Shown here piece after piece: positions 1 to 47,034 of a DNA stretch of 47,034 bases; position 1 is the first letter of the stretch, and every line of letters starts with the position of its first letter. Source of the DNA: a virus (taxonomy: Duplodnaviria > Caudoviricetes). A model generated the notes under the pieces. That model saw only the letters and a program-made list of their open reading frames with translations. It searched no databases and was not told the origin of the DNA. Where the stretch lies: IMG/VR virus record IMGVR_UViG_3300035670_000361, positions 1 through 47,034 of that record; one strand, given 5' to 3'. Made by a program: the position numbers and the translations under genes.

Positions 1-197
1 CCGTGATCCGCTTGCCATCGTTGCCATCGTGTATACCGCGATCCACTACCATGGCATCTATAAGTTGATCCTGACCCTCCTGCCCTGACCGTTTATATCG
101 CGCCCCGCTCCGACCATGGACGGGGTGATTTTTTTATAGAGATGGCCCTAGGGGGTGGACCGGCTCCGTTCTATAGCCCCAAGGTTTTGGTCCACTA
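1..197. repeat. Left direct terminal repeat (197 bp)
   Basis: 1-197 matches 46838-47034 except A128 vs C46965. Confidence 0.95.
101..135 (+). terminator. Intrinsic terminator-like hairpin inside the terminal repeat
   Basis: CGCCCCG...CGGGGTG stem (one G-U pair) followed by T7; second copy at about 46937-46972. Confidence 0.6.
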
Positions 198-223
198 GCT
201 TCTCTTTAATCAGAGAAACGGTA

Positions 224-252
224 TTGACACTCTGTCATTCTGAACTTACAGT
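224..252 (+). promoter_or_regulatory. sigma70-type promoter
   Basis: TTGACA-17 nt-TACAGT, followed by GGAGG RBS and ATG at 272. Confidence 0.7.
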
Positions 253-271
253 GAGAAAAACGGAGGAAGTC

Positions 272-688
272 ATGGAACGCTGGGAAACTCAAGACCAAGC
301 TATTCGAGAGCTGCTGAGCTCCTGGGACACTATCGCCCAGAACAACTCCCAGGCTGCTCGCGCAAAAGCGATGCTGACACGAACTATCACGGTAGACTAC
401 GGCCCACTGACCCGAGAACAGGTCCAGCTTCTCCGGTTTATCGCCCTCGCCGATGGCATAAGTGCTAGGTCCAGGGGCATTACCAAGAAAGAGGCCTCGG
501 TATACCACCGCCTCGGTTTCATCACTATGGGCGTAAATGGCTACAGCAGCGATCAAATGGGGATCAGCCCTAAGGGGAAAGCCTACCTGGAGTCCATCGG
601 TGCGGCGACCTTCGGCAATCCTCTGTGGGATGATGAGTACTTTGCCGATCTCATGAAGACGAGGAGGTCGCTATTTCAAGAGGGCTGA
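272..688 (+). CDS. Hypothetical protein, possible C-terminal winged helix
   Basis: GGAGG RBS before ATG272 (preferred over the track start at 155); LTREQVQLL...ISPKGKAYLE resembles a wHTH. Confidence 0.6.
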   Translation: MERWETQDQAIRELLSSWDTIAQNNSQAARAKAMLTRTITVDYGPLTREQVQLLRFIALADGISARSRGITKKEASVYHRLGFITMGVNGYSSDQMGISPKGKAYLESIGAATFGNPLWDDEYFADLMKTRRSLFQEG

Positions 689-738
689 ACACTTCGCTGG
701 AGCAGGATATCCGGTATTACCATCAGCGGCACCCGCTG

Positions 739-921
739 GTGACAATTCTGGAGATAGCCGAGCTGTTCTCTACTCACCCGCAGACGGTAAGGAACGCTTG
801 CCCCGGCGGCAGTTTTGTCGACCAGCGTACAGAGAGCATACCAGGACACTATTCCACAGAAGACAATGCGGTGAAAGCTGCGTTCAGGAAGGTACTAGGA
901 AAGGACCCGTTTCATGATTGA
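739..921 (+). CDS. Small hypothetical protein with HTH-like N-terminus
   Basis: TILEIAELFSTHPQTVRN; overlaps the next start; weak RBS. Confidence 0.4.
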   Translation: MTILEIAELFSTHPQTVRNACPGGSFVDQRTESIPGHYSTEDNAVKAAFRKVLGKDPFHD

Positions 922-1261
922 CCGGACTATGATCCAGATGCTCAAGCAGGGGCAGTCGTTCTGGGCTGTCTACCCTACGATGCTGATGGCGAATGTGGGG
1001 TACTCTGAGCTCTTGTATAGCCGGGAGGCGGGTCAGTTCGACTTCGTGAAGGAGCGGATGGCGGTCTTGGTGAAGAGCACCAACCAGATGCAGGTGCCCG
1101 TGTTCGGCAGGTTCATCAGTCTGGACTCAGATCCTGCGATCACAGCGATCTCTAAAGCCATCATCTATTTCCCCTTCACCACGGCGGGGCATCCGTATGC
1201 CACCCGGTGGCTCGAGCAAGCTAAACTCATGGAGGGGCATCGTGTGGGGCAAGCTAACTGA
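914..1261 (+). CDS. Hypothetical protein
   Basis: AAGGA RBS; packed in the operon. Confidence 0.6.
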   Translation: MIDRTMIQMLKQGQSFWAVYPTMLMANVGYSELLYSREAGQFDFVKERMAVLVKSTNQMQVPVFGRFISLDSDPAITAISKAIIYFPFTTAGHPYATRWLEQAKLMEGHRVGQAN

Positions 1262-1535
1262 GCGGGTTCGCCACGCTCGGATTAAGGTAGCTGTGGCGGC
1301 CTGGGCCTATGAACACCAGCAACCTATCATGTCGGACAGTGCCTATGACTTTCTGGCTCAGCTGGTGCACGAGCAACGGCATATTGCGACCGGTGATCAT
1401 CGGCTAGACCGGTTCTTTCAGCGTCATTTCGACCCTGATACGGGTATTTGGGTGCATAAGCATCCCAATACGCAGGCGCTTGAGCGCATATACAACGCCT
1501 ATTATAGAGTCCAGCCCAGACGCCGACGCCGTTGA
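1242..1535 (+). CDS. Stand-alone protein resembling subdomain Ia of NAD+-dependent DNA ligase
   Basis: GGAGG RBS then GTG1242; AAWAYEHQQPIMSDSAYDFL resembles LigA YY..D.P.I.DAEYD.L. Confidence 0.6.
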   Translation: MWGKLTERVRHARIKVAVAAWAYEHQQPIMSDSAYDFLAQLVHEQRHIATGDHRLDRFFQRHFDPDTGIWVHKHPNTQALERIYNAYYRVQPRRRRR

Positions 1536-1560
1536 CAAACCGCACAAAACTCGGCACAAT
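1532..1560 (+). promoter_or_regulatory. sigma70-type promoter upstream of the packaging genes
   Basis: TTGACA-17 nt-CACAAT; AGGAG RBS before ATG1583. Confidence 0.65.
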
Positions 1561-1582
1561 GGCGTAACAGAGGAGACTCATT

Positions 1583-1804
1583 ATGGACATAGTCGAGAAT
1601 TTGAAGGCCCATGCGGCCAGCATCGCGCTGAAAGAGGTGAACCTCCGGAACCAAGATGGGGAGTTGGTGTCGAAGATGACGGACTGCTGCAGCATTGAGT
1701 TCGTTTTCATCTGCGGCCAGCGGTTCGTCCTGACCAAGGATGAGGCGAATACCCTCAATGGCTTCAAGTTCAAGGTGTGGAATGAAGAAGAAGCTCATCA
1801 ATGA
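1583..1804 (+). CDS. Hypothetical protein (73 aa)
   Basis: Own promoter and strong RBS. Confidence 0.65.
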   Translation: MDIVENLKAHAASIALKEVNLRNQDGELVSKMTDCCSIEFVFICGQRFVLTKDEANTLNGFKFKVWNEEEAHQ

Positions 1805-2360
1805 CCCCCTTGCCCCGACGAAGCACAGGATCAGGCTGCCGTCCGGAAAGAAGCTCACCCTCAAGCGCAAGCAACTCTATGACAAGGGTCGGTTTGATAC
1901 CGAAATGCGAGAGCAGTACCTGGCGCTCATCCGTGAAGGGGTGACGAACAAGGATGCTGCAGCTGCCTGTGGTTGCGGGACCAAGTACTTCCAGCGCCGG
2001 CGTGCCGAAGATCCGGAGTTCGAGGCTGACTACCAAGCCGCGAGGGCCGATGGCGATGATGTGATCCGCGCCGAGGTCCACAGACGAGGGGTCAAGGGCG
2101 TCAAACGAGCGATCTATCACGATGGCAAAGTCGTCGGCCACAAGCAGGAGTACAGTGACCAGCTCCTCATGTTCTTGGCGAAGAGCCGGATGCCTGCTGA
2201 GTTCGGCGACAGGCAAACGGTGGACCATGTTCACAAGTTCGAGGGTGCGGCAGAGGCACTCATGGGCAAGATCGGCAACATACTCGGCGTCAAAGTGCCC
2301 TCCCTGCCACCTCGCAACCCTGACTTGATCATCGAGGGCGATTACGAGGTGAAGGAATGA
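1782..2360 (+). CDS. terS: Terminase small subunit
   Basis: HTH (NKDAAAACG), DPEFEADY...EVHRRG...EYSDQLLMFL motifs; lies upstream of terL; ATG1782 inferred as start. Confidence 0.75.
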   Translation: MKKKLINDPLAPTKHRIRLPSGKKLTLKRKQLYDKGRFDTEMREQYLALIREGVTNKDAAAACGCGTKYFQRRRAEDPEFEADYQAARADGDDVIRAEVHRRGVKGVKRAIYHDGKVVGHKQEYSDQLLMFLAKSRMPAEFGDRQTVDHVHKFEGAAEALMGKIGNILGVKVPSLPPRNPDLIIEGDYEVKE

Positions 2361-2512
2361 TCCGTAAGTTACTATGTGCTCTTGGGCGCCATCAATGGCG
2401 ACAGGCACCCTATGGAGAGAGGATTAGGCGCAACCTGTGCTACACTCCTTTCTACATCTGGCAGTGCCCGTGCTGTGGCAAAGAGGAAGTGACTTCGGAG
2501 GTGAAGGAATGA
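2357..2512 (+). CDS. 51-aa Cys/His zinc-finger-like protein (below the ORF-track cutoff)
   Basis: MIRKLLCALGRHQW...WQCPCCGKEEVTSEVKE; ATGA overlaps at both ends. Confidence 0.7.
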   Translation: MIRKLLCALGRHQWRQAPYGERIRRNLCYTPFYIWQCPCCGKEEVTSEVKE

Positions 2513-3852
2513 GCCTTGCCAACCTCAATCTCCATGAATTGAAGAAGCACGTTGATCCCGAGCAGCTTATCAAGCTATTCTCCTCTCTCACCGATGAAGA
2601 GGCCACGCTGCTCCAGTATCAGTGGACCTTCTGGGCAAGACCCCAGCAGCTATTGCCTCAACTCGAGGGGTCAACGTGGCTGACATGGCTAATTCTTGCG
2701 GGTCGCGGCTTCGGGAAGACTCGGAGCGGCGCTGAGGCTGTTCGTGACCTTGTGGAGAAATACAAGTACCGGCGAATTGCTCTGGTTGCCGAAGATGCGG
2801 GAGACGCCCGGGAGGTTATGGTTGAAGGCGAGAGTGGGATCATGAGTGTCTGCCCTCCTTGGAACAGGCCGAACTATGAACCGTCGAAGAAGAGGCTTAC
2901 TTGGCCCAACGGAGCGCGAGCTACGATCTTCTCGGCGGATGATCCGGAGGCACTGAGGGGTCCGCAACATGACGCAGCGTGGTTGGATGAACTTTGCAAG
3001 TGGCGGTATCAGCAAGAGGCCTGGGATCAGCTTCAATTTGGACTTAGACTCGGAAGAAGGCCTGTCCAGATTGTTACTACCACGCCCAAACCTACCAAAC
3101 TGCTCAAAGAGATTGTCGCCCGAAAATCCACCCTCATCACAAAGGGCCATACCTACGACAATCTCGATAACCTTGCCGAGACCTTCCGGGAAGCCATTGT
3201 GTCTCGATATGAGGGTACTCGACTTGGTCGCCAAGAACTTTCGGCCGAGATCCTGGACGATAACCCACATGCTCTGTTCCATCAGGGCTTGATTGACGCC
3301 AATCGCTACAAGAAAGCTGATGTCCCTGAGGATCTTCACATGACGGTTATCGGGGTGGACCCACCGGCGACTGGCAATGCTACATCAGACGAATGCGGCA
3401 TCATCACGGTCAGTCGAGACATTCCGAATACCAACCATGCTCACTTCTACGTTCACGATGACAGCACGGTACAGGGCCGTAGTCCGGAAGGATGGGCTGC
3501 AATGGCGGTCTCTCAATACTACAAGTGGCAGGCTAATGCGATCATTGCAGAGGTCAATAACGGCGGGGACATGGTTGAGAGCGTGATCAAAGGGGTGGAT
3601 CCCACAGTCAAGGTTATCAAGGTCCGTGCCTCGAAGGGCAAGTGGATCCGTGCTGAGCCGATTGCCGGCTTGTACGAGCAGAACCGGGTCCATCATGTCG
3701 GCAGCTTCTCGACTCTCGAAGACCAAATGTGTGACTTCGACCCATCGGGTACTGTGGAAGGCAAGTCTCCCGACCGGATGGATGCCCTTGTGTGGGCTCT
3801 GGCCGAATTGAGCAACCGCAAGCAATCCGAGCCGCGTATTCGCCAGCTCTAA
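2509..3852 (+). CDS. terL: Terminase large subunit (GTA g2-like)
   Basis: Walker A AGRGFGKT, LRGPQHDAAWLDE, nuclease motifs IGVDPP and SPDRMDALVW. Confidence 0.97.
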   Translation: MSLANLNLHELKKHVDPEQLIKLFSSLTDEEATLLQYQWTFWARPQQLLPQLEGSTWLTWLILAGRGFGKTRSGAEAVRDLVEKYKYRRIALVAEDAGDAREVMVEGESGIMSVCPPWNRPNYEPSKKRLTWPNGARATIFSADDPEALRGPQHDAAWLDELCKWRYQQEAWDQLQFGLRLGRRPVQIVTTTPKPTKLLKEIVARKSTLITKGHTYDNLDNLAETFREAIVSRYEGTRLGRQELSAEILDDNPHALFHQGLIDANRYKKADVPEDLHMTVIGVDPPATGNATSDECGIITVSRDIPNTNHAHFYVHDDSTVQGRSPEGWAAMAVSQYYKWQANAIIAEVNNGGDMVESVIKGVDPTVKVIKVRASKGKWIRAEPIAGLYEQNRVHHVGSFSTLEDQMCDFDPSGTVEGKSPDRMDALVWALAELSNRKQSEPRIRQL

Positions 3853-3888
3853 CATCATATAACGTGCGTAACGTAAGCCGCAATTGTG

Positions 3889-3917
3889 TTGACGACATAC
3901 TGAGGGCATGGTATACT
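3889..3917 (+). promoter_or_regulatory. Strong sigma70-type promoter between terL and the head genes
   Basis: TTGACG-17 nt-TATACT with extended -10 TG. Confidence 0.75.
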
Positions 3918-3952
3918 CCCGGCAATTCCTTGTCAGGATCAGGAGTAATCCC

Positions 3953-4210
3953 ATGAATTCCATCGCTCGTCGCCGCGGAACCACGAATTCGCCGGACATC
4001 TACGGCGCTGTGACCGAAGATACAGTCTTTACCCATGGGGGTCAGACCTACACTGCCCGGGGGATCGTGGCTGATGCAGACGGGACCATCGGCGTCACCT
4101 TGGAGGATGGCACTACGATGGCTTCGAAGATGGTCTTCAAAGGGGTGAACATCTTCCGCTGTACCAAGGTTCAGGACGTGAACGGCCGAACCCTGGAATG
4201 GTTCGCCTGA
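3953..4210 (+). CDS. Putative head-spike base protein (RcGTA Rcc01079-like)
   Basis: 85 aa; AGGAG RBS; beta-rich TARGIVADADGTIGVTLEDG...IFRCTKV pattern resembles the spike-base family. Confidence 0.5.
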   Translation: MNSIARRRGTTNSPDIYGAVTEDTVFTHGGQTYTARGIVADADGTIGVTLEDGTTMASKMVFKGVNIFRCTKVQDVNGRTLEWFA

Positions 4211-4231
4211 GCCGACAAGGAGAGTTGAATT

Positions 4232-5785
4232 ATGCTTGGTATGGAGATCGGTCCCTGGCTTGATGAACTAAAGACTATTGATGCGGGGAATGGCTACGGC
4301 ACTTCGACTTCTCGTTATTCATTTGCCGCCACTCGGTTAAGGTTTCCCACCATTCAAAGAGCCGGTCACGTTACCAACACTTTCTATATCGGCGAGTTTG
4401 TCTTTGCCAGTCCAGACTACGCTGTCACGGATCCCCGGTTCGCCTTCCCCACTTTCTACAGCCCGTTTGCCGGGGGTGAGACCGCTGTGGCCAATAACAT
4501 TACCATCGAGGGCGTGTCTATCGAGGTAGGCGGTACATGGTATGAGGCTCCCCCGGCGTCCTTCCCTGTGGTTATGGATCCAGCTCTGGTCCCAGGTGCG
4601 CTTCTTGCGGCAATCCCTGTTACTATCCCTGCCAACACACTCGTCACTGGGCGAGTGGCCTACACCTTCACAGGGAATTTGCCAACTGTCACCCCAAATA
4701 CTGCGATAGGACTCGGCGAAGGCAATATCGGCTCAACTTCAAGTCTTGCCGCCAAGTTGATGGATGGTAGTGCCGTTGGTAATTCAGCCGGCCACTCCGA
4801 CGTATATGCACCTTGCTTTATGGTGGCAAAAGGAGGGGATGGGAGACCCTCCTTTATCATTGTAGGGGATAGTATCGGCTACGGACAAACTTCTTCACCA
4901 GCCCAACTGTCAAGTGCCCGTGGTGAGAGCGGATACATCCCACGGGGTTTGGACGACAACGCTACCTCCCTCAGGTTGGCCTATTCCAACTTCTGCATCC
5001 CGGGGCAAAATCCAATTCAGTGGAAAACTCGAGCTAATTGGGCGAAGAAGTTGGACTTGCTGAAGATGGTCTACGACCAACATGGCGCCTGGCCCTTCGA
5101 TCAGGTGATCAGCCAGCACGGCACTAATTCCTCCACCGCTACCTATCTGGGGGCGGGCAATCTTAGAGAGAGCATGGAGACCTATTTCTCCCTGATTACC
5201 ACAGAGTGGGGCAAGCCGATTACGCAAGTCGAGATACTCGCTCGCCCAACTTCAACAGACGGATATGCTACGCTGGTCAATCAATCAGTGTCCATCTCAG
5301 CTGACTATCCCACCGGCACACTTTGGCTCTTCAATGCCGACATGGGTGGGGCGAATGGATTGGGTGACCCGGCAGCCTACTTCCGCGCCGGAGGCTATAT
5401 CGAAGACAGTATCGCTCCCTGGCGTTACGGGTCTTATGATTTGATCAATGAACGAGATAAGTTGGCAATCAGACCTTTTAGTACCACCGTCGCCTCAGCC
5501 TATACTAGCGGATCAACCATCAGCCTAACAGCTGCCCCAACACTGGGAGAGGCACTTGCCATCGGAAATACCAGTCCCTTCTATTGCTATGTAACAGCTG
5601 TTACGGGCTCCGGCCCTTATACAGTAAGTTTCGTACAGACTGGATCGACAAAGGCCATTTCCGCAGGGGAGACGGCCCGTGCAGTGCCTCATGACAGTTC
5701 GGGCTTACATCCTTCACCTCTGGCGGAAGTGGCCATCTATGCCGCCGCTATCGTGGATTGGAAGATCGCACGAGGCTGGGTATAA
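4232..5785 (+). CDS. SGNH/GDSL hydrolase-domain virion protein, putative head fibre
   Basis: Block I VGDSIGYG, block III HGTNS, block V GLHPS; beta-rich N-terminal part. Confidence 0.75.
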   Translation: MLGMEIGPWLDELKTIDAGNGYGTSTSRYSFAATRLRFPTIQRAGHVTNTFYIGEFVFASPDYAVTDPRFAFPTFYSPFAGGETAVANNITIEGVSIEVGGTWYEAPPASFPVVMDPALVPGALLAAIPVTIPANTLVTGRVAYTFTGNLPTVTPNTAIGLGEGNIGSTSSLAAKLMDGSAVGNSAGHSDVYAPCFMVAKGGDGRPSFIIVGDSIGYGQTSSPAQLSSARGESGYIPRGLDDNATSLRLAYSNFCIPGQNPIQWKTRANWAKKLDLLKMVYDQHGAWPFDQVISQHGTNSSTATYLGAGNLRESMETYFSLITTEWGKPITQVEILARPTSTDGYATLVNQSVSISADYPTGTLWLFNADMGGANGLGDPAAYFRAGGYIEDSIAPWRYGSYDLINERDKLAIRPFSTTVASAYTSGSTISLTAAPTLGEALAIGNTSPFYCYVTAVTGSGPYTVSFVQTGSTKAISAGETARAVPHDSSGLHPSPLAEVAIYAAAIVDWKIARGWV

Positions 5786-5802
5786 TTCTAGGGAGTTAAA
5801 GG

Positions 5803-7092
5803 ATGTCACCAAAGATGATGACAAAGGCCTCCAAAACGGGACAGTCCCTCTACCTTCAAACCATGGGAAGACCCGCCTGGACGCCGAGGGACTACGCTGC
5901 ACTTTCCAGGGAGAGCTACCAGATGAATGCGGTGTCTTACCGCTGTGTTCGTCTGGTAGCTGAGGCCGCCGCTCAAATGCCCTTCTTGGTTCGTGAAGGC
6001 GGCAAGGAGATGGAGACTCACCCTTTCCTGGATCTGATCAAGCGACCCAACCCCTTCGAGTCTCGTCAGGAGCTCCTGGTTCGTCTCTACTCCTTCCTGA
6101 TGCTGGCAGGCAACGCCTATCTCGAGCCCAACATCCTCGACCAAAAAGTTCGGGAGCTCTTCGTCCTGCGCCCGGATCGAATGAAGGTGGTTCCAGGGCC
6201 CAAGGGCTATCCGGTGAAGTACATCTACCAAGTGGGTCAAAAGTCAGTGGAGTTCCAGGTACCCTCGAAGACCGGGGATCAGCTGCCCATCCTTCATATC
6301 AAGGAATTTCACCCGACCGATGACCACTACGGCATGTCCCCTGTGGAGGCTGCGGCCTACAGCATCGACGTCCACAACCAGTCCAACGTCTTCAGCAAAG
6401 CCCTGCTCGACAACATGGCAAGACCTTCGGGAGCTCTTGTCTATTCGGGCGGCGAGTCGGGCACCGAAGCTCTGAGTGATGAGCAATTCACCCGACTCAA
6501 GAAAGAACTTGAGGAGAGGTATCAGGGGGCCAAGAACGCCGGCCGCCCCCTTCTACTCGATGGGGGGCTGGACTGGAAAGAGATGTCGCTGGCACCCAAA
6601 GACATGGAGTATAGTGAAGCCAAGCAGCAATCGGCTCGAGATATCGCCTTGTCTTTCGGTGTGCCCCCCCAGCTTCTGGGCATTCCGGGGGACAATACTT
6701 ACACCAACTACAGTCAGGCGGTTCGTGCCCTCTATCGTCAAACTGTCATCCCGCTCGTCACCCATGTCTGTGGGGATCTGACCAACTTCTTCATGCCCAC
6801 TTACGGCGAGGATTTTGAGGTCATCACGGATCTCGACAGTCTTGAGGCCTTGGCCGATGAACGCAAGGAACTGTGGGATCGTGTCGAGAAGTCGACCGTT
6901 ATCACACTCGATGAGAAGCGCGAGGCCCTCGGTTATGATAAGGCGAAGGACCGCAAAGTCGGCCAGGCGATCTGGGCACCCATGAACGAGATGCCCCGCA
7001 ATGCCGATAGGCCCGACCCGGGCACGGGCAAGGAGCCTTCATCGGATGACCCCTTTGATGAAGAGGACGACGCTGGAGGTGGTAACGCCTGA
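5803..7092 (+). CDS. Portal protein (HK97/GTA g3 family)
   Basis: WTPRDYAALSRE, HPTDDHYGMSP, ARPSGALVY, NAGRPLLLDGGLDWK, GVPPQLLGIPGDNTY. Confidence 0.97.
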   Translation: MSPKMMTKASKTGQSLYLQTMGRPAWTPRDYAALSRESYQMNAVSYRCVRLVAEAAAQMPFLVREGGKEMETHPFLDLIKRPNPFESRQELLVRLYSFLMLAGNAYLEPNILDQKVRELFVLRPDRMKVVPGPKGYPVKYIYQVGQKSVEFQVPSKTGDQLPILHIKEFHPTDDHYGMSPVEAAAYSIDVHNQSNVFSKALLDNMARPSGALVYSGGESGTEALSDEQFTRLKKELEERYQGAKNAGRPLLLDGGLDWKEMSLAPKDMEYSEAKQQSARDIALSFGVPPQLLGIPGDNTYTNYSQAVRALYRQTVIPLVTHVCGDLTNFFMPTYGEDFEVITDLDSLEALADERKELWDRVEKSTVITLDEKREALGYDKAKDRKVGQAIWAPMNEMPRNADRPDPGTGKEPSSDDPFDEEDDAGGGNA

Positions 7093-7811
7093 TGCTTGAA
7101 GAGCAGCACGTCATATCGAGCCAGTTGCTCATGCGCTACGAACAGCGTATGTTCCAGCGCATTTATGCGTTGAACGTAGCGCTGGCTCGACACATTGACG
7201 CTCGCTGGACCCTTCAGCCTCAGTCGATGATCAACCTAGCAGTCCTGGAATGGCGTATAGACCTGGAAGGGGCTATCTATCGGTTTCAGGAGCTTGTGGT
7301 CCGAGAGGGTATGTCTCATATCTTCCGGCTCATGAGTCAGAAGAATGATGAGCTTGAGTTCCTTCTAAACTTCATTCGTCCCGAGCTTCGCCGCTACTCT
7401 CAACAAAGAGCCGCTCTGATCGAGGATTTCCTTCGCCGGCGAATTACTGCGGAACTTGCCTCGGGAGAGACCCCCATGCAAATTCGGCAGAATATCGTGG
7501 CCATCCTGTCTACTAAGAACTACGCCCTTCGAATTGCCCGTACAGAGGTTCACACAGCTCTTGAGCGGGGGGCCTGGGAGGCGGCCAATTCTCTGGGAGT
7601 TCGGATCACCAAGAAATGGGTATCTCGAGAAGACCTAGTTGTGAGGTTCGCCCATGCCTTAGCCCATGGTCAAATACGAGAGCTGAATGCCCCTTTCAAG
7701 GTAGGAGGCGAGAGCATGATGTATCCGGGAGATCCATCGGCCTCCGCCAAGAACAATGTAAACTGCCGATGCACAGTCCACTATGAACTGGGAGGTCGAT
7801 TTGCCGGATAA
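7092..7811 (+). CDS. Minor head protein (Mu gpF/SPP1 gp7-like)
   Basis: RIARTE, KKW...VRFAH...HGQ, YPGDP...NCRC. Confidence 0.85.
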   Translation: MLEEQHVISSQLLMRYEQRMFQRIYALNVALARHIDARWTLQPQSMINLAVLEWRIDLEGAIYRFQELVVREGMSHIFRLMSQKNDELEFLLNFIRPELRRYSQQRAALIEDFLRRRITAELASGETPMQIRQNIVAILSTKNYALRIARTEVHTALERGAWEAANSLGVRITKKWVSREDLVVRFAHALAHGQIRELNAPFKVGGESMMYPGDPSASAKNNVNCRCTVHYELGGRFAG

Positions 7812-8043
7812 CACCAAACTTGAGGACCGGATCCAGAGTCTGGAGACGTGGCGAACCACCGTCGACCGTGAACGTGCGGTGGAGGGTGTTCGGGGAGAGC
7901 ATTCCAATCAGCGATTTGATAGCATCGAAAAGAGGCTAGATCGCATTGACAGCCACATAGGACGAGTAGTGTGGCTGATCGTTACTGCCATCATCACTGC
8001 AGCGATGGCTTTTCTCGTCTCAGGAGGCTTCCATGCCAGCTAA
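7801..8043 (+). CDS. Small coiled-coil plus C-terminal TM protein (XhlA-like / GTA g3.5-like)
   Basis: GGAGG then TTG7801; RFDSIEKRLDRID coil followed by a hydrophobic helix. Confidence 0.6.
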   Translation: MPDNTKLEDRIQSLETWRTTVDRERAVEGVRGEHSNQRFDSIEKRLDRIDSHIGRVVWLIVTAIITAAMAFLVSGGFHAS

Positions 8044-8440
8044 GAGACTAACCCATGCTGTACTATCCGACCTGGGGATAGCCGTACTCACCCTATTTCT
8101 TGCTCTCCCCTGGTTTGCTACTTTCGAGTCTATCGTCTTTCCCATCGTCTCAAAAATGCAGTTCGTCCAATCCAAGCCCGTCGAGGAAGGACTGGAAGTC
8201 TATGTCCAGTTCGAGAAGTACAGAAGTTGCGAATTCATTGGCATCACCTTCAAGCAGGGCTATGATCGGATCCGAGTTGACTTCCCAGCCGAGGACGAGA
8301 ACCAGCCCAAATCCAGACCAAAGGGTGAATGGGTCACGGGCCCCTGGGTTCTCCACACTGGTTCGCTGGAAGGAATAGAGGTGGTCGTCGAGCACCGGTG
8401 CCACCTCCTGTGGCCTGTCTTCACCCAACTCTACCCTTAA
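8033..8440 (+). CDS. Hypothetical membrane-anchored protein
   Basis: N-terminal hydrophobic segment; AGGAGG RBS. Confidence 0.65.
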   Translation: MPAKRLTHAVLSDLGIAVLTLFLALPWFATFESIVFPIVSKMQFVQSKPVEEGLEVYVQFEKYRSCEFIGITFKQGYDRIRVDFPAEDENQPKSRPKGEWVTGPWVLHTGSLEGIEVVVEHRCHLLWPVFTQLYP

Positions 8441-8476
8441 CTAAACTCAGAACCCCCAACATTAATGGGGGCCCTA

Positions 8477-8505
8477 TTGAATAAAACGGACAACTGGCTT
8501 ATGAT
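8477..8505 (+). promoter_or_regulatory. Promoter for protease and capsid genes
   Basis: TTGAAT-17 nt-TATGAT; AAGGA RBS before ATG8529. Confidence 0.6.
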
Positions 8506-8528
8506 ACGCCCAGAAAGGAAAGCCGATC

Positions 8529-9191
8529 ATGACCACCAACACTGAACAGAAGTTTTCCCCACTGGACCTCAAGGAGGTTTCCGAAGAGGGCGTGTTTGAG
8601 GGCTATGCTTCAAAATTCGGTGACCGCGATCAAGGCGGTGACACGGTTATGAAGGGCGCCTTCAAGAATTCCCTGAGGATCCGCTCCTCGAAGTCGATCA
8701 AGATGCTCTGGCAGCATGACTCCTCCTATCCCATCGGGATCTGGGAGAAAGTCGAAGAGGACAGCACAGGCCTCCATGTCAGGGGTCGACTTCTTACCTC
8801 CGTCCCCAAAGCGAAGGAGGTCTATGAACTGATGAAGGCCGGGATCATCGACGGCCTCTCAATCGGCTACCGCACGATCAAGGCTCTTCGAGACGACGCT
8901 ACTGGCACTCGTCAACTGAAGGAACTTGATCTGTGGGAGATCTCGCTGGTCACTTTCCCGATGCTGACCTCAGCCACCGTTACCTCGGTGAAAGGCGATT
9001 GGACCAAACGAGACGTGGAACGTGTACTGCGAGACGCAGGCATGCCCAACGCAATGGCTGTGAAGTTGATTGCGGGCGGCTGGGATGCTGCCAATACCGC
9101 CGGCGGACAGGGCGACCCTGACGACGGGCTCAATGATCTGGCCAGACAGTTGGCTCAGATGAACGAAACCCTGAAACGGAGACTGTCATGA
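8529..9191 (+). CDS. Prohead protease (HK97 family)
   Basis: FEGYAS, MLWQHD, DGLSIGY, LWEISLVTFP. Confidence 0.97.
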   Translation: MTTNTEQKFSPLDLKEVSEEGVFEGYASKFGDRDQGGDTVMKGAFKNSLRIRSSKSIKMLWQHDSSYPIGIWEKVEEDSTGLHVRGRLLTSVPKAKEVYELMKAGIIDGLSIGYRTIKALRDDATGTRQLKELDLWEISLVTFPMLTSATVTSVKGDWTKRDVERVLRDAGMPNAMAVKLIAGGWDAANTAGGQGDPDDGLNDLARQLAQMNETLKRRLS

Positions 9192-10525
9192 AACATCAAC
9201 AATTCGCCCACCCTGCCGGTCCGCTTGAGATCAAGGATGTCACGGGTGGCTCTGGCGATGACATCAAATCGCCGGATACCATCGAGATCAAGAAAGGTCT
9301 CGACGCCTTCTCCAGGACCCTCGACGCCTTCATGAAGAAGACCGACGATGAATTGGCGGAGATCAAGAAGTCCACCGACGGCAAGACTGCCGACGCTGTG
9401 ACCCAGGCGGAGATGAAGAAACTCACCGACGCCCTTGACGAGCAGAAGAAACTGGTCGACTCGCTTCGCCTCGCGAACAATCGACCCCACCTGATGCTTG
9501 CCGACGGCACCAAGGCCCAGCTCACCGACGAACAGGTCGAGCACAAGACGGCCTTTGAGGGCTGGTTCCGCAAGGGCTCCGGTGAAGACGGACTGGGCGA
9601 ACTCCAGAAGAAGGCACTCTCGGTCGGCACGGATCCTGATGGCGGTTACACGGTTCCTGTCCAGATGGAAGCCACCATTGATCGGGTCATCACCGAGGTT
9701 TCGGAGATGCGCCAGATCTCCCGGGTCATCCAGGTCTCGACTGCTTCCTACAAGAAGCGCGTGTCCATGGGCGGCGCCTCCAGCGGCTGGGTCGGTGAGC
9801 AGTCGGCTCGCCCGAATACCAACACGCCGACCGTGGACGTTCTCGAGTTCCCGGTGATGGAACTCTACGCCAATCCCTCGGCAACCCAGTCCATCCTGGA
9901 TGACTCGGCGATCAGCATTGATCAATGGCTCGCCGACGAGGTGGCTCTTGAGTTCGCCCAGGAAGAAGGTGCAGCTTTCGTCAACGGCAACGGTGCGGCC
10001 AAGCCCCTCGGCTTCCTCCAAACCAGCAAACTCGCCAATGACAGCTGGGCCTGGGGCTCCCTCGGCTATATCGCCACGGGCGTCTCGGGCGGTTTTGCCG
10101 ACAGCTCGTCGGATCCGGGCGCCGAGACCACGAACATCGTGGATCTCGTTTATGCCCTGAAACCCGCCTTCCGCCGCAATGCTCGCTTCACCATGAACCG
10201 CAAGACGGTTTCGACCCTGATGAAGCTTCGCGACGCCGACGGCCGCCAGCTGTGGTCCTCGGGACTTCGCGAGGGTCAGCCCGACAGGCTGATGGGTTAT
10301 CCGATCCATGAAATGGAGGACATGCCCGATATCGGCGCTGACTCCTATTCCGTGGCCTTCGGTGATTTCAGCCGCGGCTACATCATCGTTGACCGGATCG
10401 GCATCCGGGTTCTCAGGGACCCCTTCTCGGCGAAGCCCTACGTCCAGTTCTACACGACGAAGCGCACGGGCGGCGGCATCGGTCACTACGAGGCCATCAA
10501 GCTGCTGAAGTTCGGCACCTCGTGA
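9188..10525 (+). CDS. Major capsid protein (HK97 fold with delta domain, GTA g5-like)
   Basis: Coiled-coil N-terminus, DGGYTVP, ELYANPSATQ, FGDF, RDPFSAKPYVQFYTTKR. Confidence 0.97.
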   Translation: MKHQQFAHPAGPLEIKDVTGGSGDDIKSPDTIEIKKGLDAFSRTLDAFMKKTDDELAEIKKSTDGKTADAVTQAEMKKLTDALDEQKKLVDSLRLANNRPHLMLADGTKAQLTDEQVEHKTAFEGWFRKGSGEDGLGELQKKALSVGTDPDGGYTVPVQMEATIDRVITEVSEMRQISRVIQVSTASYKKRVSMGGASSGWVGEQSARPNTNTPTVDVLEFPVMELYANPSATQSILDDSAISIDQWLADEVALEFAQEEGAAFVNGNGAAKPLGFLQTSKLANDSWAWGSLGYIATGVSGGFADSSSDPGAETTNIVDLVYALKPAFRRNARFTMNRKTVSTLMKLRDADGRQLWSSGLREGQPDRLMGYPIHEMEDMPDIGADSYSVAFGDFSRGYIIVDRIGIRVLRDPFSAKPYVQFYTTKRTGGGIGHYEAIKLLKFGTS

Positions 10526-10535
10526 TCCTTATGGG

Positions 10536-10555
10536 ATGAGGCCTTCGGGCCTCAT
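10536..10555 (+). terminator. Stem-loop after the capsid gene (mRNA stabiliser or weak terminator)
   Basis: ATGAGGCC-TTCG-GGCCTCAT perfect stem with cUUCGg loop; no good U-tract. Confidence 0.55.
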
Positions 10556-10596
10556 TCATCTCTCTCATCCGTAACCGTTCGCCAAAGGAGATACCC

Positions 10597-11022
10597 ATGA
10601 AACGGGACCTTATGAACAACATCCATCCGGTGGTCGCGATTGCCCCCGTGGTGGTCACTGACGGCACTGCCCAGAAATCGGCTGCCATCGACGTTCGCAA
10701 ATACAAGTCCGTCACCTTCATCATCCTGCTCGGGACTCTGGCTGACGCCGATGCCACCTGGGCGGTCACGGTCAAGGAAGGCTCGGACTCGACCCAGACC
10801 AACCACACTGCAGTCGCTGATACCGACCTGATCGGAACCGAGGCGCTGGCCGGCTTCACCTTCGCTGATGATGGGGAGGCCCGCAAAATCGGCTACAAGG
10901 GCTCGGCGGACTACGTGTCCATCGAGATCGACGATGTAACGGCCAACTCGGGCAATGCCCCGATGGCTGTTCTGTGCATCCTCGAGCCGTACCAGCTGCC
11001 GACTGCCAACCCGCCGGCGTGA
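10597..11022 (+). CDS. Putative capsid decoration protein
   Basis: Beta-rich, AAGGAG RBS, directly after MCP. Confidence 0.6.
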   Translation: MKRDLMNNIHPVVAIAPVVVTDGTAQKSAAIDVRKYKSVTFIILLGTLADADATWAVTVKEGSDSTQTNHTAVADTDLIGTEALAGFTFADDGEARKIGYKGSADYVSIEIDDVTANSGNAPMAVLCILEPYQLPTANPPA

Positions 11023-11108
11023 TCCTCGTTCACCCGTCGGGGGCGGCCAGTTCTATTCTCCCCAGGGGCTGGCCGCTTCCTTCCCTATAAGGTCCACAGG
11101 AGCTTGTC

Positions 11109-11768
11109 ATGACTCTCTCAAACCGACGCACTACCGATCCCGCAGTCGAGGTGGTTACGGTCGATGAGATGGACGTTTATCTCAGAGGTGACGGGGTTCT
11201 TGAGTCGGTCGACGGCGAACTGCTGACCTCGCTCATTACTGCAGCTCGAGAGTATGTGGAAGAATTCACCCGGCGCGCACTCATTACGCAAACCTGGACC
11301 ATGTTCATGGATACTTTCCCCCGGACGCAGAACCCACTGGGATGGTGGGATGGTGTTCGGGAAGGTTCTATTACGCAGGGAGATCTGCGCTCTTTCGAGC
11401 TGCCCATTGGACCCCTGCAATCGGTCACATCCATCTCAACCTTTGCCGACAACAATGCGGAAACCACGTTCGCGGCCTCGAACTACTTCTTGGATACGAC
11501 GAAGACGCCGGGGGAGGTGATCCTCAACACTGGTGCAACGTGGCCCGTATTCACCCGCAATCGAAACGGCGTCAAGGTGGTATACGTGGCGGGCTATGGC
11601 GATGTCGCAACAGATGTCCCTTCCCCGCTCCGGACTGCCGTCAAGATGCTCGCCGCCCACTGGTATGAGAATAGGGAGTTTACAAAGACTCAATCCGACA
11701 TGAACCAGGCCGCCTCTCCCATTCATGTTCAGTCCATCCTGAACCGCTACAAGGTCATGAAGCTATGA
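11109..11768 (+). CDS. Head-tail connector (GTA g6/HK97 gp6-like)
   Basis: LITAAREYVE..TRRALITQTW, AGYG...VPSPLRTAVKMLAAHWYENRE. Confidence 0.93.
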   Translation: MTLSNRRTTDPAVEVVTVDEMDVYLRGDGVLESVDGELLTSLITAAREYVEEFTRRALITQTWTMFMDTFPRTQNPLGWWDGVREGSITQGDLRSFELPIGPLQSVTSISTFADNNAETTFAASNYFLDTTKTPGEVILNTGATWPVFTRNRNGVKVVYVAGYGDVATDVPSPLRTAVKMLAAHWYENREFTKTQSDMNQAASPIHVQSILNRYKVMKL

Positions 11769-12118
11769 CGAAGAACCGGCTATTTGATATCGGCAAGCTT
11801 CGCCACCGCGTCTCCCTGTACGCCATCACCAGAACGGATGATGGCTCTGGTGGTTTTGATAGAGCGGACCCGAGCGGCCTGACAAAGATCCAGGACTACT
11901 GGGCGAGGCTTGACCCAGTGACCGGTCGTGAGCGCCAGTGGGGGGAGCAATTCACCGAGGTGACCACTCACAAGTGCTGGCTCCGATACAATACGCTGGT
12001 GAAGCCCGGGATGATCCTTCGCTTTCGGGATGTCGACTACTATGTCGAGCAGGTCTACGATCCCAACAATCTTCAGGAGTTTCTGTTCCTGACTCTGAGA
12101 GAAGGGGGGCCCCTCTGA
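11765..12118 (+). CDS. Head closure/stopper (SPP1 gp16-like)
   Basis: IGKLRHRV, DDGSGG, WARL.P..GRE. Confidence 0.88.
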   Translation: MTKNRLFDIGKLRHRVSLYAITRTDDGSGGFDRADPSGLTKIQDYWARLDPVTGRERQWGEQFTEVTTHKCWLRYNTLVKPGMILRFRDVDYYVEQVYDPNNLQEFLFLTLREGGPL

Positions 12119-12555
12119 TGCCTTCCATCACCGTTAGGGTTCGTAACCTATCCTCCCTTCAAGCCAAAGTGAAGAAGCTCGACTGGGATATACAGGCAGC
12201 CGTAATAAGAGCTCTTAGGGGTGTGGCTGATCCTATGGAGCAAGATGTCAAACGCGAGCTCCGGAAAACCAAGTCCGGTCCAATCGTCACTCGATCCAAT
12301 CCCTCGAGGAAAGTGAGAACGTCCCGTCCTTATGAAGCTCCGGCCGAAGACATGGCGATGTTGGTCAACTCCGTTGATACGGACGTGGATCCGGCTCAGT
12401 TCAACCTCACCCTATCCGCTTCAGCCCCCTATGCCAGGGAGCTAGAGTACGGAACTCGTAAGATGCTTCCCCGGCCTTTCCTTAGACCCGCTCTGGCTCG
12501 CTGGAGGGAGAGGATCATCAATGCAATCCGTGCCGCCATCAAGGGAGCTCTGTGA
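12118..12555 (+). CDS. HK97 gp10-like neck/tail protein
   Basis: YARELEYGTRKMLPRPFLRPA; TGATG overlap gives start 12118. Confidence 0.88.
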   Translation: MPSITVRVRNLSSLQAKVKKLDWDIQAAVIRALRGVADPMEQDVKRELRKTKSGPIVTRSNPSRKVRTSRPYEAPAEDMAMLVNSVDTDVDPAQFNLTLSASAPYARELEYGTRKMLPRPFLRPALARWRERIINAIRAAIKGAL

Positions 12556-12959
12556 TGTCTGAAGACGCAAGTGCAGAACTCCTAAGAGTCCACATCGAGG
12601 CGCTGAGGGCTGACGCAACCCTTCAGGCTTCTGTGGGAACCCGTGTCTACGACTATATACCCCGCGAGACTGCCTATCCTTATGTGGTTTACCATATCAC
12701 TGAGAGTGATGACTGGGACACTACTACGGACAATGGCGAAGAGCATTCAGTGTATGTCCATGTCTGGGACGACAAGGAAGGCTCCAAGCGGGCCCGCAAG
12801 ATCATGCAGCGGATCTATGAGCTGCTCCATGATGTCACTGCGTATACCTTGACCGATCACACTCTGGTGAACTGCCGGCGCGTGAGTCGGACAATGGAAC
12901 GTGAGGGACAACTTTACCATGGCATCGGGCTGTTCCGTGCCGTAACAGAGGAGGCCTAG
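12552..12959 (+). CDS. Tail terminator (DUF3168, GTA g8-like)
   Basis: RVYDYIP...YPYV, DW...GEEH...HVW, HG...FRAVTE. Confidence 0.9.
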   Translation: MMSEDASAELLRVHIEALRADATLQASVGTRVYDYIPRETAYPYVVYHITESDDWDTTTDNGEEHSVYVHVWDDKEGSKRARKIMQRIYELLHDVTAYTLTDHTLVNCRRVSRTMEREGQLYHGIGLFRAVTEEA

Positions 12960-12961
12960 AC

Positions 12962-13375
12962 ATGGCTGCACAAAAGGGTAGCGATATCCTTATCAAGGTG
13001 GACTCGAACGGCGCTGGATCGTTCGTCACAGTCGGTGGGATGCGCTCGAAGACCATCTCGCTGAATGCCGAGACTGTGGATGTGTCCGACTCGGACTCGA
13101 CCAACAAATGGCGTGAACTGCTTGCCAATGCCGGCATGAAGTCCGCGACCATCACGGGCTCGGGCGTGTTCAAGGACAGCGCCGGTGAGGAGGACGTCCG
13201 CGGCTACTTCTTCACCCAAGCCATCCAGGACTACCAGTTCATCATCCCCGACTTCGGTACCATCGAAGGGGCCTTCCAGGTGACCGCCATCGACTATGCT
13301 GGCGAATACAATGGTGAAGCCACCTACTCGATGACCTTCGAGTCCGGCGGCGAACTGACCTGGACTGCCATCTAA
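12962..13375 (+). CDS. Major tail tube protein (GTA g9-like)
   Basis: MAAQKGSDILIK, WRELL, IPDFG.IEG.F, GEYNGEATY. Confidence 0.95.
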   Translation: MAAQKGSDILIKVDSNGAGSFVTVGGMRSKTISLNAETVDVSDSDSTNKWRELLANAGMKSATITGSGVFKDSAGEEDVRGYFFTQAIQDYQFIIPDFGTIEGAFQVTAIDYAGEYNGEATYSMTFESGGELTWTAI

Positions 13376-13388
13376 GGAGGATGAATAT

Positions 13389-13745
13389 ATGGCGGCTCTG
13401 ACTCTACAAACCATTGACATTAACGGTATCGTTCCGGCCTATGCTGCGGTGAACGCTTCGGATACCGTTAAGGTCAATACGGCCCAGAGGAACTTTCTGC
13501 ATGTCAAGAACGGCGGCGGCGGGTCCATCAACGTCACCTTGGTCGCGGTCAAGACCACTGCCAAAGTGCCGGGGGTCGGCGTGGTTACCATCGGTGATGA
13601 GGTTATTGCCGTGACCTCGGGATCCGAGAAGATCATCGGCCCCTTCCCCGAGGCCTTCATGGATACGGACGGTACCGTGACCATCAACTATTCGGGTACT
13701 ACCAGCGTCACCGCGGGCGTCTTCTCGCTCCCGGCGGCATATTGA
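13389..13745 (+). CDS. Small beta-rich virion protein of unknown role
   Basis: Strong TAAGGAGG RBS; lies between tail tube and chaperone genes. Confidence 0.65.
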   Translation: MAALTLQTIDINGIVPAYAAVNASDTVKVNTAQRNFLHVKNGGGGSINVTLVAVKTTAKVPGVGVVTIGDEVIAVTSGSEKIIGPFPEAFMDTDGTVTINYSGTTSVTAGVFSLPAAY

Positions 13746-13771
13746 AACCACAGGTCTTAGGAGAATGGACC

Positions 13772-14122
13772 ATGACTGCTATTGCCAATCGTCAACGAGG
13801 GGAAGTCTCGATCAAGGGCCCTGAGGATACGGAGTATAAGCTCTGTCTGACCCTCGGGGCCATTGCTCAGATTGAGGAAGGGCTCGGGATCGAGAGCCTG
13901 ACCGAGATCGAAACCGTGATGAAGAAAACTCGGATGAGAGACGTCCTGACGATCTTTATCGCCTTGCTTCACGGAGGCGGCCATACTGACATCACCCAAA
14001 AAGACATGATCCGCTGGGATGTGGATCTTCCCGAAGTGATGGATGCGATTGCTCGATGCTTCGCGGCCGCGGGTTTCGGCGATGAGAAGAAAGACGGAGC
14101 GGGCGAAGAGTCGGGAAAGTAG
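13772..14122 (+). CDS. Tail assembly chaperone (GTA g10-like)
   Basis: ANRQRGEV...LCLTLGAIAQIE; GGAGA RBS. Confidence 0.9.
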   Translation: MTAIANRQRGEVSIKGPEDTEYKLCLTLGAIAQIEEGLGIESLTEIETVMKKTRMRDVLTIFIALLHGGGHTDITQKDMIRWDVDLPEVMDAIARCFAAAGFGDEKKDGAGEESGK

Positions 14123-14331
14123 GAGGCAATCGGTCGACGCCATGGGAATACTGGATGAAGATCGCCTTCGGGCACATCCACTATACTCCTCAGGTCTTTT
14201 GGGGGATGAGCTTGCGGGAATGGCAGGCCGCCCTCAAAGGATACATCCAAAAGGAGTACGGCGATTTTCAGACCCCCATGACATCTTCTCGGTTGCGAGA
14301 ATTGGCAAAGGAGTATCCTGATGATCGGTAG
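14113..14331 (+). CDS. -1 frameshift extension of the chaperone (GTA g10.1 / lambda gpT-like)
   Basis: G GGA AAG slippery site at 14113-14119 just before the stop; the -1 frame reads PWEYWMKIAFG...PQVFWGMSLREW...RLRELAKEYPD. Confidence 0.85.
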   Translation, partial: GKVGGNRSTPWEYWMKIAFGHIHYTPQVFWGMSLREWQAALKGYIQKEYGDFQTPMTSSRLRELAKEYPDDR

Positions 14332-16090
14332 GTTGATAGAGAGACTCTTCGTCCAGGTTAGGGCGGATATGACCGATCTGTCTCGGGACCTCTCCCAAGG
14401 TGTGGCTCAGACCCGAGCAGCCACCAATGCCATGGGGCTATCCTGGGATCAGGTGAATAGCCATGTACAACTGCTCAACCAGAAACTGAGCCAAGGCAAG
14501 ATAGTCCAGGCTCAGTATACATCGGAGATGAACCGACTCGCCTCGTCAATGAAAGTGGTGGCGGGGTCCTATAGATCGGCTCAGAAGGAGGTCTGGGGGT
14601 ATGCTAAGGCAGCTCAAGTTGCCTCCAGAGTGAAGCCCATCCCCGTTCAGCCTATGAGGCTCTTTGCTCGTTCGGCTGGTCAAGCCAGAATGCAGATGAT
14701 GAACCTCGGTTATCAGTTGAATGATATCGGCATGACTCTCGCCACCGGTATGAACCCGATGACCGTGATGATCCAACAGGGCTCCCAGATCGCTCAGATC
14801 TACGGTGGACAGGGCGGTGTTCGAATGGCTCTCTCTGACATGGGCAGTCTACTCGGGGGCCTAGCTAAGAGGGCCTGGCCCATCGCTTTGATAGCTGCGG
14901 CCTTTGCTGGTCTCCGGCATGAGATAAACAAGACCTCCGAAACTCAAGTATCTATGGGAGACACTATCAAAGCCGTATTCCAAGTCATTGGCTCGGCGAT
15001 TATGGAAAAGCTCCAACCCGCTATTGACTGGATTGCTCCCTATTTCCAGAAGGCCTGGGATATGGTTGTAGCTTCAGTCAAATGGGTGGGTAATACCCTA
15101 ATCAATTCCATCAGAGTTGCGGTCGCTGGGATCGGGGCAGCTGTGGGAGGCATACCGGGCATCTTCAAGAATGCTTTCTGGTCCGGAGTTGCCCTGGCTA
15201 TGGAAGCCTTGTACAAGCTGGGCTCCAGCGTAGAGAAAATGATGGGCGGCATAGCGAAGGCTATGAATACGGTATTTAGGACTAGTCTAGATGAGAACCC
15301 CGTATATGATTGGGTCTCTAGTCTCGAGTTCTATCGGTACTCAGCTCAGAAGGCAGCGGATGAAACCAAGGGACTTGGCGAAGCCATGTCAGACTTCGGT
15401 GCCACCGCTTCCGAGATCTGGAATTCCGATCCAATGGGCGAGTTCTTCACCGCTGTGAAAGACCAGGCAGTCCAGAATGCCCTGAAACGAACGGCTGATG
15501 GTATGGAGGATATTGGTAACAAAGCGGCTGGTACAGCGGAGAAGACCAAAGAAGCGATGGATCAAGTGGCTGAGTCTGTGGGCAAGGCCGCTGACAATTT
15601 TGCCAATATCTTTACCTCGGCCTTTGACCGACTGGTGGAGACTGGCAAATTCTCCTTCAGCGATCTGATCCAAAGTATCAACAAGATGCTCCTTCAGTTC
15701 GCCTCCGGTGCCTTCAGCCAGGCCATGAACGGCTTGTTCCGATCAATCGTAGGAAGCGGGTCCGGTGGCTTTGGAGGGCTGCTCACTGGTCTCTTCGGAG
15801 GCTTTGGGGGTAACCTCGGCTTCAATGCCCGAGGGGGCATAAGGATGCCCTGGGAGAACTTTATTGCGGGCGAGGAAGGGGCTGAGCTTATCAGCCAAGA
15901 TGGCCCTTCCGGTGCCCGTAGGATTAAGACTGCCGGTCAAACCCGTCATGCCATGAAGAACTCGGGTAGGATGGGCCCACAGATCACCATGATCATCCAG
16001 ACTCCGGATGCTGAGAGCTTCCGCAAATCCCAGTCCCAAGTGGCTTCTCAGATGGGTCGATTGATCGCTAAAGGACAAAGGAACCAGTGA
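14321..16090 (+). CDS. Tape measure protein
   Basis: NLGYQLNDI...QQGSQI motif, Ala-rich helical, GTA-like C-terminus TPDAESFRKSQSQ. Confidence 0.93.
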   Translation: MIGRLIERLFVQVRADMTDLSRDLSQGVAQTRAATNAMGLSWDQVNSHVQLLNQKLSQGKIVQAQYTSEMNRLASSMKVVAGSYRSAQKEVWGYAKAAQVASRVKPIPVQPMRLFARSAGQARMQMMNLGYQLNDIGMTLATGMNPMTVMIQQGSQIAQIYGGQGGVRMALSDMGSLLGGLAKRAWPIALIAAAFAGLRHEINKTSETQVSMGDTIKAVFQVIGSAIMEKLQPAIDWIAPYFQKAWDMVVASVKWVGNTLINSIRVAVAGIGAAVGGIPGIFKNAFWSGVALAMEALYKLGSSVEKMMGGIAKAMNTVFRTSLDENPVYDWVSSLEFYRYSAQKAADETKGLGEAMSDFGATASEIWNSDPMGEFFTAVKDQAVQNALKRTADGMEDIGNKAAGTAEKTKEAMDQVAESVGKAADNFANIFTSAFDRLVETGKFSFSDLIQSINKMLLQFASGAFSQAMNGLFRSIVGSGSGGFGGLLTGLFGGFGGNLGFNARGGIRMPWENFIAGEEGAELISQDGPSGARRIKTAGQTRHAMKNSGRMGPQITMIIQTPDAESFRKSQSQVASQMGRLIAKGQRNQ

Positions 16091-16716
16091 TGGCCTTTCA
16101 TGAAGTACTCTTTCCCACCGATATCTCGTTTGGCTCTCGAGGCGGTCCCAAGCGAAAGACCATCATCTCGGTTTCGGGATCGGGCCACGAGCATCGGAAT
16201 TCCCAGTGGGCCGACTCGAAGCGAGAGTACAACGCGGGCTATGGCATCAAGAGCATTGATGACATCCACACTATCGTGGCCTTTTTCGAAGAGCGGCGTG
16301 GGATGCTTCACGGCTTCCTGTGGAAAGACAAGTTCGATTACAAGTCCTGCGCCCCCACGGAGACTCCAGCCTTTGATGATATGGAGATCGGGACAGGGGA
16401 CGGGGTTGAGACCCAGTTTCAACTCAAGAAGATCTACGGGTCCGTCTACTCGCCTTATTCTAGGGACATCAAGAAGCCTGTCGCCGGCACGGTCCTTATA
16501 GGGGTCAATAACGTGGCAGTCGGAACAGGGTGGACCGTGAATACTACCACTGGGGTCGTGACTTTCGATGTGGCTCCTACCAACGGTCATCTTATCACCG
16601 CCGGCTTCCAATTCTATGTTCCCGTGAGATTTGACACGGACTACCTTCAGATTGACCTTGAAGCCTTTGACGCTGGCGGTATCCAGGATATCCCAGTGGT
16701 GGAGATCCGAGTATGA
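16087..16716 (+). CDS. Distal tail protein (DUF2460, GTA g12-like)
   Basis: FHEVLFP...GGPKR.T, FFEERRG.L.GF, VPVRFDTD. Confidence 0.95.
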   Translation: MMAFHEVLFPTDISFGSRGGPKRKTIISVSGSGHEHRNSQWADSKREYNAGYGIKSIDDIHTIVAFFEERRGMLHGFLWKDKFDYKSCAPTETPAFDDMEIGTGDGVETQFQLKKIYGSVYSPYSRDIKKPVAGTVLIGVNNVAVGTGWTVNTTTGVVTFDVAPTNGHLITAGFQFYVPVRFDTDYLQIDLEAFDAGGIQDIPVVEIRV

Positions 16717-17621
16717 GAACCGATATTCCCGCAGCCCTACAAACTCACCTAGAGACTCGAGAAACCACACTGTGCTGGTGCTGGAAGGTTACTCGAGTGG
16801 ATGGCCCCGTTCTGGGTTTCACCAACCATGATCGGGACCTGACCTTTGGCGGTACCACCTACGAGGCTTCGACCGGTTTCCTTGGTACTGAGATTGAGTC
16901 CCAACTCGGCATGGCTGTGGATAACATGGATGTCTATGGCGCAGTCGACTCGGTCAAGTTGAAGGAAGCCGATATCGAAGCGGGTCGATATGACAGTGCC
17001 GACATTGAGGTCTACCTGGTCAACTGGGCTGATGTCACTCAGCGGGTCATCATGAAGAAGGGCACCCTGGGCGAAGTCAAGCGTGGGAAGGTTATGTTCC
17101 AGACCGAAGTTCGAGGCATCTCCCATCAGCTTCAGAATGTCAAGGGGCGTCTTTACCAGTATGCTTGCGATGCTCTTCTGGGGGATACTCGTTGTGGCAA
17201 GGACATCTCAGGGGCAACCTATACCAAGACCGGGGCAGTGGTGGGCAGTACCAATGGCTATTCTACTCTGACCACGACGAGTCTGGGGTCCTACTCTCAA
17301 GGATGGTTTGGTAAGGGGAGACTCACTTTCACGTCAGGGGCCAATCTAGGTATCTCCCGGGAGGTAAAGTCCCATTTCAACACAGGCTCCATCTCCAGCA
17401 TCAGTCTATGGGAGCCCACGCCGTTCGAGATACAACCGGCTGATACCTTTACCATAGTGGCTGGTTGTGACAAGACCTTCAAGACTTGCAAGGCTAAGTT
17501 TGCCAATGCAGTCAACTTTCGCGGGTTCCCCCATATCCCAGGAAGCAATACGGTTATCATGTATGCCAATACGGGCGACCCCAATTTTGATGGTGGAGGG
17601 AACTTTGTCGGTAAGGACTGA
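16713..17621 (+). CDS. Baseplate hub (DUF2163, GTA g13-like)
   Basis: GFTNHDRDL, CDA.LGD.RC, AGCDK...C...NFRGFPHIPG. Confidence 0.95.
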   Translation: MRTDIPAALQTHLETRETTLCWCWKVTRVDGPVLGFTNHDRDLTFGGTTYEASTGFLGTEIESQLGMAVDNMDVYGAVDSVKLKEADIEAGRYDSADIEVYLVNWADVTQRVIMKKGTLGEVKRGKVMFQTEVRGISHQLQNVKGRLYQYACDALLGDTRCGKDISGATYTKTGAVVGSTNGYSTLTTTSLGSYSQGWFGKGRLTFTSGANLGISREVKSHFNTGSISSISLWEPTPFEIQPADTFTIVAGCDKTFKTCKAKFANAVNFRGFPHIPGSNTVIMYANTGDPNFDGGGNFVGKD

Positions 17622-18042
17622 GGACATTGTAAGGATTGCCCGCAGCTGGCTGGGAACTCCCTATCATCACCAGGCATCACTTAAAGGAGTCGGCACTGAT
17701 TGTGTCGGCCTTGTTCGTGGGATCTATCGAGAATTGTACAATGTGGAACCCCCCGAATTGATCAATTATTCGGCTGACTGGGGTGACAGCAATGGCAATG
17801 AGGATATGGTCATTGCTGCTTACAAATACCTGGAGCCAGTACCCCTGGATCAACTGGGCCCCGGTCATGTCGTGATGGTGAGGTGGAAGGAAGGCCGCGT
17901 GGCCAAGCACAGCATGATCATGACTGGCAGCCGGTCGGCTATACATGCCTACAACCGATCCCCAGTCACTGAGATTACCCTAAACGATTGGTGGATGGCT
18001 CGAATTGTCCACGGCTTTTCGTTTCCCGAGGAGGTCAAATAG
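17605..18042 (+). CDS. NlpC/P60 tail peptidase (GTA g14-like)
   Basis: ARSWLGTPYHHQAS..GVG.DC.GLVRG; start inferred at TTG17605. Confidence 0.92.
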   Translation: MSVRTEDIVRIARSWLGTPYHHQASLKGVGTDCVGLVRGIYRELYNVEPPELINYSADWGDSNGNEDMVIAAYKYLEPVPLDQLGPGHVVMVRWKEGRVAKHSMIMTGSRSAIHAYNRSPVTEITLNDWWMARIVHGFSFPEEVK

Positions 18043-21000
18043 ATGGCGGGTCTTCTTCTTGCAGGTTTGGGCGCTTCTCTCGGAGCAGGGTTTGGCGGTA
18101 CCATCTTCGGCCTGTCAGGCGCCGTGATCGGTCAAGCAATCGGATCCGTTGTCGGGTCGGCAATCGACAACTACCTCTTCGCTCCCACTCTCAAATCCTC
18201 TCAGGAAGGCCCCCGTCTTTCAGAGGCCAGCGTCATGACTTCTGTGGAGGGGAATAGTATCCTTAGGGGGTATGGTCGGTTCAAGTCGGCAGGCAATATC
18301 ATCTGGGCCACCCGACTCAGAGAAGAGGTGGTAAAGGAGACTACTAAGACGGGCGGCAAAGGAGGCGGTGGCGGTTCCGAAGTCACCACTACCACCTATA
18401 ACTACTACGCCAATTTTGCTGTAGGTCTATGTGAGGGTCCTATTCTGGGAGTCCACAGGATCTGGGCAGACGGTAAGCTGGTGGACTTGAGCGCTTACAC
18501 CTATCGAGTATATAAGGGCACCGAAACTCAGACTCCCGACTCGCTCATGGAACAGAAAGATGGTAGTGGCAATGTCCCCTCCTATCGGGGGCTGGCCTAT
18601 ATCGTCTTCGAGGATATGCCGATTAACAAATTTGGCAATCGCATCCCGCAACTGACCTTCGAGATTACCAAGCCCGTGACTCGATCCGATAACGATGCAG
18701 TTGGCGATCTTATCAAGGGCATTGACCTGATACCCGGGACTACCGAGTTTGGCTATGACCCCAACGTGATCGTCCAGAAGTATCCCGACAACAGCTCCCT
18801 AGTGGAGAATGATCATACTGGTGACGGGAGAAGCGACTGGAAGCATGCCCTGGATCAACTTCAAATCAATCTACCCAACTGTGGATTGGTCACTCTGGTG
18901 GTGGCCTGGTTCGGCGACGATCTTCGAATGGGGAATTGCACAATCAGACCCAAGGTTGAGAACCAAACCAAGATCACTAATCCCATAAGTTGGACTGTGG
19001 CGGGGCTTACTCGATCCTCGGCAACTGTTATCTCTACCTACAACGGTAAGCCGGCCTTTGGCGGCTCCCCCAATGACCTGTCGGTCTATCGTGCTATTCT
19101 AGACCTGAAGTCTCGTGGCTTCGAGGTCATGCTCTACCCCTTCATCATGATGGACATACCAGCGGGGAACACGCTCCCCAACCCTTACAGCGACAACGCA
19201 GCAGGAGTGGGTCAAGTCACATACCCCTGGCGAGGGCGGATCACCTGCTCCCCAGCCATCGGCTACGTTGGTACTGTGGACAAATCGGCAACTGCAGCCA
19301 CTCAAGCAAACGCTTTCCTCGGCTCGGCTACGGCAGCCCACTTCTCAGGATCGGGCGGCACCGTGAATTTCTCTGGTGGGGCAGATTGGGGCTATCGTCG
19401 GTTCATCCTCCATATGGCTCAGCTGTGTAAGGAAGCGGGCGGCGTCGATTACTTCTGCATCGGTACCGAAATGGTGGAGGCCAACAGGGTTCGAGATGGA
19501 TCCAATAACTTCCCCTTCGTGGATGGCCTAGTATCCCTCGCGGCTCAGGTGACCATTCTTCTCCCATCAGCTAAGCTAGGGTACGCGGCGGACTGGTCCG
19601 AGTATAACTCCTATCGTCCCACCGATGGCACCAATGATCTCTACTTCCATCTTGACCCCTTGTGGTCAGATGCCAATATCGACTTCATCGGCATTGACAA
19701 CTACATGAAGCTATCGGATTGGCGGGATAGCGACAGTCATGCCGACTATGGCACGGGCAATGACTCCTACGGAAACCCAAAGGGCTTTTCCATATATGAT
19801 CTTGACTATCTCAAAGGCCAGGTCGCAGGGGGCGAGGATTACGACTACTTCTACGCCTCGGAGGCAGATCGTCAATCCCAGACGCGAACCGCTATCACCG
19901 ATGGGGCCTATTCCAAGCCTTGGGTGTACCGTCAAAAGGATTTGGTGAACTGGTGGCAGAATGATCACTACAACCGTCCCGGTGGTACTGAGAGCGGGTC
20001 CCCCACAGCTTGGGTTCCCGAGAGCAAGCCCATACTCTTTACCGAGTTCGGTTGTCCCGCGATCAATAAAGGCACCAACCAACCCAACGTGTTCTATGAT
20101 CCCAAGTCCTCTGAGAGTGCTGTGCCTTACTTCTCCTCGGGCGGTCGAGATGATGAGATCCAGCGCCAGTATGTAAGGGCCATGGTAGAGTACTGGGCAG
20201 ATAACGCGAACAACCCCGCTTCGGGGGTCTACGCCGGCAGGATGCTCGATACCACCCGTATGTGTTATTGGTCCTATGATGCCAGGCCCTGGCCGACCTT
20301 CCCCACAGACGGCGACACATGGGCCGATCAAGAGAACTGGCAATTTGGTCATTGGCTAAGTGGAAGAATTGATACGGTCTATGTCCCCGATCTGCTCAAT
20401 CAACTGGCCGAGGACTACAACATTACCGCCAACTATAACTTCGATAAGGCCTATGGCTCCTGCGACGGTTTTGTCGTTCAGAACAAGGCCTCTTTCCGTT
20501 CCATAGTGGAACCCCTCGCGACCCTCTATCAGTTCGATATCATCGAGTCGGGCGACTACTTGAAGGCCATAAGCCAGCAGGAGGTTCGGTCTCTGGTTAC
20601 CGTCGGACTTGAGGATATCGCAGAAGCCCGAGAGAATGAACCCATAGTCCTGACTCGGTCTCAGGCATCCGAACTTCCTGTGGGAATGAGCATTCGCTAT
20701 ATCGACATCTACAAGGACTATGAGCCGGCCGCCGTATCTCAGAGACGAGAAACAGTGGAGTCTGAGTCCGAGCCTGCCTCTGATACTCCCATCGTTATCG
20801 ACTATACCCGGGCTCAGCAGATGATTGATCGTCTGCTTTATTCGGCCTGGGTCAAGAGGACTATAGGTGAGTTTGGTCTCCTTCCCGAGTTCATCTATCT
20901 GGAGTCCGGAGACGTTATCACCCTGGCTGATGGCACATTCGATAAGCCTCTGAGGCTAGAGTCCATTGTTGATGGCTCCTACCGGATGGCTGTAGGAAGG

Positions 21001-22011
21001 TCTTTCGACTTGGGGATTTTCCAGCCAGGGGGCGGATCTTCGAGGACTCAGAGGATCAATACTCAGGTTGTAGATCCAGCCCCTCTGGTGGCCCTAATGG
21101 ATCTCCCGATGCTCAGGAGTATTGACGTCCCCTATAGGCCCTACGTGGGTGGCTATGTGACTCCCTGGTCCGGGGTCAATATCTATAAGTCGATCACCAA
21201 TGGCAACTTCGGTCTTGATACCACACTGTTGGCCCCGGCAGTTCTCGGCGAGACCACAGCTGTGTTCAATCCCGGAGTTACTGACGTATGGGACCAGGCC
21301 AACGAACTTAAAGTCAAGATCTACTCTGATCAGCTTTCGTCTCTTCCGGAAGAGAATGTCCTCAATGGGGGCAACGCTCTAGCTGTGGAGAATAGCTCGG
21401 GTGGCTGGGAGATCGTTCAATTCGTGACTGCTACTCTTACGGGAACCCGTCAATATACCTTGACCAAGTTGCTCAGGGGGCAGCTCGGGACGGAGGACAA
21501 CATGGAAGTCAGTCTTCCTATCGGTTCAAGGGTGGTTCTGCTTGAGTCCACTATTCAGCAACTGGGGATGGGAATAAACGACATTGGCAGGGAGTATTAT
21601 CTTCGGTATGGTCCCGCAGACAGGGATATCGGAGACAGTCTATATCAGACCGAGACCAAGACCTTTACTGGTCGTGGTCTGAAGCCCTTCTCACCAGTTC
21701 ACATTGAAGGTGAGGACGTGGCGGGCGACATAACTCTCTCTTGGGTTCGGAGGGATAGGATCGGCTCTGATGGATGGGACTACCTATCCGATATTCCTAT
21801 GAGCGAGGCCTATCTTCAATTCGAGGTGGATATCCTGGACGGTAGCAACAATGTGGTCAGAACTCTGACCGTGACAAACGCCACCTCCGTGGTATACACT
21901 GCCGCCCAACAATCCACCGACGGGATCAGCGCCCCGTTTGATATCATCGTCTATCAGATTAGCGACCTAGTCGGTCGCGGCATTGGAAGGAGGGCCACAA
22001 TCAATGGCTGA
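18043..22011 (+). CDS. Central baseplate/tip protein, megatron (GTA g15-like, TIM-barrel domain)
   Basis: EGPRL, GNIIWA, FGNRIPQL, WFGDDLR, YAADWSEY, GIDNY, LLRGQLGTE. Confidence 0.95.
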   Translation: MAGLLLAGLGASLGAGFGGTIFGLSGAVIGQAIGSVVGSAIDNYLFAPTLKSSQEGPRLSEASVMTSVEGNSILRGYGRFKSAGNIIWATRLREEVVKETTKTGGKGGGGGSEVTTTTYNYYANFAVGLCEGPILGVHRIWADGKLVDLSAYTYRVYKGTETQTPDSLMEQKDGSGNVPSYRGLAYIVFEDMPINKFGNRIPQLTFEITKPVTRSDNDAVGDLIKGIDLIPGTTEFGYDPNVIVQKYPDNSSLVENDHTGDGRSDWKHALDQLQINLPNCGLVTLVVAWFGDDLRMGNCTIRPKVENQTKITNPISWTVAGLTRSSATVISTYNGKPAFGGSPNDLSVYRAILDLKSRGFEVMLYPFIMMDIPAGNTLPNPYSDNAAGVGQVTYPWRGRITCSPAIGYVGTVDKSATAATQANAFLGSATAAHFSGSGGTVNFSGGADWGYRRFILHMAQLCKEAGGVDYFCIGTEMVEANRVRDGSNNFPFVDGLVSLAAQVTILLPSAKLGYAADWSEYNSYRPTDGTNDLYFHLDPLWSDANIDFIGIDNYMKLSDWRDSDSHADYGTGNDSYGNPKGFSIYDLDYLKGQVAGGEDYDYFYASEADRQSQTRTAITDGAYSKPWVYRQKDLVNWWQNDHYNRPGGTESGSPTAWVPESKPILFTEFGCPAINKGTNQPNVFYDPKSSESAVPYFSSGGRDDEIQRQYVRAMVEYWADNANNPASGVYAGRMLDTTRMCYWSYDARPWPTFPTDGDTWADQENWQFGHWLSGRIDTVYVPDLLNQLAEDYNITANYNFDKAYGSCDGFVVQNKASFRSIVEPLATLYQFDIIESGDYLKAISQQEVRSLVTVGLEDIAEARENEPIVLTRSQASELPVGMSIRYIDIYKDYEPAAVSQRRETVESESEPASDTPIVIDYTRAQQMIDRLLYSAWVKRTIGEFGLLPEFIYLESGDVITLADGTFDKPLRLESIVDGSYRMAVGRSFDLGIFQPGGGSSRTQRINTQVVDPAPLVALMDLPMLRSIDVPYRPYVGGYVTPWSGVNIYKSITNGNFGLDTTLLAPAVLGETTAVFNPGVTDVWDQANELKVKIYSDQLSSLPEENVLNGGNALAVENSSGGWEIVQFVTATLTGTRQYTLTKLLRGQLGTEDNMEVSLPIGSRVVLLESTIQQLGMGINDIGREYYLRYGPADRDIGDSLYQTETKTFTGRGLKPFSPVHIEGEDVAGDITLSWVRRDRIGSDGWDYLSDIPMSEAYLQFEVDILDGSNNVVRTLTVTNATSVVYTAAQQSTDGISAPFDIIVYQISDLVGRGIGRRATING

Positions 22012-22720
22012 CACGACTAGACTCGTACTGCCCCTGCTCTCAGCATCGCAGGCTCAGAAACACGTTACAGTCAATGAGGCCCTCAACCTCCTTGATGCCA
22101 TCGTCCAGGCTGGCGTGATCGACAAGGATCTGACTGCCCCTCCCGGTTCACCGTCGGAAGGGGATATGTATATCGTGGGCGCTTCGGCAACGGGTGCCTG
22201 GGCCTCCCATGATGATGACTTCGCCGTCTATCAAAACGGCGCCTGGGTGTTCGTCACGCCACTCAATGGCTTCATCTCCTGGGTTACCGATGAAGAAGTC
22301 TTCTATGTCTATGACTCTGGATGGTCGTCACTTGCTGGGCTGCTGGGAGCAAGCTCTCCGACGGCGAATGGAGCACAGACAAAGGTGTTCTGTGTTGAAG
22401 AGGAACTCACCGCCCTATCGGGAGCTTCCGTCACCACCACTATTGCCTTCCCCAATCAGTGCATCATACTGGGGGCTTCCGTAAGGGTGACCTCGGCGAT
22501 CACCGGTGCCACTTCCTTCGACTGCGGGGATGGCTCCACCGTGGCTCGCTTCGGGGGCACTCTCGGGATATCCCTGGGCTCTACTAATCAAGGAACCATC
22601 GGCCCGGCCGGCAACTATGCCAGCACCACAGTTACTCTAACTGCCAACGGTGGTAACTTCACCGGAGGCTCTGTTCGAGTGGCACTCCACTACATGGTTA
22701 ATCAACCGCCTCAAAGCTGA
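22004..22720 (+). CDS. DUF2793 tail-fibre-type protein
   Basis: LPLL..SQAQKHVTVNEAL..LDA, PP.SP.EG..YIV...ATGAW. Confidence 0.9.
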   Translation: MADTTRLVLPLLSASQAQKHVTVNEALNLLDAIVQAGVIDKDLTAPPGSPSEGDMYIVGASATGAWASHDDDFAVYQNGAWVFVTPLNGFISWVTDEEVFYVYDSGWSSLAGLLGASSPTANGAQTKVFCVEEELTALSGASVTTTIAFPNQCIILGASVRVTSAITGATSFDCGDGSTVARFGGTLGISLGSTNQGTIGPAGNYASTTVTLTANGGNFTGGSVRVALHYMVNQPPQS

Positions 22721-22731
22721 GGAGAGACGCT

Positions 22732-23463
22732 ATGCCACTGACCAAGCAAGACAACTCCGCCATGACGAAAGTGGAGACTCTTCGGGTCCAAACTCGATTG
22801 AAGGAGCTCGGGTTTGACCCGGGTCCGCTCGATGGCGAGATGGGGCCCCACACCGAGTCCGCTATCATCGCCTTCAAACGCTCCCATGGCCTGAAGCCTC
22901 GTGCATATGTCGGCGAACGAACCTGGGAGGCATTGTTCGATTACCAGCCGACACTGGATACCGATCTTGACGAGTTGCCCTGGATCGCTTGGGGTCGCCG
23001 GCTGATCGGCCTCGACGAAGTCCGTGACAATGCCGAGTTGCGCAAAATCCTGGCGTCCGATGGACACGCTCTCGGCGATCCCGCCAAGTTCCCCTGGTGC
23101 GGTGACTTCGTGGAGACGGGTATCAAGCTTCATCTCCCCAATGAACCTTTCACTGGTGCACTTGCCAAGAACCCCTACTGGGCTCTCAACTGGCGCGAGT
23201 TTGGTATCGCCACGAAACCGACCTACGGCTGTGTCGCGTCAATCAGTCGTAACGGCGGGGGCCATGTCATGTTCCTCGTAGGCGAGGATGATCATCGTTA
23301 CTACGCTCTCGGTGGCAACCAGAGCAACAGTGTCTCCATTGTCCCTGTGGATAAAGGACGCTTCGAAGCCGCCTCTTTCCGCTGGCCCCTATCCTTCCCG
23401 ACTCGACCGATCTATCTACCGAGACTGGTCTCCGGCCAGAAATCCAACACTCAAGAGGGGTAG
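22732..23463 (+). CDS. Endolysin: peptidoglycan-binding domain plus CHAP/NlpC-type domain
   Basis: QTRLKELGFDPGPLDG.MG..T..AI.AF; PWCG.FV, GGGHV.F, LGGNQS. Confidence 0.9.
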   Translation: MPLTKQDNSAMTKVETLRVQTRLKELGFDPGPLDGEMGPHTESAIIAFKRSHGLKPRAYVGERTWEALFDYQPTLDTDLDELPWIAWGRRLIGLDEVRDNAELRKILASDGHALGDPAKFPWCGDFVETGIKLHLPNEPFTGALAKNPYWALNWREFGIATKPTYGCVASISRNGGGHVMFLVGEDDHRYYALGGNQSNSVSIVPVDKGRFEAASFRWPLSFPTRPIYLPRLVSGQKSNTQEG

Positions 23464-23469
23464 GCTCTC

Positions 23470-23688
23470 ATGACTAAAACCTACAAACGAGAAGTAGCCG
23501 TGGCTCAGCTGCTCTTCCACTGGCTGCTGGTGGCTGTGATTGTCTATGTGGCCATCCACCATCCAAGTCGTGATCTTTCGGATCTCATAGGACTGGCAAC
23601 AGGCCTGGCTGTCTGGGTTTACGGGTTTGCCGCTACAGCTTTTGGCCTGGACTCCTGGTCAAAGCAACTGAACCCACAGGGGAGATGA
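23470..23688 (+). CDS. Putative holin
   Basis: 72 aa, two hydrophobic helices, within the lysis cassette. Confidence 0.65.
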   Translation: MTKTYKREVAVAQLLFHWLLVAVIVYVAIHHPSRDLSDLIGLATGLAVWVYGFAATAFGLDSWSKQLNPQGR

Positions 23689-24002
23689 TCGTGGCCCGAT
23701 TGTACGTATACCTTGCTGTTCTGGCGATCATCGGTACCTTGACCGGATCGGCTTATCTTAAGGGTCGGACTGATGGTCGATGGCTGGAGAGGATGGTACA
23801 AGTCCGGGAAGTGCAGAAGCTCAACGATGCCCTGGACAAGAAGGACCGAGAATTGTCACGTCTGGAACAGGATCGCCTTTTCCGAATAAGGGAGCTGGAG
23901 ATCCTCACAGAGGAACTTAGGAGACAAGCTGATGAAGACCCCAATGCTGATCGTCCTGCCTTTGGTGCTGACAGCATGCGCCGGCTCAATGCCGTCCATT
24001 AA
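23685..24002 (+). CDS. Putative i-spanin (Rz-like)
   Basis: N-terminal TM helix followed by coiled coil. Confidence 0.7.
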   Translation: MIVARLYVYLAVLAIIGTLTGSAYLKGRTDGRWLERMVQVREVQKLNDALDKKDRELSRLEQDRLFRIRELEILTEELRRQADEDPNADRPAFGADSMRRLNAVH

Positions 24003-24207
24003 GGGGAGGTCGGTTACTCCTGCGCCCTCTCTCCAAGAACCCTGTACTCCCCCGGTAACCCTACCGGAACGAGAGGTCACTCAATCCGAAGCCGAGACCC
24101 TGTGGTTGAGGGATAGGAAGTCGCTTGCCAGTTGTCTAAGCAAGCATAATGGGCTACTGCAGTGGGCCCTTGAGATCACTGCTACAGTCAGAGGAGAAAC
24201 TGAATGA
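23932..24207 (+). CDS. Putative o-spanin lipoprotein (Rz1-like)
   Basis: Lipobox LTAC, Pro-rich, overlaps the i-spanin 3' end; start may be 23944. Confidence 0.75.
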   Translation: MKTPMLIVLPLVLTACAGSMPSIKGRSVTPAPSLQEPCTPPVTLPEREVTQSEAETLWLRDRKSLASCLSKHNGLLQWALEITATVRGETE

Positions 24208-24728
24208 AGACCTATGAGCAAGTCCAAGAGGCCTTTGTCAAGGCTCTTGAGGGTGAGAAACTCGCCACGACCGAACTCGTTGATCGGATTTGCAACGAGA
24301 TCAAGGCCCGGGCTACCGAGCAGTTCGGCGAGGGCGTCTATGTGAAGGGCCGACTCAACTACGACATGCAGGGGGTCAGCTTCCGCTTCAAGCGGCCGTC
24401 CATTGCCCAACGGTTCGAAGTATTCGTGTCGATCCCGGTCGATCGCCCGGCGCGCGGGCCTGAAGCCGGCGAGGTTTCGAGCCAGAAAGCCCGGTCTGCA
24501 GCGCCTGCTGAGACAACTGTCAAGTCCTCAGGTTCCCAGGATCCTGGCCAGGCTGCACCCACCCGGCTCGAAGTGCTTCTTCAACTGGCGGCAGGACTGG
24601 CGGAAGACCAACTCATGGATGATGGTCGTCCCCATGTTGATGCGATCAACGCGGCGCTTCCCGAGGGCGAGACTCCCTTCACCGCCAAGGAACGTGACCA
24701 GCTCTGGTCTCAGCGTTCGACTTCCTGA
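24204..24728 (+). CDS. Hypothetical protein with linker and small C-terminal helical domain
   Basis: AGGAG RBS, ATGA overlap; DGRPHVDAIN...TAKERD.LW C-terminus. Confidence 0.7.
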   Translation: MKTYEQVQEAFVKALEGEKLATTELVDRICNEIKARATEQFGEGVYVKGRLNYDMQGVSFRFKRPSIAQRFEVFVSIPVDRPARGPEAGEVSSQKARSAAPAETTVKSSGSQDPGQAAPTRLEVLLQLAAGLAEDQLMDDGRPHVDAINAALPEGETPFTAKERDQLWSQRSTS

Positions 24729-24735
24729 TCTCGCC

Positions 24736-24776
24736 AAAAAGCCCCGGCATCTTATCATGGATGACCGGGGCTTCTT
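24736..24776. terminator. Bidirectional intrinsic terminator between convergent operons
   Basis: A5-GCCCCGG.CATC...GATG.CCGGGGC-TTCTT. Confidence 0.8.
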
Positions 24777-24792
24777 AGTAGCCGAGCAGGGC

Positions 24793-25125
24793 CTACTTCG
24801 ATTTGCCCTTGCCTTTGCCGGCGGGCTTGGTCTTCGAGGCGGCCTTCGCCGGTTTGGCATCGCCGTCATCCTTGGGCTTTGCCACGCGCTTGGCCGACCG
24901 TTCCTTCATCGCCTTGACCACCGCGTCGAAGTCCTTCTGATTGTCCCAGCCGTAGCGGCCGCCCGCGGCCTTCTCGACGCCGAGTTCCCGAAGTGCCACG
25001 CGAACAGAAGCAGCCTGCAGACCGGTCGCCGCGATCAGTTCGTTGACCCCGAACTTCGACTCGGGCGCCTTCGTCTTGGGAGCCTTTTCCTTTTCAACCG
25101 ACTTGGCGGAAGTTCCTTTTGCCAT
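24793..25125 (-). CDS. Small Lys/Ala-rich DNA-binding protein
   Basis: HTH-like core VNELIAATGLQAASVRVALR with histone-like tails; GAGGA RBS. Confidence 0.75.
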   Translation of the reverse strand: MAKGTSAKSVEKEKAPKTKAPESKFGVNELIAATGLQAASVRVALRELGVEKAAGGRYGWDNQKDFDAVVKAMKERSAKRVAKPKDDGDAKPAKAASKTKPAGKGKGKSK

Positions 25126-26636
25126 GATATTGATCCTCGTTTCAGGTGTTGGAGCGTTCGTTCTGTGTTGAACTTTTTAACTATTACAAGATCGAATAGG
25201 TCCTCGTCAATAGAATTCTTTGAGCAAAGCACATAAAACTCTGAAGGTTCATTTTTCCCTTTGGCCGACAATCGAGCCTTCATCTGATCCCAATCCCTGT
25301 AGGAATGCGTCATGCTATATACGATTGCATGGCTCGACTTCCACAGGTCAACCCCTGTTCCACCTGTTTTCACTTGAACCACTGCAACGTCATACTGGGC
25401 ACATTGGAAATCACGCCATATCTGTGGTCTCAGCTTTTTCTTGGTCGAGCCGTTGACCTGTACAACATTATAGCCACTGGCAACGAGTGCCTCATAGACT
25501 AGATCATTGTCGGGGCGAAACGCCGTGAACACGACAACGGGCTTCGGTAGCTGATCGACTAGCTCAAGGGTTTTCTTGAGTTTGATGTCGCTCAGGTCGT
25601 GAAGGCGTTCGTCGTCATCATAAACGAAGCCAGTAGCAATCTGTCTGCGTTTCGCTATGTTCGTTATGACTAGCTCGGCTAGCACACGCCTGCGCTTCGC
25701 TGTGCGTGTCCTGCGAGGCAAGAAGGTAAATGATTGCTCGAGCATTTCATTGTAGCATCGAGCTTGTTCTCGTGACATGGGCAGCTCGACCTTGTGGATA
25801 ACAGCTTGTTTGATGCCCACATCTTCCTGTGTCAGGCGAATGCAATAGGGCTTGAGTAGGTCTATGAACTCCTTCCTTCTCTCCTCGCGGAAGACTGCTT
25901 TGTTCTTGAGGATGCGCTGCTGCAATACCTTCTTCTGCCATAACGCGGAGCCGGGTGGCGCATGCTTGAAATCAACAGTGGGCCACTCCATGTATCGCTT
26001 CTCGAACTTAGCCCAGTTCGTACCAAAGACCTCGGGATCTAGGAAGCGGAAGATGCCGAAGTAGTCAGTCTCGCCACCATGGCCGACCTCGTTCTTACCC
26101 CCTCCCTTGCCTTCCTGTGGAGTACCAGTTAGCACGAGCTTGCGTCTAATCCAACTGAGACGTGCCATTGCACGGGAGGCTCCATTACCCCGATTAGCAA
26201 TGCGCTGGGCCTCATCGACACAAGCCCAGTTGAATTTCTGGTACTTAACCAATCGTTTGATGAGTTTGGGGAGCATCTCGTAATGGATGAGTAAGATGCG
26301 GGGGTTGGGTAACTTCTTGAACTCCTCCCAGTCGCTCGTGACATTCAACCACGGGAGAAACTGTTGAATACCATCGAGCCACGTGCTGTCTCGGTTGGTT
26401 AGCAGCGTAACAAGGAGTCCACAGAAGTCATTGCCTTCACCTGTAACAAGGTTAATCGGCGCTCCCGCTAGTTTCCGGAGAGTGGACAACGTGACGTAGG
26501 TCTTTCCCGTGCGCTGCTCGCAAAATAGCGCGGTGGCGGGACGTGAGATGACGAACTCGTAGACGGCTTGCTGCTCTGGCCAAAGCTTCAGTGACGATGG
26601 CCTCTGCTTCTTCTTTGCTGCGGACGATTGTGGCAA
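25035..26636 (-). CDS. SNF2/SF2 helicase
   Basis: RTGKT, DEAQ, LTGTP, GGTGVDL; AAAGGAGG RBS before TTG26636. Confidence 0.88.
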   Translation of the reverse strand: MPQSSAAKKKQRPSSLKLWPEQQAVYEFVISRPATALFCEQRTGKTYVTLSTLRKLAGAPINLVTGEGNDFCGLLVTLLTNRDSTWLDGIQQFLPWLNVTSDWEEFKKLPNPRILLIHYEMLPKLIKRLVKYQKFNWACVDEAQRIANRGNGASRAMARLSWIRRKLVLTGTPQEGKGGGKNEVGHGGETDYFGIFRFLDPEVFGTNWAKFEKRYMEWPTVDFKHAPPGSALWQKKVLQQRILKNKAVFREERRKEFIDLLKPYCIRLTQEDVGIKQAVIHKVELPMSREQARCYNEMLEQSFTFLPRRTRTAKRRRVLAELVITNIAKRRQIATGFVYDDDERLHDLSDIKLKKTLELVDQLPKPVVVFTAFRPDNDLVYEALVASGYNVVQVNGSTKKKLRPQIWRDFQCAQYDVAVVQVKTGGTGVDLWKSSHAIVYSMTHSYRDWDQMKARLSAKGKNEPSEFYVLCSKNSIDEDLFDLVIVKKFNTERTLQHLKRGSISWQKELPPSRLKRKRLPRRRRPSRSSGSTN

Positions 26637-26877
26637 CGCCGCCTCCTTTCATGACAATATCCCTGATGGTCTCTAACTGGATAGCCGAGGGCTTGGAGGC
26701 CTTCTTAGGTAGCTTGACCTCGAGCGCGAAGAACATCCCGTCAACACAGCCAATCAAGTCAGGTATACCGGCGGGGGTAAATGGTCCTCCCCACACCTTA
26801 AACCACCAACCACCCACGGTTGCTCGCAGGTGGTCTTGGATTGACTTCTGTAGCCTGGACTCAGGTTGCTTGGACAT
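26452..26877 (-). CDS. VRR-NUC endonuclease
   Basis: ESRLQK.I, GIPDL, ALEVK, S.IQ; start ATG26877. Confidence 0.9.
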   Translation of the reverse strand: MSKQPESRLQKSIQDHLRATVGGWWFKVWGGPFTPAGIPDLIGCVDGMFFALEVKLPKKASKPSAIQLETIRDIVMKGGGVATIVRSKEEAEAIVTEALARAASRLRVRHLTSRHRAILRAAHGKDLRHVVHSPETSGSAD

Positions 26878-26892
26878 GAAGCCCCATCCGTG

Positions 26893-26924
26893 AAAAAAAA
26901 AAGAGGCGGGCCCGAAGACCCGCC
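26893..26924 (-). terminator. Strong intrinsic terminator after the SSB-like gene
   Basis: Minus strand GGCGGGTC-TTCG-GGCCCGCC then TC and T10. Confidence 0.9.
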
Positions 26925-26941
26925 AGTTGCCGGAAACCCGA

Positions 26942-27901
26942 TCAGTCGTCGGTGAGGATTTCGGCCTCCTCGGCCGCGTCGACCACCGCCGCGCGCATTT
27001 TGCGGAGAGTCTTGAAGTCGCCGAGATCCACGTCGAGCTCATGCTCTTCAATGAAAGCCTCGAGCTCATCCTGGCTCATCTCGTTGATCTCGTCCGCGGT
27101 AACCGTGCCGTCCTTACCGTCTTCGCTGCCGCCGATCCCGGCTTCTTCGGCAGCCGCGGCCAGGTCGTCCTCGTCGAGTTCGGACAGCATCTTCTTGAGG
27201 TCCTTGGTCTTGGTCTTGCCGGTAACCTTGAGGCCGGCGGCCTTGGCCAGAGCCTTCAGGTCATCGTCGTCGAGCTCGTCCAGGTCGATACCTTCGCCTT
27301 CGCCGTCCGCGTCATCCGTGACCAAGCCCAGCTTCTTCATCGCCGCGATCACGTCATCCTCATCGGCCTCGGCGAGTTCTTCGCGGATCGTGGAGGCGCG
27401 CTTCGACTTGATGCCCAAGGCCTTGCCCAGAGCCTTGATGTCATCATCGTCCAGATCATCAAGGTCGATATCGCCGCCACTGTCCTCGTCGTCACCGCCA
27501 CCGGCGCCGCCTTCGGCTTCCCAGAAGTCCTCGGGCTTGATCGAGGTCTTGCCGTTGTACTCGGACTTGTAGGTGTTGCACATGGCGGTCTTGCCGACGA
27601 ACTCTTCGGCGTATTCGTCAACGTCGAAGTCATCTTCGGGCACCTCGCCCAGGAAGGCCTGGAAGACATCCCGAGTCCTCCACAGAGCGGCCGGCGACAG
27701 AGAGGCATTGTGGTATATGACCGAGCCCTCGAACTCGTCGGTGCCCTCGAGTTTCATCGCGTAGTAGAGACCATTGTCGCCTTCTTCGACGGTGCATTCC
27801 TTCACCTTGACCAGGTACTCCTGGTTCGCAGCAAAGCCCTTGCCGACTCCGGCGAAAGAGGCTGTGCGCTTGGCTTTGTTCTTCGTGCGTCGTGCCATCA
27901 A
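26942..27901 (-). CDS. DUF669-like putative ssDNA-binding protein with acidic repeats
   Basis: N-terminal Y.VKV.E...ALWR...F...G...EYNGK pattern; adjacent to AAA ATPase and exonuclease. Confidence 0.7.
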   Translation of the reverse strand: MMARRTKNKAKRTASFAGVGKGFAANQEYLVKVKECTVEEGDNGLYYAMKLEGTDEFEGSVIYHNASLSPAALWRTRDVFQAFLGEVPEDDFDVDEYAEEFVGKTAMCNTYKSEYNGKTSIKPEDFWEAEGGAGGGDDEDSGGDIDLDDLDDDDIKALGKALGIKSKRASTIREELAEADEDDVIAAMKKLGLVTDDADGEGEGIDLDELDDDDLKALAKAAGLKVTGKTKTKDLKKMLSELDEDDLAAAAEEAGIGGSEDGKDGTVTADEINEMSQDELEAFIEEHELDVDLGDFKTLRKMRAAVVDAAEEAEILTDD

Positions 27902-28734
27902 TTGGATCCTTTAATTGTCTCGAGGATATCCTCGTAGGTGGGGTTGGTGAGAAAATCCGGCAGCGAGATGCTGCGAGGCTTTCGGAATTTCGTTATATAC
28001 GAGGCACTAGGCCCCAGTCGAATACAATATTCTTGAACCTCCTTCTCTCTTTTCTTTTTGCCGATACCTACGGACTTTTTCACGGTCCGAATGAAAGTGC
28101 AGCCGATGACTTGTGCGGCAGCACATAGATGGTTCATCACGGAAGGAGACAGGCTGGGGCCCACTTCGGGATCGAGTTCACCCTCGTTCTCCCCGTCCTC
28201 TCCCACGTTGAAGGTTCGCTGCTGGGCCGTGAATACCACTTCCAGGGGCAGGTCCCGGAAATTGGTAATCCAGGTTTTCATGTAGCCAGCAACCTCCCCC
28301 CATTGCTGCTTGGTCATGACGCCCCAGTCAGTGGGCTGTTTCCCCAGTTTCGTCGCCTTTGCCCCCACGATATCCAGAACCTTCAAGAACTGCCACATGG
28401 TAACCGTGTCCAGGATCACCGTTTGGTACTTGTTGGGGTTCTGCTTCAACCACCAATAGGCTTCTTCGATCTCCTCGATGGTTGTGACCGGAAGTACGTC
28501 CAGCTCCTTGACATCCAGGATACTGTCAGTGCCCTCGTCCCGAATGTCGATCAGCAGTTTCTTCCCCGGAAAGGTTGAGGCCAACGTGGTTTTGCCCGAG
28601 GCGCTTCGGCCGTAGAATACCCAAGTCCGGTGCCTCTGAAGCTCACTTGCCTTTCTGACTGGCAAGGACTTGGGAGTGGTCGATCCTGTGGATGACCTCG
28701 CCGTCTTCATCGTCTTTTTTGCCCTTAGAGCCAC
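27898..28734 (-). CDS. AAA_24 / Sak4-like ATPase
   Basis: YGRSASGKTTLA, TVILDT, QQWGEV. Confidence 0.88.
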   Translation of the reverse strand: MALRAKKTMKTARSSTGSTTPKSLPVRKASELQRHRTWVFYGRSASGKTTLASTFPGKKLLIDIRDEGTDSILDVKELDVLPVTTIEEIEEAYWWLKQNPNKYQTVILDTVTMWQFLKVLDIVGAKATKLGKQPTDWGVMTKQQWGEVAGYMKTWITNFRDLPLEVVFTAQQRTFNVGEDGENEGELDPEVGPSLSPSVMNHLCAAAQVIGCTFIRTVKKSVGIGKKKREKEVQEYCIRLGPSASYITKFRKPRSISLPDFLTNPTYEDILETIKGSN

Positions 28735-29683
28735 TTTCGTATTCCCTTTCTTTGACGTACTCGATGTCTAGTCCCTGAAGTCTCGCCCTGCAAAGAGGTT
28801 CATAATCGCACCAAGAGCAGTGCTTGTCAATATTCATATCGGAGCACTTTCCGTGATTTTCTACCATGCTCCTGATTGTGGACTCGAAGTCCGCAAATAC
28901 CAGATCTACCACACTCCGATTGACGGGGGTATGGATGCGCTGGAAATACTCGCCCCTGTTGCTCTCGGCGGAAGCCATGAGTTGAGGGTATTGGTCCACC
29001 TCCTCTCCTCGCTCCTCAATGGTACGTTCCACAGTCGAGGGTAGCGTGTCGATCCTTTTCTGAGAGAGCGTACCATCCTTCAGGATATCCGGGATTGCCG
29101 GCGGTTTGGATTTGATGTAGTCCCACAGTACGCCATCGAGAGGCTGCCACCCCAGGATATCGTTCGCCCGGAAGTAGGTAACAGATTGCAAGTTTCGCCA
29201 GCGTTCGTCATCACCGGGTTTCCGGGTGTACGTTTTGTGCTCGACCAGCCATCTCAGTTTGTTCGGCGTCTTGGCAAGGGCATCGAGCTTACCGTTCCAG
29301 ATCACGCCGGGGAAAAGCTCAATCTCAAAGGTATGCTCGGCGCCACGATGGGCCTTCCTGATTGGACGAAGTTTGTCACCTTCCCAGAACCGAATATACT
29401 CCGCAATGATGTCCTGAGTGTCGACCAGGATATCGCCGTACTCCTCCCTTTCCTGGGCAAAGAGCTTCATGGCCTTGACGTCTTTCCGAAGCTCCTCAAA
29501 GTACCCCATGGGATCATCCCCGTTGAAGTGGCGTTCCAGGGCCTTATGGATCATCGTCCCGAATTGAAGGGGCCGGGATTTGCGCTTCTTCCTGAGCTTT
29601 TCAACATACCGGTAGTGGTACGCTTGGTGGCACCGACGGAACGTCTTCACCTTCGACTGCGATACCATGAATGGGCTGCTCAT
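28643..29683 (-). CDS. PD-(D/E)XK Cas4-like exonuclease
   Basis: SQS...RC...Y.Y.Y, FGTMIH, GKLD...VEHKT, C-terminal CSWCDYEPLC. Confidence 0.88.
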   Translation of the reverse strand: MSSPFMVSQSKVKTFRRCHQAYHYRYVEKLRKKRKSRPLQFGTMIHKALERHFNGDDPMGYFEELRKDVKAMKLFAQEREEYGDILVDTQDIIAEYIRFWEGDKLRPIRKAHRGAEHTFEIELFPGVIWNGKLDALAKTPNKLRWLVEHKTYTRKPGDDERWRNLQSVTYFRANDILGWQPLDGVLWDYIKSKPPAIPDILKDGTLSQKRIDTLPSTVERTIEERGEEVDQYPQLMASAESNRGEYFQRIHTPVNRSVVDLVFADFESTIRSMVENHGKCSDMNIDKHCSWCDYEPLCRARLQGLDIEYVKEREYESGSKGKKDDEDGEVIHRIDHSQVLASQKGK

Positions 29684-32211
29684 GCGGCTTCCTTCCATTT
29701 TTCATAGATTTCTGGTACGGTAAACTTATTCAGTGTATCAGGTAGGGACAGCTTCAGGACTTCCGCCACCTTCTTGGCCTTCCCAAGGCTAATGCCTTTA
29801 CCCCAGGGGCCGATATCACCGTCGGCCTCAATGGGAACGGTCATCTTGATATCAAACTCATCCATCAAGTCCGGCCATCTCATGATTTCCATCATTCGAT
29901 TGTAGACCTCTTCCACCATGTCATTCCGGACCCGGAACAGCACAGCGTCATGCACAGTGCCACATATCTTGACGACATTGCGACCGTATTCCTTGCGCAG
30001 CTGTATCGCAGCCATGAGGTTCACCTCGTTTGCGAACGATTGCACAGGCGAGTTGATAGCCTGGCGCTCTGCTGCTCGACGCTCAGGCGTATCCTCAGCG
30101 CTTCGTGCCTCGGGCAGTCGACGCTTGCGACCGGACAGCGACTTGACATACCCGTGGCGACGGACGTACTTCTTCTGTCGCTTGTGCCAATCGGGCAAGG
30201 CGGCGTAGTTCTCGAAGAACGTAGTACGTGAGGCTTCGGCCTCCTCATCAGTCACAGTGACGCCATAGTTGTCTCGGGCGTATATCTTGAACTTCTTCCA
30301 CCACATGCCATAGAGATAGCCAAAATTAACGGCCTTGGCTTTCTTTCGGTATTCCTTCCATTCCTTGTTTATCTCTGTGGCAATCTCATGGCCAACCTCC
30401 AATAGGAGTTTAATGGCCTCGGAATAGGGCATATCATTCTTGCCCTTAATGCGACAGGCGGTACCGATGACCAGGTCCTTAAGTCCTCCGCCTCGCTCGA
30501 TTTCACGGATGGCGGTGAGCCAGTGGACATCAATACCGTGAGTGAAGGCATGTATCATCGCCGGCTCACGAGCGAGCTCAGCGGCGATCCTCAGCTCAGC
30601 CTGCGACAGGTCACACTGAATGAGCGTCCAACCCTTCTCGGCTGATATGAGACTCCGGATGCGGGGATCCCTCGGGACTTGTTGGAGGTTAGGGTGCTCG
30701 CATGAAAGTCTTCCCGTAACAGTGCCATGTAGTTTGAATGACGGATGAAGATAATAGCCGCGTGACTGTTTGTGGAGGAAGGGCTTCCATCCGTCAATGA
30801 AGAAGGACAGCTGTTGCTTGGCTTCCCTGAACCGAAGAAGAGCCTCAGTACAAGGGTGATCCAGCCGCTTGATAACGCTCTCACTGCAGGAATAATTCCC
30901 CGCCGCCGTCTTGGGCTCGGGGCTCTTGATTTTGAGATCGACAAAGAGCAATTTGGACAATTGCTGGGATGAGCCCCAATTGAACTTCTGCTTCCTCCCT
31001 TTGGAGTCAAGGACATACTCGGGCTCCCATTCTTTGAGTTCAGCAAGTGCCTTATCATACTGATCACGAAGGACCTCCTCAGCTTCGCCGAATTGATCCA
31101 TATCAATGAAGACGCCATCGTACTCAATCTCCACAAAGAGATTTACACAGGGCATCATGATCTTGTCAAACACCCGCTTAACTTCCGGGTCAGCCAGAAG
31201 CATCTTGCCAAATACATACCGAAGCTTTCGGGTATAGTACAAGTCATGGGCAAGATACTTGCAGTGCTTCTTCAGAGGGACATTCATGCCCTGCTTCTCA
31301 GTCAGGTCGATTTCCCAGTCGGGTGCACCGCAATAAACTTGGGCCAGATATTTAAGGCCATGGCGCATATTCTCATCCAGAAGGAAGTGCGCCAGCATCG
31401 TGTCAAAATCAAGTTCCCATCGGATCCCCAGATGAACCCATGTCCACAGGAGGTCAAACTTTCCGTTGTGGGCTATGAGGACGAAGTCGTCACGGATCTC
31501 ATCGACCCGTTCCATGATCTCTATGACTTCGTCCTGTGTCCAGGGTGACTGTGGATGGTTGACCGGTATGCACCATTGGTTGCGGGCAGTGCCAAACCCC
31601 AAGCTTACTATCTTAGGAACTGGGTCCTGAACCCAGTTATTGTGCTTATCCAGGTGCTGGGTTCGCCACGGGTAGAGTTGTGAGGTCTCGATATCGTAGG
31701 AGATGGAGCCCCTGAGGTCCCTCAACATCTCCTTAACGTCATCCTCGGAAGCCACTATACGGAAGTTGAGTTCCTTTGTTTCGGGTATACCCCCGAACTT
31801 GATCATGTCATCAAGAAACTTTAGGTCCGCTTTCATCACGGCTTCTTGTTTGTCATCGTGACGGATGATCCCCGGGTTATTCATCGGCAGCAGAATGAAA
31901 TTGTCTTGCTTGAGGGGCTTGCCTCTAAGCTTGCTAATACCCGCCTTTCCAGTTAAGGCCTGAAGAGGCGTATTGCCGACTGCTACCACATACTTGAAAC
32001 CGGACAAGCTCTCTTGAAGCTCGTCCTTGGCCTGTTTGATTTCTGTCTTGGTCGCGGACTTACCGTTCTTTGGGGCGCCGGGAAGAACCGATATCCTGGA
32101 GACTTTATACCGTTCTTCCAGCGGTTCCATAATATGCTCAACGGCATCCCAGGTCCTCGCGCAATCATCGGGACTCTCAGTGACTACGGCTATTCGCTCA
32201 TGTCTCGACAA
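29680..32211 (-). CDS. polA: DNA polymerase family A with UDG-like N-terminal domain and 3'-5' exonuclease
   Basis: YDIET, HNGKFD, TGRLS..PNLQQ, DLSQAELR, KAVNFGYLYG, VHDA. Confidence 0.96.
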   Translation of the reverse strand: MSRHERIAVVTESPDDCARTWDAVEHIMEPLEERYKVSRISVLPGAPKNGKSATKTEIKQAKDELQESLSGFKYVVAVGNTPLQALTGKAGISKLRGKPLKQDNFILLPMNNPGIIRHDDKQEAVMKADLKFLDDMIKFGGIPETKELNFRIVASEDDVKEMLRDLRGSISYDIETSQLYPWRTQHLDKHNNWVQDPVPKIVSLGFGTARNQWCIPVNHPQSPWTQDEVIEIMERVDEIRDDFVLIAHNGKFDLLWTWVHLGIRWELDFDTMLAHFLLDENMRHGLKYLAQVYCGAPDWEIDLTEKQGMNVPLKKHCKYLAHDLYYTRKLRYVFGKMLLADPEVKRVFDKIMMPCVNLFVEIEYDGVFIDMDQFGEAEEVLRDQYDKALAELKEWEPEYVLDSKGRKQKFNWGSSQQLSKLLFVDLKIKSPEPKTAAGNYSCSESVIKRLDHPCTEALLRFREAKQQLSFFIDGWKPFLHKQSRGYYLHPSFKLHGTVTGRLSCEHPNLQQVPRDPRIRSLISAEKGWTLIQCDLSQAELRIAAELAREPAMIHAFTHGIDVHWLTAIREIERGGGLKDLVIGTACRIKGKNDMPYSEAIKLLLEVGHEIATEINKEWKEYRKKAKAVNFGYLYGMWWKKFKIYARDNYGVTVTDEEAEASRTTFFENYAALPDWHKRQKKYVRRHGYVKSLSGRKRRLPEARSAEDTPERRAAERQAINSPVQSFANEVNLMAAIQLRKEYGRNVVKICGTVHDAVLFRVRNDMVEEVYNRMMEIMRWPDLMDEFDIKMTVPIEADGDIGPWGKGISLGKAKKVAEVLKLSLPDTLNKFTVPEIYEKWKEAA

Positions 32212-32659
32212 AGACCAGCTCCTTCGTTCTCCAGTCCATGGTATAGCCGGCGGGCGTTATCCGATAGATGGGGAGTTCTCCCTGGATCAGGTGGTCATTG
32301 ATGCGGTAGGGGTGGGCGAAGAAAATGCGCTGGATTATGTCGCCCGATAGGATGGCCTGGAAACAGTCGAGACAGGGACTATCCGTCACGTAGAGGTCCA
32401 GCTTCCTCCTTAAATCCAGTGAGGACGGCAGATACCGAATGGCATTGATTTCGGCATGGGTAGTCTCATGACAGTGGTGCTTTCCCGGGCAGTCATTTCC
32501 CAGGCAGTGCGGGGCGCTAGGTGGCACTCCGTTGTAGCCTATGCTCACTATGCTTCGCCCCTGCACCAGGACAGCACCGACGTTGAGTCTCATGCACGTG
32601 GATCGCTTGGCAACCGTATGGGCGATTTCCATGAACATCTGTGGACGACTAGGTCTCAT
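32198..32659 (-). CDS. dCMP deaminase
   Basis: RSTC, GYNG.P, HAEINAI, SPCLDC. Confidence 0.95.
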   Translation of the reverse strand: MRPSRPQMFMEIAHTVAKRSTCMRLNVGAVLVQGRSIVSIGYNGVPPSAPHCLGNDCPGKHHCHETTHAEINAIRYLPSSLDLRRKLDLYVTDSPCLDCFQAILSGDIIQRIFFAHPYRINDHLIQGELPIYRITPAGYTMDWRTKELVFVET

Positions 32660-33201
32660 AGCCCTATGCCCCTCCTGTACTCATCGTCCAGATTATCGCC
32701 CAGTTCTCGCCACATATTCTGGACCCACTGCGCCTGAGCGTGTGCGTCGTCACCGGCGCTGTGCTTCGTGAGGGGTGCCGGCTTGTGCGCTGAAGGAGCC
32801 AGCATCGCGAGTGTGCGCGTGTCACGCAATGTCCTAAAGTCCCAAGGCTCGACGCCCAGAAGGCTCTTCAGTGTTGCGATGTCGAATGCAGGCCCGTGAG
32901 ACCAAACGCATTCGATTGTACCGTTGCTCAAGATCATCTTGAGGCGCGTGGTAAGGTAAGCGGTGGTGTACACGTCCTCGGGATCAAACACCTTCTGCCG
33001 TGCGATGTCCGGCTGTTGCATCCACCATTTGAGGGTGTCAGCGCGAACCGTTCGCCCCTTGCGAAGCTGCTCGTCAATATCGAGAGCCATCTCCACAGGA
33101 CTGTCCACGCTCTCCCTGTCGAAGATGCACCATCCCACCTGTGTAACTACGGCGGTGGTCGCCGTATCCAGGGTCTCGATGTCGATCATCATATGCTTCA
33201 T
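32656..33201 (-). CDS. DEDDh 3'-5' exonuclease (Rv2179c/DUF5051-like)
   Basis: MIDIETL, TLKWWMQQ, WSHG..FD, RDTRT, H.A.DDA; ATGA overlap gives start 33201. Confidence 0.85.
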   Translation of the reverse strand: MKHMMIDIETLDTATTAVVTQVGWCIFDRESVDSPVEMALDIDEQLRKGRTVRADTLKWWMQQPDIARQKVFDPEDVYTTAYLTTRLKMILSNGTIECVWSHGPAFDIATLKSLLGVEPWDFRTLRDTRTLAMLAPSAHKPAPLTKHSAGDDAHAQAQWVQNMWRELGDNLDDEYRRGIGL

Positions 33202-33545
33202 GGCTTCCATGCCCCCATCACGATCATTATCCCGGCGGCCCAGGCCGCGAATGACAGCAACAGAAGGAAGGGGAGGAGTCGAGTGAGACCCGGCCCCTCG
33301 GGCGTTTCTCGAATGAAAGGGTAGGAGGTTTCGATTGATATGGGGGGGTGGGTATTGCCCCAGCAATGAAACCAGACATGGCCATAAAACAGGCAGGCAA
33401 GTCGCTCACGCCACGTCATCTCCCATTTGCTGATGACCATGCCCCCCTCGGGATGACGCCAAATGGGGAGTGGGTAGACCTTGTCCCCCTGACCCTCAGG
33501 AGGTAGTAATTTGAGATTGGCCTCGGGAAACGATGACCCTTTCAT
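33198..33545 (-). CDS. Hypothetical protein with C-terminal TM helix
   Basis: ATGA overlaps on both sides. Confidence 0.7.
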   Translation of the reverse strand: MKGSSFPEANLKLLPPEGQGDKVYPLPIWRHPEGGMVISKWEMTWRERLACLFYGHVWFHCWGNTHPPISIETSYPFIRETPEGPGLTRLLPFLLLLSFAAWAAGIMIVMGAWKP

Positions 33546-34447
33546 GACTTCATTCCTTCCTTTTTCATGGCGATCATGTCATTGGCAAAGACATGAAGAC
33601 TGGTGCAGTGCATGGTAAACGTACCGGGCCTCATCTCGCCCCAGTAACCGGCCGTATTGTCCCGATTGCGACACTCGTTGAGGACCCACAGAAGCAGCCG
33701 GATGGTCAGGTAGATATCGTCCTGCATGTGGTGAAAGAAGTCGCAGGATCGAAGTGGATAGTAGACATGCAGCCTGCCACCACGCACCCAGAATTGATAG
33801 CCGAGTGAGCACGGTTTTCGACCACCGACAACTTCGCCCACATCTTCGGGATGGAAGATCGGGAACCATTCCTGACGAGAAAGGGGGTTCTTGACGAGTT
33901 GACCGACCAAGTCGTTCAGGTCACCATATTCGTTCCTGATGCCGCGGCGTACTCCCTGCTCGCGCAGGTCATAGCCAACGTCCTCGAGGAATTGCTCGTG
34001 ACTGCGCACGAACTCATCCGCCGTCTTCGTAGGTTCGGCAGCCTTGCCGGCGTACTTCGGCCAGTAGCGTTCCATGTAGTTGTGGTTGAACATCCCGTTT
34101 ATATCACGGAACTTGTCGGCACTTGTACCCCAAGGCCAGTTCGCCCATTCAACGCCGGGGTTGATCGGCGCACCACAGACGCGCTCCTCGAAGTGATTGT
34201 CGGCCCATGGCAGATTGGGTTTCACGTCCTCGCGCCAATGCTGAAGATCCTCGATGCCATCAAGCGAGTGGGTAAAGGTGTAGTTCATCAACTCATAGGT
34301 GGAGAACTCGGGTCGCGGGTCAAGTCCCTGCCAGGGCGAAGATGGAACATTGTGGGAATGGGTCAGGAATAGGTTCCATGTGTGGGCCCGGATGCGTCGG
34401 AAACTGTCCCGTCCCGACAGATAGTTAAAAGGGAGAACCTTCATCAT
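33542..34447 (-). CDS. Thymidylate-synthase-fold enzyme, probably dCMP-modifying
   Basis: SRQ, catalytic PC (RKPCSLGYQF), RSCDFFHHMQDD, SLHVF. Confidence 0.88.
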   Translation of the reverse strand: MMKVLPFNYLSGRDSFRRIRAHTWNLFLTHSHNVPSSPWQGLDPRPEFSTYELMNYTFTHSLDGIEDLQHWREDVKPNLPWADNHFEERVCGAPINPGVEWANWPWGTSADKFRDINGMFNHNYMERYWPKYAGKAAEPTKTADEFVRSHEQFLEDVGYDLREQGVRRGIRNEYGDLNDLVGQLVKNPLSRQEWFPIFHPEDVGEVVGGRKPCSLGYQFWVRGGRLHVYYPLRSCDFFHHMQDDIYLTIRLLLWVLNECRNRDNTAGYWGEMRPGTFTMHCTSLHVFANDMIAMKKEGMKS

Positions 34448-34599
34448 TTGCCCCCTCTCAGGTTCCCCCGAAGCCTTTCGGCAATTCGATGAAGATCCTG
34501 CCGACTGATGCTCCCAGCCCATTCATTCTGCTCAGCCCTGAGCAGTTCGCGGAGGGCCTTCTCCTCCGCGCTTGTTTCGGTGGTCTTATTCCTTGACAT
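34444..34599 (-). CDS. 51-aa hypothetical protein between the two TS-fold genes
   Basis: MSRNKTTETSAEEKALRELLR...; GGAGG RBS; stop/start overlaps. Confidence 0.6.
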   Translation of the reverse strand: MSRNKTTETSAEEKALRELLRAEQNEWAGSISRQDLHRIAERLRGNLRGGK

Positions 34600-35417
34600 C
34601 AGTCCTCCCCTTCCTCATCCGGGTCAATGTAATCGTCTTTCATTCCTGGGTGGTTATCCCCCACATATTCTGTTAGTTCCTCGAGCACATGGGGGTTCAT
34701 CAGCCTGTGGAACATAGTGTGGACTCTCATACCCTGGGCGTACTTTTGGATCCCGCGGTGGTACTCGGGGATAGTATACCGAGCGGTCCATTTCACACAC
34801 CATGTCCAAAAATGGGGATCGACCTTCTCGATGGCCTCAAGAGCGGCGATGGGATCGTCCAGGTTCGGCGCCAGCGTTGCGAAGTACATGGGATGCACCG
34901 TCACGTTGGCGAAGAAGAACGTCAACTTGGTCAGCGGCGCAGGATCGAAATTGAAGGGGGGCAGAAGGACATCCCTGATGAATACCAGGTCTGCCGGGAA
35001 TTTCTTGAAGACCTCGGTCGTTCGATAGAAGGCATGAGCCTCGGTTGTATGATCCCCGTGATAGGTCAGAGACATTGACTGGATACACGGCGTAAGCACA
35101 GAGGCTCGCTTGCTGCCCTTGTTAGGATCGCTCTTCGTGACGTGCCCGTGACAGGTGAAAGAAACACTCCCATACTTCCTCTGACCCAAACGCTTTTTCC
35201 ACAGTGGCACAACTGCATCCCTGGACTCCTCGACCAGATAGAGTCGTTTGAGCATGGCCATCTTGCTGTTGGTGTACCCGGCATGGGACATTTCCAAATC
35301 ATCACGAACATCCGTAAAGGTGCGGACCACGTTGCTGACGATCTTGCGGGCACCGGAAGTCTCTTGAGCCGGCGTAGCCATCATATCCAGGCAGAACCGG
35401 ATCCAATCAGACTTCAT
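34599..35417 (-). CDS. Highly divergent second thymidylate-synthase-fold protein
   Basis: TPCIQSMSL and YRTTEVFKKFPADLVFI align with the TS PC and RSxD-x7-N/D motifs. Confidence 0.6.
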   Translation of the reverse strand: MKSDWIRFCLDMMATPAQETSGARKIVSNVVRTFTDVRDDLEMSHAGYTNSKMAMLKRLYLVEESRDAVVPLWKKRLGQRKYGSVSFTCHGHVTKSDPNKGSKRASVLTPCIQSMSLTYHGDHTTEAHAFYRTTEVFKKFPADLVFIRDVLLPPFNFDPAPLTKLTFFFANVTVHPMYFATLAPNLDDPIAALEAIEKVDPHFWTWCVKWTARYTIPEYHRGIQKYAQGMRVHTMFHRLMNPHVLEELTEYVGDNHPGMKDDYIDPDEEGED

Positions 35418-35691
35418 CGGGAACTCCCAGCTGCTTTCGGATGTTCTCGATTTGGCCGACAAACGTAGCGGCGGCCAGGAACAGCTGTTTTTTCTGATCC
35501 CATTGGGGATCGCGCCTCATCGCCAAGAAGACCTGAGGGTGGATCACTGCTCCGGCCCCTTCAAAGAAGTTGGTCTGGTCGATCAGGTGTTGCCAGTCGA
35601 ATGTACCGAGCAGCTGACAGGCAGATTGCACGGCACTCATAGCCATGTGCATGTCCCCCTCAGTCTCGATCTGCTTTTTGTTCAGGTCCAT
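35407..35691 (-). CDS. Hypothetical protein (94 aa)
   Basis: GGGAG RBS; first gene after an internal promoter. Confidence 0.7.
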   Translation of the reverse strand: MDLNKKQIETEGDMHMAMSAVQSACQLLGTFDWQHLIDQTNFFEGAGAVIHPQVFLAMRRDPQWDQKKQLFLAAATFVGQIENIRKQLGVPDEV

Positions 35692-35709
35692 AGTTGTTCT
35701 CCCGCGTGT

Positions 35710-35738
35710 ATCATACTCAATCCGAAAGTTGAGTGCAA
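35710..35738 (-). promoter_or_regulatory. Internal promoter upstream of the TS-fold pair
   Basis: TTGCAC-17 nt-TATGAT; ACTCAA...TTGAGT inverted repeat spans the spacer. Confidence 0.55.
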
Positions 35739-35749
35739 CGCCGTTTGTC

Positions 35750-36427
35750 TTACGCTCTATCGAAGTGGGGTTGGTGGATGTCGTTTTCCTCGACCAGGTC
35801 AGTGTGCGACGGCTTTTCCCAGCCGGCGGGTTTCACCACGTCGAGCGACGAACCTCGTTTGCTTTGAGTATCGAGTTCAGCTCGGACCTTCTGCATGTTG
35901 GCGACATGGACACGACGCCATGCTTCCGCGAAGACGGTCCCGAAACCATGAAGATGAACGGTGCCGAACAGAACGTAGGCCAGATCCACCATACCATCGA
36001 GAGCTTCTTCCAGATGGAAGGTATAGTTCGCGGCATCCCTCGCCATAAGATTGTGGGTCGTCTCGTTATACGCGGCACACTGGTGCTTCCACCACTCATC
36101 CAGTTCCTCTTGAAGGAACTTGCGGCGGAACTCCATGGTCTCCTTGTCGAGTGCGCCCATCGTAGTTGGTGCTGGTAGATCGAACTTGTCATGGAACTCG
36201 GCGATATCTCGCAACGGGTTGAATGGCTGGGCCTCGACCACTTCACCGATGCACTGGAAACGCCCATCGAAGAACTCATCATACGGTCGAGCAATCAATT
36301 CGCCGTCTGGGTCGCCATGACGCTGATAGATGACCGCATTCTCCCATGTGGCTTCGATCTTCCCCCTGGTCGAAATGACTTCGTAGACATGACCGGTTTT
36401 CTTGTGAAGGTATAGCCTATTTGGCAT
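35750..36427 (-). CDS. MazG-like (PRA-PH/dimeric dUTPase-type) dNTP pyrophosphohydrolase with DUF1653-like N-terminal domain
   Basis: LQEELDE, EALDGMVDLAYV, VH.ANM.K, VKPAGW; N-terminal Y.HKK.G..YEV...VIY...ARP..EF. Confidence 0.82.
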   Translation of the reverse strand: MPNRLYLHKKTGHVYEVISTRGKIEATWENAVIYQRHGDPDGELIARPYDEFFDGRFQCIGEVVEAQPFNPLRDIAEFHDKFDLPAPTTMGALDKETMEFRRKFLQEELDEWWKHQCAAYNETTHNLMARDAANYTFHLEEALDGMVDLAYVLFGTVHLHGFGTVFAEAWRRVHVANMQKVRAELDTQSKRGSSLDVVKPAGWEKPSHTDLVEENDIHQPHFDRA

Positions 36428-36905
36428 TGCAGTACTCCCTGCAGGCTTGAATGATGGGTTCGATCTCATCGCCGATCTCATAGCGATAGTCCGCATGAAC
36501 TGCCGCCCAAACCCTGTAGGCGGCTCGGATTTGATGGTCGAAGCGTTCGATCATCCCCACATGCTCAGGCGTGTCATAGTCCTTGAGTTCATGGCCCTTG
36601 TCAAGGCCACGGTTGTTGTCGCAAAAGATAATGAGTGGCTTCCTCGCATAGAACTCATCCAGTACATCCTGTGGGATCATCGTCGCCCCTTCACGAAACC
36701 GCCCATAGATTGGTTGCGAGGTCACGGGATGCCTGTCAAACAAACAGTTGTCCATCCGGAGATATCGACGGGCCCTTTCCACGATCTCACCTTTATATTG
36801 TTCGGGCCCCCGTCCGGGCGTGTACATCAAGGGAACGTGTTGCGCAATCATATGCGCGAGTGTCGATTTACCCGATCCATCGGGGCCTTCGAGCACGATA
36901 TTCAT
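36417..36905 (-). CDS. dNMP kinase (thymidylate-kinase-like)
   Basis: IVLEGPDGSGKSTL, FDRH..SQPIYG. Confidence 0.85.
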   Translation of the reverse strand: MNIVLEGPDGSGKSTLAHMIAQHVPLMYTPGRGPEQYKGEIVERARRYLRMDNCLFDRHPVTSQPIYGRFREGATMIPQDVLDEFYARKPLIIFCDNNRGLDKGHELKDYDTPEHVGMIERFDHQIRAAYRVWAAVHADYRYEIGDEIEPIIQACREYCNAK

Positions 36906-36920
36906 TGGAAGCCTTTCACA

Positions 36921-36970
36921 GTTGACTATCGCATTTGACCAGTTTAATGTCAAGTCACACCACTGTCAAC
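36921..36970. promoter_or_regulatory. Divergent control region with two tandem leftward promoters
   Basis: Minus strand TTGACA-17-TAAACT (36969-36941) and TTGACA-17-GATAGT (36953-36925); four TTGAC half-sites. Confidence 0.7.
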
Positions 36971-36985
36971 CTAGGAAATCCCGTT

Positions 36986-37213
36986 ATGAAAGAAGGCCTT
37001 ATCACCGAGCAGGAGGCTCAGGTAAGACTGAGATCCCTCTGTGACGAGGCCGGCGGGGTAGGTGAATTGGCCAAACTTCTGGGAATTACACCCGGGGCGG
37101 TATCCCATCAGTTGCACGGAACCAGACCCATCCAAGGTCGCGTTGCCGAATACATGGGCTTAAAGATCCAAAGAGAAACTACAATACACTATCGGGAGGC
37201 CGACCAGAAATGA
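36986..37213 (+). CDS. Cro-like HTH regulator
   Basis: AGGVGELAKLLGITPGAVSHQL. Confidence 0.8.
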   Translation: MKEGLITEQEAQVRLRSLCDEAGGVGELAKLLGITPGAVSHQLHGTRPIQGRVAEYMGLKIQRETTIHYREADQK

Positions 37214-39126
37214 GGACCGATGATGAGACTTCGGCTATCCGAAGAATATGGCTGAAGTCCCCGGGAAAGTTCTTCTGTATTTCTGTGAAGAGTATCTCTG
37301 GAGCCTGGCGGGATAACTTCTTCGAGCGAAGCCGGATAAGCGAGGCCATCAAGTTTGCTAAATCAAAGGGGGAGACCCACAATGTCTATATGTGCCCCCA
37401 TGGTTTTTCCAGCGACAGAAGACACAAGGATTACGCCATAGATCCTTACTGGCTTTATGCGGACCTGGATGAATGCGACCCAAAAACCCTTGACCTTAAA
37501 CCCACAATAGCTATAGAGTCGTCTCCCGGTCGATATGTCGGCTATTGGCTGTGTGACAAGCAGGTCCCCGAGGAGCTCAACCAACGTCTCGCCTATCATA
37601 TCGGAGCAGATAATTCAGGATGGGATCGTACTCAGGTCCTTAGGGTACCAGGGACCAAGAACCTGAAATACAAGAAAAAGCCCTCGGTCAAAATCCTATG
37701 GTCAGACGGCCCCCAATATGAGGTTAAGAGACTCGAGAAACTGATCCCAGCTCTAGAGACGGGTACTGGCAAGGAAGAGGGCGGAGATGCCGCGAAGATT
37801 TACGAGGACTACGAGAAGGATCTACCCAGGTGGGTCCGCAAGGAACTGACCAATCCCAAAGTCCAACATGGCAAACGATCCGAGGTTCTGTGGAAACTCA
37901 TAAACGAGCTCCTCGAAGTCGGGATGTCCAAGGATGAGGTCTTCACGGTCCTATGGGACAATGAGTGGAATAAGCACTCCGAGCGCCGTGGCGGTGAACG
38001 TCAATTGGAACGTGAGATCGAGAAGGCCACTGGTCGACACGTTACGGGTGGGGCTAAGAAAAGCAAGGCCCCTAAGAAAGAAAAGGAAAGCGACGATCCC
38101 ACCAAACGTAGGTTCACCCTGGTCACCATGGACCAAGTGGTGGAGGAACAGGTGGATTGGATTGTGGAAAAGATGCTTGCTCGGGGGCAAACAGGCATCT
38201 GGGAGGGGGATCCCGGCATCGGCAAATCCTACTTCCTCATGTATCTCTGCATCCACCTATGCGACGGTTTACGATTGCCGTGGGAGGAAGCCTCTGTCCA
38301 CAGGAAGCCCATGAAGGTGTTATACTGTGATATGGAGAATGCGGCCTCATCGGTGACCAAGGTTCGCTTAACGGACAACGGCCTCAAGAACCACCAGAAT
38401 TACGCCCAATTCACGGAACCCTTCAGTGTCGATGACCCCGAGTCCATCGAGGCCTTTCGCCGGGATATCCTCGAGGTCTTTCGCCCCGATGTTGTCGTGA
38501 TTGACCCGGTGAACCTCTATATTGGGGGTGCTGACACATATAGGGCTAGCGAAACTCAGCAGGCGCTGCAGGTGTTGAAGGATCTGTCTGAGGAGTACAA
38601 CTTCTCCTTGAATATCGTCAGGCACCTCAACAAGTCATCTTCAGGAAAGGCGCTGTATGCCGGCAATGGCTCCATTGCTTTTGCGGGGGTCGCTCGTATC
38701 ATTGCTACTGTGGGATGGCACCCCGAAGAAGCCGATGTCCGAGTAGTGGCCTGTACCAAGAATAACCTATCACCTTTCTTCGGGTCCTTGGGTTACACCA
38801 TCGAGGCTCTGCCCGAGACGTTGGGTAAGAAGAACCGATCTCAGCTGAGCTACTATGGCCATGTGGACTATGCTTCTGACGATATCGTGGGGACCGCCAA
38901 CAAGAAAGAGGACGGGTCCAAGAACATTGCCGCTGACCTGATCAGGGAGATGCTCAAGGACGGCGAAGTCAATTACTACTCCCTGCTGAAGAACGCCGAT
39001 ACCCGATCCATCAGCGAGCTGTCAATTCGCAAGGCAGCTGCGGAACTAGGACTCCGTAAGATATCACGAGGACGAGGCGTCAAGCGTCAAACCTTCCTCG
39101 TCGAGAAGTCCTCAAAGGACAGCTGA
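37210..39126 (+). CDS. Primase-helicase (RepB-like AEP primase plus AAA_25/RecA-like helicase)
   Basis: WLYADLD, ESSPGRY, LRVPGT.N; EGDPGIGKS, VVIDP, IVRHLNK. Confidence 0.9.
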   Translation: MRTDDETSAIRRIWLKSPGKFFCISVKSISGAWRDNFFERSRISEAIKFAKSKGETHNVYMCPHGFSSDRRHKDYAIDPYWLYADLDECDPKTLDLKPTIAIESSPGRYVGYWLCDKQVPEELNQRLAYHIGADNSGWDRTQVLRVPGTKNLKYKKKPSVKILWSDGPQYEVKRLEKLIPALETGTGKEEGGDAAKIYEDYEKDLPRWVRKELTNPKVQHGKRSEVLWKLINELLEVGMSKDEVFTVLWDNEWNKHSERRGGERQLEREIEKATGRHVTGGAKKSKAPKKEKESDDPTKRRFTLVTMDQVVEEQVDWIVEKMLARGQTGIWEGDPGIGKSYFLMYLCIHLCDGLRLPWEEASVHRKPMKVLYCDMENAASSVTKVRLTDNGLKNHQNYAQFTEPFSVDDPESIEAFRRDILEVFRPDVVVIDPVNLYIGGADTYRASETQQALQVLKDLSEEYNFSLNIVRHLNKSSSGKALYAGNGSIAFAGVARIIATVGWHPEEADVRVVACTKNNLSPFFGSLGYTIEALPETLGKKNRSQLSYYGHVDYASDDIVGTANKKEDGSKNIAADLIREMLKDGEVNYYSLLKNADTRSISELSIRKAAAELGLRKISRGRGVKRQTFLVEKSSKDS

Positions 39127-39183
39127 GGACGCGCTTAGCACGTCGCTCAGGTACATCGCTTCATGAAATGTCGACTAGTGCGC

Positions 39184-39597
39184 TCAGCGCTTCGCTGTGC
39201 GTCGCTCAGCAGCCTCGCTCAGGCGTGTCGCAATGCGCTCGCGATTGATCCTGAGTGCGTGACGTGTAGGCGTGTAGTCGTTGAATAGCCGGCGGGGAGC
39301 CTTCATGAAATCAGCTCGTGATTTCTCAGGGTTGTATTGAACTTTGAACCCACGACGAAGACACTCGCCATATAGGTCGAACTGGCGGTTGAAGCAGAAC
39401 AACAGCTTGTTGTAGAAGAAGCGAACATGACCGGAGCCGAGCACGTATTCGTCTGGGATGTCTTCTGCATGTTTACCAGCTCGACACTTGATATCCCACT
39501 TCCAAGCCAACTCGAATACACGAGGCAGCTCACGATACTCAGCGAGCAGATGCTTGTCGGTGAGCTCGGTGACGGGGACGACATTGATACGGGTCAT
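39184..39597 (-). CDS. denV: Pyrimidine-dimer DNA glycosylase (T4 endonuclease V family)
   Basis: MTRIN...L...HL.AEYRELPRVF, LG.GHV.FFY.K. Confidence 0.97.
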   Translation of the reverse strand: MTRINVVPVTELTDKHLLAEYRELPRVFELAWKWDIKCRAGKHAEDIPDEYVLGSGHVRFFYNKLLFCFNRQFDLYGECLRRGFKVQYNPEKSRADFMKAPRRLFNDYTPTRHALRINRERIATRLSEAAERRTAKR

Positions 39598-39803
39598 TTC
39601 CAGAGCCTTTCGCCGAAGGGGAGATTGTCGGGCGCAGTGGGCTGCTGAGTAATGTAGACGGCAGTTTCGTAGCCGAGGCCATTCCAGTAATCACGGACTA
39701 TTCTTGCTTCGGCGGCGCTTCTTACGGCGTCGATGTTCCTTCTCCTCGACCTCTCGCTCTTCGACTTCGGGATCGTATAGAAGTGGTAGTATTGGGCTCT
39801 CAT
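39594..39803 (-). CDS. Small hypothetical protein
   Basis: AAGGA RBS; ATGA overlap with denV. Confidence 0.5.
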   Translation of the reverse strand: MRAQYYHFYTIPKSKSERSRRRNIDAVRSAAEARIVRDYWNGLGYETAVYITQQPTAPDNLPFGERLWK

Positions 39804-39990
39804 GGCAAGCTTCCTTGGTCGTTTGAATGTCCCACACAATCCTGGCGTCTCGGGACTTTTTGATTATACGAGAAGCAGCGAACAAAGTAAACACTTCGGC
39901 TGCGTCCGAACTCTGACAGAGCCCGCTACCCTTACGATAGCGGATCCTGCCGTCGGGCCATGTGTATTTGATGCGGTATTTAAGCACCAT
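39691..39990 (-). CDS. Small basic hypothetical protein
   Basis: In operon order; overlaps the downstream ORF. Confidence 0.4.
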   Translation of the reverse strand: MVLKYRIKYTWPDGRIRYRKGSGLCQSSDAAEVFTLFAASRIIKKSRDARIVWDIQTTKEACHESPILPLLYDPEVEEREVEEKEHRRRKKRRRSKNSP

Positions 39991-40273
39991 GGAATTTTTC
40001 CAGAAACTCAGCGGCCAAGGATCGAGGGTCGTTATGCCCTTCGGCAATCTTCGTGAGGATTGAGAACATGGCTGGGCCATGTATCTCCTTCCTACGCTCC
40101 TGCCACTTGGCATCATGTAGAGCTGAGCGCTCGACCTTACGGGCAGCTATCCTCTCGGGATCATGCTGGCGGCAATAGAACTTACCTCCAGCTTCGACTA
40201 CGCCTTCGCGTGAGCAGCGCTTGCTGCCATGAAACGAGTGACGGTCACGAGCAATTGCACAGCACCCCGGCAT
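39980..40273 (-). CDS. Small zinc-finger-like protein
   Basis: C...RC......YCRQH pattern. Confidence 0.55.
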   Translation of the reverse strand: MPGCCAIARDRHSFHGSKRCSREGVVEAGGKFYCRQHDPERIAARKVERSALHDAKWQERRKEIHGPAMFSILTKIAEGHNDPRSLAAEFLEKFHGA

Positions 40274-40274
40274 G

Positions 40275-40916
40275 TCAGCATTCCATCCGCTCGTCGCAGT
40301 CGCCGCAGACCAGGTTGAGGTCGGGCTTCCCGTAGGCGTTGACTTCGCAAGTCGGGCAAACGTACTTGGTGCGCTTGCTGCCCTTCCTTTCGCGTTCGAT
40401 AGGCGCACCGCGCCAGGCGATCACGCCTTTGAACTTCTTCTCGGCCTTGTCGAACTCCCCGCCGTCGATGATGTAGTGCGACACGCGGCGACCTGTGCGC
40501 TTGCCTCCCGGTTGACCTGTGGAGGATGGCATCAATCCGATCTCCTCCATCTTCTCGGCCCACTGCTTGTCGTGGGGCGTTTTCTTCGGCTCGCCGAAAT
40601 GGAACTGCCACAGATGTACCATCTCATGGACGAGCGTCGAGTAGATCTCGCGATCAGTACGGCCAGAGAAGGTGAACGGGTTCAGCGAAATTTCATCGGC
40701 GCCCTCATCCTTCTTCTTGGTGTTCTTGAATGGGTGGTTGCGGTAGTACCCATAAGCCCTACGCATTTCGGCGCTGAGCGTGATGAGGCAGTTCGGCAGC
40801 AGCCCGTCGAAGATATGTTCGTTGAAGTGGTCGTAGGCATCCTGGAGCACGGGATACGTTTCCGAGGTCGGGATGAAGTCAGGCTTCTTGGCCTTCTTGA
40901 TGATACGCTTGGTCAT
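40275..40916 (-). CDS. SprT-like zinc metalloprotease
   Basis: TLVHEMVH, HDKQW, C-terminal CPTC/CGDC. Confidence 0.9.
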   Translation of the reverse strand: MTKRIIKKAKKPDFIPTSETYPVLQDAYDHFNEHIFDGLLPNCLITLSAEMRRAYGYYRNHPFKNTKKKDEGADEISLNPFTFSGRTDREIYSTLVHEMVHLWQFHFGEPKKTPHDKQWAEKMEEIGLMPSSTGQPGGKRTGRRVSHYIIDGGEFDKAEKKFKGVIAWRGAPIERERKGSKRTKYVCPTCEVNAYGKPDLNLVCGDCDERMEC

Positions 40917-41110
40917 AGGGTAGGTCCTTTCAGTGGGATGACGTATTCGGCATCATAGTAAGGGCCGATAAATGCGGAGGTTTTGACCTCGCACCAAACG
41001 GGAGTATCGGACCAGTGGGTATCGGTCTGCATGAATTCCGTGGCAAGAACCAGGTGACAGATATGCCACTCGCCCTTGAGCAGCACCGCATACTGAGGGG
41101 CTGGGATCAT
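40913..41110 (-). CDS. Hypothetical protein (65 aa)
   Basis: ATGA overlaps on both sides. Confidence 0.6.
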   Translation of the reverse strand: MIPAPQYAVLLKGEWHICHLVLATEFMQTDTHWSDTPVWCEVKTSAFIGPYYDAEYVIPLKGPTL

Positions 41111-41316
41111 AGGGTCAGTCCTTCGATGAAGCGGGAAAACTCACGCTGCCGGCCTTCATTGATGGCCATCACTGTGAGTGTGAAGATGACATAGGGAAGG
41201 AACCGAAGCTCGATCATGGATAGCATGGCAGCGGCCGTCCCGTGGTTTCCCGCCAGCCATGTCTGATATACGGGGCAAGCTAGGTCACGAAGTGCTCGAG
41301 CAAGAGTCTCTTCCAT
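41107..41316 (-). CDS. Hypothetical protein
   Basis: First gene after a promoter; start 41316 or 41340. Confidence 0.55.
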   Translation of the reverse strand: MEETLARALRDLACPVYQTWLAGNHGTAAAMLSMIELRFLPYVIFTLTVMAINEGRQREFSRFIEGLTL

Positions 41317-41351
41317 CGTATTGTGTTCCTGTGTTGTCACGTTACAGGAAT

Positions 41352-41380
41352 ACTATAATCTCAAATGAGACCCTTGTCAA
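41352..41380 (-). promoter_or_regulatory. sigma70-type promoter with palindromic spacer
   Basis: TTGACA-17 nt-TATAGT; TCTCA-AA-TGAGA at 41359-41370. Confidence 0.8.
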
Positions 41381-41386
41381 CAGGAG

Positions 41387-41704
41387 TTATGCTTCCGGAG
41401 ACAGTTGTTTGATCGGCCTCAGGTAATAGGTCGCCGGGTGACTTCCGTCCGTTACGATATCCCATCCCAGGTCCTTCAGTCTGTCTCTTCTCTTGATGCA
41501 GGATCGAATAGCCAGAGGACCATCCATGGGCTGAGAGGAGTCAGGCAGTCGGGAATAGATTTCACCGGCCAGTTCCTCAGCGGTCAAACCGCCCCGCTCT
41601 TTGATCAGTCTCACAATCATGGAGAGCGTGGGAGGCAGAACTCGGTAAAGAGCTTCAAGCTTAACCTTACTAGTAAGATGGCTCTGGCAAACGGGGCACT
41701 TCAT
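41387..41704 (-). CDS. CxxC plus winged-helix putative regulator
   Basis: MKCPVC, LTAEELAGEIY, RLKDLGWDI...YYL. Confidence 0.6.
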   Translation of the reverse strand: MKCPVCQSHLTSKVKLEALYRVLPPTLSMIVRLIKERGGLTAEELAGEIYSRLPDSSQPMDGPLAIRSCIKRRDRLKDLGWDIVTDGSHPATYYLRPIKQLSPEA

Positions 41705-41874
41705 CTTAGTCCTTTCTTGCCACAGGATCGGCAAACCCCGGTCTTCGTTTTGAGGTTGATGTTGGACCACCGGTTTCGCTTCAGTGCCTCTTCGGGCTTG
41801 TCATGCGGATTTATTTTCAGCTCCCTATCACAGGACCTGCAAGTGGCGGCTACTACGGTTTTATTTTTGGCCAT
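41701..41874 (-). CDS. 57-aa zinc-finger protein (below the ORF-track cutoff)
   Basis: MAKNK...CRSC...CRSCGKKGLR; ATGA overlap. Confidence 0.6.
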   Translation of the reverse strand: MAKNKTVVAATCRSCDRELKINPHDKPEEALKRNRWSNINLKTKTGVCRSCGKKGLR

Positions 41875-42559
41875 ATCTCAAGACCTTGGCTGCATCTGGA
41901 TTGAGGACTCTTCCGCTCACTCGCCGATAGGCATTGAATACCACATGCCCGATTCTGCTGCGGCTGTCCCGGTAAATCTTGGTGTTGGAGCTCATGACTG
42001 CCAGATAGGCTTCTCGCCAATCCCCGAAAGCTATCTCCCCCTCCTCATCCAACTCAGAGCTGATAAACAGGGGATATCCAGCTAGCCTTCCCGGAACTCC
42101 CCAACACGGGGCAGCTTGGTGTAGGAACCGGCCGCAGCTATCCTTCAGGTTCTTGACGGTCCTCTCCGTCTTGGCGGAAATCACAAAGGTTCCCCTTTGA
42201 CGATACTCCGGAGGCAGCATGTAGATCAGGTCCACAATCGAGTCGACGGTCAACTCCTCAGCCGACAATCCGTCATAGGCGTTCGGCTTGAGTATGTGTC
42301 CCAGAAAGAGCTTGTCCTCCCTCTTCCGGAAACTGGACTCTATCTCCTCCTCTATAGAGGCGGCTACTTTCCTTGCCGAGAAGGAGCACAGGAAACGCAG
42401 TGGCTTTATCACTGTGGTTTCCGATGATCCCTCTGGAGTCCAATCCGTAAGCTGTGTACTTCCCAGCTGCCTCATAAGAGAGGGGACGTACTGATTGACT
42501 ACTGGCAAATCAGCTCTGCCATCGGGCCCCTCAGTATAGAAGGTGTGGTCAACCATCAT
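41861..42559 (-). CDS. Shortened paralog of the HK97-fold major capsid protein
   Basis: IVDLIYMLPPEYR, LKDSCGR, RLAGYP, IAFGDW, YRD align with the C-terminal half of the MCP at 9188-10525. Confidence 0.85.
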   Translation of the reverse strand: MMVDHTFYTEGPDGRADLPVVNQYVPSLMRQLGSTQLTDWTPEGSSETTVIKPLRFLCSFSARKVAASIEEEIESSFRKREDKLFLGHILKPNAYDGLSAEELTVDSIVDLIYMLPPEYRQRGTFVISAKTERTVKNLKDSCGRFLHQAAPCWGVPGRLAGYPLFISSELDEEGEIAFGDWREAYLAVMSSNTKIYRDSRSRIGHVVFNAYRRVSGRVLNPDAAKVLRYGQK

Positions 42560-42560
42560 C

Positions 42561-42707
42561 TCACTCCATTAGAGCGTAGGCGGTTAATCCGGCAAGGCAG
42601 GATCCCAGGAAATACCCTATGCGGGTGGTTCTGGGCTGTTCCCGGAAAGTACGGAGTGCCAGGTAAATGGCCCAGACACTCCAGAATGCTGCGAGAGTTG
42701 GGCTCAT
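42561..42707 (-). CDS. 48-aa protein with two hydrophobic segments
   Basis: MSPTLAAFWSVWAIYLAL...IGYFLGSCLAGLTAYALME; fills the gap in the operon. Confidence 0.5.
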   Translation of the reverse strand: MSPTLAAFWSVWAIYLALRTFREQPRTTRIGYFLGSCLAGLTAYALME

Positions 42708-43303
42708 CACCCATCCCTCAGACACATAACCCAGCCGTCCTTGTCCTGATGGGTGGCCAGGTAGTCGGTCGGGTCGAAGAAGTCACCGTCCAGCAGGTTG
42801 GCTTCCATCAGGACCGTCAGGATCGCGCCGTTGACCGAGACTATGTTGACCCCCGTACCGTGAATAGCCGGTCGCGGTGGGCCGTCTTCCCGAGGATGAT
42901 AGGCATGGTCGAACACCACGTCCGAGTAGTGTTTCTGCAGTTCGAGGGAAGCCTTTGCCCATAGGATATAGGGATTGACCTCGCCCTCATGCACCAAGGC
43001 TTTCTCAGCCCACAGTTCACCGACGGACTTCCAGGCAGACTCTACGGGGCGAGTTGCCAGGAAACCGGTCACCGCGCCGATCTCGTCGGCCATACTGGGA
43101 TGAGCAACCTTCGCCAATTGGGTGGCAAGCTCCATAATCCTGGCCTCGTGGCCCCTCAGGCTGATGACGATACGATCCGTGAGCGGTGAACGAGTGTGGC
43201 CGAACTCCCCGGTATGGTAGAGGGAGAACAACAGCTTGGATAGCTTGATCTCGTCCTCCGACATCTTGGGTAGCCCGTTCAGGATATCCTCGAGGCTCCT
43301 CAT
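42707..43303 (-). CDS. Hypothetical protein (198 aa)
   Basis: ATGA overlap; in operon. Confidence 0.7.
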   Translation of the reverse strand: MRSLEDILNGLPKMSEDEIKLSKLLFSLYHTGEFGHTRSPLTDRIVISLRGHEARIMELATQLAKVAHPSMADEIGAVTGFLATRPVESAWKSVGELWAEKALVHEGEVNPYILWAKASLELQKHYSDVVFDHAYHPREDGPPRPAIHGTGVNIVSVNGAILTVLMEANLLDGDFFDPTDYLATHQDKDGWVMCLRDG

Positions 43304-43479
43304 TTCGCCACGCCCTTGATGGTGACCTCGATGAACTCCGGCCAGGCGCCGTTGATGCCGAGCAGCTCCTTGCGGACATAGGCCGTCGGCATGGGCGACG
43401 TGTCCTTGTCGGCATCGAGCGCCTGGTACTGGAGCATGTTCTTGGTTTCTTTCTTGAAAGGCAGCTTGACGGTGATCAT
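43300..43479 (-). CDS. 59-aa hypothetical protein (below the ORF-track cutoff)
   Basis: MITVKLPFKKETKN...AYVRKELL...PEFIEVTIK; GAGGA RBS; first gene after a promoter. Confidence 0.7.
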   Translation of the reverse strand: MITVKLPFKKETKNMLQYQALDADKDTSPMPTAYVRKELLGINGAWPEFIEVTIKGVAK

Positions 43480-43508
43480 AGCAGTTTCCTCTGTTTTCGG
43501 GTGTTCTC

Positions 43509-43538
43509 TTTATACGATATGACGTTGTGCCAGGTCAA
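43509..43538 (-). promoter_or_regulatory. sigma70-type promoter
   Basis: TTGACC-18 nt-TATAAA. Confidence 0.55.
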
Positions 43539-43544
43539 TCACCA

Positions 43545-44066
43545 TTATTCTGACAGTTCTCCGCGCTGATACATACGCGATTTGTCGGTCATCGCCAGAT
43601 GCAGGATCATGTACCGAGGATCAGGCCCGCCCTTCTGCTTGGGGCTTCTCAGTGCATCCCGATACTCGAGCGCAAACCTGCCGATAGCCCTGACGTGCGC
43701 CTGTGGAACCTTGGGCAGAGTCAGGTACTTCCTGATGGCTTTCTCCGTGAGCCCGCTTTTCTCCACCAGCTTGCTCATCGGGATGCCGAGCAGATAGTAC
43801 ATCACATGCCAGAGGTGCGGCGGCGTGCCGGGGAAGTAACAGTCCCACAGGGCTTGCTTAATTTCGGGGTCTTTACAGGTGCCCCAGTTCGTCAGCGTCA
43901 AGTGGCACAACTTGCTGTGGGTCTTAGGCTTCAGCCCAGGAGCTCTACAGAGCCTGTGCAGCTTGGCAGGATGGTTGTAGTAGTGAGCGGGCAGCACCAT
44001 AGTCAGTGTGCTGAGCTTGATGTCGCAGTGCCTGGTCAGTAGAGGCAGTGGGTTCGGTTTGCTCAT
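43545..44066 (-). CDS. Hypothetical basic protein with HTH-like segment
   Basis: GIPMSKLVEKSGLTEKAIRKYL. Confidence 0.55.
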   Translation of the reverse strand: MSKPNPLPLLTRHCDIKLSTLTMVLPAHYYNHPAKLHRLCRAPGLKPKTHSKLCHLTLTNWGTCKDPEIKQALWDCYFPGTPPHLWHVMYYLLGIPMSKLVEKSGLTEKAIRKYLTLPKVPQAHVRAIGRFALEYRDALRSPKQKGGPDPRYMILHLAMTDKSRMYQRGELSE

Positions 44067-44119
44067 GATTTTTCGGCCTAGCTGTTGTGTCCTAGAGGCA
44101 TTACACGAAAAGTCCCGCG

Positions 44120-44400
44120 AAGTCAATCACTTAGCCTTACTGGTAAAACGAACGCTTATACATTTACTCTCGCAATAGCCTCTATGGGATTACTGTTGCT
44201 TTTCAATGACTTAATAGTGCTGGTAGACTTGTGATGATAGCCTCGGTAGGATCAAGGCATTGAAAATGCTCAGTAATAAGGGCTTCGCTTACAAAGATGG
44301 CGCATTATGGGTATTCGTCTACCAGCACTATTAAGTCATTGATATCATTATATTATATCATAGAGGGTATGTATATGTTTGTACACGCGCGCGCGCTCAC
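44120..44400. other. Non-coding AT-rich palindromic region, putative replication origin
   Basis: Perfect 26-bp inverted repeat 44203-44228/44317-44342, repeated TCAATGACTT-like boxes, AT-rich tract and (CG)n run. Confidence 0.6.
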
Positions 44401-44440
44401 GCAAAGAGACTTTTGATGACGGCGATGATTATCAGGATCG

Positions 44441-45046
44441 CTAGCCCTTTCTCAACAAGGTTCGGATGGTTTCGACCATGGGGTCTGAGATGTTGAAGGT
44501 CCATCCTTGCTCTGGTTTTTGGATATTGGCTTTTCGCAGGATGTTTCTGGCCTTGTTTGGTGGGATGTTTGCTTGTTCCGCGATCTGCGCGACGGTGATC
44601 TGGTCGGAGGTAGGCGGGGCTTTTGTTGTCTTGTGCCGCCTCGTAGGGGCAGGTTCCTTCTTGACCTTTGGCGTAGTAGTCGGTAATTCTTCGGATACGG
44701 AAGTAGGTGAAAGGGACCAGAACGTCCTGAGCTGGCGTATCTTGAGGCTCAGGGGATAGGGAATTAGCCATTCTGCTTCATCCTTCTTCGGGGTGTACTC
44801 GATGATCTCCTCGAGATTGTGCTCCCGGATGGTGAGGGTGGCGTCTGGGTGGGTGAGGATGATCGTCCTGCTGTCTGCCCAGACGGGTAGGATACCGTGC
44901 TCTGCACAGCCGGTCAGCACTTCGGTGACTGCTGTATGGGCTGCATAGACGGTACGAAAGGCCGCAGTGAACAGCCGGTCGTTGGTCTTGAAGAACAGAT
45001 GGTACCGAGGTGGTCTGTGAGGGGAGGATACGTGCTCACTCTCCAT
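44441..45046 (-). CDS. Hypothetical protein with C-terminal HTH-like domain
   Basis: AAGGAG RBS; ITVAQIAEQANIPPNKARNILRK. Confidence 0.7.
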   Translation of the reverse strand: MESEHVSSPHRPPRYHLFFKTNDRLFTAAFRTVYAAHTAVTEVLTGCAEHGILPVWADSRTIILTHPDATLTIREHNLEEIIEYTPKKDEAEWLIPYPLSLKIRQLRTFWSLSPTSVSEELPTTTPKVKKEPAPTRRHKTTKAPPTSDQITVAQIAEQANIPPNKARNILRKANIQKPEQGWTFNISDPMVETIRTLLRKG

Positions 45047-45224
45047 TAAGCTTCTCCTTCATAGCTTTGGCGATTTCTCGCACTTGCGGCAGCTGGGGGT
45101 CGTCTGAGGACCATTGCCAGCGTTGGTTGCGCTTGTGTTTGAGCTTGGCCCTTAGCTTTTGCCTCAGAGGGTAGGCGTCAAGATCAAACTCTCGGCATAT
45201 GTGCTTGAGCGTGATTGTCTCCAT
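45036..45224 (-). CDS. Small HTH-like protein (62 aa)
   Basis: ITLKHICREFDLDAYPLRQKLR...WQW; follows a leftward promoter. Confidence 0.7.
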   Translation of the reverse strand: METITLKHICREFDLDAYPLRQKLRAKLKHKRNQRWQWSSDDPQLPQVREIAKAMKEKLNGE

Positions 45225-45253
45225 GTTGTGTTCCTGTTGCTTTAATCGAATAC

Positions 45254-45347
45254 AGTCTATACGATGTTTCTGCCGTTGTAAATCCTGCGGGATGAAAATT
45301 CTTTTTACAGACCACTGTTGACACGGGAATGTTGTGTCTTGTATCGT
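45254..45347. promoter_or_regulatory. Divergent early promoters
   Basis: Minus TTTACA-17-TAGACT (45282-45254); plus TTGACA-18-TATCGT (45318-45347). Confidence 0.55.
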
Positions 45348-45372
45348 GTGTGCAATGAAAAGGAGAACTGAA

Positions 45373-45552
45373 ATGACGTATGATACTAACGAGGTTGCCG
45401 CGGCACTGGCAATGATCGAGGACAAATTCGAAGATGTCATTCTGGATCAATGCCAGTGCAATCCTGAGACTGGTGAGGTCACTGGGTTCAAAGCTGCTCG
45501 CATGGCATTCCTGCGTGAAATGATGGATCTACTGGAAGCAGAGGAGAACTGA
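45373..45552 (+). CDS. Small acidic protein (59 aa)
   Basis: AAAGGAG RBS before ATG45373. Confidence 0.7.
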   Translation: MTYDTNEVAAALAMIEDKFEDVILDQCQCNPETGEVTGFKAARMAFLREMMDLLEAEEN

Positions 45553-45553
45553 A

Positions 45554-45838
45554 ATGCTCGAACACATTCACCAACGCTTTCCGCATTTCCCGCGGCATCT
45601 GGATGATCAGGCCACGAACTTGATTGTCGAGATGATGTACGATGACCAGGAATTGGCCCGGCGAGTCGCTATGAACCGGCCGTCACTGGATGACTGTCGC
45701 AAGGTCGCTGAGTCGGTGATGACGGCGTGGGCCGCTAACGCACTTGATGCTGTCAGGGCTGAAGTTGAGAGGCTGGACCCCGACGACATCACTCACTTCT
45801 TCAAAATCCAGACCTTCTATGAGGGTGTGGGATCATGA
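45554..45838 (+). CDS. Hypothetical protein (94 aa)
   Basis: GAGGAG RBS. Confidence 0.7.
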   Translation: MLEHIHQRFPHFPRHLDDQATNLIVEMMYDDQELARRVAMNRPSLDDCRKVAESVMTAWAANALDAVRAEVERLDPDDITHFFKIQTFYEGVGS

Positions 45839-46149
45839 TACACAACTGGACTGATGGTCACGGAGCGGTTCGCCAGAGTGAGATTTGTGGGGAATTTGAC
45901 CGTGGGGAATTCCACTGGGTAACGGTCTGGGATGATCGGGCGGAGGAGTTCGTAACGCTGGAGGCTGGCCCGAAGGTGCTGCGGGGCATGGAAGCTCTGG
46001 AGACGTTCACCGAGGACGAGCAATCGACCCTGTGGGAGCTAGCCTGCGAGATGGCCGCTGATATGTCGGACCGTGATTTGGCCCGTGCCGTGATCGCTGA
46101 AATGGGAGTCTCGGAATTCCGGGAATGGCTCGAGAGTGATTGGCTCTGA
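45835..46149 (+). CDS. Acidic hypothetical protein (104 aa)
   Basis: ATGA overlap; about 25 D/E versus 8 K/R by hand count. Confidence 0.7.
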   Translation: MIHNWTDGHGAVRQSEICGEFDRGEFHWVTVWDDRAEEFVTLEAGPKVLRGMEALETFTEDEQSTLWELACEMAADMSDRDLARAVIAEMGVSEFREWLESDWL

Positions 46150-46356
46150 GGCTGTCAATACAGTCTTTAACTAAGGCCCCGGGGTTAGGGCCATACGCGG
46201 GCGCGGCCGTATTAGGGCAGGGCCACAATACCGTGCAGACAGGGCCGCAGCTCTACATAGCCAGGGCCGTATGCTCTACGCAGACGGTGCGGCCATCGCC
46301 GTACCAAGTGGTCACCGTTCTCAAACAAGAAACTAACTGTTGGCTAAAGATTTCTG

Positions 46357-46385
46357 TTGACAGCTCCTGCATTCGGTACTATATT
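46357..46385 (+). promoter_or_regulatory. Strong sigma70-type promoter
   Basis: TTGACA-17 nt-TATATT. Confidence 0.8.
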
Positions 46386-46440
46386 GAATACATCGAAACG
46401 CAATGACGCGCTCGACAATGTGATAAAAGGAAAACACACC

Positions 46441-46701
46441 ATGACCACGAAAATCGCAAAACCCGCCAAACCCGTTGACGCCGCACCGAAGGCCGTGAAA
46501 GCTGTTCGCGTTGCAGGAGGTGGCACGTTCACCACGGTCGACCTCGCCGCCGAGCACAAGATGAACCCCAAGACCCTGCGCGCTCGCATTCGCCGCAATA
46601 TCGACAAATGGCAGGCCCTGTTCAAGGACGGCACCAAGCACGTCTTCCCTGACAATGCCGCCACCCGCAAGGCCGTCGAAGCGCTGCTCGCCGCTGCCTG
46701 A
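46441..46701 (+). CDS. Small basic HTH-like DNA-binding protein (86 aa)
   Basis: AAAGGA RBS; FTTVDLAAEHKMNPKTLRARIRR; Lys/Ala/Pro-rich N-terminal tail. Confidence 0.75.
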   Translation: MTTKIAKPAKPVDAAPKAVKAVRVAGGGTFTTVDLAAEHKMNPKTLRARIRRNIDKWQALFKDGTKHVFPDNAATRKAVEALLAAA

Positions 46702-46811
46702 CGCCTACAGCGGGGCACATGAAACAACGTGTGCCCTGCCACCCATCGGAGGGAGTACCATGATCATCATCGCCGTCGTCGTGTCCGTGATTGTATGCTG
46801 GCAGGTGGCCA

Positions 46812-46925
46812 ATGCCACGTCCTAACATACCCGTCTACCGTGATCCGCTTGCCATCGTTGCCATCGTGTATACCGCGATCCACTACCATGGCATCTATAA
46901 GTTGATCCTGACCCTCCTGCCCTGA
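46812..46925 (+). CDS. 37-aa hydrophobic peptide running into the terminal repeat
   Basis: MPRPNIPVYRDPLAIVAIVYTAIHYHGIYKLILTLLP; AGGTG RBS; stops just before the terminator hairpin. Confidence 0.35.
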   Translation: MPRPNIPVYRDPLAIVAIVYTAIHYHGIYKLILTLLP

Positions 46926-47034
46926 CCGTTTATATCGCGCCCCGCTCCGACCATGGACGGGGTGCTTTTTTTATAGAGATGGCCCTAGGGGGTGGACCGG
47001 CTCCGTTCTATAGCCCCAAGGTTTTGGTCCACTA
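46838..47034. repeat. Right direct terminal repeat (197 bp)
   Basis: Matches 1-197 with one substitution. Confidence 0.95.

Follow-up and report, generated by a model that had tools for sequence, protein, structure and literature searches.

Two divergent thymidylate-synthase-fold genes in a widespread phage cassette and a candidate DNA-level step of cytosine modification

The window analyzed here, a 47,034-nucleotide stretch of a Caudoviricetes virus (IMG/VR record IMGVR_UViG_3300035670_000361), encodes in one operon two divergent proteins of the thymidylate synthase (TS) fold, which we call A and B. What is new here is that phages of the A clade that lack B carry a methyltransferase-like gene in its stead. 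B thus holds the slot of a DNA cytosine methyltransferase-like gene in sister phages, which suggests that B modifies cytosine on DNA. We tentatively prefer a pathway of two steps, in which A produces a C5-substituted dCMP and a Cys-dependent reaction of B then acts at C5 of cytosine already in DNA. In a bolder form, which we hold more loosely, B would be the first DNA-acting enzyme of the TS fold, a transferase that flips out cytosine, works on its C5 by means of a Cys and can be exchanged for the SAM/Cx-SAM C5-methyltransferase fold. Its joint product with A would be a cytosine not described so far, made by hundreds of phage lineages, among them Muddy, PMBT14, Serbin and the Gordonia group.

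The operon and its relatives

All genes of the operon lie on the minus strand, with start and stop codons that abut or overlap. Two overlapping sigma70-like sites, candidate promoters with 10 of 12 consensus matches each (36925..36969), precede a 161-aa dNMP (thymidylate-kinase-like) kinase (36417..36902; phrog_761 thymidylate kinase, E 5.3e-11) and a DUF1653 plus PRA-PH/MazG-like all-alpha dNTP pyrophosphatase (35750..36427; PF01503, E 4e-6; PF07866, E 0.002). Farther along are B (34599..35417; 272 aa, a TS core at residues 1-187 and a basic helical domain at 188-256), A (33542..34447; 301 aa, a TS homologue of an uncharacterized clade; PF00303, E 1.6e-7), a dCMP-deaminase-family protein (32198..32659; PF00383, E 5e-19) and a family A DNA polymerase, PolA (29680..32211; PF00476, PF01612). 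Among 61 B loci, homologues of the kinase and pyrophosphatase were found by BLASTP at 49 and 51, the deaminase at 58 and PolA at 56; in Serbin, HippoPololi and Muddy, annotated dUTPases stand in place of the pyrophosphatase. Four further genes are accessory, their presence at 10, 7, 12 and 8 of the 61 loci, respectively, ruling them out as core parts: a 94-aa ORF without a family match in Pfam or PHROGs (35407..35691), a 51-aa ORF (34444..34599), a 115-aa ORF with a hydrophobic C-terminus (33198..33545; phrog_25433) and an Rv2179c-like DEDD 3'-5' exonuclease (32656..33201; PF16473, E 6e-29).

The original prediction, made from the window alone, placed every gene that it listed correctly and missed the 94- and 115-aa ORFs. 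Its statement that no glycosyltransferase is evident agrees with our results for the window ORFs scanned, among which there was likewise no carbamoyltransferase, TET, DNA methylase or DHFR. The separate promoter that it proposed for the TS-like pair remains a candidate, now for the 94-aa ORF, B and A (35710..35738, minus strand; TTGCAC-N17-TATGAT): TTG and TA...T are invariant in all nine aligned close relatives, but the site falls under the threshold of a consensus scan, and the two sites upstream of the kinase fit the consensus better.

The cassette of kinase, dNTPase, B, A, deaminase and PolA is widespread, occurring in PMBT14, Serbin, Strzyga, Gordonia phages, Zuko and Muddy, the last a therapeutic mycobacteriophage with both cytosine-type TS-fold genes. 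A check of co-occurrence, as had been proposed, found A and B together in 18 of 18 phage records and at 60 of 61 B loci. Starting from A, we retained 80 of 142 loci found: B is present at 62, a contig end truncates 4, and 14 (12 distinct) are without B. The predicted cassette logic has support in that published MetaGPA work links this type of cassette to modified cytosine. In the literature searched we found no published chemistry for this particular cassette, and no data on base composition appear in the accessible parts of the papers that describe MD02, PMBT14, Strzyga and Muddy.

Active sites of A and B

Both TS-like motifs read exactly as first quoted. Aligned to L. casei TS, A has Asp at Asn229, the E. 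coli Asn177 position, as predicted, and its best PDB sequence match is 1njc, the N229D mutant. A residues R210, C213, D236, H240, D243 and D244 correspond to positions 143, 146, 169, 173, 176 and 177. His85, His240 and Asp243 may together make up a binding site for a cofactor or metal. Asp177 is present in 75 of 75 alignment rows (two of them outgroups), Arg143 in all 73 A-clade rows, and His173 is likewise invariant; Asp169 is kept, and the folate-site residues are remodeled. A belongs to the TS/dCMP hydroxymethylase superfamily, with PF00303 above its cut-off and catalytic Cys, Arg166 and His207 invariant, and Foldseek gave 396 matches at E<=0.001, TS family throughout among the matches listed. 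Asn177, the mark of canonical ThyA, is replaced by Asp in every A and B row.

Four phage bases are known to arise from TS homologues: methyl-, hydroxymethyl- and hydroxycytosine, and hydroxymethyluracil. The original prediction left open methyl, hydroxymethyl and hydroxy products, and A bears the signature of none of the corresponding enzymes, given its Arg143, His173 and Asp169; A presents a fifth active-site signature among phage TS homologues. T4-type 5hmdCMP synthases combine Asp177 with Asp or Glu at 143, whereas A has Arg143 and B has Met, Gln or Phe; Asp/Glu143 has been linked to hydroxymethyl products (PMC13326640). The D169N hallmark of the 5hodCMP synthases of RB69, DLP3 and RL38JI is likewise missing, A having Asp and B having Glu in 171 of 179 homologues, and no arabinose or glycosyltransferase genes are present, another difference from the RB69/DLP3/HY126 system. 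The 5mdCMP cassette of Xp12 and PaMx74 shares with the present one a TS with Asp177, a PRA-PH-type pyrophosphatase, a PF00383 deaminase and a nearby PolA. It has, however, a single TS with canonical-like G173, Y176, H207 and Y209, a 5mC-selective deaminase and a DHFR, and no B, whereas A has R143, H173 and D176, without close kinship to the Xp12 type, its canonical folate site or, for the most part, its DHFR partner (among 35 B records, DHFR exceeds the cut-off in one and is weak in another; 0 of 5 methyltransferase records have it, and Xp12 and PaMx74 each have a match), and the window's deaminase is only 32-35% identical to those of Xp12 and PaMx74.

We consider it improbable that this is an ordinary 5mC or 5hmC phage in which 5mdCMP or 5hmdCMP comes from A alone and B serves as an accessory protein without cytosine chemistry. 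A published screen does favor that view, since the neighborhood of TS(Asp177), PRA-PH, deaminase and PolA marks modified-C contigs and five of seven tested TS made 5mdC. Nonetheless, A is remote from the Xp12 and T4 enzymes (HMM E 2e-7 and 5e-7, with long tree branches; the nearest characterized sequence to the A profile is the CHI14 TS, E 4e-13) and lacks their residues at 143, 173 and 176, and the catalytic set of B is invariant.

The B family has no sequence match in Pfam, PHROGs or the PDB, and neither of two narrow-profile hhalign comparisons matched B to the A alignment. A broad B profile, on the other hand, aligned to the TS profile in register over 73 columns at E 7.6e-5, against E 0.01 for the best of 7 unrelated profiles and E 0.021 for the best of 40 block shuffles. 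The model of B (pLDDT 93.6) matched TS-family folds only, the best at Z 13.3; the top seven rows of a VIA search were TS family (Z 9.5-13.3), the following row falling to 5.3, and Foldseek gave 222 matches at E<=0.001. As a lead only, the nearest named ESM Atlas clusters were PF00303 (score 0.94, family on 10% of members). Profile and model together thus uphold the TS fold originally proposed for B. Its C111, R132, E135 and D143 correspond to C146, R166, D169 and N177, so that the predicted dCMP-selecting Asp is found in B as well. The equivalents of Cys146 and Asp177 are conserved in 179 of 179 homologues and that of Arg166 in 178, and B is therefore unlikely to be a dead scaffold. Yet the annotation is hypothetical throughout the family, which numbers 805 proteins at 90% clustering and 297 at 50%.

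Other features of B suggest a different substrate. The His207/Tyr209 pair that binds the 3'-OH is absent, with Thr173/His175 at these columns, a placement taken from the profile alignment with the register not checked on coordinates; position 175 is Ser or Asn in 63 of 179. The median pI of B is 9.2-9.3 (above 8 in 45/50 and 118/130), that of A 6.3 (above 8 in 8/75), and the extra helical domain of B has a median net charge of +5; the window's own B has a pI of 6.5 due to an acidic tail, with a net charge of +5 over residues 1-250. DNA binding by B is predicted from charge, residue loss and gene replacement. Counting against a DNA-acting B, a Lys or Arg at 80-81 may preserve part of the Arg126/127 phosphate clamp, position 81 being Lys or Arg in 116 of 179. 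Among solved structures, moreover, B most resembles an enzyme that acts on mononucleotides, the flavin-dependent dCMP hydroxylase of the RB69/DLP3/HY126 group (HY126; AfhB, 9iqc/9iqu; Z 13.3, 180 aligned, rmsd 3.7), a case that also shows the TS fold switching cofactors. A 303-aa gene next to the CHI14 hydroxylase was considered as a B homologue and rejected (E 1.2).

A methyltransferase-like gene in the place of B

In all 12 A-clade records without B, a divergent C5-cytosine-methyltransferase-like gene takes its place. PF00145 lies within 5 kb upstream of A in 11 of them and elsewhere in the record in the twelfth, and none of the 47 B records carries the gene. A profile search found no B in any of the 12, five of which are at least 90% complete; the search recovered 5 of 5 positive controls, and a far-diverged B could escape the profile. 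In a quick A tree the swap arose at least three times, with B in the deepest branches. Judged by its sequence, the gene that replaces B is a member of a DNA-acting family, and the swap points to a DNA-level step rather than to two mononucleotide steps. The latter, with A (or B) making a C5-substituted dCMP that the other converts before phosphorylation into a new dCTP analogue, is in our estimation rather unlikely. Every solved TS-fold relative does act on mononucleotides, B lies between the pyrophosphatase and A at 60 of 61 loci, and B has retained Arg166, an acidic residue at 169 and Asp177, along with an invariant Lys52 and a near-invariant Lys139 that could bind an anionic co-substrate. 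Such a scheme nonetheless leaves unexplained the exchange with a gene of the DNA methyltransferase fold, the basic extra domain and the missing 3'-OH-binding pair.

The closest parallel to the replacement gene is the CmoA/CmoX/CmoY system for 5-carboxymethylcytosine of Synechococcus phage S-B43, in which the Cx-SAM-binding Arg of CmoX occupies the motif X Asn position (PMC12783734). That Asn is Lys in 8 of 9 aligned methyltransferase-like proteins, C5-methyltransferase homologues whose Cx-SAM position is thus basic, and a GATase plus Asn-synthase ligase like CmoY accompanies 8 of 12 of the loci. They differ from the CmoX set, however, in having PECG, DDL and Lys where that set requires SPPC and Arg350; a CmoX-like mode of action may still apply to them. 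They have no close cultured relative (best 25% identity), the main text of the S-B43 paper does not mention TS (PMC12783734), and the window itself carries no CmoA/CmoX/CmoY-type genes.

TS active sites are composed of residues of both subunits. This feature, and the finding that A and B genes across the 61 B loci are adjacent and often translationally coupled, speaks for a single dCMP-modifying A/B heterodimer, an idea put forward originally. Pairwise distance correlations on 58 dereplicated loci argue otherwise: rho is 0.81 for B-PolA and 0.80 for B-nuclease but 0.34 for A-B, and the partial correlation of A-B is 0.15 versus 0.42 for B-PolA. Identities are mismatched as well, with an A of 67% paired with a B of 43% in L046 and Bs of 42-46% paired with an A of 29% in L043, L049 and L061, and A keeps the same invariant residues in the 12 records, of at least three lineages, without B. 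We therefore no longer take an obligate heterodimer as the lead idea and give it little credence. The low correlation of A with every gene could reflect a poorly resolved A tree and not exchange.

A candidate pathway and its meaning

In the pathway that we prefer, A would add a non-reduced group (hydroxymethyl-like or new) to C5 of dCMP, since a methyl group would oxidize folate and DHFR is mostly absent. The kinase would carry the nucleotide to the triphosphate, the pyrophosphatase and deaminase would trim dCTP/dUTP and feed dUMP, and PolA would incorporate the modified dCTP. B would then flip the base out, Cys111 would attack C6, and the C5 group would be added or exchanged, giving DNA protected from restriction; the predicted role is that of the C5-methyltransferase-like enzyme in sister phages. 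The T4 gp42/gp1/gp56 system likewise joins a TS-fold dCMP enzyme, kinase and dNTPase to a second, DNA-level step (a candidate here). But gp42 has Asp143, T4 has glucosyltransferases where the window has no glycosyltransferase, and here the candidate second-step protein is itself of the TS fold.

Less probable still than two mononucleotide steps are parallel jobs. Once the DNA has been replicated, plain C at some of its sites would be alkylated by B (or by the methyltransferase-like gene), and A and the deaminase would work the nucleotide pool, where A might convert dCMP to a thymidine-type nucleotide or recycle modified dCMP with a carboxylate bound by Arg143. In favor, A correlates most strongly with the deaminase (rho 0.40, partial correlation 0.25), deaminases of the Xp12 type produce dTTP from 5mdCTP (bioRxiv 2024.12.05.627091), and the share of C that CmoX modifies, at GC sites, is about 10% (PMC12783734). 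Also in favor, site avoidance is selective: B phages are nearly without several C-containing 6-bp palindromes, which argues against full, bulky (blocking) replacement of C. In the window, CGATCG occurs 1 time versus 17 expected and ATCGAT 0 versus 14; across eight B genomes the tally of such sites runs from 0 to 10 (median 5.5), and it is 2 in Xp12, 2 in PaMx74 and 0 in JWX. No common target motif emerged from dinucleotide and 4-mer biases. The methyltransferase-like proteins keep the catalytic Cys, a feature that weighs against our preferred pathway in that it suits attack on plain C better than attack on an A-made base. Against parallel jobs, ThyX adjoins A in one methyltransferase record (L087), DHFR is scarce and A's folate site is remodeled. 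This alternative and our preferred pathway agree that B acts on DNA.

Cultured members of the cassette group exist on laboratory hosts, and the question is therefore cheap to settle. The question bears on Muddy's escape from some restriction; in one report, a strain open to infection by Muddy has a type I system that restricted BPs (PMC11604996), a result consistent with such a role and not proof of it. If B works on DNA, the rule that the TS fold acts on mononucleotides only would be overturned, and these phages would hold a new C5-labeling enzyme.

The operon and its two thymidylate synthase folds

The window, an entire virus record of 47,034 bases, belongs to a siphophage with GTA-like tail genes and strongly avoids GAATC/GATTC (z -11), which we take to be the CcrM site; this avoidance suggests an alphaproteobacterial host. 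The predicted operon is present on the minus strand, with two further ORFs (orf94 and orf115), in the order kinase, pyrophosphatase, orf94, B (34599-35417), orf51, A (33542-34447), orf115, exonuclease, deaminase, PolA, nuclease and Sak4. The candidate promoter spacer (35712-35731, minus strand) contains an inverted repeat, ACTCAA...TTGAGT, possibly an operator; other imperfect palindromes lie there in relatives. Elsewhere in the window are a second, partial major-capsid-like gene on the early-gene strand (41861-42559, minus; PF05065, phrog_10), away from the capsid gene (9188-10525); a 517-aa lysophospholipase/esterase-like gene (4232-5785, plus; phrog_8480) inserted between terminase and portal; and a DenV-like pyrimidine dimer glycosylase (39184-39597, minus), which just 5 of the 61 related loci share.

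A passes the PF00303 cut-off for thymidylate synthase (TS) in a Pfam domain search, its predicted structure (pLDDT 90.6) matches TS structures, and alignment to L. casei TS confirms the Asp claimed at the Asn177 position (229/177). In an alignment of 73 dereplicated clade members and two outgroups, Arg143 and His173 are each found in 73/73 members, and positions 147, 169, 176 and 177 hold Ser/Thr, Asp (Glu in one row), Asp/Asn and Asp, respectively; from the alignment, His85 probably takes the place of Glu58. In the published TS code, Asp177 goes with dCMP, Asp/Glu143 with non-methyl products and Asn169 with hydroxylases (PMC13326640). Of these A carries only Asp177, having neither Asp/Glu143 nor Asn169, and it is remote from the Xp12, T4 and CHI14 enzymes. 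In three loci (L043, L049, L061) the A beside B is deep-branching (29% identity), retains Glu in the His85 column and is missing the WP motif, possibly an ancestral state or one with a different product.

B found no match in sequence libraries (Pfam, PHROGs, PDB), nor did two narrow-profile comparisons match it to the A alignment; a broad B profile, run with controls, matches the TS core with its columns in register (E 7.6e-5). In a search with a model built from 130 homologues (pLDDT 93.6), the top 7 of 48,161 chains are all TS-family (Z 13.3 to 9.5, then 5.3), covering residues 1-187, and there are 222 Foldseek matches at E<=0.001; the model's best viral match is a PMBT14 hypothetical protein (TM 0.77). 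B has a TS fold, and the broad-profile alignment and model matches bear out the original prediction on this point. Over 179 partly redundant rows, Cys111, Tyr60 and Asp143 are invariant, the last being the Asp predicted at the Asn177 position, with Arg132 in 178, Lys52 in 176, Glu135 in 171 and Lys/Arg139 in 169. On the folate side, positions 173 and 176 have changed to Lys and Ala, the His207/Tyr209 pair is not conserved, and residues 188-256 form, by model and charge, an added helical, basic domain.

Distribution of the pair

The co-occurrence expected of A and B holds: B matches 18 phage records, from 14 distinct phages, and exactly these 18 head A's list of 404, and among 61 B loci (not dereplicated) A is next in 60, the deaminase present in 58 and PolA in 56. 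The remaining locus stops at a contig edge, and its A sits at the opposite end of the record. Distant forms of B occupy this gene slot in actinophages, including Zuko gp75 and HippoPololi gp45, which scored weakly on the first B profile, were recruited on iteration and keep the Cys, Arg and Asp; for HippoPololi gp45 there are 85 phage records, of which 68 are Gordonia and 9 Mycobacterium phages, Muddy among them. In the therapeutic Mycobacterium phage Muddy (L155), genes 45-49 hold the full kinase-dUTPase-B-A-deaminase-PolA cassette, with B (gene 47) and the deaminase (gene 45) both annotated as hypothetical. In L046, B (2408-3241) is only 43% identical to that of the window and the rest of the locus 56-88% identical; apparently B alone was exchanged. 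GATC is completely missing from 16 kb of Serratia phage Serbin (L003).

A methyltransferase-like gene in place of B

Among the 80 best of 142 A loci, 62 carry B, 4 run off the contig end and 14 lack B, or 12 after removal of two duplicates. A short way upstream of A in 11 of these 12 lies a divergent PF00145 C5-cytosine-methyltransferase-like gene, and a GATase+Asn-synthase gene occurs in 8. When whole records were searched, B turned up in 0/12 of these and the methyltransferase-like gene in 0/47 B records, the latter search detecting it in 3/3 controls, the twelfth record included. In a quick A tree, its search unfinished, methyltransferase-partnered A need four changes, three of which well-supported branches make unavoidable, and B is present in the deepest branches.

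The methyltransferase-like proteins have PECG, mostly DDL instead of ENV, and Lys instead of the motif X Asn in 8/9, a change for which M.MpeI is reportedly a precedent; the sole aligned protein with ENL and Asn (L139) has no ligase within 5 kb. These loci are probably, judging from their genes, a carboxymethyl/carbamoylmethyl-C system beyond the published CmoX definition. In CmoX, the enzyme that puts carboxymethyl groups on C in DNA, Cx-SAM is bound by a basic residue at this motif X position (PMC12783734). The loci with the methyltransferase-like gene upstream of A (L086, L099, L103, L109, L122, L133, L139, L143, L144, L147, L148) come from uncultured phages and often add the GATase+Asn-synthase ligase and an N6/N4-methylase-like gene. 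The L086 locus opens with a gene (9-929) that joins a UDG-like to a thymidylate-kinase-like domain.

Where A and B may act

One slot alternates between two unrelated folds, both expected to attack cytosine C6 through a Cys, and family membership makes one of them a DNA enzyme; B is basic, and A, T4 gp42 and Xp12 TS are acidic; and pairwise distances of B track PolA and the nuclease, those of A no gene closely. For these reasons we tentatively favor, at a little short of even chances, a reading in which A would be an exchangeable enzyme acting at the nucleotide level and B a C5 enzyme acting on DNA. DHFR is scarce in a gene search of the records, as would be expected if the reaction of A is non-reductive or needs no folate. 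Counting against a DNA-level B, its nearest structure is a mononucleotide enzyme, and its basic residues 80-81 may still supply some of the phosphate clamp.

B, or the methyltransferase-like gene, might instead alkylate plain C on DNA while A and the deaminase act on the nucleotide pool, which we consider unlikely. C-containing restriction-type palindromes are avoided more by B phages than by three Xp12-type phages, including JWX, presumably a 5mC phage, in a small sample of 40-50 kb each; this points to a modification that is partial or does not block cutting, and favors such parallel roles over full replacement. With this alternative and the nucleotide-level A/DNA-level B reading taken together, action of B on DNA in some form becomes somewhat probable; the full case, a TS-fold enzyme on DNA and an undescribed cytosine made with A, makes up part of that probability and is by itself less likely than not.

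In two reports, TS(Asp177), PRA-PH, deaminase and PolA are linked to modified cytosine (bioRxiv 10.1101/2024.12.05.627091, PMC8670742), so the cassette type is already known. The literature covered, largely open-access, holds no account of B or a two-TS cassette, and no base chemistry for PMBT14, Serbin, Strzyga, Muddy or the Gordonia members; A-clade enzymes may have been assayed elsewhere. The two-TS cassette is real, conserved and undescribed in that literature. It would represent an unreported form of TS-dependent cytosine modification, and the chances are fair that the base is new and that a TS fold here works on DNA.

Follow-up and report, generated by a model that had tools for sequence, protein, structure and literature searches.

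The window considered here, a stretch of 47,034 nucleotides, is a single virus record (IMGVR_UViG_3300035670_000361) with a completeness rating of 100%, whose ends share a repeat of about 200 bases; read cover of the contig comes from its likely source run and from a second run, both of one study. On the minus strand, positions 41861-42559 hold a small capsid gene, hereafter the mini-capsid gene, with an uninterrupted frame of 232 codons. A Shine-Dalgarno-like GGAG (42564-42567, minus strand) precedes the first ATG by 4 nt and the second (42556) by 7 nt, a spacing that makes the second ATG the probable start and a 231-residue protein the likelier product. The protein matches Pfam PF05065 (Phage_capsid; E 1.4e-24, residues 61-228) and phrog_10, and scores above the cut-off for TIGR01554. 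It belongs to the HK97-fold superfamily by its P- and A-domain core, seen in the PF05065 match and in a model that aligns to HK97-fold capsids at Z 15-19; databases label such genes 'major capsid protein'. The genome's own full-length HK97 major capsid protein (MCP) is encoded on the plus strand at 9188-10525, downstream of the prohead protease gene (8529-9191). The original prediction of an intact 232-residue frame on the opposite strand, more than 31 kb from the head genes, is thereby confirmed: the mini-capsid gene lies 31 kb from the portal and protease genes, and its slot is the same in relatives. BLASTP aligns it to the MCP in the C-terminal part only (33% identity over 128 columns). Five of the seven motif pairs earlier proposed between the two proteins hold in the alignment; the pairing of DWTPEG with GWVGEQ is wrong, since W40 pairs with E220 of the MCP, beyond the E-loop, and that of GPDGRADLPV with DPDGGYTVPV is doubtful, FYTEG aligning instead to WFRKG of the MCP (F7/W126, G11/G130) in the last delta-domain helix.

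The mini-capsid operon, entirely on the minus strand, is headed by a sigma70-type promoter-like site (TTGACC-N18-TATAAA, 43509-43538) recognized by eye. The element TTGAC-N17/18-TA, likewise seen by eye and unlisted by a consensus scan, stands before the operon in eight of the nine genomes listed, the exception being L006. The first gene (43300-43479; 59 aa) is conserved in the clade and the second (42707-43303; 198 aa) is also conserved, neither having a family; a small hydrophobic gene (42561-42725) then forms the upstream edge of the variable slot that holds the mini-capsid gene. The stop of the latter is overlapped by a gene for a 57-residue CxxC..CxxC protein (41701-41874), 71% identical to the slot-filling gene of L005, a relative devoid of the mini-capsid gene. 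Codon adaptation of the mini-capsid gene is 0.68, the fourth lowest of 37 genes, compared with 0.82 for the MCP gene. Terminator-like T-run hairpins occur at the upstream slot edge of several relatives (L004:4420-4445, L005:4822-4845, L006:4486-4515, L007:4515-4545; z -2.0 to -3.9), directly preceding the mini-capsid gene in L006 and L007, and there is none in the window. Promoter-like site, operon position, low codon adaptation and hairpins suggest that expression would be early and modest, the timing being read from position and motif only.

Other features of these genomes may be recorded here. A strong sigma70-like site immediately downstream of the operon (41352-41380, 11 of 12 matches) heads SprT-like and endonuclease V genes, and in MW202777 an acyl-carrier-protein-like gene is inserted in the same early operon (L001:2542-2823). 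The lowest codon adaptation of the 37 genes belongs to a 517-aa esterase-like gene (phrog_8480) at 4232-5785, in the terminase/portal interval. The segment 32198-36953 encodes a dCMP deaminase, a thymidylate-synthase-like protein, a nucleotide kinase, a pyrophosphohydrolase and a 287-aa protein of no family, 78-87% conserved in relatives; it looks like a pathway for modified-thymine DNA. No integrase was detected among the 55 window proteins scanned against PHROGs, which suggests that the clade carrying the mini-capsid gene is probably lytic. This clade has tails resembling those of gene transfer agents (GTAs). Among cultured isolates, the closest matches of the tail hub are Rhodobacter phages (44%) and those of the polymerase Brevundimonas phages (54%), so that an alphaproteobacterial host would fit, without proof; the related genome OP947159 carries a putative 'Desulfofustis' label.

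Residues 2-121, 133-139, 148-152, 158-171, 185-219, 266-273 and 287-305 of the MCP are without counterpart in the window protein, which begins at the F/YxRxG motif, close to where the delta domain ends. The missing parts comprise the delta domain and most of the N-arm (2-121 and parts of 133-171), the 35-residue E-loop (185-219) and an A-domain insert, as well as the P-loop (266-273); the loss of the delta scaffolding domain and the large deletions of the E-loop region had been noticed earlier and are borne out. The L007 orthologue is without the same blocks but keeps 266-273, so the P-loop loss is peculiar to the window copy. The MCP block 185-219 corresponds to about residues 131-165 of the MCP chain of the Rhodobacter GTA (RcGTA), a stretch that contains residues 148-152, part of the RcGTA extended loop according to the accessible portion of the structural report (PMC7296036). 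The mini-capsid protein accordingly differs from functional MCPs in having neither an extended E-loop nor a delta/scaffold domain with full N-arm, and in being encoded apart from portal and prohead protease.

AlphaFold2, supplied with a 93-row alignment of 21 short proteins and 72 capsid core stretches, returned a compact HK97 core (pLDDT 92.8, pTM 0.86) in which a short hairpin, strands 34-38 and 45-53 linked by a six-residue turn, replaces the E-loop. The confidence of this model is partly borrowed from the family, since single-sequence prediction reached a pLDDT of 37 and was discarded, and the Atlas model has a pTM of 0.61; the Atlas search with the protein returned generic capsid clusters only. 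Foldseek ranked RcGTA capsids first (E 6e-15), and the highest query TM-scores listed were those of prohead-I chains of D3 (0.71) and HK97 (0.69). In VIA-align superpositions, residue 1 of the model falls on residues 76 and 81 of the HK97 and D3 proheads, positions presumably inside the delta domain, so the protein resembles a free, unprocessed subunit. Lattice assembly needs the E-loop, the N-arm and the delta domain, and the mini-capsid protein would be a free subunit unable to enter the lattice.

The lineage of the gene was traced by searches and trees. In a word-indexed search the best full-length matches of protein P0001 were Ruegeria-type MCPs, including P0007, which matches RcGTA g5 at E 3e-186; an exhaustive search gave another MCP, P0037, as the best full-length match, and this one is outside the trees. 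When eight mini-capsid proteins were compared by BLAST with about 140 full-length MCPs, the top match was in the GTA group in all eight cases, and own-clade MCPs ranked 15th to 96th (the distant L142 counted). All 11 family members are nearer to Rhodobacterales GTA MCPs than to MCPs of their own clade. A quick tree of 65 rows gave the family no placement and put a long branch next to it. More careful trees placed it: after 16 long or redundant rows had been dropped and 10 others brought in (59 rows), the 11 mini-capsid proteins, P0115, P0066, P0044 and seven GTA MCPs were united at 99/93, and with 47 rows, long and context-less ones removed, support for the grouping with GTA MCPs was 98/92. 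A clade of mini-capsid proteins and own MCPs was rejected by the AU test (p=0.012), which rules out a duplicate of the phage's MCP and removes support from the link to that protein implied in the original prediction. Among 40 diagnostic columns at which GTA and own MCPs are fixed and different, 21 favour GTA, 8 the own MCP and 11 are tied; the window copy alone is split, six to six. On this sequence evidence, the family is sister to the Rhodobacterales GTA capsid proteins.

No MCP at least 60% identical to P0007 was present among 50,697 phage records, the best listed reaching 49%. Of the 121 genomes surveyed from the donor order, 103 carry a full-length match and none yielded a mini-type gene; the matches listed all lie in open frames of at least 323 aa. 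The simplest reading of these comparisons is capture from a host GTA cluster, and a phage with a GTA-like head, unsampled so far, is a possible donor. The ancestor of the clade would have taken the capsid gene from the GTA cluster of its alphaproteobacterial host, with losses following later. The tree indicates gene flow from GTA to phage, with a change of role.

In MW202777 (L001), in the IMG/VR phages L006, L007 and L008, and in L225, a phage contig binned into a metagenome-assembled genome (MAG), an intact orthologue directly follows the same small hydrophobic gene. Other genes fill the slot in OP947159, G001, G002 and G003 (G007, with flanks identical to G001, was counted together with it). 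The mini-capsid gene is therefore present, within one clade, in six of the ten distinct genomes that cover the slot, the window included. The four relatives that are without it have records of 43-46 kb, similar in length to those of the carriers. Protein searches added P0035, P0036, P0134 and three L001-type 90% clusters, 20 of whose 21 members are full-length at 261 aa, the remaining one being on a 513-bp contig. In the L001-type proteins a 33-aa acidic C-terminal tail (L001:4402-4499), present in 20 of 20 full-length members, is overprinted on the next gene. Protein P0012 (376 aa, on a 1.3-kb contig) consists of an L001-type protein in its first 142 residues and of unrelated sequence thereafter, and is a chimera or recombinant.

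These distributions bear on the idea that the protein serves the phage's own MCP, be it as shield or chaperone of nascent subunits, minor capsid protein or size modulator. The own MCP and the GTA MCPs share a core at 53% identity, and capsid sensors are modelled, in the available portion of the Avs report, to see only monomers, so that a cover over the A-domain would hide the MCP. Such a partnership is nevertheless improbable: the mini-capsid lineage is not that of the own MCP, the gene is missing from four of ten relatives with records as long as those of the carriers, its codon adaptation is low, and in L006 and L007 a terminator-like hairpin stands just upstream of it. The roles of size modulator and minor capsid protein are disfavoured.

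Selection was examined in pairs of relatives. The dN/dS ratio of the mini-capsid gene is 0.16 for L006/L007 and 0.21 for L008/L225, which places the gene under purifying selection in these two pairs; pairs that include the window copy give 0.35 and 0.53 with dS near saturation. The mini-capsid proteins of the window and of the L007 phage are 34% identical, the MCPs of these two phages 79%; mean identity is 43% among mini-capsid proteins, and over the same columns 79-80% among GTA and own MCPs. Most of the positions conserved in the mini-capsid proteins are core residues of the whole family, a pattern that fits selection on shape better than on a lattice interface. About 25 positions are conserved in the mini-capsid proteins yet unlike the consensus of GTA, own and other MCPs, and residues conserved throughout capsids are swapped (W to S, Y to H). 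Diversification of the A-domain was considered as a sign of an arms race (0.19 against 0.06-0.10 in 20 L001-type copies); the signal is weak and was rejected, since own MCPs likewise vary more in the A-domain.

The original prediction had named decay in relatives as the outcome expected of a pseudogene. Neither stop nor frameshift interrupts any of the six syntenic copies, and the ratios given above argue against decay, the window copy being comparable only near saturation. That the gene is a relic, at least in the window genome, is highly improbable, even though this copy is the most eroded of the family, with the longest branch (1.71), an extra P-loop deletion, the DPF..KP motif lost and a lone GAWTC site: the frame is open behind a ribosome-binding site, core residues are retained and the model is confident. 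Deletions, model, dN/dS in relatives and synteny together support the earlier notion of an assembly-defective HK97 fold kept under selection.

GAWTC occurs once in the window, where 66 sites would be expected, and GASTC 99 times. The one site (41951-41955) lies inside the mini-capsid frame, as originally noted, and had been taken as a hint of recent acquisition. For the family this is unsupported, since the gene is syntenic across the clade, its members average 43% identity and the copies of L001, L006, L007, L008 and L225 contain no GAWTC; a recent allele swap in the window genome alone is possible. In a sequence free of avoidance a site would be expected in about every 700 bp; the lone site therefore cannot separate chance from such a swap, and its use to date the gene was rejected as uninformative. 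AACGTT, ACATGT, ATCGAT and ATGCAT are also absent from the window and CGATCG occurs once; all these gaps are common to MW202777 and in part to OP947159. The L225 contig, whose MAG is assigned to Gammaproteobacteria, contains seven GAWTC sites within 13 kb, which shows that members of the clade differ in avoidance.

Similar trimming recurs in seven singleton proteins of 244-322 aa (P0115, P0066, P0044, P0119, P0096, P0049 and P0142), which start near the same helix; the delta domain is missing from them, as is some or most of the E-loop. In the tree they fall with Rhodobacterales GTA MCPs, in a sphingomonad group and on two further branches, i.e. in about four GTA-like lineages. Some of these context-less singletons may be decayed genes or assembly errors. 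Viral scans with P0001, with its upstream neighbour and with P0115 yielded no relatives; that with P0066 gave six loci, of which the five listed contained full-length genes for GTA-type MCPs, one of them apparently with a frameshift. The recurrence indicates a capsid-related role, and it weakens the proposal that the fold is an exapted scaffold for some partner, of host or phage, that has nothing to do with the sensing or assembly of capsids. The latter would account for the roughly 25 positions peculiar to the mini-capsid proteins and for the acidic tail of the L001-type copies, but neither a catalytic motif nor an added domain is seen, and we regard it as quite unlikely.

Descent from a GTA MCP is explained more directly if the protein is a dominant-negative cap for shells of GTAs or GTA-like prophages, joining a capsomer through its A/P surfaces and, with no E-loop to offer, stopping assembly. 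Targets would be common, to judge from the 103 of 121 donor-order genomes with a full-length match, and a low dosage would be enough. Few cells make GTAs, which counts against such a function. So does sequence divergence: an assembly poison should track its target closely, whereas the mini-capsid proteins are 30-40% identical to GTA MCPs (80% among themselves), diverge fast and have changed residues that are conserved across capsids. We consider this mode of action unlikely and retain it as an alternative because, in the accessible text on the satellite capsid protein Ccm, a homologue of 24% identity co-assembles (PMC8569155). In addition, an NLR-like lysis system of Caulobacter may be set off when GTAs are produced, as far as the available part of that report goes (PMC13236601), and a link of the mini-capsid protein to GTA-coupled lysis via LypABC is conceivable on the same partial source. 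Were the protein an inhibitor of GTA assembly encoded by a phage, it would be evidence of a cost that GTAs impose on lytic phages.

Few phage proteins are sensed as commonly as capsid proteins, and sensors that read shape are hard to escape by mutation. The explanation that we tentatively prefer, with considerable doubt, is that the GTA-grouped, trimmed HK97 core acts as an early, low-dose, assembly-dead decoy that binds host capsid sensors without firing them. In the available portions of the relevant report, Avs7, Avs8 and Avs10 recognize MCP monomers by the shape of the A-domain, to which they bind, and Avs7 makes additional minor contacts with the P-domain and E-loop; the sensors are triggered by core folds and modelled to see monomers only (PMC13581612). 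For Thoeris, the accessible text states that binding by ThsB1 requires the E-loop and that its partner ThsB2 is recruited through the P-loop; an MCP with a mutated P-loop is bound by ThsB1 and does not recruit ThsB2 (PMC12578639). Binding and firing may on this partial account use separable surfaces, and a protein that is small, early, fast-changing and optional, with the core shape preserved and the loops shed, fits a competitive antagonist.

The decoy would work as follows. Host RNA polymerase would transcribe the gene early and at modest dosage. Its product, perhaps already in a form tolerated by host sensors given its start as a host-encoded capsid, might keep the A/P-domain shape that sensors grip, without the loops that complete activation, and might thus block them before the real MCP appears late. 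Two points from the cited sensor work limit the scheme, within what the available text covers: since core folds trigger Avs sensors, a bare core might fire them instead of blocking them, and ThsB1 binding needs the E-loop, so a ThsB1-type sensor should not bind the mini-capsid protein. The erosion of the window copy, with its six-to-six split of diagnostic columns, and the quick tree that left the family unplaced also count against the decoy. It is possible, though rather doubtful, that the domesticated GTA capsid gene of the host has repeatedly been taken up by alphaproteobacterial phages, which have removed its delta domain and E-loop and employ what is left to antagonize capsid-sensing immunity, early and by competition. 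If true, there would be a class of pattern-mimic anti-defence proteins with a host-encoded capsid as their source, and a non-activating capsid mimic would be the missing counter-move to shape-reading sensors. In the accessible portions of the literature searched, which includes few subscription papers, and of a 2026 review of counter-defence (PMC13728456), no capsid-mimic anti-defence protein was found; the same literature yielded no GTA-derived truncated capsid gene in phages, within the same limits.

Among known systems, the best match of solved structure is the RcGTA MCP, Rcc01687/g5 (PDB 6TB9, 6TSU), ranked first by profile (E 6e-45) as well as by Foldseek, and superposed on the model by VIA at Z 17.2, with 29% identity and an rmsd of 3.3 across 200 residues. 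Unlike it, the mini-capsid protein is phage-encoded, alone outside the head cluster and without delta domain, most of the N-arm, E-loop and A-domain insert. The phage's own MCP is of the same fold family (TIGR01554, phrog_10), with the C-terminal likeness noted above, but is of a different lineage, belongs to a late operon and has full assembly elements. Encapsulins (Z 14-15 to the model by VIA) and T4 gp24, repurposed or paralogous forms of the HK97 fold, also use it outside the main capsid role; these proteins build shells or vertices and, unlike the mini-capsid protein, keep the E-loop. That a mobile element may repurpose a capsid homologue is already known, and the mini-capsid protein is outside both the Ccm and the functional MCP families. 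Ccm of SaPIbov5 is alike in being a capsid homologue from another element used in conflict; it keeps delta domain, N-arm and E-loop, fills the pentamers of the shell, and is satellite-encoded and aimed at a phage, according to the available part of its description (PMC8569155). The mini-capsid protein is a core that should not assemble, carried by a complete phage that encodes a polymerase and head proteins of its own, which sets it apart from size redirectors of the Ccm type. With the MCPs that trigger Avs7/Avs8/Avs10, Dsr1, CapRel and Thoeris it has in common the A-domain that Avs7/8/10 bind, on the partial evidence of the sources cited above. A non-activating capsid mimic was absent from the accessible part of the literature searched (few subscription papers); those MCPs are activating ligands, whereas the mini-capsid protein is proposed to be a non-activating one.
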